From Podarcis tiliguerta (Eukaryota): a DNA stretch of 64,000 bases. A model generated the notes under the pieces. That model made no database searches, was not told where the DNA came from, and saw nothing but the letters and a program-made list of their open reading frames with translations. Shown here one piece after another: positions 1-64,000 of the stretch (position 1 is its first letter; each line of letters begins with the position of its first letter). Made by a program: the position numbers and the translations under genes. The stretch is from NCBI GenBank assembly GCA_965153285.1, contig OZ229126.1. One strand, given 5' to 3'.

Positions 1-1409
1 TCAGTTCTTTATCCAACTATGCAGCTCCTTCCTGCCTCCAAGTTTATTCTTCTGCCTAGCAGGGCCCTAGGAAATCCTTGATGCTGTCTTCAATTATGGA
101 AACACTTTCCTTTCCAGTCTCCAGTTCAGTTCTGCCAGTGGATTGGGTTGGAAGCTGGACTGCAAGCTTTTTAAAGCATTTAACACGCATCTGGCTACTC
201 AAAACAGTTTAGGTTGCCCATGGCACTCTGTTGCTCCATGGCCAGATAAGCAGTCTGTCGGGACTCATTAACTCTGGTAAACAGCTACCACGGGGCAAAA
301 CTGACCTCTCTCTCAGACTGTAGGCACCTCACAACAGTCGGTCATGTCTGCCAACAGGCCATTGGCAAAGTGTGGGAAGGGGGGGAGAGCCAGCTGAAAA
401 AGTGTAGAGGTAGGGGTGCCAAATCCTTCCTATACCCATTATACCCCTCAAAAAAACAACAACACAAAAATTGTATGATTTTTACAATGGTGGGATCTCC
501 CACTTTAAAAAAATAAAGGGAAAAGAGGTAGAATTACACTCTCTGCATATGTTAATCTGTGTGTTTGAGTCTTTGTTCTCAAGCAACCAAAGACAAAGAA
601 CGTGATCATGAGGTCTCTCCTAAAGGAAAAACAGCTGTAGGTGGTAATGGAGGCTGTGGGGAGAGACACACCTGTGATTTTAGATCTTTTTGGACTATTT
701 CATATTTTATAAGAAAGTGAGCCTGTGCTGGATGTGTACATGATTGTATGGAATTATTTGGATGTATCATTGATGTTTTGTACCTGATTTGATGAAGTTC
801 TGGTTAGTAAAGCTTTGAGTAATAATTGCAGGTCTGGACACTTTTTATTCCCGTTTGTCTGCTTCAAGCTGTGCAATATTAATAGTTGTATTAGTTCCTT
901 CCTATAGCCTTCCAGATGTTTTAGAACTACAACTCGCATCAGCTGGACTCTTGGTGAAGGTGCATACATATGGTTCTCAGGTAGCCACTCATTCAGGTAC
1001 CAAGAAGATCCAGGCTTGCCTACCTGCAGCAAGCACCCAATTTGCCTTCAGACCACACCCTAAAACAAAGACTTCCCTGTTATGGAGCACATATGCTCAG
1101 GAACTGCACTTCACACAGATTAAATAACTTAATATCTCGTACCTTTATGTTTACAAGGAGTCCAACCAAGCACTAAGAAACAAAAATAGAAAATAAATTG
1201 AGGAAATAAAATTAAATAATTAAATAAAATATGGGAAATTAAAGCAACACCCCAAAGCAGCAAAAGTCCATTCAGACATAAAGTTATATCAAGTGAAGTT
1301 GAAAATTCAGTTGCAATTCTTAACATCCTCAGAAAGCCATAACTGGGTTCCCTAAATGACAGTCCTGAGGCCCCCAAGCACAAAAAAGTGAAACATAACA
1401 TCTGAAAAG

Positions 1410-1453
<44 letters not shown>
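1410..1453. repeat. (TAA)n microsatellite at a LINE tail
   Basis: Direct reading; similar tracts at 52673-52704 and 54308-54360. Confidence 0.95.
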
Positions 1454-2032
1454 TGTACTCTGTTATCTGACTGGGTTGCCCCAGCTACTCTGGGCGGCTT
1501 CCAACATATGTAAAAACTTAAGAACACATTAAACTTTTAAAAGGTTTTCCAAGCAAGTAGGCTCAATTTCTTGCAACATATGAGCTTTTTCTTTTCCTTG
1601 TGAGTAAAGCTTCAGATAAAGTCTGTCCTACCATAATAAATATTGGGTTGGCAGATACCAGAGGGCCAGATTCAGCACACTGTCATGGTGCTCAGTGGAG
1701 CCTGTTGAGAAGACTGTTGAGGGGACTTAAGTGGACTGTCACTGCCCTAAATTAAGTAGAGGGGAAGGCGTGGGGTCTCTGTGTCTGTGTGTACTCTCTT
1801 CAGGTTTTCCACCTCAGCCACCAAGCTGTGTCCATATCCCTCTCAATGCAGCACCATGTAATTCATCTGCCACTCTTGCGGGTGCAGCGTTACCTGTTTC
1901 ATGAAACCTGTGTTTGCTTAACAGAAAGCAAATCTGAATGTTGGAACAGTTCGCATTGTGGCAGGTTCCCTCACATGCCTCATTCTGCTGCAGCCACTGC
2001 CCCAAATTACCTGTTAAGATCTATTACTAAGC

Positions 2033-2197
2033 CAGAGCGGCGGGCGGGAGGCTAGCCAGGTTTTTGCCCTGGGTGAAGCCTCCAGATGGGCACCATTGAG
2101 GCTCCCAGCCTGTGTATGTATATGTGCAAATGTGCATGGGTGCGTGCGCCAAACTGGGACTTTGAGCTGGGTTAAATAAAGCCTAGTTTTGCCCCTG
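2033..2197 (+). mobile_element. hAT-like MITE
   Basis: Flanked by direct repeat actaagc(c); an inverted homologue lies at 57667-57850. Confidence 0.7.
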
Positions 2198-3613
2198 ACT
2201 AAGCCTGAATACTGAAGACTCCATTTCTGCTTTTGCAAAACACAGTGGCAGGAAAAAGATGCTTGTGAGTTAAGACAAGTGGGAAAGCGCATCTGTGTCA
2301 AGTTTTCAAGGTCCACTTGGTCAGACAAAAACATGACTTTCAGGTCTTGCCATTCAACACAAACACACCAGTTCTTTGTGGTGCGAGCCAGCATACCTAG
2401 TGGCTGAGTGCCAATAGCTAACAACGGAAAGCCTCCACCTGACTGTGTCCGCCCCTCTCAGTGTGATCCCAAGGAAGCCCTGTTTGTCCCACTGCACCTC
2501 ATGCTGGGCCTGCTAAGTTTTACCCCCCTCCCTTTCATGTGGTTCCATCCTCAGCTGCCACTACCCCAGGAGAGTTTCCTTGCATAGAGAGAGTACTGCA
2601 GACTTTGCTTTGTTAAAGCATTTAGAAACAACCACAAGAACTGAAGAGTGAACAGATGCTATCTGATTAACCAATAATCCCCATATAACACACTATAACA
2701 ACAACTAACACCAAACTATGCTGCTGCAAACAATTTAAGCATCTTTCTTTCTATGTCCTCTCTTGCCCCAGTCCATCCCTAACTTCTCTAACTAATCCAA
2801 GAATGTTATTGTCTTGCTCCTTACACAGCAGTTCCAGTCATCATGTGACTTACAACTTTTAAAGTGGTGTGTGTGTGAAAAAGTTGATTCACTTTGCATT
2901 TAAAGGCAATCAGAACTAATTCCTACTTCCTGAAACAATACAGAAACCAAAATGCAACTATCATTTCAGATTCAAACTTCTCCAAATCTTGCAGTGCAGG
3001 TCTCCAAAGCAAAAGTTGGTACAACAATGTATTTCAGAGGAGAGTGTGCATAAAAATATACACATACAAAAATGCATTGCAATAAAAGGGTATTGTTGCC
3101 AGAAAACCAGGGGCTTGCTTGGGGCCAGAGCCCCTTACTTGAGTCACTGTTGCTGAAGGCTAGGTTCCTCAGTCACAGCAAGAAGAAAAAGAGAAGACTA
3201 CCAGGCAAAAATATAAAACCAAGTGGGCTGTTAATCATTTGATTATATTTATTTGTTGCAAGAGAAGTTTCAACCTCCCTAAAAGCAAAAGAATAATCCT
3301 GGGCAATGGGTGTTGGGCCTTTTAAAGGTTCATATTTGGTGCCAAAGCAGTAAGAAGTCACATCCCACAAACATAATGATACGTAGGCAGAACGTCAGAA
3401 ATACATCATATTCGAGGAGGGGTTACAGCAGGTCAGACAGGTCAACATCTACAGTATGTCAACCAAATAATTTGTGAATGGTAAGGCTCACACCCGTCCA
3501 GGTGCAGGTTACATGCAGCATTGACATTTTGATTAGTTAACACAAGTTACATTCAAATCACAACATAGGTAACCAAGCTGACCGGTGAATGTCATTCATG
3601 TGATAGTCTGAAC

Positions 3614-3767
3614 TTGAATAAAATATGGGAGGGCAGGTCAGCCTGAGGCGAGAAAAGTGTGCATGCACACAATTTGAATGGCAATACCCATCAACTTGGG
3701 GGGGGGGGGGTTCCTGCCCCCCTCAGATATTTTATTCAGGGGGGGCCTCTAGCAATTGGCTCCTATG
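3614..3767 (+). mobile_element. hAT MITE, left TIR lost
   Basis: Same family as 5815-6003 and 28580-28762 (gaatggcaatgcccatcaact core, ttggctcctatg end); TSD gtctgaac on both sides. Confidence 0.75.
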
Positions 3768-5094
3768 GTCTGAACAAACAGTACTGTGTACATAGTCAAT
3801 TCCTGTTATCAAGGGCTTTTGTAAAGAGAAAAGCCTTTTCCAGGTGCTTCCCCATGGGGGGCAGCCTCTGTGAGTGTGCACTTGGGGGGGCGTAGGGCTA
3901 ACAGTGGCTCCCATAATGCAAGGCTGCTGGAGAGGTTTTCAGAAGTCAAAAGTAGAAAATAAACATTTACAGACTATTTCATAACGTTTTCAGCACATAC
4001 ATTAAGATAAATTTGCACTAAATGCTGATGAATTTTTACTGGAATTTTCTTTCCAGCGCAATTTTCTAGAAAAAGTGGTGTGGGAACTCACCACGAATGC
4101 CTCCTTACAATGGCAAGGGCGCCTACCTGAGAGGTGTCAGAACTGAGTTCCAATGAGTTCCAGCTGGAAATAAAGCCCCGACTCTTGCAAACTAATGTGA
4201 AAATATGGAGAACTGAACTTAAGTTTGGAAAAAATGATACTGAGAGAAACCGAAAATGAAAGACCTTCCCACTCCTAGCAAAACCATGCAGGGGCAGATG
4301 GGGCTCCTCAACCCAGGAACCATCCAGGAGAAGGATAAACTTTGCAGGACATCTTTGAGAGAAGAAAAGGCTCAGGAGTAAACCCTACACAATCCAGAGT
4401 CCCTAAGACGGTTGGATGGCTCTTTGTATGTCTCCTTCTGGCAACTCCTGCAGCCAAGCAGGTGCCAAATGTCTTGCTCTGCTTTCCTTTGGACCACATC
4501 AGTCTTGTTGGCTGCACAGCCCAGGTCCTACAGGCACAATGCTTAGACTTGCACCCTGTGGATGTCATTTTGATGCTGAAAATGCAGCGGTTGGACTTCA
4601 CCCTGGCGGCATACTCCATTGTCTCCCAAGACAGATGGATACCAACAACGACAATGGGTAAATCGCTCTCTCACTTAAATGAGCTTGTGTGCCTTCCACA
4701 GATATACTGGACAGAGACTTGTGTGCCTTTCTGCATTATTTACAGATATACACTTTCTGTGCAGAGGAGTACACTGCCACTAGTGCTAGTCTTGAAAGCA
4801 ACAGCAGTCCCATCCCAAAAACAAGTAGCAGGCTCTCAGGTTGTTTTTAATAAATGCTACATTTTAGACATCATTCTAATTTGTGTTCTGTTGGAAATCA
4901 CCCTTGAGGCGAGGAAGCATCCTGTTGCCTCTCCATGGTTGCTGCTGCCAGCCTCCTCCCTTGGGCAGCTCACAGTGGCTGCTGGAGAGCGGGGGAGGAG
5001 CAGGAGAGGCCCAGCCCTGTGTGATGTGTTGGCTCTGAGGGGGCAGGGCTGCCCTGGGCAGGAAGAAAGGGGGAGTGAAGCAGAGCGCAAGGAG

Positions 5095-5149
5095 CCTTCC
5101 TTCCTTCCTTCCTTCCTTCCTTCCTTCCTTCCTTCCTTCCTTCCTTCCT
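5095..5149. repeat. (CCTT)n microsatellite
   Basis: Direct reading. Confidence 0.95.
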
Positions 5150-5814
5150 GTGTCTGTGTCTAAATTTGCCCCTTTATTTATTTTTCTTTATTGGTGTGCA
5201 TTTTCCCTTCTCTAAGTCTACCAAAGAATAAATTTGGGATTAAGGGGCTTTCCCAGGGCAGTGGAGGTCCTGTGTGCTGTGCCCCATTGGTGAAATGGGG
5301 GTGGCACTTGCCCTTCTAATAAGAAATGCTCTGTGGAGGGATGGGACAAAAAATGGGGGTCAGCAGAGGGGAGTCAGAAATGCCCCTATTTTCACCTGAG
5401 GAACGTTTGAGGGTATGGGATCCTGGGCTTGCACCTTAATGGCATTTGGAGTTCAAATGCACCTGCAGAAGTGAAACTGAGCACTGGATCCCTGTGGAAG
5501 AGGACGCTTTACCCTTGGATACAATCACACTGAGACTCTGAGTTTGGAAAAAGTAGTAAGCTAAATTTAAAGGAAATACATACTTGATAGGAAAAATTCT
5601 AGTTCTGTCTAACTGAGGTGGAGATACAAAGAACCTCTTTGTTTTCAGCAGGAGACATACGCAAATATGTATCCACTCCGAAGATGAAGATGCAGAAGGG
5701 AGCAGTAGGAAATGAAATCAGCAACCCTAAGACCATCGCCTAACATATGAAGGAGGATCAGCACAGGTTAAACAAGAGTCTAAGAAGCTTTGGTATTCAT
5801 ATATCTCTCTACTT

Positions 5815-6003
5815 TGGGGGTGCCAATTTAAATTAAATATTGGGGGGGGGGGCAGGTAAGCCCTGCTCTGCATAATCTATCACAAGATGTGGTGTACAAA
5901 CACCATTTAAATGGCAATGCCCATCAACTTTGGAAGGGCAGCCCCCTCAAATGTTTTATTGGAGGTCCAAAGGGACCTCAGCCCCTAGGAGTCGGCTCCT
6001 ATT
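5815..6003 (+). mobile_element. hAT MITE
   Basis: ggggtgccaattt...gtcggctcctatt; TSD ctctactt / gtctactt. Confidence 0.8.
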
Positions 6004-6170
6004 GTCTACTTTCTTGCCATCCAGACCACCAGTCTTAAATACAAGTTGAGTTGCACCCCAGCACTTCCAACATGCTCTGCAGATCATGTGGTGTAACCAT
6101 TTGGGGCAGTAAAACTACTGCGTCTAGCCTTGTTTTCCCATGCCCATACAATTCCTTTTTATCCTTTATA

Positions 6171-6395
6171 CAGTGGTACCTCGGGTTACATACGCTTCAG
6201 GTTACAGACTCCGCTAACCCAGAAATAATACCTTGGGTTAAGAACTTTCTTCAGGATGAGAACAGAAATCGTGCTCCAGCGGCGCAGCAGCAGCAGGAGG
6301 CCCCATTAGCTAAAGTGGTGCTTCAGGTTAAGAACAGTTTCAGGTTAAGAACGGACCTCCGGAATGAATTAAATACGTAACCAGAGGTACCACTG
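6171..6395 (+). mobile_element. Tc1/mariner MITE
   Basis: TIR cagtggtacctc / gaggtaccactg flanked by TA on both sides. Confidence 0.92.
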
Positions 6396-8102
6396 TACAC
6401 ACATACCTCCCAGCATCATAGATCACCCACCCACCCACATGCCATTTCCTCTTGTTCTCTCTCTGCCCCTGTCCCTGCCACATCTGGTGAGAATAGCTGT
6501 CCTGTGTGCAGATGCTCTGAGGCTGACATAGAGGGGTGCTAGGAGCCTACTGTCCTCCCACAAGCATTTTCACATTGCTCTATAAATGATGTTGCACAGG
6601 ACTCTTTCTCCCTGGATGCATCATTTCATTAAAATGAAGGGAGACGCAGTAGCAGTCTTTAGAGAAATGTCCCCGCTGCAGCTCTTCATCCAAGAAGGAA
6701 TCTCTTGTGTCCTCGAAGGCTAAGGCAGCCATCCAGAGCGCTTAGGGATTTAGAGGAAGCAGCAGCACAGATAAGTCCCAGATCTCCCATTTCAACCAGG
6801 CAAAGAGCTAGAAGTCTGATACTAAACACTGTGCAGAACTGAGGAGGGGCTGGGCATTTCTCCCGTGTTCAAGATGTGTGAGCAGAAGGCCCCTGGGGTT
6901 CAGTAGCACCAGCTTTTTGAAATGAGCTTGGGCAAGAGGATGCTGAATCCCTACTCCACTGTGTACCATGTGACGTGTGGATCAGACTTAGTTCCTCATC
7001 TGTAAAATGGAACATAATCTAGCCCTTGTGGCACAAGTAGTTCTGTCCTCTAAAACCTCACCACCATTCCTGCAGCTGTTGTCTGAGGCAGCCGCTTCAT
7101 TCTGCCAAATAGAAGGACCAGTCTTAGAACTCATCTGCAAGCTGACTTGCTTTGGCAATCTTAGCAGCCAAACAAGGACCGCAGTATGTGAAAGTGAGGC
7201 CTCGTGAGTGGAAAGTGAATGAGGAGAGCATCTCTGGATCTCAGAGCCATCTGACTCAACAGCCACGCTAGCCAATCTTGCTGGGAAGCTTCTCGCTTTC
7301 TGATGTGTGCTTCAGAGCCCAGGGCTTGAGATGTGGTGGATCTTCATTGGGACTGATGAGGGTGCCTTAGAGCAGCCTTCCTCTGGTGCCCCATTCTGAC
7401 TGCAGTTGAAGGGAGTTGGGAGTCCAAAGTAACTGAAGGGTAGCCATTTAAGGAAGACTGCCTCAGCATGAGGTGGAATGCCAAATTTAACTTTGTCCAC
7501 ATTCACACTTGTGATCCTATAACATTTGCCATTTGTTTCATATGTAAGTATAGGGTTCCAACAAACCACTTTAGCTGCAAATAAAATCATATTTACATCA
7601 GCACTGCTAGCCCCAACACTCTCCTCCTATGGAGCAGTGGGGGAAGCTGATGTTGGAACCCATCCTCAGAAAAGGGAAAGTTTATAATAGACGTGAGTAG
7701 TGGTCCTGTGTGCTTGGCAGGCCTGGAGCTACCATACACCTCTCTGTGGCAGTCACCTCAAGAGGCATTCTGGGAGAGGCGGCAGATTTGAATCTAAGTG
7801 CTGTACCCACCTCCCTGCAGCCTGCCTGCTTGCTCATAGTGACAAAACCTCCTTCTCCCTGTCCTCCATTCAGACAAGCACTCATCTCCCCCCCTTTCCC
7901 CGTCACCCCAGAACACAACTCCTCCTTCCATTCTGCTGACTTCTCTGTCTCTCATGTGCCTTTACCCCATGGCTGGAGACTGAAGCTGCTCTCTGCAAAG
8001 CTGGGAGCCTGACCATTAGGGAGGGCTGCCATACGTCTGGGATTTCAAAGGCAGAATTGACATGGTTGGGATTTCTGAAAGGTGGTGCTTTTTGAAATAT
8101 AT

Positions 8103-8901
8103 TGTCAGAGACCTGGCTGAGGAGTACAACTCGATGAGGAATGGTGGGAACCTACCCCTCCCCCTGTTCATGGCCAGCATCCTGAAACTCCACAGGACCA
8201 GTGGAGTAGTGTTGATTTGGAACAATGGTTTGCTGAAGGGCACAGTTCGGGAGACAATAGCTGGGCGGAACTGAGAGGTGATCAGCAAGAAGAAGAACAG
8301 GAAGAGAGTGAGCTAGCTGACTTTCACTGGAAGATGTGCAGCCTCTCAGTCCCAAGGCTTGGAGGTTAGATAAGGTGGCTTCACAAAAGGCTCAGTGGTT
8401 GAGAGATCAGGTGGCTAGGAGACGAGAGGACGAAAGTGACTGGAGGGAAGTGGAAGGAACCTTAATTGGGAGCACCTCTGAGAATGGTTGCTTGTTCTTT
8501 TGCTGCATTCATTAAACTTTTCTGTTACTGGTAAGAGCATGGGTAGGCAAACTAAGGCCCGGGGGCCGGATCTGGCCCAATTGCCTTCTAAATCTGGTCT
8601 GCAGGCGGTCCAGGAATCAGCGTGTTTTTACATGAGTAGAATGTGTGCTTTTATTTAAAATGCATCTCTGGGTTATTTGTGGGGCATAAGAATTTGTTCA
8701 TTCCCCCCCCCCAAAAAAAATAGTCTGGGCCCTCACAAGGTCTGAGGGACAGTGGACCGGCCCCCTGCTGAAAAGGTTTGCTGACCCCTGGGTAAGAGAC
8801 TGCTTTCTCTTTGTACTGCTTATCTACGGCCAAGGGGCAGGGAGGCAGCTGCTCAATCAGCGTGGAACTTGAGTAGAACTCTGTGGGTTAGTGGTCTGAC
8901 A
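8103..8901 (+). mobile_element. Probable solo LTR interrupted by the hAT MITE
   Basis: Terminal inverted repeat tgtcaga / tctgaca; ATTAAA at ~8511; TSD poorly preserved. Confidence 0.45.
8538..8790 (+). mobile_element. hAT MITE (short form of the family at 38903-39755)
   Basis: TIR-like ends catgggtaggcaaac / gtttgctgacccctg; perfect 8-bp TSD ggtaagag (8530-8537, 8791-8798). Confidence 0.9.
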
Positions 8902-9899
8902 GAGATATGGAAAGGAGGGTGAAGGAAGATTACATGAAATGGGGAGGAGAAGCAAGGGGGATGAAATGGAGAAGGAAAACGGGGGGGGGGGGAGGGAAGC
9001 AAGAGAGCCAGCCCTGGTGCTTGCAGGTTTTATCATCGCTATATGCCAGGCAAATAGCAGTGTGGTGGGAGATTTTTAACTGGAAGAATATCAGCAGGAA
9101 ATGTTTACCCTGTAGGTCACTATCGCAGTTCCAGGTGGATTCAGCAGCACCTCTGCCAGCTGTTAAGTTTGTAGAACACAGTGTGAATGTTCCTGTCACG
9201 GAACCTTAAGAATGGCCATGCTCTTGCCAGGTGTCTCCTCCTCCTCATTCTCCAAGGTTCTGGCTGAGGATGACCTGAAACCTCTGGATGCAGCCCAGAA
9301 CAGCAGCCAAGGAAGAAATGGGGCCCTTGGGGAAGACTGACAGGGATCCTTCCCCTCAGAATGGGAATTTGGTGTCTGACTCAGAGACAGAGCAACCCTT
9401 GTGTCCCCAGGAGCAACGGTGCTGCAAGAGGCTGTCTGTACCTGGAACCCAGCTAGGACAGGGCAAAAACACTAAGAAAAGCCCTGTGGGATGAATGTAA
9501 AAGCCCTCCAGTATAGCATTCTGTTCTCATCATGGCCAACCAACTCCTCATTTGTGATTACCAGCAACTGGCATTGAGGGGCCTGTTTCCGGCCCACAAG
9601 CAAGACACGAGGGCAATAGCCTTCTCCCACTGTTGTTTCTCAGTGGTAAAACTCTCTTCTGAACTTTAGTGTTTATGGACAATAACCATTGACTGACCCC
9701 TACACAAATTTATCTTATTCTTCTAAAAGCCATTGGCCATAACCCCCCCTTTGTGGTAATGGGGTTCCATACATTAATTAGAAATGTCTTCATATGAGTG
9801 CTGCACAGAGAACAATGTTGGACTTGGACTGGGGAAGATCTCAGTTGAAATGTCTACTTTACTGACCATGGGCCTCACACAATCCACCTCACAGGTTTA

Positions 9900-10125
9900 A
9901 TAGAATCATTGAATTGTAGAGTTAAAAGGGACCCCGAGGGTCATCTAGTCCAACCGCCTGCAATGCAGGAATCTCAAGTAAAGCATCCGTGACAGAAGGC
10001 CATCCAACCTCTGCTTAAAAACCTCCAATGGAGGAGAGCCCATCACTTTCTTGTCAAACAGCTCTGTCAGAAAGTTCTTCCTGATGTTTAGTCGGAATCT
10101 CCTTTCTTTTTACTTGAAGCCATTA
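9900..10125 (-). mobile_element. CR1 3' fragment
   Basis: atagaatcattgaattgtagag...tcatctagtccaacc CR1 tail. Similar short copies at ~20547-20745, ~53271-53370 and ~63589-63650. Confidence 0.8.
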
Positions 10126-12931
10126 TTTTAAAGCCAGCTTAATACTGGTGGCATTTAACTAAGTTTACTCAGAGCAGACCCACTGAAATTAAAGGACCTA
10201 ACAGATGTTCATTATTTTCAATGGATCTACACTGAGGAAAACTTAGTTGCATACCACCCTAAGTATCTCTACCTGTCTTATCTGAAACAGTGAGATCACT
10301 AGAAACAACAACAAACTTTGCAAAATTCAGCAACTGGTCTTCCTTCCCTTTCTTTTTGGTTTTAGAAAACTGCAGTACAGTATTATCCTGTTCCAGTGAC
10401 AAAGCCTTTTGCTGTTCCATGGACAACAAAAGTCAATTGAGCTTTACAGCAAAATGCTAATATTTGTTAACAGAACTAAATCTGTAGTTTTGATGGTTGA
10501 ATGAGGTCAGCCCAAAACTGCTATAGGCACAGGAAATGTATCTACATGATATAATTATCTGGAACATCATCACTTCCTTCCTAATGTGGCCCAGGAAAAT
10601 TCTCTCTCAGTGCATGCAGCTGTCAGTCTCAGATCTATCTGTTTTCTGAGTGGGTGTACAAATGAATAAATAGCAGGACAAGTCACTTTTTGGTGAAAGC
10701 TGACAAATGCACACCCCAGACACCTGTGGCTCCAGCACTAACAATAAGGCCGGCTTGGTCCTGCAGTTCTCACTGGGAAAACCCACAGTTCTCTGCTGCT
10801 CACAGCTGTTTGAAGCTGGAACCTCAAGACGAAAAGCTGATGTGAAAGTTGCCCAGGGGGATATGATCCCATCCGGACAATTGCCATTATTTTGAGAAAG
10901 GTGGAATAACTATCAAGAGTGGATCCAAATTGGGACCCTAGATGAAGGGGTACGGGCTTTAACTATCTGGGGACTCCTGTGCCGGATAAGAAAGTTCCAA
11001 TTGGCTCCCTGGGCACCAAGAAGTAGGCGCCAAGAGTGGCTAACTTTTATTTTAAATTTTAGCATATCAAACTGAATGCTTTTGAAAAAGTGCAGAGAGT
11101 CTTTTTCTTGTTGAATGAAATAAATAAACTATCTAAAGAAAGCATTCTTTAAGCATTTGTTTGTAAGTCTTATAAATTTATTTAATTTTAAATTATTAAT
11201 AATAAGTTGCCAAATACAGAGTTTGTTTAAGTGTTTGCCGATTTCTGCAAATTACTATAGTTGGAGGTGGCAGAGCAATCTAGATCTATAAAAGTGGACA
11301 CAATCTTAGGGGCGCAGGGTCCTGAGGGGCATCCCGAATCACTAAAAGATGCAGGAAAGTCACCCTTCTTTGGTCGAAGAAGCTTTGTGGATTTCTGGAG
11401 TGTTTCAAAAACTGACAAGCACCATTTGAGCAGTGGGCAAAAGAAACATGCTTGTTACACCAAGGGCAACTATCAATTAATCTTCAGTTTATTTTCTATA
11501 ACTTCTATTTTCTTGGCAAAATAATGTATTGGAAAAGAACTTCCTGTTGAACTTGTTGGTAGCAAGCAAAAAAAAAATAAGAATTCCCTGGATGCTGAGG
11601 TTCGGGGCATGTACTATTTGGTGAGACAACCTCAGCAGGGATTTAAAATCACAAAAAAGCAGCAAAGTAAAGCACGGAACATCGGTTGTTAGGGACCTTT
11701 AAAATATGCCCTTGTGCGTTCCAAAGCTTTTCCCATCCCTTAACATAGAAAAAGACCCCACATTTGGTAAATTAAAATATGGTTTACATACAAACTGTTC
11801 AAAGGTCAGATTCATGTGTTTTTCCATACACCATTCAGAAAAAGTTGCACAGGCAGTAAAACTTGGCTTAGCTATAGTGGTGAAAGTATCTAAATTATTG
11901 GTATAGGAACTCCAGGGTGACTTGTGAGAGCCACGCAGTTTGGAGCAACCAGCTCAGGTCTCCCATGTGCTTGATCACTTTCCGCCCAAGGTGAGGGGGA
12001 GTGACCTAACTAAGTCTGGGAGGACAGCTTACTCTGTAGCATGCATGCCCAAGGCACTCTTTCATGCATTAAGCAGACATGCTGCATATATGAGGCTGGT
12101 TTTCCCACAGAACTGAACAACAGAGAGTTTTTAAGCTCACTACTGGAAGATGGCGCAAACATTTGTCAAGTGTTTACTTTCTCTGAAAGTCCTTTTCACA
12201 TACAGATACAACTGTAATCCAAATTTCATGAAATCCCTGCTTGCAAATAAGGTTTTGTGTGTCCAGTGAAGAGAACCATGGAAGATCATGCCATCATAAA
12301 TGTGTTAGTATTTCAGAAGCTGCAAGGCTTTGATGTTTTCCTGAAAGAGACAAGCATAGCTACCCTTCTGGGAATAGTGCTTTCCTGCCCATTTTCTCTC
12401 TATTTATCTTTGGTGCAAGCACCAGCAGTGCAAAGGCCTCCAAGCCCATCATTTACCAGCCTGATGTTGTGCACAGGGTGAACTCCCTAACGTCTGGCAG
12501 TGGGAGAGTGTCACTTGGTGATATGGTAAGCCTTGTGGTTATCATGAATGATGAATGAACCATCTCTGACTCTGGGTGACAGTAAGACCCTTCCCCGTCA
12601 CAACTTCTGTTTTAAAGAGTGACTAAGTCAGAGAACTCATGCAGAACCGTACCTAGGAAAACCAGGCATGTTTTCAACATAATTTCCCCCTAAGATGCGG
12701 TTCCAGTGATGATGACTACATCTGCAGGTCTGATGCAATAGCCGATTCTGATCTTTCAAATATGCAATTAAAAACAAGCATAAGTTGAAAGTTCCCCTCC
12801 TGCACAACAGAAGTGAAGCTCTTCAGCAAGTGAAAATGAACAAATGACAGAAAATCTACTTCCTTCCTTCTAATTTTATTTACTTTATCAACTGACATCC
12901 CCACCAAAGCTGTTTTCTACGACCCCCATCA

Positions 12932-13410
12932 TGTTGTTGCCCCCACCCCAATCTCTGAGAGGTGAGAGGTTGCTGGGGCTCCAGGCACTTACCCAGGGTT
13001 CTATTTCCTGGGACTGAGGGACAGCAGAGACTGTGGTATCTTTATGATAGATGGTTTATTGACACATATATACAACCTGAACCTACAATGGAGGGGCTCA
13101 CAGCATTAATACCCCAAGAGGGTCTTGCTTCCCCCCAGTCACAGCCTTGGATTCAGGCAGAAATCAAGCATGTCTCTCCCTCTCTGACTTCTGCTACTTG
13201 TAGCCCAGTTTTCACACACTCTAGTTCAGCTTTTGTCTTTCTTACTACTAGCCTGGGGGGAGAGAGAGCTCACCCATTTGCCTTCCTGCACAGAGCAACT
13301 CCTTTCTTATACTAAACACACACACACACACACACCATACTTAGGGCCCATCAACTCACCAAGAAACTTGCCTAGCTCCTTCAACAATGGAATCCCCCAA
13401 ACTCACAACA
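12932..13410 (-). mobile_element. Probable solo LTR
   Basis: tgttgt...acaaca termini; on the minus strand a TATAA (~13307) precedes AATAAA (~13056). Confidence 0.45.
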
Positions 13411-13920
13411 ATATATACAAGTCGTTTGTAGTTATTTAGTGGTGAAAGAAGGACTCTCTTTTCCTTGTGCCTTTCAAAAATAGGTTCTGGTGCTAAGTTA
13501 TTGTGAGACACTTTCATTCAGATAAAACACTATTTTCTTGGGTTAGCTAACAGCACTGATCCTTTAGGAATAATGGTTTTAATTTAGAGGGGGGTGAGAC
13601 TGGGGCAGTGTGTGAGTGTGTGGGAAGAGAACATGTCTGGCTGTAATCCCAAGAAGGATTTGGTAGCTAGAAGCACTGTATTCACTCTTTATTCACTATT
13701 TATTTCCAATATTTATATACTACCTCTGAGTGGTTTACAAGTTAAAAATTAAAAATGTAAAATACAACAGGAAACTAAAATCTAATACAGACTAAAACCA
13801 TAAAAAGTGGGTAATATTCAGTACAATATTCAGTATAAGTAAAAGAATATTTACAACTGAATATTTCACCTGGCACCTAAAAAAGGTAATAAATAATATA
13901 GGGACCAGACCAGTTTGTAG

Positions 13921-14282
13921 GGACACGGGTAGCGCTGTGGGTTAAAGCCTCAGTGCCTAGGGCTTGCCGATCGAAAGGTCGGCGGTTCGAATCCCCGCGG
14001 CGGGGTGCGCTCCCGCTGTTCGGTCCCAGCGCCTGCCAACCTAGCAGTTCGAAAGCACCCCTGGGTGCAAGTAGATAAATAGGGACCGCTTACTAGCGGG
14101 AAGGTAAACGGCGTTTCCGTGTGCGGCTCTGGCTCGCCAGAGCAGCGATGTCACGCTGGCCACGTGACCCGGAAGTGTCTTCGGACAGCGCTGGCCCTTG
14201 GCCTCTTTGAGTGTGATGGGCGCACAACCCTAGAGTCTGTCAAGACTGGCCCGTACGGGCAGGGGTACCTTTACCTTTTTAT
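13921..14282 (+). mobile_element. Sauria SINE, full length
   Basis: tRNA-like head with B-box ggttcgaatccc, (accttt)n tail, 12-bp TSD accagtttgtag (13909-13920, 14283-14294). Confidence 0.92.
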
Positions 14283-14439
14283 ACCAGTTTGTAGTCGACC
14301 TCATTTGTTGCATTTTGTCCACACTCTGTCCTATGTGACACAACTGGCAGAAGGTACAGTCATACCCCGGGTTGCGATCGCTGCAGGTTGAGCGTTTTCG
14401 GGTTACAGACGCGCCGAACCCAGATGTACCGGAAAGTAC

Positions 14440-14737
14440 TGACTATTATTCAAGGCACCCCAGGGTGTCATGGCACACTGGTTGAAGACATAGGGGATAG
14501 GATGGCCCTGCAGAACCCCACAGTGAAAGCTCCACGGGGTTGAAAAGCATTCCCCAAGCAACACCCTCCGAGAAAGACCATCCAAGTAGGACTGGAACTA
14601 CCGCAAAGCGGTGCCACCCACCGCTCCAGCAGGATACCATGGTCGATGGTATTGAAAGCCACTGAAAGGTCAAGGAGAATTAACAAGGACATGTTTCCCT
14701 TGTCTCTCTCTCGACAGAGGCCATCATACAGAGCGAC
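14440..14737 (-). mobile_element. L2/CR1-group LINE RT fragment cut by the assembly gap
   Basis: RERDKGNMSLLILLDLSVAFNTIDHGILLER motif. Confidence 0.8.
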
Positions 14738-14937
14738 NNNNNNNNNNNNNNNNNNNNNNNNNNNNNNNNNNNNNNNNNNNNNNNNNNNNNNNNNNNNNNN
14801 NNNNNNNNNNNNNNNNNNNNNNNNNNNNNNNNNNNNNNNNNNNNNNNNNNNNNNNNNNNNNNNNNNNNNNNNNNNNNNNNNNNNNNNNNNNNNNNNNNNN
14901 NNNNNNNNNNNNNNNNNNNNNNNNNNNNNNNNNNNNN
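14738..14937. other. Assembly gap (200 N)
   Basis: Run of exactly 200 N; true size unknown. Confidence 0.99.
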
Positions 14938-15439
14938 TTCTGTCCAATCCCAGGCATGTGGAGGCTGGTTGTGATTAGTCAGAGGTGAAAAGTAGTCTGC
15001 ACACACTTCATAGGTACTTGCTTCACATTTGCAGGACTGAAAACTCTCCCAATGCTGTGCCATCGTAGGCCCTGGCTCCAATTGTATTATTGTTGTCCAA
15101 GTGGCTGAAATGATTAGTTTGTTCAATGTTAGGGAAAGAAGAGTATCGGGGGGGAAGGACATCTGACTCCCACATGCAATAAGAATTGTTCCTTGACCCT
15201 TTAAAGGCTTTTATAGACTGGCTATTGAGCATGGGTATATTATGTTTTCTCCTAAATAATGCATGCATTAATATGGCATGAGTGGTTTAACCTCTAAATG
15301 AGAGGTGCTGGGACTCACCAAGTCCTGGGGTTATGTGTGTAGCTCCTGACACCTCAGTGTCACAGTTTACCTGGGAGCTGGGCTACATGATCTGCAAGAG
15401 ACCAAGGACTCCTTGCAATGTCAATGTCAGGGAAACACA

Positions 15440-15625
15440 TGAAACTGCCTTGTACCAAGTCAGGTCATTGGTTCATGATCTGGCTTAGTATTGCCAACAC
15501 CAACACACAGCGGGTCCCCAGGGTTTCAGGCAGGGGAAATTCTCGGCCAACTTGAGATGCTGGGGACGGAACCTGGGACCTTCTGCATGCAAAGCAGTTG
15601 CTCTACAACTGAGCTATGGGCCTTC
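15440..15625 (-). mobile_element. Older tRNA-derived SINE
   Basis: Reverse A/B boxes (atagctcagttgtagagc...caggttccgtcccc). Related decayed copies at ~22740-22890 and ~33410-33590. Confidence 0.6.
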
Positions 15626-16240
15626 CTCAAATGTCACAATGATAGCTGAGGGTGAAACTAATTTCACTTTGCACACTACTTGACTGGAAGCCCAAGCAAT
15701 CCTGTCCAGTCAAGTAGTTGATTGGATTCCTTATGCATTCTGCCTTAGCTGCAATCTTATGCATACTTACTGGGAGTGCCCCTGAGGAAGCGCAGATGGG
15801 ATCAGGCTCCCAGCATGTGTGCGCAAAGTTTAAGGTTGAAACCCAGAAAACCTAACTTCTGTTTTGAGGGAGGTTGTTGCCACCATCACAGTTTCTCTGT
15901 TTCTCATTTATTGGGCTCATTCACATTCCCAACCTGCTGTCAGGCAAAATCAATATTCTGTTTGTTACAATGGATGGGGGAAGAGATCCTAGGAGGACCA
16001 GGGGAGAGGCAAGGGAGCAGCTCCCTGGACAAAGAGTTCCCTCCCGCTGCACCTCTGTGGTTCCTTGGAAGAAGGGCACTTGTTGCAGCCTCATCTCTCC
16101 AAAAAATGCACTTTGCCCATTTAGTGCTCTCCCATAATTCTTTTCTGGTGCCACCACTGGAAATGGGTTTGCCCCATACCTGGGAAAGAGATACTAGATA
16201 TGAAGGTGTAAAGCAGGGAAGAAGAACTTGTGGTGCTTCA

Positions 16241-16990
16241 TTTTTTATTTTAATGCTTTATTAATTTTGCAAAAATCAATCGACAAAACAATCCAAGATC
16301 AATACATATTACAAAAAGAAAAAAATTAGATTCATACATAACAGATTCCATTATGACTTCCGATCACCCCAACGTGGTTCCTAAGTTACATTTTTGACTG
16401 TACACTTTCCATTGTCTCTCATAAATTGTCTCAATTGTCTTGGTTTTGTAAAGTTTCCTAGTGTCTTTCAGGGGTCAATCAAGACCTGCCAAAGAATTTA
16501 GATGTTTACAATGTTCTTTTATGTATACTCTTTAAGTGTCCCATTCTCTATTAAATCACTGTTCTGTATCATCTCTAAGTCTTCCTGTCATTTTTGCTAA
16601 CAGCGTATTCTAGCATTTTCACCTGCAAGTCCTACTTAGTAGGAATGGATTCTCCTTTCCATCCTTTAGCTATTAAGATTCTTGCTGCGGCTATTGCATA
16701 CATGAAAATTCTCCTTATATTTTTTGAAATATCGTTACTCCTTATACCCAGCAGAAAGGCTTCAGGGTTTTTTTGCAAAAGAAAATTTAAACATTTTCTT
16801 AAGCTCATTGTATATCATTTCCCAAAATTCTCTCTTTTTTTTACAGTTCCACCACATGTGTATCATTGTGCCTTCCGCCTCTCTGCATCTCCAACAATTG
16901 CTCGACTTGGTTTTATACATTTTAGCCAGTTTTGAAGGTGTTAGGTACCAACGGCAAAACATTTTCATGAAATCTCTTTCAGGTTATAAC
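16241..16990 (-). mobile_element. L1-clade LINE 3' fragment
   Basis: ORF 16762-16968 RWYLTPSKLAKMY...CWRCREAEGTMIHMWWNC is the L1 ORF2 CCHC knuckle; A-rich tail at ~16241-16268 on the minus strand. Confidence 0.85.
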
Positions 16991-17335
16991 ACACACTTGA
17001 ATCAGAGCCTGAATGAGCTTCTCCATAGTTGTACAGTCTACAGCACGGAGGCGACTTTTGCATATACTGTAGTCCACAAATTCTCAATGAGATTTACGTA
17101 CGGGGAATTCCCTGGCCAATCAAGTACTTGTATTTGCTGCTCTGTCATGAATTTCTTCGCCGCTTTCGATGTGTGACAGGGGCTAGGTCCTGCTGCAATA
17201 ACCCAGTACCATCAGGATGCCTCTTTTCCAGCTCTGGAATAACTCTCTTTCGTAGAACCTCAATATATTGTGGCGAGCGCATCATTCCTTCTCTTGGCTG
17301 CAGGCTCCGACACCATAACGATCAACTGACTTTTC
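16990..17335 (-). mobile_element. Tc1 transposase (DD34E) C-terminal fragment, frameshifted
   Basis: Minus strand, after correcting 1-nt shifts: EGMMRSPQYIEVLRKRVIPELEKRHPDGTGLLQQDLAP/CHTSKAAKKFMTEQQIQVLDWPGNSPYVNLIENLW; 34 residues between the second D and the E. Confidence 0.85.
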
Positions 17336-17899
17336 ATGTTTGCTTTGAGTACAGGATTAAGAGTAAGATAGAAAACATGCTTTGTTTCAACTAATTTGCA
17401 CAATGGTGTATGTTATTATCACATATTAACTTAATAATAGATTTGCATTCCTAATAGTGAGACCCACTTAATTTTGGCCAGATGGAAAGATAGGGGTCCT
17501 GTACCTTTAACATGGGTGAAGAGGAGGCTACTAAAGGGGCAAGAGCCCTGTCCTCCTTTCCACTAGACCACCCTAATTTGGTAATTCTTTTATATAATGT
17601 GCAGCTGCAACAAGGAGCACCTTCTCAATCGCTTCTGAAAAACTGGAATCCTGCTCATTCAAAACTTGTGAGAACACCTGACCCCAAATGCCCACCTGGC
17701 CACCTCCATCTGCAAAACTGGCACTGCCAGCACACAATGCGCTCCAGTGCTCCCTTCCAGCAATCCTGCAGCAGAAACTGGCCTTGCAAATAGGTTGCCA
17801 GCTTATCAACCCGCCTCTGCTCCTGTGCTGCGGCCACCGGTAGCCGGGAGGGGTGGGGCTGCCCCCCATCAAGGAAATAAATAAAAAATGCTGAACTAA

Positions 17900-18910
17900 C
17901 CAACCAGTTGCGTCTCAGAGACCTCGGCTCTGCCTCCGCCAGGGCTGGGGCTGTGGGGCACTTTCATGTGTCCGGTTCATCTCCCTCCGAGAAGCCCCGT
18001 CAGCAGAGGGCCGACTGGAAGGAAGCACTGGGGGCCAAGGGAAGCCCCGGCCGCGTCACGGAGCCCAGGACGCCGAGCGCCCCCGGCCCCGCTCTCCCGG
18101 TTCCAGAGCAGCCCGCCCTGAAGAGGCGACGGGACGCGAGCACCGTCGGGCGGAGCTCCCCCTGCCGGGGAAAGCGCGGCCCCGCCGTCGGCGCGCCGCC
18201 TCCCGCCCTCCCTCCGCCTCCGCCGCCGCCTGTCGCGCGCCGCTGGCTCGCCCCGACGCCTGGGCGGGCGGACGCTGCGATGGAGGAGGCAGCTGGCCAG
18301 CCCCGCCGCGCCACCCGGCCAGCCCCGCCGGCCCGCAGGAGCCCCCGCGCCGCCGCCGCCGCCGCCGCCTGGAGGTGAGTGCCCAGCCCAGCCGGGACCG
18401 CCCTCGCCCGCCCGCCCGCCCGCTCCTCCCGCGGCGCATCCCGCGCCCCGCTGCCCGCGCCCTCGCTCCCTCCCCGCCGGCCAGGCCGCCCTCTCCCCGA
18501 CCCGGCGCAGCGCTGGGCTCGCCCTCGGCGGAGCCGGGCGGGGAGGCGGCGGCGGCTCGCAGGGAGGGGTGGATCGGGCCCCGGCGAGCGACGCGGGCCG
18601 GTGGCGAGGCTCTCCCTGGCCCTGCAAGACGCGGGGGACGCTCTTCCGCGACTTTTTGAAGGGGTGGGGCGGGAGCCCGGAGTCCTCCTTGGCCCCCGTC
18701 CGGACTGAAGGCCCAAGACAAGATTTGCTATTTCTGCTCCTGCTTCGTGTCATTGGGCACAGTATATCGAAAGCAAACTGCCTGTCCCTCCGCCGGCGGG
18801 CATGGGGGGGGGAGGCGGGGGGGCGGGGAGGCAGAGCATCTCTGCATGCACAGCCTCCAGAGGCGCATTGCCTCCCCGCGCAGGTCAGTCCGCTTCCAGT
18901 CCGCTTCCAG
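17900..18910. promoter_or_regulatory. S1PR2: CpG island, probable S1PR2 promoter
   Basis: Abrupt ~1 kb GC- and CpG-rich block in an otherwise CpG-depleted window. Many GC boxes (GGGCGG/CCGCCC), contains a strong + strand splice donor. Link to S1PR2 inferred from the known two-exon structure of S1PR genes. Confidence 0.85.
18200..18374 (+). other. S1PR2: Predicted S1PR2 exon 1 (5' end approximate; donor GAG|GTGAGT at 18374/18375)
   Basis: Consensus 5' splice site inside the CpG island. Exon carries a (GCC)7 tract at 18349-18369 and a Kozak-strong ATG at 18280. TSS cannot be placed from sequence. Confidence 0.7.
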
Positions 18911-20877
18911 CTTCAGCTATTGCCCTCCTGCTCTGCTTTTCTCCAAGGAAGTGAATGACTTGGATAGGAAGCCCCCCCCCTTCTCTTGTATACAGAAGGT
19001 ATCTTGCAGTCCCGTCCAGCTTGAGGGAACATCCCAGAATGAGCACAAAAAGGGGAAAGTCTGTAAGCAGGGGCAGAAAAAATGAGTTTATTCAAAGGAA
19101 ACATATAAGCTCTAACAGCCTTGACACATTTTGGGCCCTTCAGGAGGGGAACTCTGTGTTAAGAAAACATAAGCTTTGAATAATAAAATAATAATAATAA
19201 TCAAGCTCTATTCAGGGCATGTGGGTTGAGAAGATTTGTGGGACTGTATCTTCTGAAGGCAGCTCAGGATAGCTTTTGATTTTAAGAAGCAAGACTCTTC
19301 TGTTCAGTCAAAGCTTATATTTTCTTTAACGCACACAGGTCACCTAATGAAGGGTGTTTGTTGCTCAAAGCACACTGATCTGTTGGAAGCGATTATGCTG
19401 CTTACTCCCCCCCAAAAGAAATTGCTTTTGAAAATAATAAAACTGTTACAACAATAACTTGGAACAAGTCTAGTTATGCAATACAATCTTCACAAAAAAC
19501 CTTTACCTGGACTTTGTAGTGTCATTTCCAGCATATTCTTAAGACATTAATGGTTAATATAGCCTCTCCACAGACAAACTGGAGAGTTGGTGGGAGAGAA
19601 TTGTTATCTTCTTCCCTTACCTATGAAAAGAAAGGAGACTGAACCCAGTTATGGACTGTTCTTGTGATGAGCTTTACAATCCACACGTCAATACAGTATT
19701 CCATATTTTTGCCTGGAAAGCCCAGGCTGAAATGGTGCTTGTGGGGCCTCCTAGCAGCGTTTACACACTATGGATGCAAAGTATATTTTGAGTGTTCCCT
19801 ATGCTGCCTGTTATCTTGGTAATCTTTCTAACAACCTTGTAAAAGAGGCCAGTATTAATATCCCTCTGTTGCAAGTGGGGAAGAGAGCCAAGCCAGGCAA
19901 TCTAGAAGGTTAATGGTTGATGTGAGTTGGGACTAGGTACTTCCTGGTGTGTGCTCTCTCTCTCACACGCAGAGTAATGGCATGAAATGTAAAGAGGGCT
20001 TGTGCATCCCCAAACACTCAGGGGCTTGTGATGGACTCTGATGAGTGAACTTTCAGATGGAAAGCTAGCACACAAGCCACAGGACTGACCTGCCTTGCAC
20101 ACTCAGCTTCTCAGCCCACACTATTCACAGATTTGCGGTGAAATTGCAGATTTACAGGTTTTAATCAGCTGCATGGTTATAATAAGAAATTATCAGGATT
20201 GCATAGGATTTGACCTGGAAACCTAACCACAAATGTAATGTTTGGGCACCACAAAGAGGTCACAAAGCTTCTCTTAATATAATAATTATTTCTTCCGGCA
20301 CAACAAGCCAGCCTATAGTTTTCAAAGAGGCCTTATGCCTTCAAGCATTGGATCTTAAATCTATCATTTGCTCTCAGGCTTATTAAAACTGCAAGGCTGT
20401 CTCAGATCAAAGTCTGGAAGGGCCACACAGCATAGTGAGGTGCCATGCTTTGGGTGGCACTGTGGGGGCTGGAAGTAGGTGGAAGGCAGGAATGGGATGT
20501 CTGAATGATGCAAGAGTTTTCAGGCTGTTGGCTCCAGAGACGGGGTTCATAGAACCATAGAATTGTAGAGTTGGAAACGACCCCAAGGGTCATCTAGTCC
20601 AACCGCCTGCAATGCAGGAATCTCAACTAAAGCATCCACGGCAGATGGCCACCCAACCTCTGCTTGAAAACCTCCAATGAACCACCACATCCCAAGGGAG
20701 TCCATTCCACTGTCTTAACAGCTCTTGCTGTCAGAAAGTTCTTCCTATCAGCAGCATGGAAGGGGTTTGCTGCCAACTCTTTCACCTCTGGCCATATTGT
20801 TAATGTTCAAAACAGCCACCTCCCAGCCTGCTTTTATTCTGACAAAGAAAAAGATATGAGGGACAGATGCTCTGCAC

Positions 20878-21062
20878 CAGGCATGCCCAACAGGTAGATC
20901 ACTGGACGTCCATGATAGATCACTGGTAGATCACTGGCTCCCCCCAAAGAAGCTCAAAAACTTTGGCTCCTGTAAAAAAAGCTCAATAACTTTGACCTGG
21001 AACCCCCCCCCCCCCGGGGTAGAACACTGCCAGTTTTTAACTCTTGGGGTTGGCCGCCCCTG
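20878..21062 (+). mobile_element. hAT MITE with internal tagatcactgg repeats
   Basis: caggcatgcccaac...gttggccgcccctg; TSD ctctgcac / ctctacac. Confidence 0.8.
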
Positions 21063-22113
21063 CTCTACACAACTGGGTGCCAAATGTTTTGTCAGAATGA
21101 TCTGTCAATTTGACTCCTCGATCTTGAGTTTGTGTTGTCCTCCCTGGAGTCACTTTTCCTCTGTTTCCTGTGGTTGCCTCTGTCCCCAGATCTCAGTTGT
21201 TCCTCTGCAGTCTGTTATTAGGACTGACAGTTTTCTGTGTCCTCTTGAGGGTGGGCAAGGCTCAGAGGTCGAGCACATGCAGATGGTCCCAGGTCCAGAA
21301 TGCAGTTAGAAGTACCTCCTAAAGTTGGTAGAAGATGAGGCTCTGAGGAAAATGAGAGAAGGCGGCACATCTTTTTCTTGGGAGATTTTTTTAGGTGTTT
21401 GCATCTCTAGCATGGCTGTGAAAGAACCTCTGCCCAGGGCATTGTGGAGAGCAGTTGGTTGTTCAAGTAAATTATACTGGCCTTGGTAGAACCATAGATC
21501 ATATGATTCCCTTCTTTTGCTTTGAGTCACAGTACTGCATTTGGGTGGAGGCATTGGGTATGGGAACTGGTGCCATGTCCAACCCCAAAGGCTGCTGCGT
21601 CTTGGAAACAGCATGCTTTTCCTCATGCAGATTGGTCTCTAGAGTGGAAATGCACTGAGCTGAGGTTTTCGGGATGGATGATGATGATAACAACGCACTG
21701 TGAAGCTGCACAGTTGCTTGTCTGTTTTATGACAGGGAGGGTAGGGAATTGGTAGTGGGATTAGGATAAGGGATATTGGGTCGATGAACCAATAGATTGA
21801 TGAAGAGGCTGCATACATTCAAGTGTAAAGAGGACTCACTACAGTTCTTCAACTGTATTCATGTGTGTATCCAGTGTATTTGCTGGATAATTTCAATATA
21901 GATGTTGCAGTTCACCACTTTTTCGTTTTTACACAAGCAAGAGGTGTAGAAAATTTAATTAATAAATGGCATAGGAAAATCCCTGCTGAATTAGAACAAG
22001 TATCTACAGAGTCCAGCACCCAAGATCCAACAGTTGTCAGCCAGATGTCCCAGGAAGCCTCAAGTGACAAACATGTCTCATTTTATGTCTCCCAGTACTG
22101 ATATTCAGAGGTA

Positions 22114-22350
22114 CAGTGGTACCTTGGGTTACAGACGTTTCAGGTTACAGACACTTCAGGTCACAGACTCCGCTAACCCAGAAATAGTAGCTCGGGTTAA
22201 GAACTTTGCTTCAAAATGAGAACAGAAATCATGGAGCAGCGGCGGCGGTGGGAGGCCCCATTAGCTAAAGTGGTACCTCAGGTTAAGAACAGTTTCAGGT
22301 TAAGAATGGACCTCCAGAATGAATTAAGTTCTTAACCCGAGGTACCACTG
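22114..22350 (+). mobile_element. Tc1/mariner MITE, same family
   Basis: Same TIRs, TA TSD, near-identical interior. Confidence 0.92.
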
Positions 22351-24741
22351 TACAATGCTTCTGAACACTGTGTTTCCATGTAGCCAATGTGGCTAATAGT
22401 CACAGATTTCTCTAATCCCCTTTTAGAGCCATCAACCATCTCAGTGGTAAATATCAATGTTATGCTGAATTGCATTGTACAAAGACCTCTTTCTATCAAC
22501 CCTCAATCCTCTGCCCTTTCAACATGGTTACAAGAGAGGGCAAAAATGTTTGTGTCCATATTCTCTGCACTGATCTTTTTCCTAACTTGGTTATCTTTTA
22601 TTTCTAAACTAAAAAGCCAGCCTCCTGGTCATTTTTGGCTGTAATCCTGTACACACTTACTTGAGATTTGCTTTTGAATAGCAATGCATGGATTGCACTG
22701 TTAGTTGCTTTCTCTTTTGGTACATACATACTAGCTCTGATTATTTGTCCATGCAGCCCCATACTGTCTGTTCTGACGGACAGGGAGTGTCCCACAGAGG
22801 ACACTGGCATCACCTGCTATCAGATCCCTTTTAGCTGAAGACACCGAGGGTTGAACCTGGAGCCACCTGCTTGGATGCAGACACTTGTCACTGACTTGTG
22901 GTCCCCCCAGCCACAACACTCTTTCCAGCTCCTGAATATCCTCATGGAGGGGGAGCCGTCAGAACTCCAGTTTTCCAAAGGCACTCACACTGCAGATTTA
23001 TATAATGGCACTGTGGCATATAACAGTGTTATAAGAAAAGAAAAGTCTTCATTTTGTCTCACAGTACTTCTCAGCAACACTGAGTTTCTAGCTTTTACTA
23101 CCACAGAACATTGAGTACTCTACTCAGCACTGACCCAGGGAAACCCTTTCAGCGAAGTGCACATATTAATTACATATATTGCCTCTTTGGGGACTGTCAG
23201 GTGCTTCTTGGGCAATTTTAAAGGCCCAGTGATAAATTTATCCAAATCAGGAGTTAGGCAGGAAAACCCATTTTTAAAATGCATTTTGGTTTCTATACAT
23301 AACACAGTGGTGTCCTCCAGATGTTAAATGCAACTCGTATCAGCCTCAGACTGATGGTCAGGGATGATAGGAGTTGTAGTCCAGCAAGATCTGTAGGGCA
23401 CCCCATTGACATAACATGCATATAACTGGTGCTTGTTCTTGGCTGCCAGCTACTGAACTCAGAATGGAGCAGGAGCAAACCTTAAATATTCCATACTCAG
23501 AAAGTTCTGAGACAGAGGATGGCCATGAGGATCTGATCCCAGCCAGAGCTGTTTGTTTTAGACGCTCCTCAGACTGCCCTTCAAATCAGCTGTCCCCTTT
23601 CTCATTCTATGGCACTCCCTGCCTGCCAGCAATCTGTTAGTGCTCCTCTGGCTCTGTTTGCTAAAGAATATACAGACCAAGGACTTTTCCATTCACTTTA
23701 TCACCATCTTCTAATCAGCCTATCGGAAAGTGCAGAACGAAGCTTTCGTTCAGCACGCTCTTTCTCTCTCTTCCCTCCCTCCCCAGCTTGTGGGAAGAGA
23801 TCCTTAGGAGAGATCCCCCCCCCCCGCTCCCCCCATCCCTTCCTCCTGCCTCGTTGCTTTTCCCAAAGCCTCTGGCCAAATCTCCGCCAAACAACAAAAA
23901 CCATCTGTTGATATCTGTGGCCAGCACAACCGCATTCCTCGGGCTTCGGATGTGCTGGAGAGGCTTGGGCTGGGGGTCTGTTTCTGATAGAGCAATTGCA
24001 GCTGTTCAGATCAGGCCAGGATTGCTGTCCTGCCATGTGCTGCAAGATGTCCCCAAGGCAGATAAATTAAGAGATGGGTGGCAGGATATTTATCACTGGA
24101 AATTAGACCAGGAAGAAATAGCTGTTCTCCACCCACGAGTGCTATTTAGGAACCTGGAGGAACTCTCTCTTGCTGGGATGACCTCATCCGTTGCAAGGAA
24201 TCTGCTCCACCCTAATACTCCTACAGTCTTTCTCAACTTCCACAGAGCAGGAAGTGCCTTCATGGCATTTGGCTCCCTAGCAAGGCATCCTTGGCTGCTT
24301 GTGGACAGGGACACAAGGGGGTGTGGGTGGACAAGGAGTGTCCATGCTGTATGTACAAAGCTCAGATCAGGATCAGGCCTGCAGGGACAAAAGTGGCTTA
24401 ATGCAGAAATCAACATCTAGCAGGGCTCTGGCATTTGCCTCTGGTGTTCCAGATCTGGCTCTTGAGTTCAACAGACTGGCTGAATCTCTGCTGTAAGCAG
24501 AAGGATGCCCCCATGTCTGAGTTGGAGCAGGGGCTGATGACTGAATGTGCACAGCGCCAACCACCACGTCATTGTCTTTCAGAGCTAGCCATTCCTAGCA
24601 ATGGTAACATTACTCTTTAAAGCACCTTTTCCCCCAAGGCGGGGATGCAAGTTCCGCCCCCCCCCCTTGTTCTTGAGATGCTTATTATGCTCCTATGCAG
24701 AGAAATTGTGTTGGTTCCAATCACCACTGAAGGAGTGATGA

Positions 24742-25404
24742 CATACCCTCCAACATTTCTCCAGGGAAAATAGGGATGCTCTAAATAATCATAATCATAA
24801 TCACAATCATAATACCCAGCCCATCTGACCGGGTTGCCCCAGCCACTCTGGGCACCTTCCAACATATATAAAAACATAATAAAATATTAAACATTGAAAA
24901 AAGCTCCCAATACAAGGCTGCCCTCAGAACATCCTACCATACCCTCCAATATTTATCCAATGAAAATAGGGACGTCCTAAAGAAAAGCGGAGGGACATGG
25001 GCTTGCCGATCAGAAGGTTGGTGGTTTGAATCCCCGCGACGGAGTGAACTCCCGTTGCTCGGTCCCTGCTCCTGCCAATCTAGCAGTTTGAAAGCACGAA
25101 GTGCACGTAGATAAATAGGTACTGCTCTGGCGGGAAGGTAAATAGCGTTTTCGTGCGCTGCTCTGGTTTGCCAGTAGCTTAGTCATGCTGGCCACATGAC
25201 CCAGAAGCTGTACGCCGACTCCCTCGGCCAATAAAGGGAGATGAGCGCCGCAACCCCAGAGTCATCTGCAACTGGACCTAATGGTCAGGGGTCCCTTTAC
25301 CTTTTTAAAGGAAAAGTGGGACATTCCAGGTTCAGGTCAGAAACTGGGACAGCTTCTGTAAATCTGGGACTGTCCCTGGAAAATATGGAGACCTGGAGGG
25401 ACTG
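24742..25404 (+). mobile_element. Composite MITE (cataccctccaac...ggagggactg) containing a LINE-tail fragment and a nested Sauria SINE
   Basis: Left ~40 bp present twice (24742 and ~24938) around a LINE-3'-end-like segment; flanking repeat tgatga; a related end appears in reverse at ~5380-5418. Confidence 0.6.
24998..25306 (+). mobile_element. Sauria SINE, 5'-truncated, second subfamily
   Basis: Tail actggacctaatggtcaggggtccctttaccttt. Confidence 0.88.
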
Positions 25405-26934
25405 TGATGATAACCCCTTCCTCAAGTTGGCTTTTGCGTATGTGTAAAGGAGAGAAAGAGAGAGAGAGTTGTCTGGATTGCTTCGTTGCTCATTGTGGGG
25501 CACAGGCTGCACAACACATCAGGAAATGCTGAAAATGATTAGACATATTTTAACTCTGATAGATGCCATTTTCGATTAAGCAGGGTATAGGGCAAGGTTC
25601 AAAGTCCCAGTCTTGGATGGATTTAAAAATACATTGTTCAAAAAGAGTGTGTTTTTGAAATAATTTGTTGCAATGACTTAAAATACCTCTTCTGAGAATA
25701 CAGCAATGTTAATCAACACAAGTCAATTCCCTCAGCCTCCCTTCTCACTTGGAAAGAACAGGGATTTGTGTGTTTAATTGATTTATAAGGTTTGGAGAAC
25801 CGGTGGGCCTCCAAATGTTTTTGGATTGCAGTTCCCATCATCCTTGACCACTGGCTCTGCTGGTTGAGGCTGATGGGAGGTGATTATTCTGTCCCTGATT
25901 TATATCAGTTAGGTGCTCAGTGTGTAGAATGAATGATTTGACCAAAGGGACTGGGGAACAATCACAGGTGGAATGAAAGAACACTCCATGCTTGCCCTAC
26001 TTCAATGGTGTTTTTTGTTTCCAAAGTTTAGACCTCTAAAAGTCTGCTGAAAGTCGGGTGGGGAAGCAATTTTTCCGGTGGGAAGGAGAAACGTGGGGGA
26101 TTAACTGCAAAAAAACCTAGACAAAAGCTACAGATGCTATAAGGTTAATAGGATTATTTTTTCAAATCCAAATAATTTTTATTGGTTTTAAAGGTTAATA
26201 GGATTATAAACACTTTGGAAAAGTAGTTTTCCCAACTTCCTGTTCTGGATGTGTTGAACAGATATATGGCTGCATCTTGGGATGCTTTTAAGGTCAAGGA
26301 ATCCTTTCCGATTAAATGTGAGTAGGTCAGTCCAGAAGTAATCAGGAGCAAATGGAAAGTGGAAGAGAATTATTTTTAAACCTACAGTCAGATTTTAAAA
26401 AGGAACCTGATTGAATGTGAAAATGGAAGTGAGGATATTTTCTAAAGGATGCAAAGGTTGCAAAATGCTGTCTCCCTTCTGGCGTCCCTGTTCCTATGGA
26501 AGAGGCAAGGCACTCGTGCCAGTGAGCAGAAATGGAGCTGGAGGCCCTCCCCCCCCCCCCGGTCAGGTGCAGAGGGGGGGCACATCAGGGAAGCAGCGTG
26601 CATGCACTGTTTTTAAAACATGAAGGGGACATCCGACTTGATGTCTAAGGGGTGGGAAAGACGAGCTTTTTCGAGGGTTCAGCTCTGCAGTCAGGCTCAC
26701 CTCTGAAGGGCGGCTGGGATTCATGCAGACCTAGGAAACCTTTATGTCATCATCTCCCCCTTTCCGCATTTCTGTGTCTGACACACTCTTCCCTTTTTTC
26801 TTCTGCTTTTGATGGAACAGACTTTAGAATTGTGTGTTCTCTTCCCAGCCCTACAACTTCCTTAAGACTGAGGTGCGGTACTCCCCATGCCTTGCCTTGA
26901 GGCAAGATGGCTCCATTTATCTTCTCTCCTAGGG

Positions 26935-27119
26935 CAGTGGTTCCCAGCTGGTGGTCTGCGAACCACAGGGGATCTGCATAACCCACTCAGGGGGTCCAGG
27001 GCACCATTCACATACCAAAAACTACCACAGAGATACCAGCATTTTCCAAAATAGGAGCTCCATGGCTTGACATTTGAAAAACAGGGGGTCTGTGGTACTT
27101 AGCTAATTGGGAACCCCTG
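26935..27119 (+). mobile_element. hAT-like MITE
   Basis: TIR cagtggttccca / tgggaacccctg; degenerate TSD. Confidence 0.65.
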
Positions 27120-27518
27120 CTCTAGGACAAGACAAATGAGCAGCCTAACTTCAAAATGGTCATTGCCCTAGTGAAGCACCACAAGTGATCCAGTGGCTTT
27201 ATTTGCATGTCACTTTAAACCACAGTTAACCTTCATTGTGGTACAAAGTGAAAGCGCAGCCTGCTGGTACACACTGCTGAAATCGCAGGCATTTTAGTAT
27301 GGCCCCCTGCTCTCAGAAACAAGAATCATGGTTTGTCTTTCTGCAAACAACAAAGCACAGGCTACAGTATAAGCACATTTTGTTTTTGACTTACTGCTTA
27401 TTGTTTACTTGGGGAAAACAAACCACAGATTTAAGGCAAACCATGGCGGAACAGAGAAGGAGTGAAGTGGCTGCAATTCTTTCTCTGTTCACCTTTAAAC
27501 TATAGTTAAATTTAACTA

Positions 27519-27749
27519 CAGTGGTACCTCGGGTTAAGAACTTAATTCGTTCTGGAGGTCTGTTCTTAACCTGAAACTGTTCTTAACCTGAAGCACCACT
27601 TTAGCTAATAGGGCTTCCCGCTGCCGCCGTGCAATTTCTGTTCTCATCCTGAAGCAAAGTTCTTAACCTGAGGTACTATTTCTGGGTTATCAGAGTCTGT
27701 AACCTGAAGCGTATGTAACCTGAAGCATCTGTAACCGGAGGTACCACTG
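27519..27749 (-). mobile_element. Tc1/mariner MITE, same family, reverse orientation
   Basis: Same TIRs, TA TSD. Confidence 0.92.
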
Positions 27750-28579
27750 TATAGTGATGTGCAAATGAGGACAATGCAGCAATGTCCTCTCAAGGTAATC
27801 ACGTGAGTTGCTTGTGGAGTTGCTGAGCCATCCATAACCAAACCAGACCTCCTGATGCAATACGTCATGTCTGTTCTGTTCTCAGCCAATTCCAGCTTTT
27901 GTGCTTCTCATATTTTTCTCTAGTTTTGCGAATGTAGTGACAACTTGGTTCTAACTTGGTTTTTATTTATTTCTGTTGAGCCAGCGGTCACCCAGTGAGG
28001 GAGTGTACCGACCTTTGAGCCACTCTTAGCATTTTCAAAGGGGTGCATTCATAAGATTGTACCTTTGTGGTCTGCATGAATTAAGCCAGGGCAACTACCA
28101 CCCTCCAAGTTGTGTAATGATCACACATTCCTTATACACAAGATTGCATCCTTGATTCTTGTTCATGATGTGAACTGGAACTTCCATTCCCCGCATCAGT
28201 ATGCCTTGGCTGATGGGAAAGAGCCAAACTTTTACTGCTCTTTTCTGTGTACAACAGGACTGTGATTATTTCTTCATTTCTGAAAACAATATTGTATTTT
28301 TAAAATAATAATAATAATAATTATATACCACCCTTCATTATAAAATTCCAGAGTGGTGTACAGGATACAATTGCACACCAATAAATTACTGTAAAATAAT
28401 TAATGAAACAATCTACAGTAGAAAACATATTACTTAAAGCTAGGGTCTAAAAATTAGCAAATGCTTGGTTGAGTAAACAAACAAACAAACAAACAAACAG
28501 GTCTTTAACAAGTGTCAAAACACAACTAAGGATGGTAATTCCAGAAGCTGGGTGCCAAAACAGAAAAGACCCTCCAAAA

Positions 28580-28762
28580 CAGGGGTGCCAATTTGAATAA
28601 AATATTGGGAGGGGGGTAATCCCCACCCCACATAATTGATCACATGACACGCCAAACATACAGTATTTGAATGGCAATGCCCATCAACTGGGGGGGCAGC
28701 CCCCTCAAATATTTTATGGGGGGGGGCAAAGGGACCTTGGCCCCTAGGAGTTGGCTCCTATG
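28580..28762 (+). mobile_element. hAT MITE
   Basis: caggggtgccaa...ttggctcctatg; perfect 8-bp TSD ctccaaaa. Confidence 0.9.
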
Positions 28763-29444
28763 CTCCAAAAGATGTACATGAGCAGGTAAAAAAGGAAGCA
28801 GGAAGCAGTGTTCAAAATCAGCCAGGCACATATTGCACCTGTCTATCAACCACGTGCGACCAAGTGATGATGCCTGGGAGCCAGGATGAAGCCTCACATC
28901 TCCACCATCTGGAGGTGCATGCTTGGGGATCATTGGATCTTGACTGTTTTCACACACTAGTACCACATCCTGTAGAATTCTATCAGTTCTATTTTATCTG
29001 AACAATTGTAATGAATTTCAGAAACCAAAATGCTTTTTCTGTGCAGCCTGAATAGGCACAGTCACTATTAAGAAAAAGAGGTTGGAACAGGCCAGTTTCT
29101 GTGTGGCCTGTCCCTGGATCAAGTGACTTTTCTTCTTTAAGCTCTCAAAGTTCTTAACCTAGCTCAAGGTTATCATTTGAACTAGCTGGATGCTTAACTG
29201 AGAATCACTCGCAATCAGTCCATCATTAGAAAAATAAGATGTTAGAGCTGTCTTACCCAAAAGTGGCAGCTAGACATACCGTTTTGGTGACTGTAACCTG
29301 GTTTAAGGAGCATTTGATGCATCACTTATATATCTGAATTTCTAACACTGGCAGGAAGGCCTGATTGGTAGATCTTAGTAAACAGCCAAGTCCGTACGGA
29401 AAAAGGTGGTCTTTTTGATAACCAGATCCCAACTTGTTTGCTGT

Positions 29445-30270
29445 TATTATTATCAATAATTTGTTAACCACCAACCATCTCAAGGCAATGTACAGTAAAA
29501 ACAGCAAAAAGACAGTTAAAAAGACAGCCAAGACATTTAAAACAAAACAAAAGCAATACAAATCAAAACAAATTCCATGGCAAATACACATTTATCCAGC
29601 TAGGAAAGCCTGTTGGAACAAATATGTCTTCAATGGTTTCTGGAGCATGAAAATAGTGCTGCCTGTTTTATCTTGACAGGAAGGCTATTCTACAGAACAG
29701 GGGCAACCACACTAAAGGCCCTGCTCTGAGTTAATACAGTGTGGGTATTTGAAATCTTTGGAACTTTTGGGAGAAACGTCTCCATGGGTTGCAAGGTTCT
29801 ACTGAGATAATGCCATCTCTCAAGCAACCGGGTTTAGAGCTACATAGGGCCTTATAAATTACAGTGGTACCTCGGGTTACAGACGCTTCGGGTTACAGAC
29901 TCCACTAACCAGTAAGTTGTTGCTCCAGGTTAAGAACTTTGCCCCAGGACAAGAACGGAAATTGCACGCCAGCGGCAGCAGGAGGCCCCATTAGCAAAAG
30001 CAAGCTTCAGGTTAAGAACCGTTTCAGGTTAAGAGTGGACCCCTGGAACAAATTAAGTTCTTAACCTGAGGTAACACTGTGGTAACATCACATTGAACCT
30101 GACTTGGCAGCAGACTGCCAGCCAGTGCAGCTCCTTTAGCAAAGGTATAACCACCTGCTTGCAGTAGCTCACTCCCCTCAGCAGCCTCACCATCAAGTTG
30201 TGCACAAGCGGCAGCTTTTGCCCCAGCCCACATGCATCATATGGCAATAATCCAGTCTTTGAGATTGCCA
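29445..30270 (-). mobile_element. Old L2 LINE 3' fragment
   Basis: QKLPLVHNLMVRLLRG...PLLKELHWLAVCCQVRFNV resembles the L2 ORF2 C-terminus; T-rich 3'UTR on the minus strand. Confidence 0.75.
29862..30079 (+). mobile_element. Tc1/mariner MITE nested in an L2 fragment
   Basis: Same family; interrupts L2-like sequence. Confidence 0.88.
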
Positions 30271-31575
30271 GGGGAATCCCAGAGAAGTGAAGCTAGGAGA
30301 TAGTGACTGATCTAAAAGCCCCTGCTGTGTATTTTGTGTCTGAGCATTTATCAAAGTTATCCATTGGGGGGTGGGGGACTTCTGTGCCCTTGGGCAGCTT
30401 CCATTCATTTCAAAGGGGCTTGTGCAAGAGAACTTCCCCATTGAACTGTGCCTCATGGGTCAATTCGGTCTGCTTCTTTCTCTCTTTTTCTTGCCCTTAT
30501 ATATTGTTTTCTTTGTTAGTGTTTTGAATCTCACATCTGAATATAGAATATTGTTTGCAATCTTGTGAAATTATATTTAATAAAATTAAAAAATTAGAAA
30601 TCCACTAAGGAGGGATTATCAGAATACAGTAGTGGCTTTATGCAGTATCCATAGAACTATACCTATACAGTATCATAATTCTGTGGGATCTTAGAAGAAA
30701 ATGCAGAATGAGGGACCGAGCACAGAATTCAGCTTCCAAAAGACTCTTAGCTTTAGCTGAAAGAGGAGGGGAAACTAGTCCTATTGGCTGCAAATATATG
30801 ATTGAAACTGTGCCAAATGTGAGCCAGTGTGGTGCAGTGGTAGAAGAGTGTCAGACTAGGAGCTGGGAGACTTGGCCACAGAACTCACTTCCTCTCAGCC
30901 TAACCTGCCCCACTGGGTTTTTGTGGGGATTAAATGAGGAAAAGGAGACCCATTTTCACTACCTTGAGTTCCTTGGAGAAAAAGGTGGAAGATAAGTGTA
31001 ATTTTAAAAAATGCTTTCACAATCTCAAAAGAAAGAGGAGCTGCCGAGTATGATCTCTAGTGACTGTGGACGAGGCTTCTTTGCAACTTTTTGCCCCTTC
31101 CTGTCATGTATAAACTCATAATTGATTTGCATAATTCTGTTTGCATAATTTGAACAGATTGCAGAACTCAACTTTTCTTGATGCAGAATTTTAGCATTTG
31201 CAACACAGAGCACAAGCAACCCTCTGCGTCAGTTCTGGGGTGTGTGTGATGCATTGGCACAAGCCTTCAGCTTGTATGTATTGATGCTTCCCGTCAGACT
31301 TTCCTTCTGGAGTGCAGGGCTGTACACGTCATTAACGGCTGCCTGAGCCATTGGAGCAGCAATAGCACTTCTCGGTTGCTGCATCTGGACTGTATAGTCT
31401 CTGAGCTGCTTGAAAACTACTCCAGCTCTGACTCTGACTCCAGCTACAGCTGCCTCCCACTGTGATGTGCCTCTCAAGCACTCATGCGTCTCAGCCTGCC
31501 TGCTGTCTCTTGGTCCCCCATTCATCTGTTGTTTGGGGATATTCTTCATTTCCCATTCTTCTTAACATATTAACG

Positions 31576-32117
31576 CGGAGGTTTTTAACCTTGACCAACT
31601 ACACTCTTTATGTGGCACCCCTGTGGGGCTCACGAGCCCAGTTATCTCCCCCCCCCCCCCGCGCCTGCAGAGCTGGCAGCCTCTCAACTTTTTTCGAACA
31701 CCTTGCCTTGTGGAGTGTTCCCTCAGCCTCCTCTCCTTGAGAGTCCTCTGGGCAGCCGCTGCTGCTGTCCCTGGTCTCTGAGCTACCCCCCACTCCACCC
31801 CAAAGAGAGGTGCCTCCTCACACTGCCCCACAGGGGCCTGGGAAGAGGATGCCCCCAGCCTTAGTGGCCCAACAAAGATTGACCAAAGGTGAACATGAGG
31901 CTAGCAGTTTACCTTGGGAGACAGCAGTGGGTGCTGCCAGGCCTGTGTCCCCAGAGGCACCCTTCACCTGGAGAGCTGGTAGCCAGGGCTGCTGCAACAA
32001 ACAGCTGTGCAAGCCTTTGGGAGGCAGACACGAGAGGGCATCAGAAGGAGGTAAGGAAAGAGGGACAGAGGCACCACTGACCCAAAGGTGCCCCAGCACA
32101 CTGGTTGAAAACCACTG
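31576..32117 (+). mobile_element. Non-autonomous hAT element with GC-rich interior
   Basis: Ends cggaggtttttaacc / ggttgaaaaccactg; TSD tattaacg / tattaaca. Left ~200 bp recurs at 34792-35000. Confidence 0.85.
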
Positions 32118-33713
32118 TATTAACATCTTCCTGCTTAGCATGCTTCTCAGCTCTCTTCCTTAATTTTTTAATACTCAGAGTATTTTAATACTTTGTTGTT
32201 TGCATGGTTTCTTTCTCTAGCTTGTAGCTCTTTTCTCTTCTTGGCTTCCCAGTAGTTAATTCCCTCCCTGCTCCCAAACAAGTATTCCCTCTTGCTTCTG
32301 CCAGTGACTCAACAGCCCTGAGCTGTAGGCTGGGACATGCCTGGATATGATTTTGGGGCTGGCTGTGCTGGTGCATCTCAGCATCCTGGTTTAGTGCGGG
32401 AATCCTGCCAGGTGCAGGATTCACTTTGTAAACGTCCTCACACCTGAGATGAGAACAAGCATCACTTGAACAGCAGGGGAGACGCATTTGAGGAACCCTC
32501 AACCAACCGAAGGTTGGAAATGCAGCCTTTGAAGGGGTTTGGTAGGGGAGTGAATGTGGCTGGGCTAAAAACCTCTGCAGTCATGTGATCAGAAGTTGTC
32601 TGCCCCCTGCATTTATAGAGCAAGGCATGGTTCACAGAAAGCAGCTCCTGCTGTATTATTTATTATATATTTATTTCTATAAAATTTATACACAACTTGA
32701 TTGTAAAAATCCTCAAAGCGGTTTACAAAAAGATAAAACAAGAAAATCAAGAAAAAATCCCCACCATACTTTAAAATATACAAAAGTTAAAATACTAAAA
32801 CAGTCATTCTCTCCCTTTCCCCACAACCTGGACACATGTGTGCTGTAACCATGTGAGGCAGGCATGGGAAACTGGCCGCCCTCCAGATGCCACTGGGCTC
32901 CCAACTCAGATCAGTCCCAACCAGCATAGCCAATGGTCAAGGACGATGGGAGTTGTAGTCCAGCAACTTCTGAGGGGGGCCCTTGTTCCCCACCCCTGCT
33001 ATAAGGAAACCTAAGTGTGAATCAGACTGCATGTTCTGTGGTTGAGGCAACTCCTTCAGTCAGAGCAGTTGCTGTGAATGCTGCCTCTATAAAGCCCATG
33101 TCACATTCGTGCTCCCCACACAATCTTGTGGCTGAGAGGGGTCTGTCAGATCTTGAATGTGGGAGAAGCTGCCTGTTCAATACTGCTTTTAAAAAGCTTT
33201 TAAAAGCCTACTCAAGCAGCCACTTTCTGCATCCTCTTTATTTGGTTCTGGCACTGTACAGTTAGAAGTTGTAGAAACCAGCTGAGGGGATTGTTTGAAA
33301 ATGTTCTGTGTGTTTTTGCATGCATATGCAAGCTATCCCTGTAGCATCTTCAACTAACACATTTATTGACAGGATGGCTTTCACTGGCAAGAGAGGAATC
33401 TGAAAATATGAAGTTGCCTTATACTGAGTCAAACCATTGGTCCATCTAGTACAGCATTGCCAACTCTGACTAGCAGCAGCTCTCCAGAGTCTTTCATTCT
33501 GGGGAATTTTGTAGTCCTGCTCTCAAATATCATTTTAACTGGAGATGCCACAGTGGGAAGTAGCCCTGTGTGCCTGATGCAGTTCCTGCAGACTCCATGG
33601 TCTACATCTCCTTAGATGTGGACATACACTTCGTATCCCTTCAAAGCTGGTATCTAGTTATGCTCTGTGGCATTGTTGGCTCACAAAGCCTGATCCTACG
33701 GCCTTCCTTTCAC

Positions 33714-33984
33714 GTTTTCTGCTGCTCCAGAGAAGCAGACACGGAGCAATGGATCCAAACCACAAGAAAGAAGATTCCACCTAAACATTAGGAAGAACTT
33801 CCTGACAGTAAGAGCTGTTTGACAGTGGAATTTGCTGCCAAGGAGTGTGGTGGAGTCTCCTTCTTTGGAGGTCTTTAAGCTGAGGCTTGACAACCATATG
33901 TCAGGAGTGCTCTGATGGTGTTTCCTGCTTGGCAGGGGGTTGGACTTGATGGCCCTTGTGGTCTCTTCCAACTCTATGATTCTA
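33714..33984 (+). mobile_element. CR1 LINE 3' fragment, near-identical to part of 49607-50228 in opposite orientation
   Basis: Ends ccaactctatgattcta. Confidence 0.9.
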
Positions 33985-34791
33985 CGTGCTCTGGGAGCAT
34001 TTTCCCATTTCCTTCCTTTGTCCATGGCATTTACCGTACTAGCCTCTCCAGTGCTGTGATGAGGTTGACCTGCAGAAAGAACAGTGAAACTGACTAGCAT
34101 CCCCACATGCTTCAAGAGCATTGTTACCCACTGTTGTCTGAAAATGAGGTGCAGGTTTTTTTACCTCTTCTCTGTTGTTGTAAAGGATGAGGCAGAGCCC
34201 TACGATGTGACAAAAGTGCATGAATCCATTCATTCGGCTTTTTTCCTCTCGGTAATATTTGCTGCTGCAAAAGAGAAGTTTGCGTCTTCCAAACTTCACT
34301 TAAGTCCATAAGAATGTAGCAGTTGATCTCAAAATTGCTGGTGCCCCCGTTTCAGTTACCTGCAAAGGTTCCCAATAATTGCTTCTCTGCATGCAGCCAC
34401 ATATGAGACACTAGTTTGGGGTCTACTGTTACTATACTTCTCCATCAGAAGAAAATATTACTCTCTGTATGTTAATATTGCTTTTGATGTAATGATGGGC
34501 ATCCCAGCATCAAAGCCTTCTCAGAAGTCTCACTGGCGCTTTAGGATGCTTTATGAGATGTTAGCATGTCTATTTCTGATGTAGGTGTATCTGCACTCTC
34601 ATGTTGTTTGATCAGTCACTGGTTCAGGAACCTTTAATGCTGCTCCACAATTTTCTTCCCTTCCTCCTGTAGTCTGTTTGGGGCCATATACCACTCAGTC
34701 ACTTTTTCAGGTTTACAGATTCTATTCTGATTGACCATAAGACTGTTCTTTCTGATCCAAAGTAAATAAGACATCCAGAATCTCTTACTTA

Positions 34792-35000
34792 CATAGGTTT
34801 TCAACCTTTTTGAGTCCATGGCTCCCTTGACCAACTACATTCTTTCTGCGGCACCCCTGTGGGGCTCAGGAGCCCAGTTAGGTCACCCCCTGCCTGCAGA
34901 GCTGGCAGCCCCTCACCCTTTTTCGAACACCCTCCCTTGTGGAGGGTTCCCTCAGCCTCTTCTCTTCTCCTGTCTCCTTGGGAGTCCTCCGGGCAGCCAC
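34792..35000 (+). mobile_element. Truncated second copy of the 31576-32117 hAT family
   Basis: Shares ccttgaccaactaca...ggcacccctgtggggctca...gcagagctggcagcc...ttcgaacacc...gagtcctc with the first copy. Confidence 0.8.
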
Positions 35001-36463
35001 CAAGGAAAAAATATTGTTGCTCTTCCTTTCATGCATGCGACTCCGTAACTGTCTTAAGCAGTATTTTTGTTGTCGTCATGTTTCAAATAAATGTTGCTAA
35101 ATGAATGGTAACCTCTAGAAACCCTTTTCATAGCAATCAGCCGTCTTGTTTTGTCTAGGTATTTGAGCTATGGTTTCTATTCTAGATGCATCAAGTTTTA
35201 AAGCTTCTTTGAGTAAGATACAGCTGGTGTATTTTATTTTTGAAATGGCAAATTTGCATTTTCCTTTATTCAGTTTCAGATTCCTCTGGGCAGTTGTCTG
35301 GAATTATGTTCTGGTATGGTATTTCCCCACATGAGAACATAATCTATAGTGGTACACTTCTGTTATTTCACTCTAGACTTACTCATCTTACAGAAGTTTC
35401 CACTTTTTCAATGGTCATGTGTGTTATTTCAGTTACTTCAAATTGCAGTAAACCAGCCTTGAGTCCTCCTGCTGAAAGGAACCCCTTACCTCTGTCCCAA
35501 AGTCCGGACCTGGTGGCATCACTGGTGCTCTGATGGCAAAAGTGGGCAAATCAAAGGATGTGTAGGACACATTCTAACTATGCAAAATTCAGAGGTTTCT
35601 ATCCCCACGCCCCACATCTCTGCAACCTTCATCCAGGCAAACAAAGAAGCATTATCACTAGGATCCATTCCAGCCCAGGAAAAACATTTGAGGGCAAGGA
35701 GGCAAGCCGTGTGGCCAGGGGAAGAGGCCCAGGGGATGGATAGAGAGGCCTGGAAGGATTTATTTGGCCCTCAGGCCTGAGGTTTCTCATCCCTGTTATA
35801 AAGGCATGAGTCCAACACGCCGCATTGTCTCTAATCAGGTGGCTGAAAATGTTGCCCTAAGAACTGATTTATTCATATTTTGCGAGTCCAAACATAATCC
35901 TATTTTGACTCTGCCAGGCCTGAATTAGGCTCTTCTGTAAATCCTCCTGCTTTGAGTATGATCTTCAGCTTTTCTGAACAATTCAGCCCTTCCTTTTAAC
36001 GTCTTCTTAATGCCATTGGAACCTCACGACTTGCATGAATGACAAGTGGGACCTGTGGAGGGATGGGGAGGCAGAGTCCTTCCTGATGCTGCTGGACTAG
36101 AACTCCCATCATATCTGACCGTTGGCCACACTGGCTGGTGGTGATGGGAGTTGGAGTCCAACAACATTTGGAGGGCCACAGCTTACACACACTCTGGTAA
36201 TGAGGCATGACATTTGAAACACATCCCTATTGCCTTTGTCAGCATCCCATTTTGATTTGTTTCTATTCAGTTCAGTCCTTTGTACCAAATTAGTCAAAGA
36301 TCTCAGACTCAATACATATTGCCCACAAAAACCACCCACTGGAACTCTTAACTGAGCTGCTTTGTCTTTATACCTGCAGTTCAGATTACGTTTATCAAGC
36401 GCTTTGCAATCTTTTTCCTGACTGCTTGGCATTTTAATGCTGAGGTGGATCAGCTTGCAATGC

Positions 36464-36464
<1 letters not shown>

Positions 36465-36503
<39 letters not shown>

Positions 36504-36504
36504 T
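36465..36504. repeat. (TTTC)n microsatellite
   Basis: Direct reading. Confidence 0.95.
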
Positions 36505-38902
36505 GCATGACATTACCCACTTCGGTAGCTTACTGAGAAATACTCCTGTCTGATGCACTTTCTCTCAAACCAACTTCCATCCAATTTGAAAACAGAAGCT
36601 AGAGTTAAACTGAGATGGATACATTTCAGGCAGCAGTGGAACAGGTACAGGTGGCAGCCCTGGTGAATCGGAGATCAGCACAGGAAAATAAATTGGTTAA
36701 TGGGCATTTGGTGAAGACATCTCTACTCTTCCCCTGCTCTGAACAGCAATGTATGAATATGACTAGGAATCCGGGGGGGGGGGGCGACTTCGCTGCATTT
36801 CAAGCCACTGATTATTATGCACGTGAATGTGTACATACCCAGGGTCAGGAAACATGGGGATCATGGGAACTGTAGTTTAAGGGTGCTGGGAACTGGAGCT
36901 CTGTGAATTGGAGCTTGCAGTTCCCAATAATCTCTTTTGTTGTGTGTGGAGGGGGGGTGCACTTAAAATAGATGGTATGTACCCAGCCTTAATCTTATCA
37001 ACTGTAATATCATTGTTGATATTAGCATTGTAGGTGAGGCTTTTCTTAACTTCCGCATAAAGATGCTGAAATGCATACACTAGACAGCATCTTTAGTTCC
37101 TTGGTGCTTTAAAGAAACAACTGGTTTCCTTCAAAAGAGCAAGGAAGTACTGGACCTGAAGCTGACTAGGTTAACCTGCCCACAGTCTTTGGGGGCCAGT
37201 TGCAATTAGTAGCAAAATGGCTTCATTTGAACCTTGGCTGCATCTCTCAGAATAGATTCTCGCTTGTTTTTTTAAAGGATGCTGAAGAGTAAGAGACCCA
37301 TGTAACAATTGCAGAGCCCAAACAATCAAGGCAGGGAACCTGTCTTGCAACTTTTCAGAGTAGTTCGGTTTTTGAATGGGGGAAAAGTTGGCTCTGTTAT
37401 GTCCCCCCCCCCCCAAAAAAAGCTCCCTAGCCCAAATCCACAAAACAGTTTTGCAACTGTTTTTAAAAAATATGTTAAAGGGCCATGTATGTGTGGTCTC
37501 TATATCTATAATATAAATATAATAATTTGCTAAAGCTTTGGGGAGATGGATCCATCCTGTTAGTTTGCTTTGAAAGATGCCACAGAAGTCGAAGTGCCCC
37601 AGCCCAGCAGCTGCTGTGCACAGAGGAAGCTTTGTACCGGCACATCAAGCTCAGTGCCCCCTTCTGCTTGTGTGACTCTCTGCCTGCCAGGCAGCCTCGT
37701 GGAGCTTTGCTTTGCTACTGATGTGGTCTTTGGCCATCACTCTTGGGTCTTGACACAATTCCCCAGAGTTTGGGGAGGAGCGTTGAGTTGCCCTCTAGTA
37801 CAGCGCTGTGAAAGTAGCAGCTTGCTACGGCAGAGATGCAAGGGCTTGGATAAGGACACTGGAAATATTTGGAGAATTAGTTCAGATGCCGTCTTTAGCA
37901 TCTTAGCATTCTTCCCCGGAGAGGAGGGGCTTGTGCAGGGATTCTTTCCCGTTTGTGTTATGGAAACTGCTGGTGCCCCCCCCCCAAGCCTTTTCAAGCC
38001 AATGTTTGTAGGAAAGTGACTGGAAGGCGGCCAGAGACAAACACACCTTTTGCCACATGCAAGTGAGTGGGTGCAAATCATTTATTTTCCTGGGTTATCG
38101 TAATGTTTGTGTTGCAGCTGTAAGGCTAGAGACAAGCAGCTAAAGACCGTTCAGAAGGCAAATGTTTTGAAGGGCCTTTGTGCCCCACACTCCCTTCCAT
38201 AATGAACCTACCCCCTCGCTGTAGGAAAGCCCTTGCCAGCCTGGTGCCCTCCCGGTGTTGTTAAGAGACTACAGTTCCCATGAGCCCCAGCCAACTCCAA
38301 CAACAGTTGGAGGGCACCTGGTTGGCAAAGGCTGCTGCAGGACATTAAGGGGAGCCCTGCTGGGGTGCGATTCTTTGGAAGATGCCTGGCCATGCTGACC
38401 CTCCATGCCAGCTCTAGGTAAATACGTTTGGTAAATTTTTGTATTTCAAAAATCTGCAAAATGTGTTTGTCAGAGGCGGTGGTGAGGTAAAAACAGGGTG
38501 TCTCCCAACTGTCTGCCTCCAGCCAAAGCGCTGGTGTTTTTTCTCAGAACGTCTTCCTAGTCACTCTTCTCTTTCCTCATAACTTCTCTCTTGCAGCTCC
38601 ACGTTTTAGGAATGCACTCCCCTCTGACATTCACCTTCCTCCTCCTTGTTTTCCAAAACCTGAATCAAGATTCATCTTTCCTCCTGAGTTTTTCCACACT
38701 GGCTCCACAAATTTGGCATTTTGAAAGCCTTCTGCCCTTCCCTTCCCTGCTTTCTGCTTTGCTTTTTCCAAATATGAGCCTGCCCCACAGGCATCATGTA
38801 TTTCTTCTGTAGGTTGCTTAATTTTTAAGTACTTATTAAATGTTTGTCACCCCGCTTACCCAAGTGGAGACTTTGGTACATGAAAAGCCTATTGCATTAC
38901 AA

Positions 38903-39755
38903 CATAGGTCGGCAAACTAAGGTCCGCGGGCCGGATCAGGCCCAATTGCCTTCTAGATCCAGCCTGCGGGCGGTCTGGGAATCCAGGCAGCCAGCATAGT
39001 GCACGTGCGCAATGGTTTTTGTGACTCAGCCAGGCTTGGGGGTCAAAAGTGAGGGGGGGCGGCTGCTTGAGACAGGCCCCTTCTCCGTCTGTCCCTCCAT
39101 CGCGCGTGTGCAGCAATCTTTACTTCCGGGGTGGGGAAGAGGGAAAAGGAGCCACAGTTCGGATTTCCACCATGGAGCTGCCGGCGACTGACCTCAGGAA
39201 GGGCAGGGGCTCGGAGGCGCCTCGGGAACGATGCCCGTTGGTGTCTGTGACCGTGGTGCTCCCTGCCAGAGAAAGCCAGGAGCGCCTGGGCGGCTGCACT
39301 CTGAAGCAGTTCTGCGCTCTGCTGGGGAGGCCACTCGTTAGCTACACGGCCTGAGCCATGGAAAGATAAATAGCTTCCGCCACCTCGTCTTCCCTCACGC
39401 GGGGAAAAGTAAATTTTTGCCTCAGCAGCGCCCGCCTGGCTTAGCATGGCCAAGGGCTTTTACCTTCACATGCGCACACGCTCTCCAGGGCTGACAGGAA
39501 TAGCGCTCTTACCTTAGCCCCCCACGCCGCCTTATGAGAGAAATAATAACTGCCAACGCGTAAAACACAAAAGAAGCAGCGTGGGTGTATGAGGGAACAA
39601 CCCTCCCCCCAAATCGCATTTGGGCAACGTTGGGGTTGGTCCCAATAAGGGTTTTTGCCAAAAATGCAGGTCATAATCATGGCAACATACATAATCATGG
39701 CCCCCCACAAGGTCTGAGGGACAGTGGACCTTCTGGAAAGGTTTGCTGACCCCTT
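38903..39755 (+). mobile_element. Non-autonomous hAT element carrying a captured host gene fragment (Pack-hAT)
   Basis: Termini cataggtcggcaaac...gtttgctgacccctt are shared with the short MITE at 8538-8790. 8-bp TSD cattacaa (38895-38902) / ctttacaa (39756-39763). About 710 bp of CpG-rich internal sequence. Confidence 0.9.
39172..39365 (+). pseudogene. CRPPA: Transposon-captured, decayed first coding exon of CRPPA (ISPD, CDP-L-ribitol pyrophosphorylase A)
   Basis: ccaccATGg start. Translates to [64 protein letters not shown], versus recalled human [41 protein letters not shown]. Ends AG|ataaat (decayed GT donor). In-frame TGA at 39352-39354. Confidence 0.85.
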
Positions 39756-41550
39756 CTTTACAAGAAGGGTGTAGCGAAGCAGCTAACGGCAACGCTACAT
39801 GTTAGAATTGCTTTGGGAAACATGAGTGTTGCCCCAGTGCACATGTGAGTCTCAATGCAGCAAATGCATGAAGTGGGGAAATGGCCCAGTCAGGTTCCCC
39901 ACATTTACACCCCTTTTTTTTATCTACCCAGGGTGGATTAGAAGGCCCTTTGGCACTTTCCAGCTGGTCTCTTCTCGTGTTCACTTGCTTCACTGCAATA
40001 CTTTCCCTCTGCGCTCCTAAGGTGTGGGCTGTAAGGAAGGAGGTCTCTCTCTCATGTCCTCCCCCTGTGCTTGGGGGCTTCTGTTCACTCCAGAGGGTCT
40101 GCTGTGAAAGAGAGTTCTCCCGCCAGCTATGCCCCGTGGATCAGGTCGGTCTGTCTGGGAGGCCCATAATTTGATGGTAGAGCAAATTTTGCATACATAT
40201 AATTTCAGGTTCACTCTCCAGTAGAAAGGATTGGGAAAGACCCATGCTGGACTTTGGAGAGCTGCCCAGATGGAGGTGGTTATATATTAGACTGGGTAGA
40301 CCAGTGGCCTGACTCCCAATGTGTCCCACCCGGAGGCTCCTGCTGGCACCAAAAGCCTGCCTCCTGCCCCTGCTATCAGGGTGAACCACAAGCTTCCCCA
40401 TTTTACCATCCCTACCCAGTCTGTGGATATATCTCTTCCTGCTTTGCTTCTATTTCTGCTTTTAATCTCCTTTAGTGAGGAGGAATTGATCCCATTTCTC
40501 TCTCCCAGTGCCCTTGGGATGTATAGTGGGTGGGTGTGTCTGGGCTGTCTGGTCTTGCGATGAATGAGCTTTTGGGAGGGGCAAGCAGGGAACAAGGCCT
40601 CCTTCTGTGTGGGTAATGAGCTCCCTTGGACAGCAGAAAGCTTGTGTCTTGGGAGGATCCAAACAAGCTGCCTTATTGTCGCCAGAACAGCTATCAGTGA
40701 CAGAGCTGGAGGAGCAAAGGCAGCTTCATTCTTCTAGCAAAGCTAAACCCAGAGAAAGCAGGCCCTAAGGCTCTGCAATGGGCCATGGGGAGAAAGACAG
40801 GAGGAGAGCCGGGACAGTATTTGTATGGGATGGAGACTTGTAAGTCATCACTGGGGATTTGCTGGCCGGAGGTGTGCCATTCCTCCAGCTTTCAGTGCTA
40901 GCAGCTCGTCGTCTCTCAAGGGTGATCTGGATCAGGCATGGGAATTGTTAATTCTTCATCATGCATGTTTTTCGGGGAGCAAAAAGGATGGTCTGTTAGA
41001 GGAGCTTAATGGCGTATACTGTTAGTATTCATGCCATGTCCACCTTCCAGCTGTCAGAGAAGTGTGACTGGTTCTCCATTGCTCAGCCTTCGTTTTTAAT
41101 TAGTTTTTTGGGACTTGCATCAAAGAAGCAGCACTTAGAACAGTGTCATCTGCACGGCAGCCGAGGAGGAGACAGGAGCAAGGAGCCTTGTCATACTGCA
41201 ACTACTGCTGCTGCAGCAGCAAAAGGAAACATAGAGGAAAGAGAATATGGTGGTTCTAAAGCAGTGGCAACTCCTGACCAGGCAAAAAGTAAGCCGAGCA
41301 AGAGTGGCAGCAGAGGCAGGTCAGGGGAAGGATGAAATTGGGAGGGGGGCACGCAGTGTGATCTGCCCTCAGCCCACCCCACCCCCCAGCCTGGCTTGGT
41401 CCTGCTTGCTTTTCCAGTTTTGGGTTTTATTTTTTTAAGTGAAATACAGGGCAAAGGACTGGTGACTGCTGGATCCTGAAGCTCTAAGGACTCAGCTAGA
41501 CTGGTAAAGAAAAAGCTATTTATATGTGTTGTATGTGCGATATAACATTG

Positions 41551-41569
41551 TGCCACCAGATGGCGACAT
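41551..41569 (+). promoter_or_regulatory. Candidate CTCF site
   Basis: tgCCACCAGATGGCGac matches the CTCF core; upstream tgcgatat resembles the upstream module. Confidence 0.55.
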
Positions 41570-44448
41570 GGAGTCCCGCTTTTCTCTACCAGTTTTCCCT
41601 GTTTAAATTGACAACATTTTAAACTCAAACACTTCTTTGATCCAGCCTCTATCAGAGTGTTTCTGGTGCTTCTTTAGAACTGGATTCACTTGAATGGTCT
41701 GAGACAGGGAATGTTTCTAGTTCTAAAAAATATAGCCCTAAAAAGTAGATTTGAGCCTGTTCTATCCCAAGGCTCCCTGCAATTACCAGCTTGTCCACCC
41801 CTAATTCTCTCCACTAGTATTTTGACTCCTGGCAGGAAAAGTTGTTGACTGTGAAGCTGTAGCATTCTAGCCAAATCAATAACATTTATGCAAGCTATTT
41901 GTGTGTGTGTGTGTTCTCTGATTTTCGCATGTGTCATTGGTCACAATACTGCTTTTGCACACTGTCATTTAAAAAAACAAACCTGAAAACTGGATTCTGC
42001 ATCCTCTATAAATTATGCAATCTGCAAAAACTTACATGCTATACATTGGTAGCAGCAAACAGCTTTGCAACAATCATCCCTCTGGCTTCTGAGTTTTCAC
42101 TGCCCACACAATTTGAGCATATCTTCATGGTAATAAAGGCTACAAACCACAACCACCTCCTCCTTTTTCTTTTTTAAAAATAAAAGCTGTGATTCTTGAG
42201 AAGCTGGATTCCACGCCCAGATCCACTTCATCCTTTTTCTATACTTCCACGAAAAACCCTTGTGAGTTAAGACAGTATTATTATCATCATACCTATTGTT
42301 AGTGACTAACATTCTCTTTCTCTTGGTGTATGATGTACACGAAGTTAGTTTTATGTACAACTTTGTGTGGTGTTATATATGAACTTGTTTTAAGTTATAT
42401 TGAACCAGTTGCTGCTCTAAGTGAAGGTCACATGGGGCACATACAAGCCAGATAGAACTGGGGTCTAATGAGTGGGGGTCTAATGAGCCAAAATACCCAC
42501 CCTAGCAGATGTCCTGACAACACCACCTCAACAGCCAGTGATTTGCTTCCACGATTTTCCTCTCTGTTCCTGGGCCACAACCTTCAACAGGGAGTGATGG
42601 AAAAAAACACCTGTGCCCCACAGCCCTTCAGCTTCCTGCCCAGAGTTTCATAGTCCATTGCTATACACAAAAGACTGTGTCTGGTACTATCATTTGCACC
42701 CACATGTGGTCAGGGGGCTTTATAAGACAACTTCTCTGTTACATTGTGAAATTTATATTTCTTGCTGTTAACCATATCCCTATATATTTTACGTTTTTCT
42801 TGACTAATAATCCTGCTTTCCCCCTCTAATTCTTTTTTCTTGCTATCCTTCATATTTTCCACTAACATTTTAGTTTTACTAACCTGCAATTTCTCCAGAT
42901 TTTTAAAATTTCTTCTAACGCCTTTGGGATGGACTCTGACGTTTTCTCTAATGATAGCCGTCCATGTCTCTTGGTCCTATGAACACGATGAGGCTGGACT
43001 CTGGGCTCCCCCTCAAACACCTTTACAAAAGCCTCTCTTTAGAAGTCTTGGTCATGAGCTTCCAGAAGCCAATCTAGTTTCCCACCTGGATAAAATATTA
43101 GTGTAGTCAGAAGGAGCAGTGTAGCATGAGGTTAAACTGACGTTGGTGCAGCCCTGACACTGGTATATCACCCAGGTGAAAAATAGGCTGTGTAACATTT
43201 GCTTGATCCACTCTTAACGTTGATCCAAGCCAGATCCGCTGCTTCTTTACTGGGTCAGTGTGCTGAGAGAGAGTAGAGGACAAAGCTGGGGAAACAAGTC
43301 ACTTGCTGTCACCTGAAGTAAGTCACTTTAAACTGGACCAGTTGAATTGCTGTTTGTTGTCTTCTTTTGTACGAAGTTATATCCCACTTCTCTTTGGCCC
43401 AATCTGCACTGTACATTTAAAGCAGTATCATACCATTTTAAGCAGTTCAAGCTTCTCCCAGAGAATCCTGGGAAGTGTAGTTTGGTAAGTGTGCTGAGAG
43501 TTTTGTCAAGGCGCCCATTCCCCTGACAGAGCTACAGTCCCCAGCCAGAGTGACTTAACAGTCAGTCCCTCTTCCCAGGGAACTCAGATCTCTGAGGGTG
43601 GAATACAGATGAGACCTCTATCAAAATGAACCCAAAGCAGCTGACAGCAACATAAAAGCAATAAAACAGCTAATGCTAAATACAAAATTGCAAACTGTGG
43701 AACATCCAAGATCTGAAGGCTTCCTGTTTCTGTTGTTGGTTAAAACAACAGCAGCAGATCCTGCCAGCTGCTTCCAGACAGGCCTGCTCCAACAAACATG
43801 TTAACCATCAAGAGACCTGCGTCTGCCTCTTCTCTCCAGGCCTTCAGCTCCCGTGCAGACGGGGGTGAGCCCTGACACAGCTCAAGCAAATCTGCTACCG
43901 GATGCTTCAAGAGTCAGCAGTGAAACTGCGTGTGTGCCGGCAAGAGGCTGTGCCAGGGCAGGGGTGTGCTTTCTCTCTCCGCAGACGGCAATAAGCCAAA
44001 CAAGTTATTGGCAGCTATGAAGGAGGGGGGAAGCGGGGAGCCAGCTGGAACTGGGGCTGAAGCTGGGATGGGGTTGAATCTTCATTCAGAGGGGAAGTGC
44101 CTCTTGCTGTTTGTACTTGGGAGGTTGGAAAAGCCCTGTGGCGCTGGTCTTGCATCCACTCTGCATAGTGTAAAAGCATTTAATTATATTAAGACAAGTT
44201 TGTAAATAATCAGTCAGGCTTGCAATGATACTCTACAGGCAACCAAGCAAGGAGGTTTCTGTAAAGTGGGAAGTAGTTGGTTCCTTCCCTTTGCCTCTTT
44301 TGGGCCGTTGGTGAGTCATAGTGACTCATTAGACAGGTATGCATAGTAGGTAGGCTAGTAAAAAGAATTCCTAGGTTAGTTACTTTTTTGTGGACTAATT
44401 TGGAAGACTGTGGATGACAAAAGTTAGCAGTAAGTATATATAATGTTG

Positions 44449-44797
44449 TGGGTGGCGCTGTGGGTTAAACCACTGTGCCGATTGGGCTTGCCAATCAAAA
44501 GGTCAGCGGTTCGAATCCCCGCAACGGGGTGAGCTCCCGTTGCTCGGTCCCTGCTCCTGCCAACCACACAGTGCAAACAGATAAATAGGTACCACTCCAA
44601 CGAAAAGGTAAACAGTGTTTCCATGTGCTGCTCTGGTTTCGCCGGAAGCGGCTTAAGTCATGCTGGCCACATGACCCAGAAAAACTGTCTGCGGAAGCGG
44701 ACAAATGCCGGCTCCCTCGGCTTGTAAAGCAAGATGAGCGCCACAACCCCAGAGTCGTTCGCGACTGGACTTAATGGTCAGGGGTCCCTTTACCTTT
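44449..44797 (+). mobile_element. Sauria SINE, second subfamily
   Basis: gggtggcgctgtgggttaaaccac head, ggggtccctttaccttt tail. Confidence 0.88.
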
Positions 44798-44882
44798 ATA
44801 TATTATGCATTTGTGTGAACTATGATTTCTATAGAAAGAAGCATTGGGGTTCACTTCAAGAAGAGAAACATGGTGGACTGTA

Positions 44883-46092
44883 CAGTGTTACTTTGGTTCT
44901 CAAACTTAATCCGTTCTGAAAGTCTGTTCAAAAACCAAGGCACGTTTTCCCATAGAAAGTAATGCAAAATGGATTAATTCATTCCAGACTCTTAAAAACA
45001 ACCCCTAAAACAGCTAACTAACTTGAATTTTACTATCTAATGGGACCATTGATCCATAAATTAAAGCAACAATCAATGTTGTTGTTGTTTAGTCGTTCAG
45101 TCGTGTCCAACTCTTCGTGACCCCCTGGACCAGAGCACGCCAGGCACTCCTGTCTTCCACTGCCTCCCGCAGTTTGGTCAAACTCACGTTTGTAGCTTCG
45201 AGAACACTGTCTAACCATCTCGTCCTCTGTCGTCCCCTTCTCCTTGTGCCCTCCATCTTTCCCAGCATCGGGGTCTTTTCCAGGGAGTCTTCTCTTCTCA
45301 TGAGGTGGCCAAAGTATTGGAGCCTCAGCTTCAGGATCTGTCCTTCCAGTGAGCACTCAGGGCTGATTTCCTTCAGAATGGATGTGTTTGATCTTCTTGC
45401 AGTCCGTGGGACTCTCAAGGGTCTCCTCCAGCACCATAATTCAAAAGTATCAATTCTTCAGTGATCAGCCTTCTTTATGGTCCAGCTCTCACTTCCATAC
45501 ATCACTACTGGGAAAACCATAGCTTTTACTATACGGACCTTTGTTGGCAAGGTGATGTCTCTACTTTTTAAAATGCTGTCTAGCATGGACAAAGACAACA
45601 GGCATATAATCAATGTACTGTACTATAAAATAAATAAGACAGTATTGGAGATGATAAAAATTGAAATTAATTTTTTTTCTTACCTACACTGGTGATAGTC
45701 ATTGTTTGCATGGGGGGCTTTTATCCATTTCCACAGACACACAATCAATCAATCAATCAATCAGTAGCTGAACTGGGTTCCACACAGTCACAAAAACAAA
45801 TTACCAAAAAAGCCTCAAAAACAAAAATACAAAATAAATAGCAAAACCAAAAGTGCCAAATACAGTGGTACCTTGGTTCTCAAACTTAATCCGTTCCAGA
45901 AGTCCATTTGACTTCTGAAATGTTCAAAAACCAAGGCACAGTTTCTGATTGGCGCAGGCGCCTCAGAAACAGTAGTTGACAGCTGCATCGGATGTTTGGC
46001 TTCCGAAAAACGGAACGCTTATTTCCAGGTTTTCAGTGTTTGGGAACCAAGGTGTTTGAATACCAAGGCGTTTGGGAAGCAAAGTACCACTG
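44883..46092 (+). mobile_element. Long non-autonomous Tc1/mariner element interrupted by BovB, with an internal second left TIR at 45863
   Basis: TA-cagtgttactttggttctcaaacttaatccgttc at 44883, TA-cagtggtaccttggttctcaaacttaatccgttc at 45863, right end aaagtaccactg-TA at 46092. Confidence 0.75.
45077..45583 (-). mobile_element. BovB (RTE) LINE 3' fragment
   Basis: LRVPRTARRSN.SILKEISPECSLEGQILKLRLQYFGHLMRREDSLEK; (CAA)n tail; TSD aatcaatgt (45071-45079, 45608-45616). Confidence 0.95.
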
Positions 46093-46526
46093 TACATCCT
46101 TTGCCAGCAGGCTGCCGACAGAGATGATTACGTGGCAATTGATAATAGCCAGGTGTAAATCTTGACTATTGAATTCACTCTGGAGATAAGAGTGAACAGG
46201 GGATTAACCTCTAATGCTCTGAAAAAGCTGTTTTCTGCATTGGGAGACTGTCAGCTCCTGGAAACCTTCACAGGTGTGAGCAACTTATGAGTGGAGGACT
46301 CTACATCGTACCCAAAAGCCACCTAAGAACCCCAATGGGCATGGGATCTGCATAAGCCCCCCTTTTAAAATAATCTCTGAGATAGTTATAATTTACAACT
46401 AAAAGAGGTTTCTCTGTCTGCTGGTGGAAATTTACATTCAGTGTGTGAGCTACTTACTGGCTTTAAGAAGAAGGGAAGGGAAGTCAATCATAGAAGGGCT
46501 GGAGGCAGAACAAAAAGCATGCATGG

Positions 46527-46886
46527 GGGGACGCGGGTGGCGCTGTGGGTAAAAGCCTCAGTGCCTAGGGCTTGCCGATCGAAAGGTTGGCGGTTCGAAT
46601 CCCCGCGGCGGGGTGCGCTCCCGTCGCTCAGTCCCAGCGCCTGCCAACCTAGCAGTTCGAAAGCACCCCCGGGTGCAAGTAGATAAATAGGGACCGCTTA
46701 CTAGCGGGAAGGTAAACGGCGTTTCTGTGTGCAGCTCTGGCTCGCCAGAGCAGCGATGTCACGCTGGCCACGTGACCCGGAAGTGTCTCCGGACAGCGCT
46801 GGCCCCCGGCCTCTTGAGTGAGATGGGCGCACAACCCTAGAGTCTGTCAAGACTGGCCCGTACGGGCAGGGGTACCTTTACCTTTA
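46527..46886 (+). mobile_element. Sauria SINE, full length, near-identical to 13921-14282
   Basis: Same subfamily diagnostic tail ctagagtctgtcaagactggcccgtacgggcaggggtaccttt. Confidence 0.92.
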
Positions 46887-47312
46887 CTAATTGTTTGAGC
46901 CAAGAAAGTTTTAAACGAACAAGGGAGTTCTGAGTGCTAATAATTTTTATTTTCTTTATTTGTAATTTTCTGTTTTCTCAATGAAAGTGTAGCCTTGAAA
47001 CTGAAAGTAATTTTGCCACTTCATACTTCCTCTGTGGGAAAGGAATATGTTTTGATAACACTGTGAACATTTTAAAGTGGAGTCGGGAATTGTAAATAAG
47101 ATCAAGAACATTCAGTCTTGCAAATACATTGTTGGACATTTACCTCCAACCCATTTCAAAATAAAAAAAGACTACAAAGCCTTATTGGCTGCAAAAAAAG
47201 ACAGTCTGAATAAAACTCTTGGTCTGTGTTGCTGAACGCTTCGCTAAATAATGATAGAAATAAATAAATAAATGCCCAGTAGCACCTTAGAGACCAATTA
47301 AGTTTGTTCTGG

Positions 47313-47350
47313 GTATAAGCTTTCGTGTGCATGCACACTTCTTCAGATAC
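47313..47350 (-). ncRNA. Minimal type I hammerhead ribozyme of the Penelope-like element
   Basis: Minus-strand RNA GUAU-CUGAAGA-A-GUGUG-CAUG-CACAC-GAAA-GCUU-AUAC: conserved core, stem I GUAU/AUAC, stem II GUGUG/CACAC, palindromic AGCU stem III, CUU cleavage triplet. Confidence 0.8.
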
Positions 47351-47514
47351 ACTGAGACAGAAGTCACCAGACCCTTATATATAGTGGGAGGGTGGGGTGG
47401 GGTTTTTCTCAGAAGGTTAGTGGGAGATGGGTAATGATGGGTATGGTAAACCTGTTGACGACCGTTAATGACTGCAATTAGTCCTACAGGAAAAAGCAAG
47501 GGATAGTATGCAGA

Positions 47515-47923
47515 GAGCTGGACCATAAAGAAGGCTGATCGCCAAAGAATGGATGCTTATGAATTCTGGTGCTGGAGGAGACTCTTGAGAGTCCCATGGA
47601 CAGCAAGAAGATCAAACCTCTCCATTCTGAAGGAAATCAGCCCTGAGTGCTCACTGGAAGGACAGATCCTGAAGCTGAGGCTCCAATACTTTGGCCACCT
47701 CATGAGAAGAGAAGACTCCCTGGGAAAGACCCTGATGTTGGGAAAGATGGAGGGCACAAGGAGAAGGGGACGACAGAGGATGAGATGGTTAGATAGTGTT
47801 CTCGAAGCTACCAGCATGAGTTTGACCAAACTGCGGGAGGCAGTGGAAGACAGGAGTGCCTGGCGTGCTCTGGTCCATGGAGTCACGAAAAGTCGGACAC
47901 GACTAAACGACTAAACAACAACA
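47515..47923 (+). mobile_element. BovB (RTE) LINE 3' fragment inserted in the Penelope-like element
   Basis: Stop-free ORF 47549-47914 DAYEFWCWRRLLRVPWTARRSNLSILKEISPECSLEG...; (CAA)n tail; 10-bp TSD agtatgcaga (47505-47514, 47924-47933). Confidence 0.95.
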
Positions 47924-48074
47924 AGTATGCAGATGACCAAAAATAGCTTTAGCCTATGTAATGAGACAAGAATCCAGTATCTCTATTTAGACCAGGTCTC
48001 TCCATAGTTTTCAGTTTAGTAATAAGTTGTAATTCAGCAACTTCTCTTTCAAGTCTATTTCTGAAATTCTTGTT

Positions 48075-49235
48075 TTGGTCATTGGGAGAATTACCGGAAT
48101 CTTTGGGAAATGCCTACATTATGTTGATTCTGAAACAAGAGACTGATTTAGTGTTAGTGAAAAATTATAGGCCAGTCACCTTGCTAAATAACTATTGTAA
48201 ATTATTTTTAGCAGTATTGGCAAATCAGCTGAAATTAATATTAAAGAACTTAATACATCAAGACTAAACTGGATCTTTGCAGGGTACAGAGATGAAGGAA
48301 AATGTAAGAAATATAATTGAATACCTGGAAGTAGGAAACAAGGAACAAGCAGTACTGATGCTTTTAGATGTAGAGAAGGCTTTTGATAATGTTTTGTGGA
48401 CTTTTATGATCAAAACACTAGAGATGATTGACTTTGGGGAGACTTTTATAAAAGGCAATAAAGCCATATATTCTAACCAATATGCAAGTTTGATTGTAAA
48501 TAATATTACTTTAGAAAAATGTATAATATCAAAAGGGACAAGACAGGGCTGTCCTTTATCACTGTTACTTTTTATATTGGTTTTAGAGGTCTTGGCAAGA
48601 AGAATAAGAAGTAATTTAGATATAAAAGTCACATATCTGTGGGAAATGAAGACACCGTGGTGGCTTTCACCACTTGAAAGACATGACTGGGCAACATATA
48701 AATGCCTATTAACAGAAGTAGATCAAGATATAAAATTAAAGAGGTTTGAAGAGTTAGGACAGCAAGTAACTGATTGGCTACAGTATCATCAACTTAATGT
48801 TTCATTAAGTTCAATAAAAGAATGATTTTTCTAACCTAACCTCACAATTTGAAAGAGATCTAATAGAAAATAAAGATAAAGTGATTTCTAAATTGTACAA
48901 ATTACGTACTATTGGAATGGCAAAGAAAAGATGATCAGTGATGATACACAGGGCGAGGGATATAGGTTATAACATTGAATTGGCTGCATGGGAGAGGTTA
49001 TGGAATGTTGATTTGAAAATCATAGCATGTTATATTAAACAGTCAAATGGTGGAATTGTGATGATGGAGGAGTGGAATGAAGCCATGGATGGAGAGATTA
49101 AGAGGAGATTAAGAGACATCCTGCGCTAGCAATGATAGAGCTAAGAAAAAGCTATCAAACCTCTGGCACGTTTATTGGAAAAAGATTGAAGAAGCATAAA
49201 TGGAAGGGATAATTTTTAAAAATAGGATGGAAAAC
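48075..49235 (+). mobile_element. Decayed L1-clade LINE, RT region with internal deletions
   Basis: NYRPVTLLN...IHQD*TG...LDVEKAFDNV...KGTRQGCPLSLLLF motifs, with stops. Confidence 0.88.
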
Positions 49236-49352
49236 CACTCAAATACAACAGATCATAGAATTATAGAGTTGGAATGGACCCTGAGGGTTAAACTGGGTGC
49301 AAATTAAGGAGTACATATCAAGAAACGAACTATGGTATATTATTTTAATATA

Positions 49353-49585
49353 CAGTGGTACCTCTAGTTGCGTTCCGCTCTTGTTATGGACTTTCAGCTT
49401 ATGAACTCGGCAAACCCGGAAGTGTTTACTTCCAGGTTTGCCACGTGCACATGCGCAGAAGTGGTCTGTGCAAAAGCACTCAATCTCACTGTGCACATGC
49501 GCGAAAGAGGCACTCTAGTTGCATACTTTTCAGGGTGCAAACAGCACCCCGAAATGGATTAAGTCCACAACTAGAGGTATCACTA
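49353..49585 (+). mobile_element. Tc1/mariner MITE, different subfamily
   Basis: cagtggtacctctagttg / caactagaggtatcacta, TA flanks. Confidence 0.8.
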
Positions 49586-49606
49586 TAAATAAATAAATAA
49601 ATAAAT

Positions 49607-50228
49607 CATAGAATCATAGAGTTGGAAGGGCCATCGAGTCCAACCCCCTGCCAAGCAGGAAACACCATCAGAGCACTCCTGACATATGGTTGTCAAGCCT
49701 CTGCTTAAAGACCTCCAAAGAAGGAGACTCCATCACACTCCTTGGCAGCAAATTCCACTGTCAAACAGCTCTTACTGTCAGGAAGTTCTTCCTAATGTTT
49801 AGGTGGAATCTTCTTTCTTGTAGTTTGGATCCATTGCTCCGTGTCCGCTTCTCTGGAGCAGCAGAAAACAACCTTCTCCCTCCTCTATGTGACATCCTTT
49901 TATATATTTGAACATGGCTATCATATCACCCCTTAACCTCCTCTTCTCCAGGCTAAACATGCCCAGCTCCCTTAGCCGATCCTCATAAGGCATCGTTTCC
50001 AGGCCTTTGACCATTTTGGTTGCCCTCCTCTGGACACATTCCAGTTTGTCAGTGTCCTTCTTGAACTGTGGTGCCCAGAACTGGACACAGTACTCCAGGT
50101 GAGGTCTGACCAGAGCAGAATACAGTGGCACTATTACTTCCCTTGATCTAGATGCTATACTCCTATTGATGCAGCCCAGAATTGCATTGGCTTTTTTAGC
50201 TGCCGCGTCACACTGTTGGCTCATGTCA
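49607..50228 (-). mobile_element. CR1 LINE 3' fragment
   Basis: [21 protein letters not shown]...[20 protein letters not shown]...[11 protein letters not shown]; (attctatg)n tail. Confidence 0.95.
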
Positions 50229-52218
50229 TCTGTATAAATCTGTATAACTCCCTCCATCCATAGATTTCAGGGTGGTTCACAACACAAAAATACAATATTT
50301 TAAAAAACCATAATAAAAACAATAACAAAAAAACCCTCAATAACCTCCCTTGCCCACGAAACGATTGAGTTCTTACCCTTTACCATTAGGTTCCCTGGGC
50401 GGGCAGGCAACAACACAATACAAGAAAAATGCTAGCATAATAAAAACATGATCATGGTGTAGAGACTCTGATGTGGACAAAGATGGAAAGGCTTATTATT
50501 GTTTAATAATCTAGAGAAATGGTTGTTGAAGTTATTGGAGACAAAGCTGATATGTTTGATTAGAGGAAAAACCATTGCTGCCATTGGGGAAATATTGCTT
50601 AACGTCCTGGAGTGAATGTTTTGAATAATTTCTTTTATGTAACTGACATTTATGTAACTTCTTTTCTACCGCCCCCCCCTTTTCCCCCTTTGGTGCCCTC
50701 TGCTCTGGGCCACTTTTGGGGTCCAAGGACTATACACACATGAAGGTAGTGGATGGTTGGTGGAAGGAGCCTGAATGAGAATCGGGGAAGGGAAGAAAGG
50801 GAGGCTTCCCGGCAAGAGCTTTCTGTGGGTGACAAGGGTTAAGAACGACCTTGGAGACAGGAGTCTGAGTTTTCTTTCTCTGTTTTTGTTTTTATTTAGA
50901 TTAGTTTCTTTTATCTTGTTGTAGTATGAAAAAGCTTAAATAAAATCTTATTTTAGGAAGCAAGCAAGCAAGTATGGGGATTCATATGATACTTACTCCA
51001 TCTTTAAGGCAAGAAAATGGGGTGGGTGTACTCATCTTAAAGCAGGACCATTCAGCGTTAGAAACTGAGGTGTGAAAGCTAGGCTCTAAATGGCACCTTA
51101 AACCTTGGTTATGGCCCAACAATGGAATGTCTAGGCACTTTTTATAGCAAGAATTCAAAGCTGAAAATGAATGAACTTCAGCTAAAATGTTATGTTCATT
51201 TTTCACATGGTCTGGTCCTTCCCCTGCCCACCCCCCTCACAGGGTGTCCTCTCCAGTCCTTAGAGAGTAGCTGGAAGTGGGGAGGCAGAAAAAGGTCCTC
51301 CTTTCCTTCCACTCTGCAGTTTTAATCTGAAATCTTAGGCACAGTACTGCGTCCAGAGCTCAGAAACTGCTCACGCTATGAAATTCCTTGTCGCAAAATG
51401 CGCCCAGAACAATGGGAGTTTCAAACATTCTATATATGTTTGTATATATGGCAGCATTCCATAGCTAACTCAAAGCATCAGCCAAATGTTCTTTTTTAAA
51501 TTTCCTAAGAATTTTGAAGAAACTTTGATTTTCAGGCTTTTATGTGTGTCCATGAGGACTAGGAAGTTGTTGCACTCGATGGATTTCTGCGGCAAGATCC
51601 TCCTTCTTTCTGGACTATTGGCTGAAAGGCATTGTGCCTTCCACTCAATTCAGGGGGCTTTTTATTTTTTATTGTTACAGTTGCAGCTAGCCAGAAGGTT
51701 CTCTCCCTTCTCCTTTTATCCTCACAACCACCCTGTGAGGTAGGGACTGCCCCAGTGCGCTTTGTGGTTGAGCGATGACTTGATTCCTGGCCTCTCCGGT
51801 CCCCGTCCAACGCTCTACCCACTCCACCACATGGCTCTCTGCTGGAGAACTTTACAGTGGATTGGGCCCCTCTGGTAATACCCCTTCCCAAAACCAAGAG
51901 CAAATGGTAATATTTTTTGTTGTTTTCACAGGAACCATGTTTCTAAGGAGTGTCAGTCAAATTAAAAATGGCCCTTCCCCTATTTTAGTCCCCCACATTT
52001 AACAATAACTGAATTTGTAATTTTTAAGGCTTGGAAGAAACAGGTGTCCTCACTTAGGTTATTAACCCTCCCCTCCCCACCTGGGCTGTTGGATATACGC
52101 AGCCATACCAGGCTCTGCCTGTGCTGAAATCAGCATGTGATAATGAGTTCTGTTGCTTGCAACTGTCCTGGTTTGCTTCAGCCTAAATTATGCTATTTTA
52201 AAAAGGCCTGAGGAAAGC

Positions 52219-52260
<42 letters not shown>

Positions 52261-52302
52261 TACACACACATACACACACACACAACCGCACACATACACA
52301 CA
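52219..52302. repeat. (CT)n(CA)n compound microsatellite
   Basis: Direct reading. Confidence 0.9.
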
Positions 52303-52672
52303 ACCTTAGCAATGGAGTTGCATTGGATGTGGGTACTGAATTTCTGCTACAGAGAGTCCTTAACCAGGTTTGATATCTCGGAGTGAACAAACCCCAAGCA
52401 ACTTTATGTATAATAACCAAATTCTTAGAAGCCCTGTTAATTTCGACCAGTTCCTGCGTAGCCAAGCATAAGCCTCCATGGTTTTTCTTTTGTCGTTTAA
52501 TTGAAGAGCATGGAAAAACCTTACCATTTCTCCCTGCCTGACTGATTTTTATTTATTTCAGTCTACTTTCCTTAAAGGCTGTTAGCAGTTAATAATTAAA
52601 AATGTAACACATCCAGATTTTTTAAAGGACAAGAAAGCAGCTGATGTTCTTGCTAAGAGACTGTGGAAATAT

Positions 52673-52706
<34 letters not shown>

Positions 52707-54693
52707 TCCTCTCTCTTTATGTCTTCACACTTTATTTTGGAGCTTTCTAGAATAAAAAAGAAGCAAATGACATTCTTTTCCAAAAGAGCTAAGTTGGACT
52801 TTCTATGATACTGTACTCTCTCCATAGAAAGTTAATTGAACTAATTTGCTGTCTTAAACTTGGGACAGGAAGGAGGAAAATATGTCTTACCTGAAATAAG
52901 ATCTTACCAGGAAAAGTCTGTTCTACAGCAGCCGGAGAGCCATTTGCCCCTTCGCATTAGGCTTGGCAGAGGCGGGAGGTTCAGACCTGAAAGCGGCTTG
53001 TGATGCCCCCAGAAGCAAACAAGAAACGTAATTGGGGAGAACGAACAGCAATTGGAAAAGACGTGAATAAGCTTGGGAAATTGGGGTGGGAGCCTCAGAT
53101 AGATGATGGGTTGGAGCCAATGCAAGGGGGAGAATGAGGCTGTAGAGAGGCACAAGGAAAGGAGGTATGGCGGCAGTGTGGTGTAGTGGTAAGAGTGTTG
53201 GGCTAGGACTGAAGAGATCCAGGTTCAAATCCCCACTCAGCCCTGAAACTCACTGGGAGACCTGCCATAGAGTCATAGAACTATAACATTGGAAAGGGAC
53301 CCTGAGGGACATCTAGTCCAACCCCTTGCAATGCAAGAATCTCAACTAAAGCATCCATGACAGATGGCTAACCTTTCTCACAGGGTCATTGTAAGGACAA
53401 AATGGGGTGTGGGAGATTCATGCATATTGCTCAAGCAACTTGGAGCTTAAGCTGGCTTGTGAGGTCTACTTTGTTGTGGTTTGTACTAGGACTCTGAGGT
53501 CCATTTGGCAGAACCAGATGCAACACAATCATTTGGAGCAGGGCAAAAGAGAAGGGCGAGAGATGCACACTTAAAAGGAGGGATCAGGACAGGCCACCTC
53601 TGAGCATGTACTCAGTCCATAAAAAGCAAAGTAGCCATGTTGGCCTATAAGAAAACAAGTCCCAGATCCACACTGGGCAACACTTTACCAACGAAAAGGT
53701 CACCAAAGTGTATCAAGCTTCTGAGTTCTCCAGAACTCTCCATCAGGCAAGATGTTACACAAAGCAGGGGCGAGGGAAGCAAAGAAAAGCAAAAAGAAGA
53801 AGAAGAAGAAGCACAAAAGACTGGGGAGCCATGAGTTAAAACTTGTAGACACAATTCCAAGATGGAGTTACAGGCTGAAGAAGCCCTTCTCAGGTAGATA
53901 TCTAGAAGGATTCTGCTTACAAACCTACTCCGTTCAGAAATTTGTTCTCAGTAGTACCAACACTGAGCTCAGGGTTCATTCTCAGGAAATTTGATTTCTG
54001 GCTTTCTCCTGAGGCTTCTTAGCTTCAGCTGCCCAAATGGATTAGGGACTGGTGATGATGGAATGCCTTTGTGTTGTTGCCAAACAATTGGGAAGTGGAA
54101 ATCTGTGGCTATATGCAAATCATCCTGAGGTTCTACCTGCATGGATCCTGATCTGCCTTCCGCCCTTTGCTGCCTTTATAGGAAGGCGCCATATGAGCAA
54201 ACATGAGGAAGACTACGGGGAGGAGGAGAAAGGGCTGGCCCTCAAGACCACACAGACCAAAGCCAGTCCTGCCTGCATTTTCCTACACCTTCTCATCATG
54301 TAATAGTATAATAATAATATTAATAATAATAATAATAATTACATTTAATAATAATTAATAGTAAAAAAAATGAGTGACATGTCCCCACCAGGAGGTAGAC
54401 TTGCCCATTCTTCCATAATTGGAAGGTCCCAAACAGCCATAATGAGATCAGTACCATACAGAGCATGTTCTGCTAGTTTAGTCTTAAGGTTTTTAAAAGG
54501 CAATATTCAAATAGGACCCAAAAATATAGTTGTTTTTTTCCACCAGATTTCTGGCATGAAGGAGAAGCACATTTGGGAGTGTTACTCTTCATCTGGGGGT
54601 TTCCAGTTAGTTTCTTTCCCCTTTTCCTCCGCAAGTGTTGGAAAGGTCAATCAATATAAGCTTTCCTAGGAAGGACACCCCAGTCTCATGCTA

Positions 54694-55723
54694 TATCCTA
54701 AATATCTTCACAGAAGCTTATGAAAAGCTTGGTCTGTCGCTCAGCATCCAAAAAACCAAAGTGCTGCACCAACAAGCACAAAATAACCCCTCTGCAGCAC
54801 CACAAATCCAACTCAGTGGTGTAAAGTTGGAAAATGTCAATCACTTCTCCTACCTGGGCAGTTATCTTTCCACAAGGGCCAACACTGATGCCGAAATCCA
54901 GCATCACCTGAGCTCTGCAAGTTCAGCTTTCTCCCAATTGAAGTGCAAAGTGTTTCACATTCACAGGGAAACCTAAAGGCTTGTTTACAAAGCTATTGTA
55001 CTACCAACCTTACTGTATGCTTGTGAAACATGGACCACTTATAAATGCCATCTCCAACTCCTCGAAAGATTCCATCAACAGTGTCTCCAAAATTTTTTAC
55101 ACATCACTTGGGAAGACAGGCGAACTAATATCAGTGTACTGGAAGAAGCAAAGATCACCAGTGTTGAAGCAACGATTCTTCAACATCAACTTCGTTGGGC
55201 TGGTCATGTTGTGCGGATGCCTGATTATCATAGCTGTCAACGTTTCCCTTTTTTAAAGGGAAATTCCCTTATTCCGAATAGGATTCATTGCAAGAAAAGG
55301 GAAAAGTTGACAGCTATGCTGATTATCGTCTTCCAAAGCAACTACTCTATTCCGAACTTAAAAATGGAAAGCGTAATGCTGGTGGTCAACTGTCTCAAGG
55401 CAAATCTAAAAAAATGTAGTATAAACACCGACAACTGGGAAACACTGGCCTGTGAGCGCTCCAGTTGGAGAACAGCTTTTACCAAAGGTGTCATGGACTT
55501 TGAAGACACTCGAACTCAGAACACAAGGGAGAAACGTGCTAAGAGGAAGGCACGTTTGGCAAATCCACACCGTGATCAACTCCTGCCCAGGAACCAATGC
55601 CCCCCCTGTGGAAGGACATGTGGATCCAGAATTGGCCTCCACAGTCACTTATGGACTCACTGTTAAAACCGTGTTCATGGAAGACAATCTTACTCACCTA
55701 CGAGTGATCGCCAAAGAAGAAGA
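54694..55723 (+). mobile_element. RTE-clade LINE (non-BovB) 3' portion
   Basis: LGLSLSIQKTKVL...LENVNHFSYLGSYLS...AEIQHHLSSASSAF and terminal zinc finger CPPCGRTCGSRIGLHSHLWTH; (GAA)n tail. Confidence 0.88.
55229..55318. mobile_element. 90-bp hAT MITE inserted in the RTE element
   Basis: TIR catagctgtcaac / gttgacagctatg; perfect 8-bp TSD ctgattat (55221-55228, 55319-55326). Confidence 0.92.
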
Positions 55724-56128
55724 TATGAGCATATGAACTCTTTATGTATAAAAAAATCAAATCTGTGTCCAGTGTCTGAATTTCACATCCAATATAAATG
55801 CAAAATGAGTTGTCTTGCATGATTTTTCTTCTATGTTTAAAATTCTGCCATTTTTACTGTTTTGCATAGCAGGTTGCTAATCAGGGGAAGCGCAGGGTGC
55901 TATGCCCTGGAGCAAGGTCCTCTGACTGCCAGATATCTTACATAGCTGCTGCTCTCTCTGGGAATTGCTCATGGCCACAGCCCACAATGGTTAGCAGGTG
56001 GCCCAGTGATCCTGAATCTTTCATACCAGGCCCCAAATTCTCTGTTCCGTCCCTCTTTTTATAATTATATGTTTTACTTTGCTTACAGGGTGCATCTTAA
56101 TTTTTCCCAGAGGCGCTTTATACATTTA

Positions 56129-56370
56129 CAGTGGTACCTCGGGTTACATACGCTTCAGGTTACATATGCTTCAGGTTACAAACTCCACTAACCCAGAAAT
56201 ATTACCTAGGGTTAAGAACTTTGCTTCAGGATGAGAACAGATATCGTGCAGCGACGGCGCAGTGGCAGCAGGAAGCCCCATTAACTAAAGTGGTGCTTCA
56301 GCTTAAGAACAGTTTCAGGTTAAGAACAGACCTCCAGAACAAATTAAGTATGTAACCAGAGGTACCACTG
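56129..56370 (+). mobile_element. Tc1/mariner MITE, same family
   Basis: Same TIRs, TA TSD. Confidence 0.92.
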
Positions 56371-57666
56371 TATACAGATTTGTGTTAGGGACTGGAAAGA
56401 GGCAGAGGTTAGTCTAGTTCCAGAGCCACAGCATTCTGTGTTCTGTTAGGCCTTTTGCCCCCCCCCCCCTTATTTCTAATAAAGTTTCACCATGTGACCA
56501 CTGAGGTGTGTGCAGTTGGCAGCCTCCGTTTCAGAAATCCCCATGTGCCCAGATCCCTTTGGGCTCCGCACTGCTGGAAGCCTGAGGCCAGGCTGGGTAG
56601 AGCCAGACCTTTGCCCTGCTCTGGGAGAGAAGCCGAGGGCTGGGGAGCTGGCTTTTCGCTCTGCCCCTTGGCAAGGGATTGGCTGGAGGCATGAGGGCAC
56701 TGGTCCAAGATCCCAGGATCTGAAGAACTAACTGTACATTCCCAGTTTATATTGGAATGTGAAAAGATGCTAGAAGATGATATATTTTTTACTTATTATC
56801 CTTCCTTCCTCACATTTGTGAGATCAGCAGAGGGCCCTAGATAGGCTAGTTTTAGCCTTTTAGTCTAAGTAATGCAGGAAGCTTTAAGGCAGACCAGATT
56901 CTCTTGGTATTTCACCCCTTTCTCTCCCTTAGAACAATAATCACACAAACAGTCTTGTAAAAGGTAAAGATAACATTTACTCACTCAGAATACTTGCTGA
57001 AGAGTAACAGATACAGAAGCTTTGTTTAGGCAGGCTTAACATGGTAATTCAGTTACAAATACATTCTTAAGTCTAGCTGAAAATTGATGTTCTCACGTTG
57101 CTGGCATGGTGAAAAGAGGCAGGTGGGAGAATATCTACAGCTCTGCCCTCCCCATGTCGGCACAGTGGGAGCGTCTCTCTGGCAAGGGTACAGGAAGACT
57201 GAGTTTCAGCTCTGATCCTGTGCCTATCTAGCGAAACATGAATTGTTGGTTTGACTGCACTTTAAATATGCCCCCGTTTCCTTCCTTGCTTCTGGGGCCG
57301 TAGGTGACCAAAAAGGGTGGTGGTGGCAGCAGTTGCCAGAGAGCAACCCTGTCAGCACTGCAGGGTTGTTGTGCGGCAGTTGAGCAAGGAAAAGGTGTGA
57401 GAGGCTCTCCTGGCAGCTCCCTTCCCAAGTTCTCTGAAGTGCTTGGCAACATCCCTGCCACAGACTCTGCCTCCAGGCACTTTCCCCCGGCTGGGAGCAA
57501 ACTACTCAGGGGAAAGAGACGGTGGTGGGAGTGAGAGGGTTGCAGCCCCCTTTGGCCATCCAAACCACCTTCCTTGTCACCGAGTCATCTGGTGATCTAG
57601 TGCCTAAATCACTGTCTGCACAGAGTCCTGCACTGTTAGCAGCAATCCAAGGTGCTTAGATTATGC

Positions 57667-57850
57667 AAAGGCAAAACTAGGCATTATTTCACCCGGGTCA
57701 AAGACCCAGTTTGGCACACCCTCCCATGCACATTTGCGTGTGTGTGCGCACACACACACACACAGAGGCTGGGAGCCTCAATGGCACCCCACCCTGGAGG
57801 CTTCACCCAGAGCAAAACTCCTGGCTAGCCCCCCTCCAGCTACAGCTCTG
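57667..57850 (-). mobile_element. hAT-like MITE, same family as 2033-2197
   Basis: Reverse complement aligns to 2033-2197 (ggctagccagg...gggtgaagcctccag...cattgaggctcccagcct...gcctagttttgcc). Confidence 0.7.
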
Positions 57851-60315
57851 GCTTTTGCAACTTTATGCGTGGCGTTTCCCTAAACTTATTTTAATTTATA
57901 CCTTGCCTTTTCACAGGTGGGCACCTAAGGCAGCTAACAGTATGCATACCAGAAACGCTGCATAACTTGCAGCTATGAGAAGCCTGGAGAAAATGACCTG
58001 TGGATGGTCCACCCACTAACGGCTCTGCGTTTTGTATTCTTCCTCAGAAGATTGCAGTGCTGGCTGCTGCTGGAAGCTGGGATTCTGAAGTGTAAGTGAA
58101 GCAGGGATATTCTGCATCGGCCAGCAGGCCTTTTCTGTGCCTTACCGAAGGCTCTGCTTCCTCAGGTAACTTGCATTTCCGTTGTGCTTAAACTGCTGCG
58201 TTATCTGTGTGGGGGTTTTTTTGAGGGGGGGGGGGAATCCACACAATTCTTGGAGATGTTACCATAGAGGACTTGCCTGATTTTCAATACTAGAAATGAG
58301 ATGTGTCTGGAGAGCTTTCTTTTCTAATGCATGATAAATATGTAGTTATTGGCTCCATAGGATCAAAAGTGCACTCTTCTCATTCACCCCAACCGCACAT
58401 CTTTGCATGGAATGACATTTTTGTAGCACAGGCACGACCATGTTGCGTGGGGATGGAGTGTGCATAAGCTTGCCCTGTTACACCCTGCCCCCGTTACTCC
58501 CCCATTCATCCCACTTCTGCGTCCAAAAGGACCCACATGTCGGGGGTCACGCATCAACTGGATACACCTAAACAGATCGCCGACTGTATTTGCTTGCTGG
58601 AGAAGTGCTAGAATTTGCAGTGTTGCTTGTGCTGTTTTATTGCTCCTATTGCCCGTAGTAGAACTGGCAAAGTGCAACACTTTTTCTCTTATCCCCAGTC
58701 CCTTCACCTCCAATGCCATCACCATTTTAATACAAGCAACAACCATTGTACATGTGTTGAATATGTGTGCAACTGTGCGCATGTGCATTGCCCCAAACCC
58801 AGAAGTGACTAGAAAAATGTCAAAAACAGCCCTAAAAAGAACACTGAAAGGGCAAAAGTGTTGCAAAAACAGCACCTATGTTTACAACAAGTCCCAGGAG
58901 CCTTACAGGTGCAATCCCTGGAGCCATCAGCCACTGAGGCCTGTGGAGAGTTGGAGTTTGAGCAAGGAGGTTTGGAGAGAGTCTGTCAAGTGCTGCTGGT
59001 TTTTAAAAGGTGTTTTCAAGGGTTCCCAGAGGTTTAGAGGGTGTTTGCAGGCTCTTTCAAGGATCTTCTCAATATGCACTATTTCACTTAGACGTGTGGC
59101 GTAAAATGGTTGTTGCCTGCATTTTAAAAGTTGGTGGCTTCCCACTGTGTCTCTCCAGTGGAGGTGGGGGCGCTTGGAGGAGGGTGGAATATGCTTGGCA
59201 AGCCATCAGTAAGGTAGTTTTCTATCCTTCAACAATCCCTGGTCAGCTATGAACTTTCTCTCCCCACCCCCCACCCCTGCCCCTGTACTTCCCCTTTAAA
59301 TTCCCTGTGCCTTAATGTGTACATGACAACACAGCAGCCCTGCAGTGTCCCAGCATAATCCCCTCCCATTCTAACAGGCAGTCTTTTCTTTGGGGCTGGT
59401 GCCTGCTGGCATGCCTGATTCTTAAGAAGGTAAATCATTAATGATTTGGGATAGAGACAAGGCAGCGTGATTGAGGGAAGCCATTTCCATCTCACCCCCA
59501 CCTCCTGCCTTTCTGTGGGCGTGACCGTCGCCTGCCCTTCCCGCCTTGCCCTGGGGCCAAAACTCGCAACTCCCAGAGACTTGTGTTGGAGAGGGAAGGT
59601 GGCGCACCCAAGCTAGTATTAAAGTGAAAGTTGAAGTGTGATATCTATTTAATTAAGAAGAAAAACACTGTTACTTGAATACCTGTCTTGTTGCTCTGAC
59701 AGTAATGCTACATTGTTAAGTAAGTGGAAGCACACCTTAATTGTTATATGGATGTTTCATTAAATGTAAGGATCTCATTACCACTGTACTGTGTATTCTA
59801 CCAAAGCAAGTTGAAAAGATCAAAGCAATGAGTTATGAAAGCTGAGACTTTAACAGAAGCCGCGTTGGCCACGGTTCCTTGGCAGGGCCTGCCAATTTCT
59901 CCTTCTTTCTCCGTCTTCCCTTACAGCTGGCCAAGGCCTGACCTACCAGCCAAATGTGGCCCCCCAAGCACACATGGAGGTCGGGGCGGCTTGACCATCC
60001 CTTGTTTTTATTTTTGCAGTTGCTGACAGGTAGCTGAATAAGAGGCTCCTCAACACCCTGATTGGAACTCTGTACATGGCCAGTGGGCTACACTATGTAG
60101 GCCTGATCAAATCTACATCAGTTTACCGTCTGCCTGCAGCTGTTTGCATTCCCATTTAATTTGCGTAGTTCACCTGACATTATTCTCAAACAAAACTGGT
60201 CTTGATACTTTCCCCTTCTAAAATTGGGATTACTTGACACAGGGCTAATCTGATAAATGAGGGGAAATTGGGCTCCAAACAGCTCTACGCATTGTCAGAG
60301 ATTATTTGTTTTAGC

Positions 60316-60451
60316 ATCATAGAATTGTAGAGTCAGAAAGGACTACGAGGTCATCCAGTCCAAGCCCTGCAATGCAGTGCCCAACATGAGGCTCATGACC
60401 CACAACCCTGAGATTCAGAGTGTCCTGCTCTACAGACTGAGCCAGCTCAGG
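60316..60451 (-). mobile_element. Short SINE: tRNA-Lys-derived head fused to a CR1 3' tail
   Basis: Minus strand gctggctcagtctgtagagcaggacactctgaatctcagggttgtgggtcatgagcctcatgttgggc resembles decayed tRNA-Lys(CTT), directly followed by tgcattgcaggg...attctatga. Confidence 0.75.
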
Positions 60452-60679
60452 GACAAGAGCGGATTGATTGCCGTTTCTGCTGCTCCCATACCTGCTGTTC
60501 CTTCTGTGCTTTCCCCCCATCTGGGCTCGTAACCCTTTTTGGGGCACTCCTGAATATGGGAATGTTTCCTTTTATTTTGAATCCCCAGATTAACACAAAC
60601 ACAAAACTGTACAACCAAACTTACATAAACTTTCCATGGTGAATATATGGAACAGCCGTGTGTGCTGAGAACTTGCAAT

Positions 60680-60861
60680 CAGAAATGGGGAGGCCTGGGA
60701 AAAAACTGGAAAAATTGAAAAACAACAACAGTTCCCCCCTCCGCCGTTTTTGTTTTTGTTTTTTTCAAATAAGGAAAAATGGCTTTGGAAAAAAATGGGG
60801 GGGGGGGACCTGGATTCCCCGCCCCCATTTTTCCAGTTTTTCCCAGGGCTTCCCATATCTA
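60680..60861. mobile_element. hAT MITE with ~35-bp terminal inverted repeats
   Basis: agaaatggggaggcctgggaaaaaactggaaaaat / atttttccagtttttcccagggcttcccatatct; TSD cttgcaat / cttacaat. Confidence 0.8.
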
Positions 60862-61671
60862 CTTACAATAGCTTTCATTTCTTTTTCATACTTCCAATTT
60901 GTGCAAAATCAGAAAATAGCACAAACAAATTTGCAATTGCCTGACTGCAGCCTTGCACACATGTCCGGTTGGTATTTGGTTGTCACAACGGTTTTGTGCT
61001 GTAATTTTCCCAATGTTTTCATCGGTCATACCATGTGATTAAATTTGGAGTGGTATCCTGGCATACAGTTCTTTACTGCCACTTTAATGGGGAAAGAGAA
61101 GCATGTCCATGCGTAAAGGATGGTGACATGTCCAGGGGCCTCCCCTGTTGTGTGGCACCATGCCCACTAGTGCAAATGAAATTTAGTGCAACATGGCAGC
61201 ATGTTGATAAAACAAAACAAAACACCACAGTTCCATAATGCAACAGGCAAAAGGAATGTTAGCAACCAGGACACTTTTTTTCTATCTCCCTTAGTATAAA
61301 GCTGAAGCAGGAGGGGGGAATCTGCAGCCCTCCGGATGTTGCTGGACTACAACTCCTATCATCCCTGGCCATTGGCCATGCTGGCTTGGGCTGGTGGGGG
61401 TTAGAATCCAGCAATACCTGGGGGGCTTTTGTCTCCGGGCTAAAGACTTGTGCATTCATTTTAGAAGGGAGGAAGGAAAAGAAAAAAGAAAGGAAAGCTG
61501 CTCTCTTTCGGTCGACTCACACCCACACACACCCTGCAGGCCATGACCCTGTAAATGGAAGGCTAAGACTTTGAAGACTAGCACTTCTGATGCACATGCC
61601 TCTCTAACAGGGTAAGGCTATATTTTGCCTTGCATTCCCACACCACACTCCTTGCTCTTTGTTCTAAGCTC

Positions 61672-61709
61672 CTAACCCTGTTAATTTTATGTGTTTTCAT
61701 CAACCCCAG
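61672..61709 (+). other. S1PR2: Branch point and 3' splice acceptor of the S1PR2 coding exon (exon from 61710); alternative acceptor AG at 61791-61792
   Basis: CTAAC at 61672-61676, pyrimidine-rich tract, ccccAG ending 61709. Second candidate cttctaatacAG ending 61792. Confidence 0.65.
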
Positions 61710-61835
61710 GCTTCTGCAAGTTGACCCCTCACCCCTCTCTTCTGAATGAACACATTCTCACTGTGGTCGTGCCTTGATGCCTTCTAATACAGACGTCCGT
61801 GGGTGGGCACAAGTGTAACCTGTTGTTGGAAAGCC

Positions 61836-62891
61836 ATGGGGAACACCTTTGATTCCTACTTCAACAAGCACAAGATTGTGGAGCACTACAACTACACCAA
61901 GGATAGGCTGGAGAAAGATGATGACCCTTCACTCTCAAGCGGCTCTGTGGCTATCATTGTGCTTTGCTGCTTTATAATCCTGGAGAACCTGCTGGTGCTC
62001 ATGTCCGTCTGGAGGAACAAGAAGTTCCACTCGGCCATGTTCATCTTCATCGGCAACCTCGCCTTTTCAGACCTGCTGGCTGGCTCAGCCTTCATAGCCA
62101 ACGTTGTCCTCTCGGGCCCAGCCACTTTCCACCTCACCCCGCTGCTGTGGTTCGTGCGAGAGGGCACAGCCTTTGCTACTTTGGCAGCCTCCGTCTTCAG
62201 CCTGCTGGCCATTGCCATAGAGCGGCATGTGGCCATCACAAAGGTGAAGGTCTACAGTAGCGACAAGAACTGCCGTATGGTGCTTCTGATTGGCGCTTGC
62301 TGGGTGATTTCGGCGGCCATTGGGGGGCTGCCCATCCTTGGCTGGAACTGCATACATGACCTTGACAAGTGCTCCACTGTCCTACCGTTTTACTCCAAAC
62401 ACTACGTTGTCTTTGTGGTCACCATCTTCACCGCCATTCTCTTCTCCATTGTGGTCCTCTACGTCCGGATCTATCGCATCGTCCGCTCCAGCCATGCTGA
62501 GATGGCTGGCTCCCAGACTATAGCCTTGCTCAGGACAGTCACTTTTGTCCTGGGGGCCTTCATCATCTGCTGGCTCCCTGCCTTCATCATCCTCTCAATA
62601 GATGCTTCATGTGCCAGGAAGTCTTGCCCCATCCTTTTCCAGTCGAAATATTTCTTTGCCTTTGCTACCCTCAATTCAGCCATCAACCCTCTCATCTACA
62701 CCCTCCGCAGCAAGGACATGAGGAAGGAGTTCCTGCGAGTCCTCTGCTGCTGGGGTATGATGGGGCAGGGGAAGCCGTCAGAGCGTTGCATGATTCCCCT
62801 CCGCAGCTCCAGTTCCTTGGAACGCTGCACCCAAAAGCAGGACAATCCTACTGCGCCTTTCATGAAGAAGGAACATTCCACTTTTGTGTGA
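61836..62891 (+). CDS. S1PR2: Sphingosine-1-phosphate receptor 2 (class A GPCR, EDG family), 351 aa, intronless coding region
   Basis: ATG at 61836 in strong Kozak context (gccATGg). Translation MGNTFDSYFNKHKIVEHYNYTK...ENLLVL...KFHSAM...GNLAFSDLLAG...WFVREG...SLLAIAIERHVAITKVKVYSSDKNCRM...GWNC...CSTVLP...CWLP...NPLIY...PLRSSSSLER...STFV matches S1PR2-specific motifs as I recall them from human S1PR2 (ERHVAIAKVKLYGSDK, VRSSHADMA, PLRSSSSLER, C-terminal T-x-V). Seven hydrophobic segments, N-glycosylation site NYT. Confidence 0.97.
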   Translation: MGNTFDSYFNKHKIVEHYNYTKDRLEKDDDPSLSSGSVAIIVLCCFIILENLLVLMSVWRNKKFHSAMFIFIGNLAFSDLLAGSAFIANVVLSGPATFHLTPLLWFVREGTAFATLAASVFSLLAIAIERHVAITKVKVYSSDKNCRMVLLIGACWVISAAIGGLPILGWNCIHDLDKCSTVLPFYSKHYVVFVVTIFTAILFSIVVLYVRIYRIVRSSHAEMAGSQTIALLRTVTFVLGAFIICWLPAFIILSIDASCARKSCPILFQSKYFFAFATLNSAINPLIYTLRSKDMRKEFLRVLCCWGMMGQGKPSERCMIPLRSSSSLERCTQKQDNPTAPFMKKEHSTFV

Positions 62892-63080
62892 AAAAACACA
62901 AGGAAGGGAACTATGGGGTGGATGATGAAAGAAAGGGGAGTGGGTTGGACCTAAGTGAGCGGTACAAAGGTGATGCGGTACATGGGATGCCAACCTCCTC
63001 GTGGCCAAATCAACCTGCCTTTGACATAGCTGGAGGTGTCCGTTTGTTCACTAGACCTGCACAGTATTAGAACGTTCTGT

Positions 63081-63085
<5 letters not shown>

Positions 63086-63142
<57 letters not shown>
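63086..63142. repeat. (TG)n(GA)n microsatellite in the S1PR2 3'UTR
   Basis: Direct reading. Confidence 0.95.
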
Positions 63143-63145
<3 letters not shown>

Positions 63146-63887
63146 AATGACTTGAAGTGAGTGAGCAGCCTGCTCAGATGCTGACACTTGGCTTTGGTAC
63201 AGCTCTGCTCCTTTACTCTAAAAGGTGCCCTGCCTGTTTTGTACGCCCAGAGCTCCTTCTGTCCTGCACCTCAGAGCATGCTTTCATGCCTTCCCTCCTT
63301 CCCAAAACATTCACAGGAAGTAGCAACCAGTCACTCAAATCTGCTTGGTTCTCTTTGCCTTGGTCCTAATGTGGCCATAGAGCAGCCAAGGAGCTTCCTT
63401 GAGTGACTGGAAGTGAAAACAGATGCAAAACATTTTTGGAACAACAAGGGCACTTTGTTAGTTCTGTTGCTGCCTGCAGTGCAAGTGTGTGTGTGTGTCT
63501 CCTGCTCTGGGCTCTGCTCAAACTGGTTTTGCAGGTTTTCTGTGCATTTCAAGTTGAGCCAGGAAAAGGCCAATTCTTCCCGTCATGGAATCACAGAATC
63601 ATAGAACTGTAGCGTTGAAAGGGACCCCAAAGGTCATTTAGGCAAACCCAGAGATGCATGTGTGGCTGGCATGAGTGCATGTTGGCTAGAGTTTGTTTTT
63701 TCAGCAAAGCCAATCTATGTGCTCTCTCCATCCCTGATGATCACTTTGGCAACTGCTCTAAAGGTATCTGGTTACCGCACCACCACCCCCTTGGTGAGGT
63801 GAAGGATGTGCATAAATGCATATAGAGCTCTTGGGTGGGGGGGAGTCGTATGAAACTGTCCTGCCCTATGCTCACACTTAACATATA

Positions 63888-63902
63888 TGTGTGTGTGTGT
63901 GT

Positions 63903-63934
<32 letters not shown>
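63888..63934. repeat. (TG)n(AC)n inverted microsatellite
   Basis: Direct reading; self-complementary. Confidence 0.95.
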
Positions 63935-63935
<1 letters not shown>

Positions 63936-64000
63936 AATATATATTATTTTTAGCATGGCTTATTAAACAGTGCATTCAGTCTCTCCCATTCTTAAAGTGT

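Follow-up and report, generated by a model that had tools for sequence, protein, structure and literature searches.

How does the 5′ end of the CRPPA (ISPD) gene come to lie inside a DNA transposon, in front of the S1PR2 coding exon of a lizard? In a 64,000-nucleotide stretch of Podarcis tiliguerta DNA (the whole of which we call the window), positions 38903–39755 hold an 853-bp hAT-type element. Both of its ends are shared with a 253-bp MITE at 8538–8790, and ~700 bp of CpG-rich DNA stands in place of the MITE interior. The element and its surroundings divide into the following features.

8538–8790, plus strand: unloaded 253-bp MITE of the same family (arm identity; perfect 8-bp TSD ggtaagag).
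38895–38902, no strand: left TSD, cattacaa (7/8 identical to 39756–39763).
38903–38983, plus strand: left arm of the hAT-type MITE, including its TIR (85% over 81 nt to 8538–8618).
38984–39011, plus strand: junction stretch, CRPPA upstream DNA or diverged MITE interior, beyond the reach of the protein proxy; holds CACGTG.
39012–39171, plus strand: CRPPA 5′ leader or promoter-proximal CpG-island DNA with small frame-shifting gaps (aligns to Podarcis CRPPA models); acttccgg at 39122.
39172–39366, plus strand: decayed coding part of CRPPA exon 1 (48/60 to Podarcis CRPPA; tblastn E 2e-48).
39366–39367, plus strand: former splice donor, AT here and GT in most other copies (contig variants; protein similarity ends here).
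39367–39671, plus strand: non-coding remainder of the cargo, putatively the beginning of CRPPA intron 1 (joined to the exon in contigs from other copies).
39672–39701, plus strand: right junction with a 12-nt direct repeat (39672–39683 and 39690–39701).
39683–39755, plus strand: right arm of the hAT-type MITE, including its TIR (80% over 79 columns to 8712–8789).
39756–39763, no strand: right TSD, ctttacaa (read from the sequence).
61836–62891, plus strand: S1PR2 coding exon, given for context (phmmer to human S1PR2 structures, E 2e-139).

The outer parts of the element are those of a transposon. Its left arm matches the MITE at 85% identity over 81 nt, its right arm (39683–39754) at 80% over 79 columns, and a 24-nt motif in the right arm is identical in the two. 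These end motifs are confined to the two elements within the 64-kb window, and two matches arose in 0 of 100 shuffles. The focal TSD is conserved at seven of eight positions (we calculate a probability of ~4e-4 for such a match at one given place), and the MITE is flanked by eight of eight (ggtaagag, 8530–8537 and 8791–8798). In both elements and on both strands the terminal 16-mers fit a CAGGGGTCGGCAAACT-type pattern, forming short TIRs that start CA/TA..G and are shared by a repeated family, whose arms accumulate contigs thousands-fold over the flanks in three species. The 8-bp TSD, which is that of the hAT superfamily, and the CA..G-type inverted ends are the basis of our hAT assignment. 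No autonomous hAT partner (transposase plus matching ends) lies within the 64-kb window. Both the ends shared with the MITE and the 8-bp TSD had been read correctly in the original prediction, and the sequence supports the 853-bp element being a non-autonomous, MITE-like hAT with foreign cargo.

The cargo differs from its surroundings in composition. Across 38984–39690, GC content is 0.58 and CpG observed/expected 0.65, against 0.20–0.23 in the flanks and 0.28 in the whole window; 38851–39550 (GC 0.59, o/e 0.66) is borderline for a CpG island, in a sequence that is decaying. E-box-like, AP-1/ARE-like and ETS-like strings are present, together with ccaccATGg at 39172 and AG|ataaat at 39365/39366. 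All of these, the reading frame and the 12-bp repeat had been pointed out in advance, and each was located. The second copy of the direct repeat, 18 nt from the first, lies within MITE sequence. A contig from another copy of the family spans this right junction (39568–39729) with listed gaps of only 1–2 nt, so the duplication scar seems to belong to the family and to be present in other copies too. At the left junction, 38984–39011 is faintly like the usual MITE interior (loose ends after 38983), sharing a weak GCCAGC...CGCGCA-like string.

The 60-codon frame that opens at 39172 has a sole PDB match, human ISPD/CRPPA (4cvh, E 7e-5); the human CRPPA sequence given in the original prediction agrees with chain 4cvh_A as aligned by HMMER. 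Among 1.84 billion representative proteins, phmmer returned 11 matches at E ≤ 1e-3, all CRPPA/IspD, and Pfam recognized IspD in all ten of the matches scanned. The named CRPPA matches are those of a snake (E 4.5e-7), a turtle (E 6e-6) and a bird, so that the CRPPA/ISPD match expected for 39172–39365 was obtained by a protein-level search of the frame. A further search, seeded with the snake protein, recovered named squamate CRPPAs. Closest are Podarcis raffonei and P. muralis CRPPA, identical at 48 of 60 positions of an N-terminal alignment; the agreement extends to the weakly conserved residues 1–24 and to the Cys of the RLGGC motif. Identity to the cargo frame drops with phylogenetic distance, to 72–74% for Rhineura and Elgaria, 57–67% for iguanians, Varanus and Hemicordylus, and about 50–59% for gecko, snakes and turtle (a mammalian-looking protein in alignment A2, P0009, was set aside and left out of the comparison). 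This gradient, and the closeness to Podarcis even in the lineage-specific N-terminus, identify the donor, as far as sequence comparison can place it, as the CRPPA gene of a lacertid-type ancestor. We take the gene to be the donor because its exon 1 shows conservation across turtles, birds and mammals. The window contains no other CRPPA exon; like that of a Pack-TIR, the interior of the element is from a host gene residing elsewhere.

The homology does not begin at the ATG. With residues 7–123 of the P. muralis model as query, tblastn finds 39028–39366 in one frame (80/118 identical, E 2e-48 in a local database), the only CRPPA match in the 64 kb; it includes 48 codons 5′ of the ATG and ends exactly at "AMER". 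Podarcis models begin at an upstream in-frame ATG and thus translate the leader, making them a proxy for non-coding DNA; the cargo frame contains a stop, which was written as X or avoided by querying separate pieces, and no residue was put in. The leader segments aligned in this way are SQAWGSKVR... and ...KGATVRIST of the Podarcis CRPPA models. By our own reading, the first residues of the model (MVF.T) can be read at 39012 after a 2-nt gap offset, and the weakly matching 39055–39128 matches in another frame (AAA.D.PLLR). On this proxy, CRPPA homology spans 39012–39366, including 160 nt 5′ of the ATG.

The original prediction had called this 5′ DNA a promoter. CRPPA DNA 5′ of the ATG was captured, as that claim had it; it is mostly 5′ leader, Podarcis models reading through the equivalent of 39012–39171, and at most ~28 nt were captured further 5′ of the leader, perhaps themselves MITE-derived. 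CpG-island promoters have dispersed starts. The ETS-like string is 50 nt upstream of the ATG at 39172. Activity of the cargo as a promoter or exon trap is a candidate property.

To look for further copies, contigs of four public runs were compared with 38500–40150 at 85% likeness: from species A (the window's own), B and E, with one further run of E, X16, guessed to be RNA. In run X1, summed contig depth is 8–13 on the unique flanks, 70–1,296 in bins of the cargo and 30,000–386,000 on the hAT arms, and the profiles of X5 and X9 have the same shape. In the three lizard species the cargo thus stands 5–150 fold over single-copy flanks; part of the depth over its 3′ half could come from an unrelated repeat in the intron. 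Summed contig depth is not copy number, but the count of distinct contigs over one cargo position, which is independent of depth, reaches 43 (X1), 34 (X5) and 26 (X9). Junctions between arm and cargo recur in other contigs (38907–39053, 38903–39036 and 39568–39729). At the left junction, one record each from X1, X5 and X9 carries 195–434 letters of foreign flank and reaches the first 45 nt of CRPPA-derived DNA. A 477-letter contig of X16 is another family copy that runs through the exon/intron border, not CRPPA mRNA. The original prediction had hoped for many TIR-flanked copies; the read data indicate them, with different flanks at the left junction. No single contig was seen to hold TSD, arm, cargo, arm and TSD of a second locus, as de Bruijn contigs break in the repeated arms. 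We conclude that the loaded element has most likely multiplied to dozens of copies in several related lizards.

The family appears to be old. Sister copies differ from the focal copy by ~12–14%, which would place amplification, very roughly, tens of millions of years back. At the focal locus, flank contigs of species B and E, 3–4% diverged, run from unique DNA into both arms, and no empty site was seen in the contigs of the three species. Examination of the orthologous site, which the original prediction had proposed, therefore finds one insertion common to all three, dating it by these contigs to before their split. Many sister copies in the three species skip or replace ~75–85 nt of captured leader (39048–39128), which suggests a deletion subfamily forming most of the copies.

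Related copies have also entered protein databases. The best match of the cargo frame is a Zootoca vivipara calcium-sensing/V2R-like receptor model (XP_034992723.1, E 6e-16), in which residues ~432–522 (~90 residues) are a cargo copy: the leader end, then exon 1 to AMER. This segment sits between the ligand-binding and 7TM domains, a region with no NCD3G Pfam match, and is followed after AMER by the 7TM exon, which makes the captured donor the predicted splice site; it is either a real exonization or an annotation artefact. A 69-residue Podarcis lilfordi protein (P0145), named D-ribitol-5-phosphate cytidylyltransferase/CRPPA, has transposon-type residues and ends at a read-through stop after AMER. 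Rather than the gene, it seems to be a transposon copy of CRPPA exon 1 whose frame is open.

Our explanation, to which we give a probability of about 0.85, is that the focal element is an old, decayed member of a lacertid-type non-autonomous hAT family in which the CRPPA 5′ end was captured as DNA and then multiplied. The strongest competitor is an unlikely one: the CRPPA block might be multi-copy for another reason, by segmental duplication or in a different mobile element, and merely be nested in a MITE here. Contigs that skip parts of the cargo, and the lack of any contig that spans the whole of a second copy with both arms, are compatible with such nesting, but it leaves unexplained why both arm–cargo junctions recur in other contigs. 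The flanks of the focal locus are, moreover, single-copy, and inside the element there is no inner TSD, no poly-A and no second set of ends. Less probable again, at a level we regard as slight, is a single local capture, in which the MITE at the focal site took up CRPPA DNA and never moved once loaded. That would suit the presence of one loaded copy only in the window, and nearly all Pack-TIRs of an animal survey are single-copy (PMC8277862). Against it, three species have multiple copies of the cargo together with its exon, the flanks in junction contigs are different ones, and the Zootoca and P. lilfordi proteins contain related copies.

In CRPPA, exon 2 (ISWISDIVV) follows AMER; the cargo does not continue in this way, and tblastn finds exon 2 nowhere in the whole window. 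At the exon end the focal copy has AG|AT and most other copies AG|GT (AG|GTAAAT): in X1, X5 and X9 respectively, 15, 13 and 12 contigs, most of the depth there, have A>G at 39366. In contigs from other copies the exon runs on directly into the downstream DNA (39241–39461, 39165–39486 and 39304–39493), which is why we read 39367–39671 (~300 nt) as probably the first part of CRPPA intron 1. A processed retrocopy of CRPPA mRNA landing in a MITE would account for leader and exon 1, both of them transcript sequence, but not for similarity that ends with exon 1 without exon 2 or poly-A, nor for a GT donor in sister copies followed by ~300 nt of non-coding DNA; we give it practically no weight. Because homology stops at the exon end, exactly where most sister copies have GT, the transcribed leader, the whole first coding exon and the donor were copied as genomic DNA, as the original prediction had argued from the decayed donor and the non-coding DNA beyond it. 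Chance CRPPA likeness in an ordinary transposon interior is just as negligible: the focal 60 residues do fall under the Pfam IspD threshold and give no match, but the E values against Podarcis CRPPA in the local database (2e-48) and against snake and turtle CRPPA among 1.84e9 proteins (4.5e-7 and 6e-6), and the shared lineage-specific N-terminus, speak against coincidence.

The focal cargo has decayed since its capture. TGA at 39352–39354 occupies an Arg position of Podarcis CRPPA and of two other copies; Leu44 of the cargo frame replaces Pro of the gene, and Arg33 replaces Gly in the LPAGG motif. The original prediction had attributed the TGA and a CTG codon to CpG decay, a reading that fits the Arg and Pro found at these positions in Podarcis; by our own codon reading, the Gly>Arg change would also be at a CpG. 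Four codons after Gly11 are missing (a 12-nt deletion). Rather than a complete open nucleotidyltransferase domain of CRPPA/IspD, the frame covers the exon 1 part only: the focal cargo is a gene fragment, not a gene, and this copy is dead.

These observations suggest a history for the CRPPA-loaded hAT family. In an ancestor, and elsewhere in the genome, a single capture would have replaced the interior of a founder MITE with ~0.7 kb of CRPPA DNA, comprising leader, first coding exon, donor and probably ~300 bp of intron 1. We think it most likely that a break, or a gap repair that was aborted, within the MITE was filled by DNA synthesis in which the growing strand switched template to the CRPPA CpG island, a region of open chromatin, and then back; a switch of this sort would account for the 18-nt duplication scar on the right. 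As the transposon kept both its ends, a hAT transposase acting in trans could have moved the loaded element and multiplied it to dozens. Before the three species separated, one copy would have landed in sense orientation 22 kb 5′ of the S1PR2 coding exon, and it would then have decayed by gaining a stop codon, a 12-nt deletion and CpG transitions and by losing its donor. Substitutions shared between copies (Gly>Arg/Lys, Pro>Leu/His) are at CpG sites and could be recurrent, which makes a single capture tentative. Breakpoints, microhomology and the intron identity of 39367–39671 are putative, the parent gene being represented by Podarcis CRPPA protein models.

Elements of this kind are known. 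In a survey of 100 animals, Tan et al. (2021, Nat Commun 12:4280) found 370 Pack-TIRs, of which 208 were hAT and many came from mammals (PMC8277862). The original prediction had held gene capture of this type to be rarely reported in amniotes, which the many mammalian cases weaken; what is rare is multi-copy Pack-TIRs, with 4 of 370 in the survey and three copies in a frog example (PMC8277862). The only lizard genome surveyed, anoCar2, yielded 0, and the proposed origins were gap filling or template switching, the route that we favour here, and, rarely, transposition of a loaded element (PMC8277862). The lizard element shares with animal Pack-TIRs and Pack-hATs its non-autonomous TIR structure, its interior of host gene DNA and its TSD. 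It is unlike the surveyed ones in belonging to a family with dozens of copies in several species, and in having a 5′ gene end with a donor as cargo. It is a further Pack-hAT of a known kind, notable for copy number, age and spread across lacertid species.

The bat Helitron HelibatN3 captured the promoter, first six codons and splice donor of NUBPL (Grabundzija et al. 2016, PMC4778049; Thomas et al. 2014, PMC4224331), and is a proven promoter donor and exon trap with thousands of copies (PMC4778049). Both systems combine a 5′ CpG-island region with a first coding exon and a donor, and both were amplified after capture; the Zootoca model that splices from the captured donor is an analogue of HelibatN3 exon trapping. 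The carriers differ: HelibatN3 is a rolling-circle Helitron that acquires DNA by read-through transduction, whereas the lizard carrier moves by cut-and-paste and has the TIRs and 8-bp TSD of a hAT. So does the scale, with thousands of copies and demonstrated promoter activity in the bat and dozens of copies and a candidate promoter activity in lizards. Plant Pack-MULE, Pack-CACTA and Pack-TYPE elements likewise hold gene fragments between TIRs and are amplified, but belong to other superfamilies and another kingdom and often combine several gene fragments. Deletion derivatives of maize Ac/Ds-type hATs contain filler DNA from aberrant gap repair. Like the lizard element, they have lost and replaced their interior, retain the ends and show a short duplication where filler and element meet; Ac/Ds filler is usually short, in contrast to the ~700 bp of gene 5′ end here. 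Our literature search brought up nothing relevant on these TIR strings, squamate transduplication or hAT capture in Podarcis.

Cut-and-paste gene capture is well documented in plants; the one broad animal survey met almost exclusively single-copy cases, inferred that elements seldom transpose once loaded, and lacked usable lizard data. The CRPPA family, with its many sister copies and a living parent gene, offers a vertebrate system in which capture breakpoints can be read. The same family could serve to ask whether host genes are rewired by mobile modules of leader, first exon and donor, as they are by bat Helitrons. A broader and tentative idea, which we think doubtful, is that the lacertid hAT MITE lineage has taken up CpG-island 5′ ends of genes again and again, each loaded form then being amplified to dozens of copies; among TIR transposons it would then be the counterpart of the bat Helitron promoter and exon-trap system. 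On that view, the modules it scatters could start host transcripts or be spliced into them, as the Zootoca receptor model hints. In practical terms, copies annotated as genes or exons, such as the 69-residue P. lilfordi 'CRPPA' and the chimeric Zootoca receptor, mean that lizard annotations need screening.

The S1PR2 coding exon lies 22 kb downstream of the element. It opens with an ATG, has an acceptor-like ...aatacag just 5′, and encodes a protein 88–89% identical to those of Anolis and Salvator, as would suit a lizard belonging to neither family. It is on the same strand as the cargo, so the sense orientation that had been claimed holds. Upstream of the element, a CpG island at 17801–18900 (GC 0.74, CpG o/e 0.86) has long ORFs on both strands and could be a candidate promoter or first exon of S1PR2 or of a neighbouring gene. 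If it is the S1PR2 promoter, the element would be intronic, and its location within an S1PR2 intron is plausible on this layout. A run of 200 N at 14738–14937 is an assembly gap or a masked stretch. Another CpG-rich patch, at 46401–46900, was considered as a second Pack element and rejected as a tRNA-derived SINE (~46520–46890). In X16, which has no contig on the left flank (38500–38890), a 229-letter contig of depth 4 runs from the right hAT arm into unique downstream flank (39716–39931), and could be read-out from the element, S1PR2 pre-mRNA or DNA carry-over.
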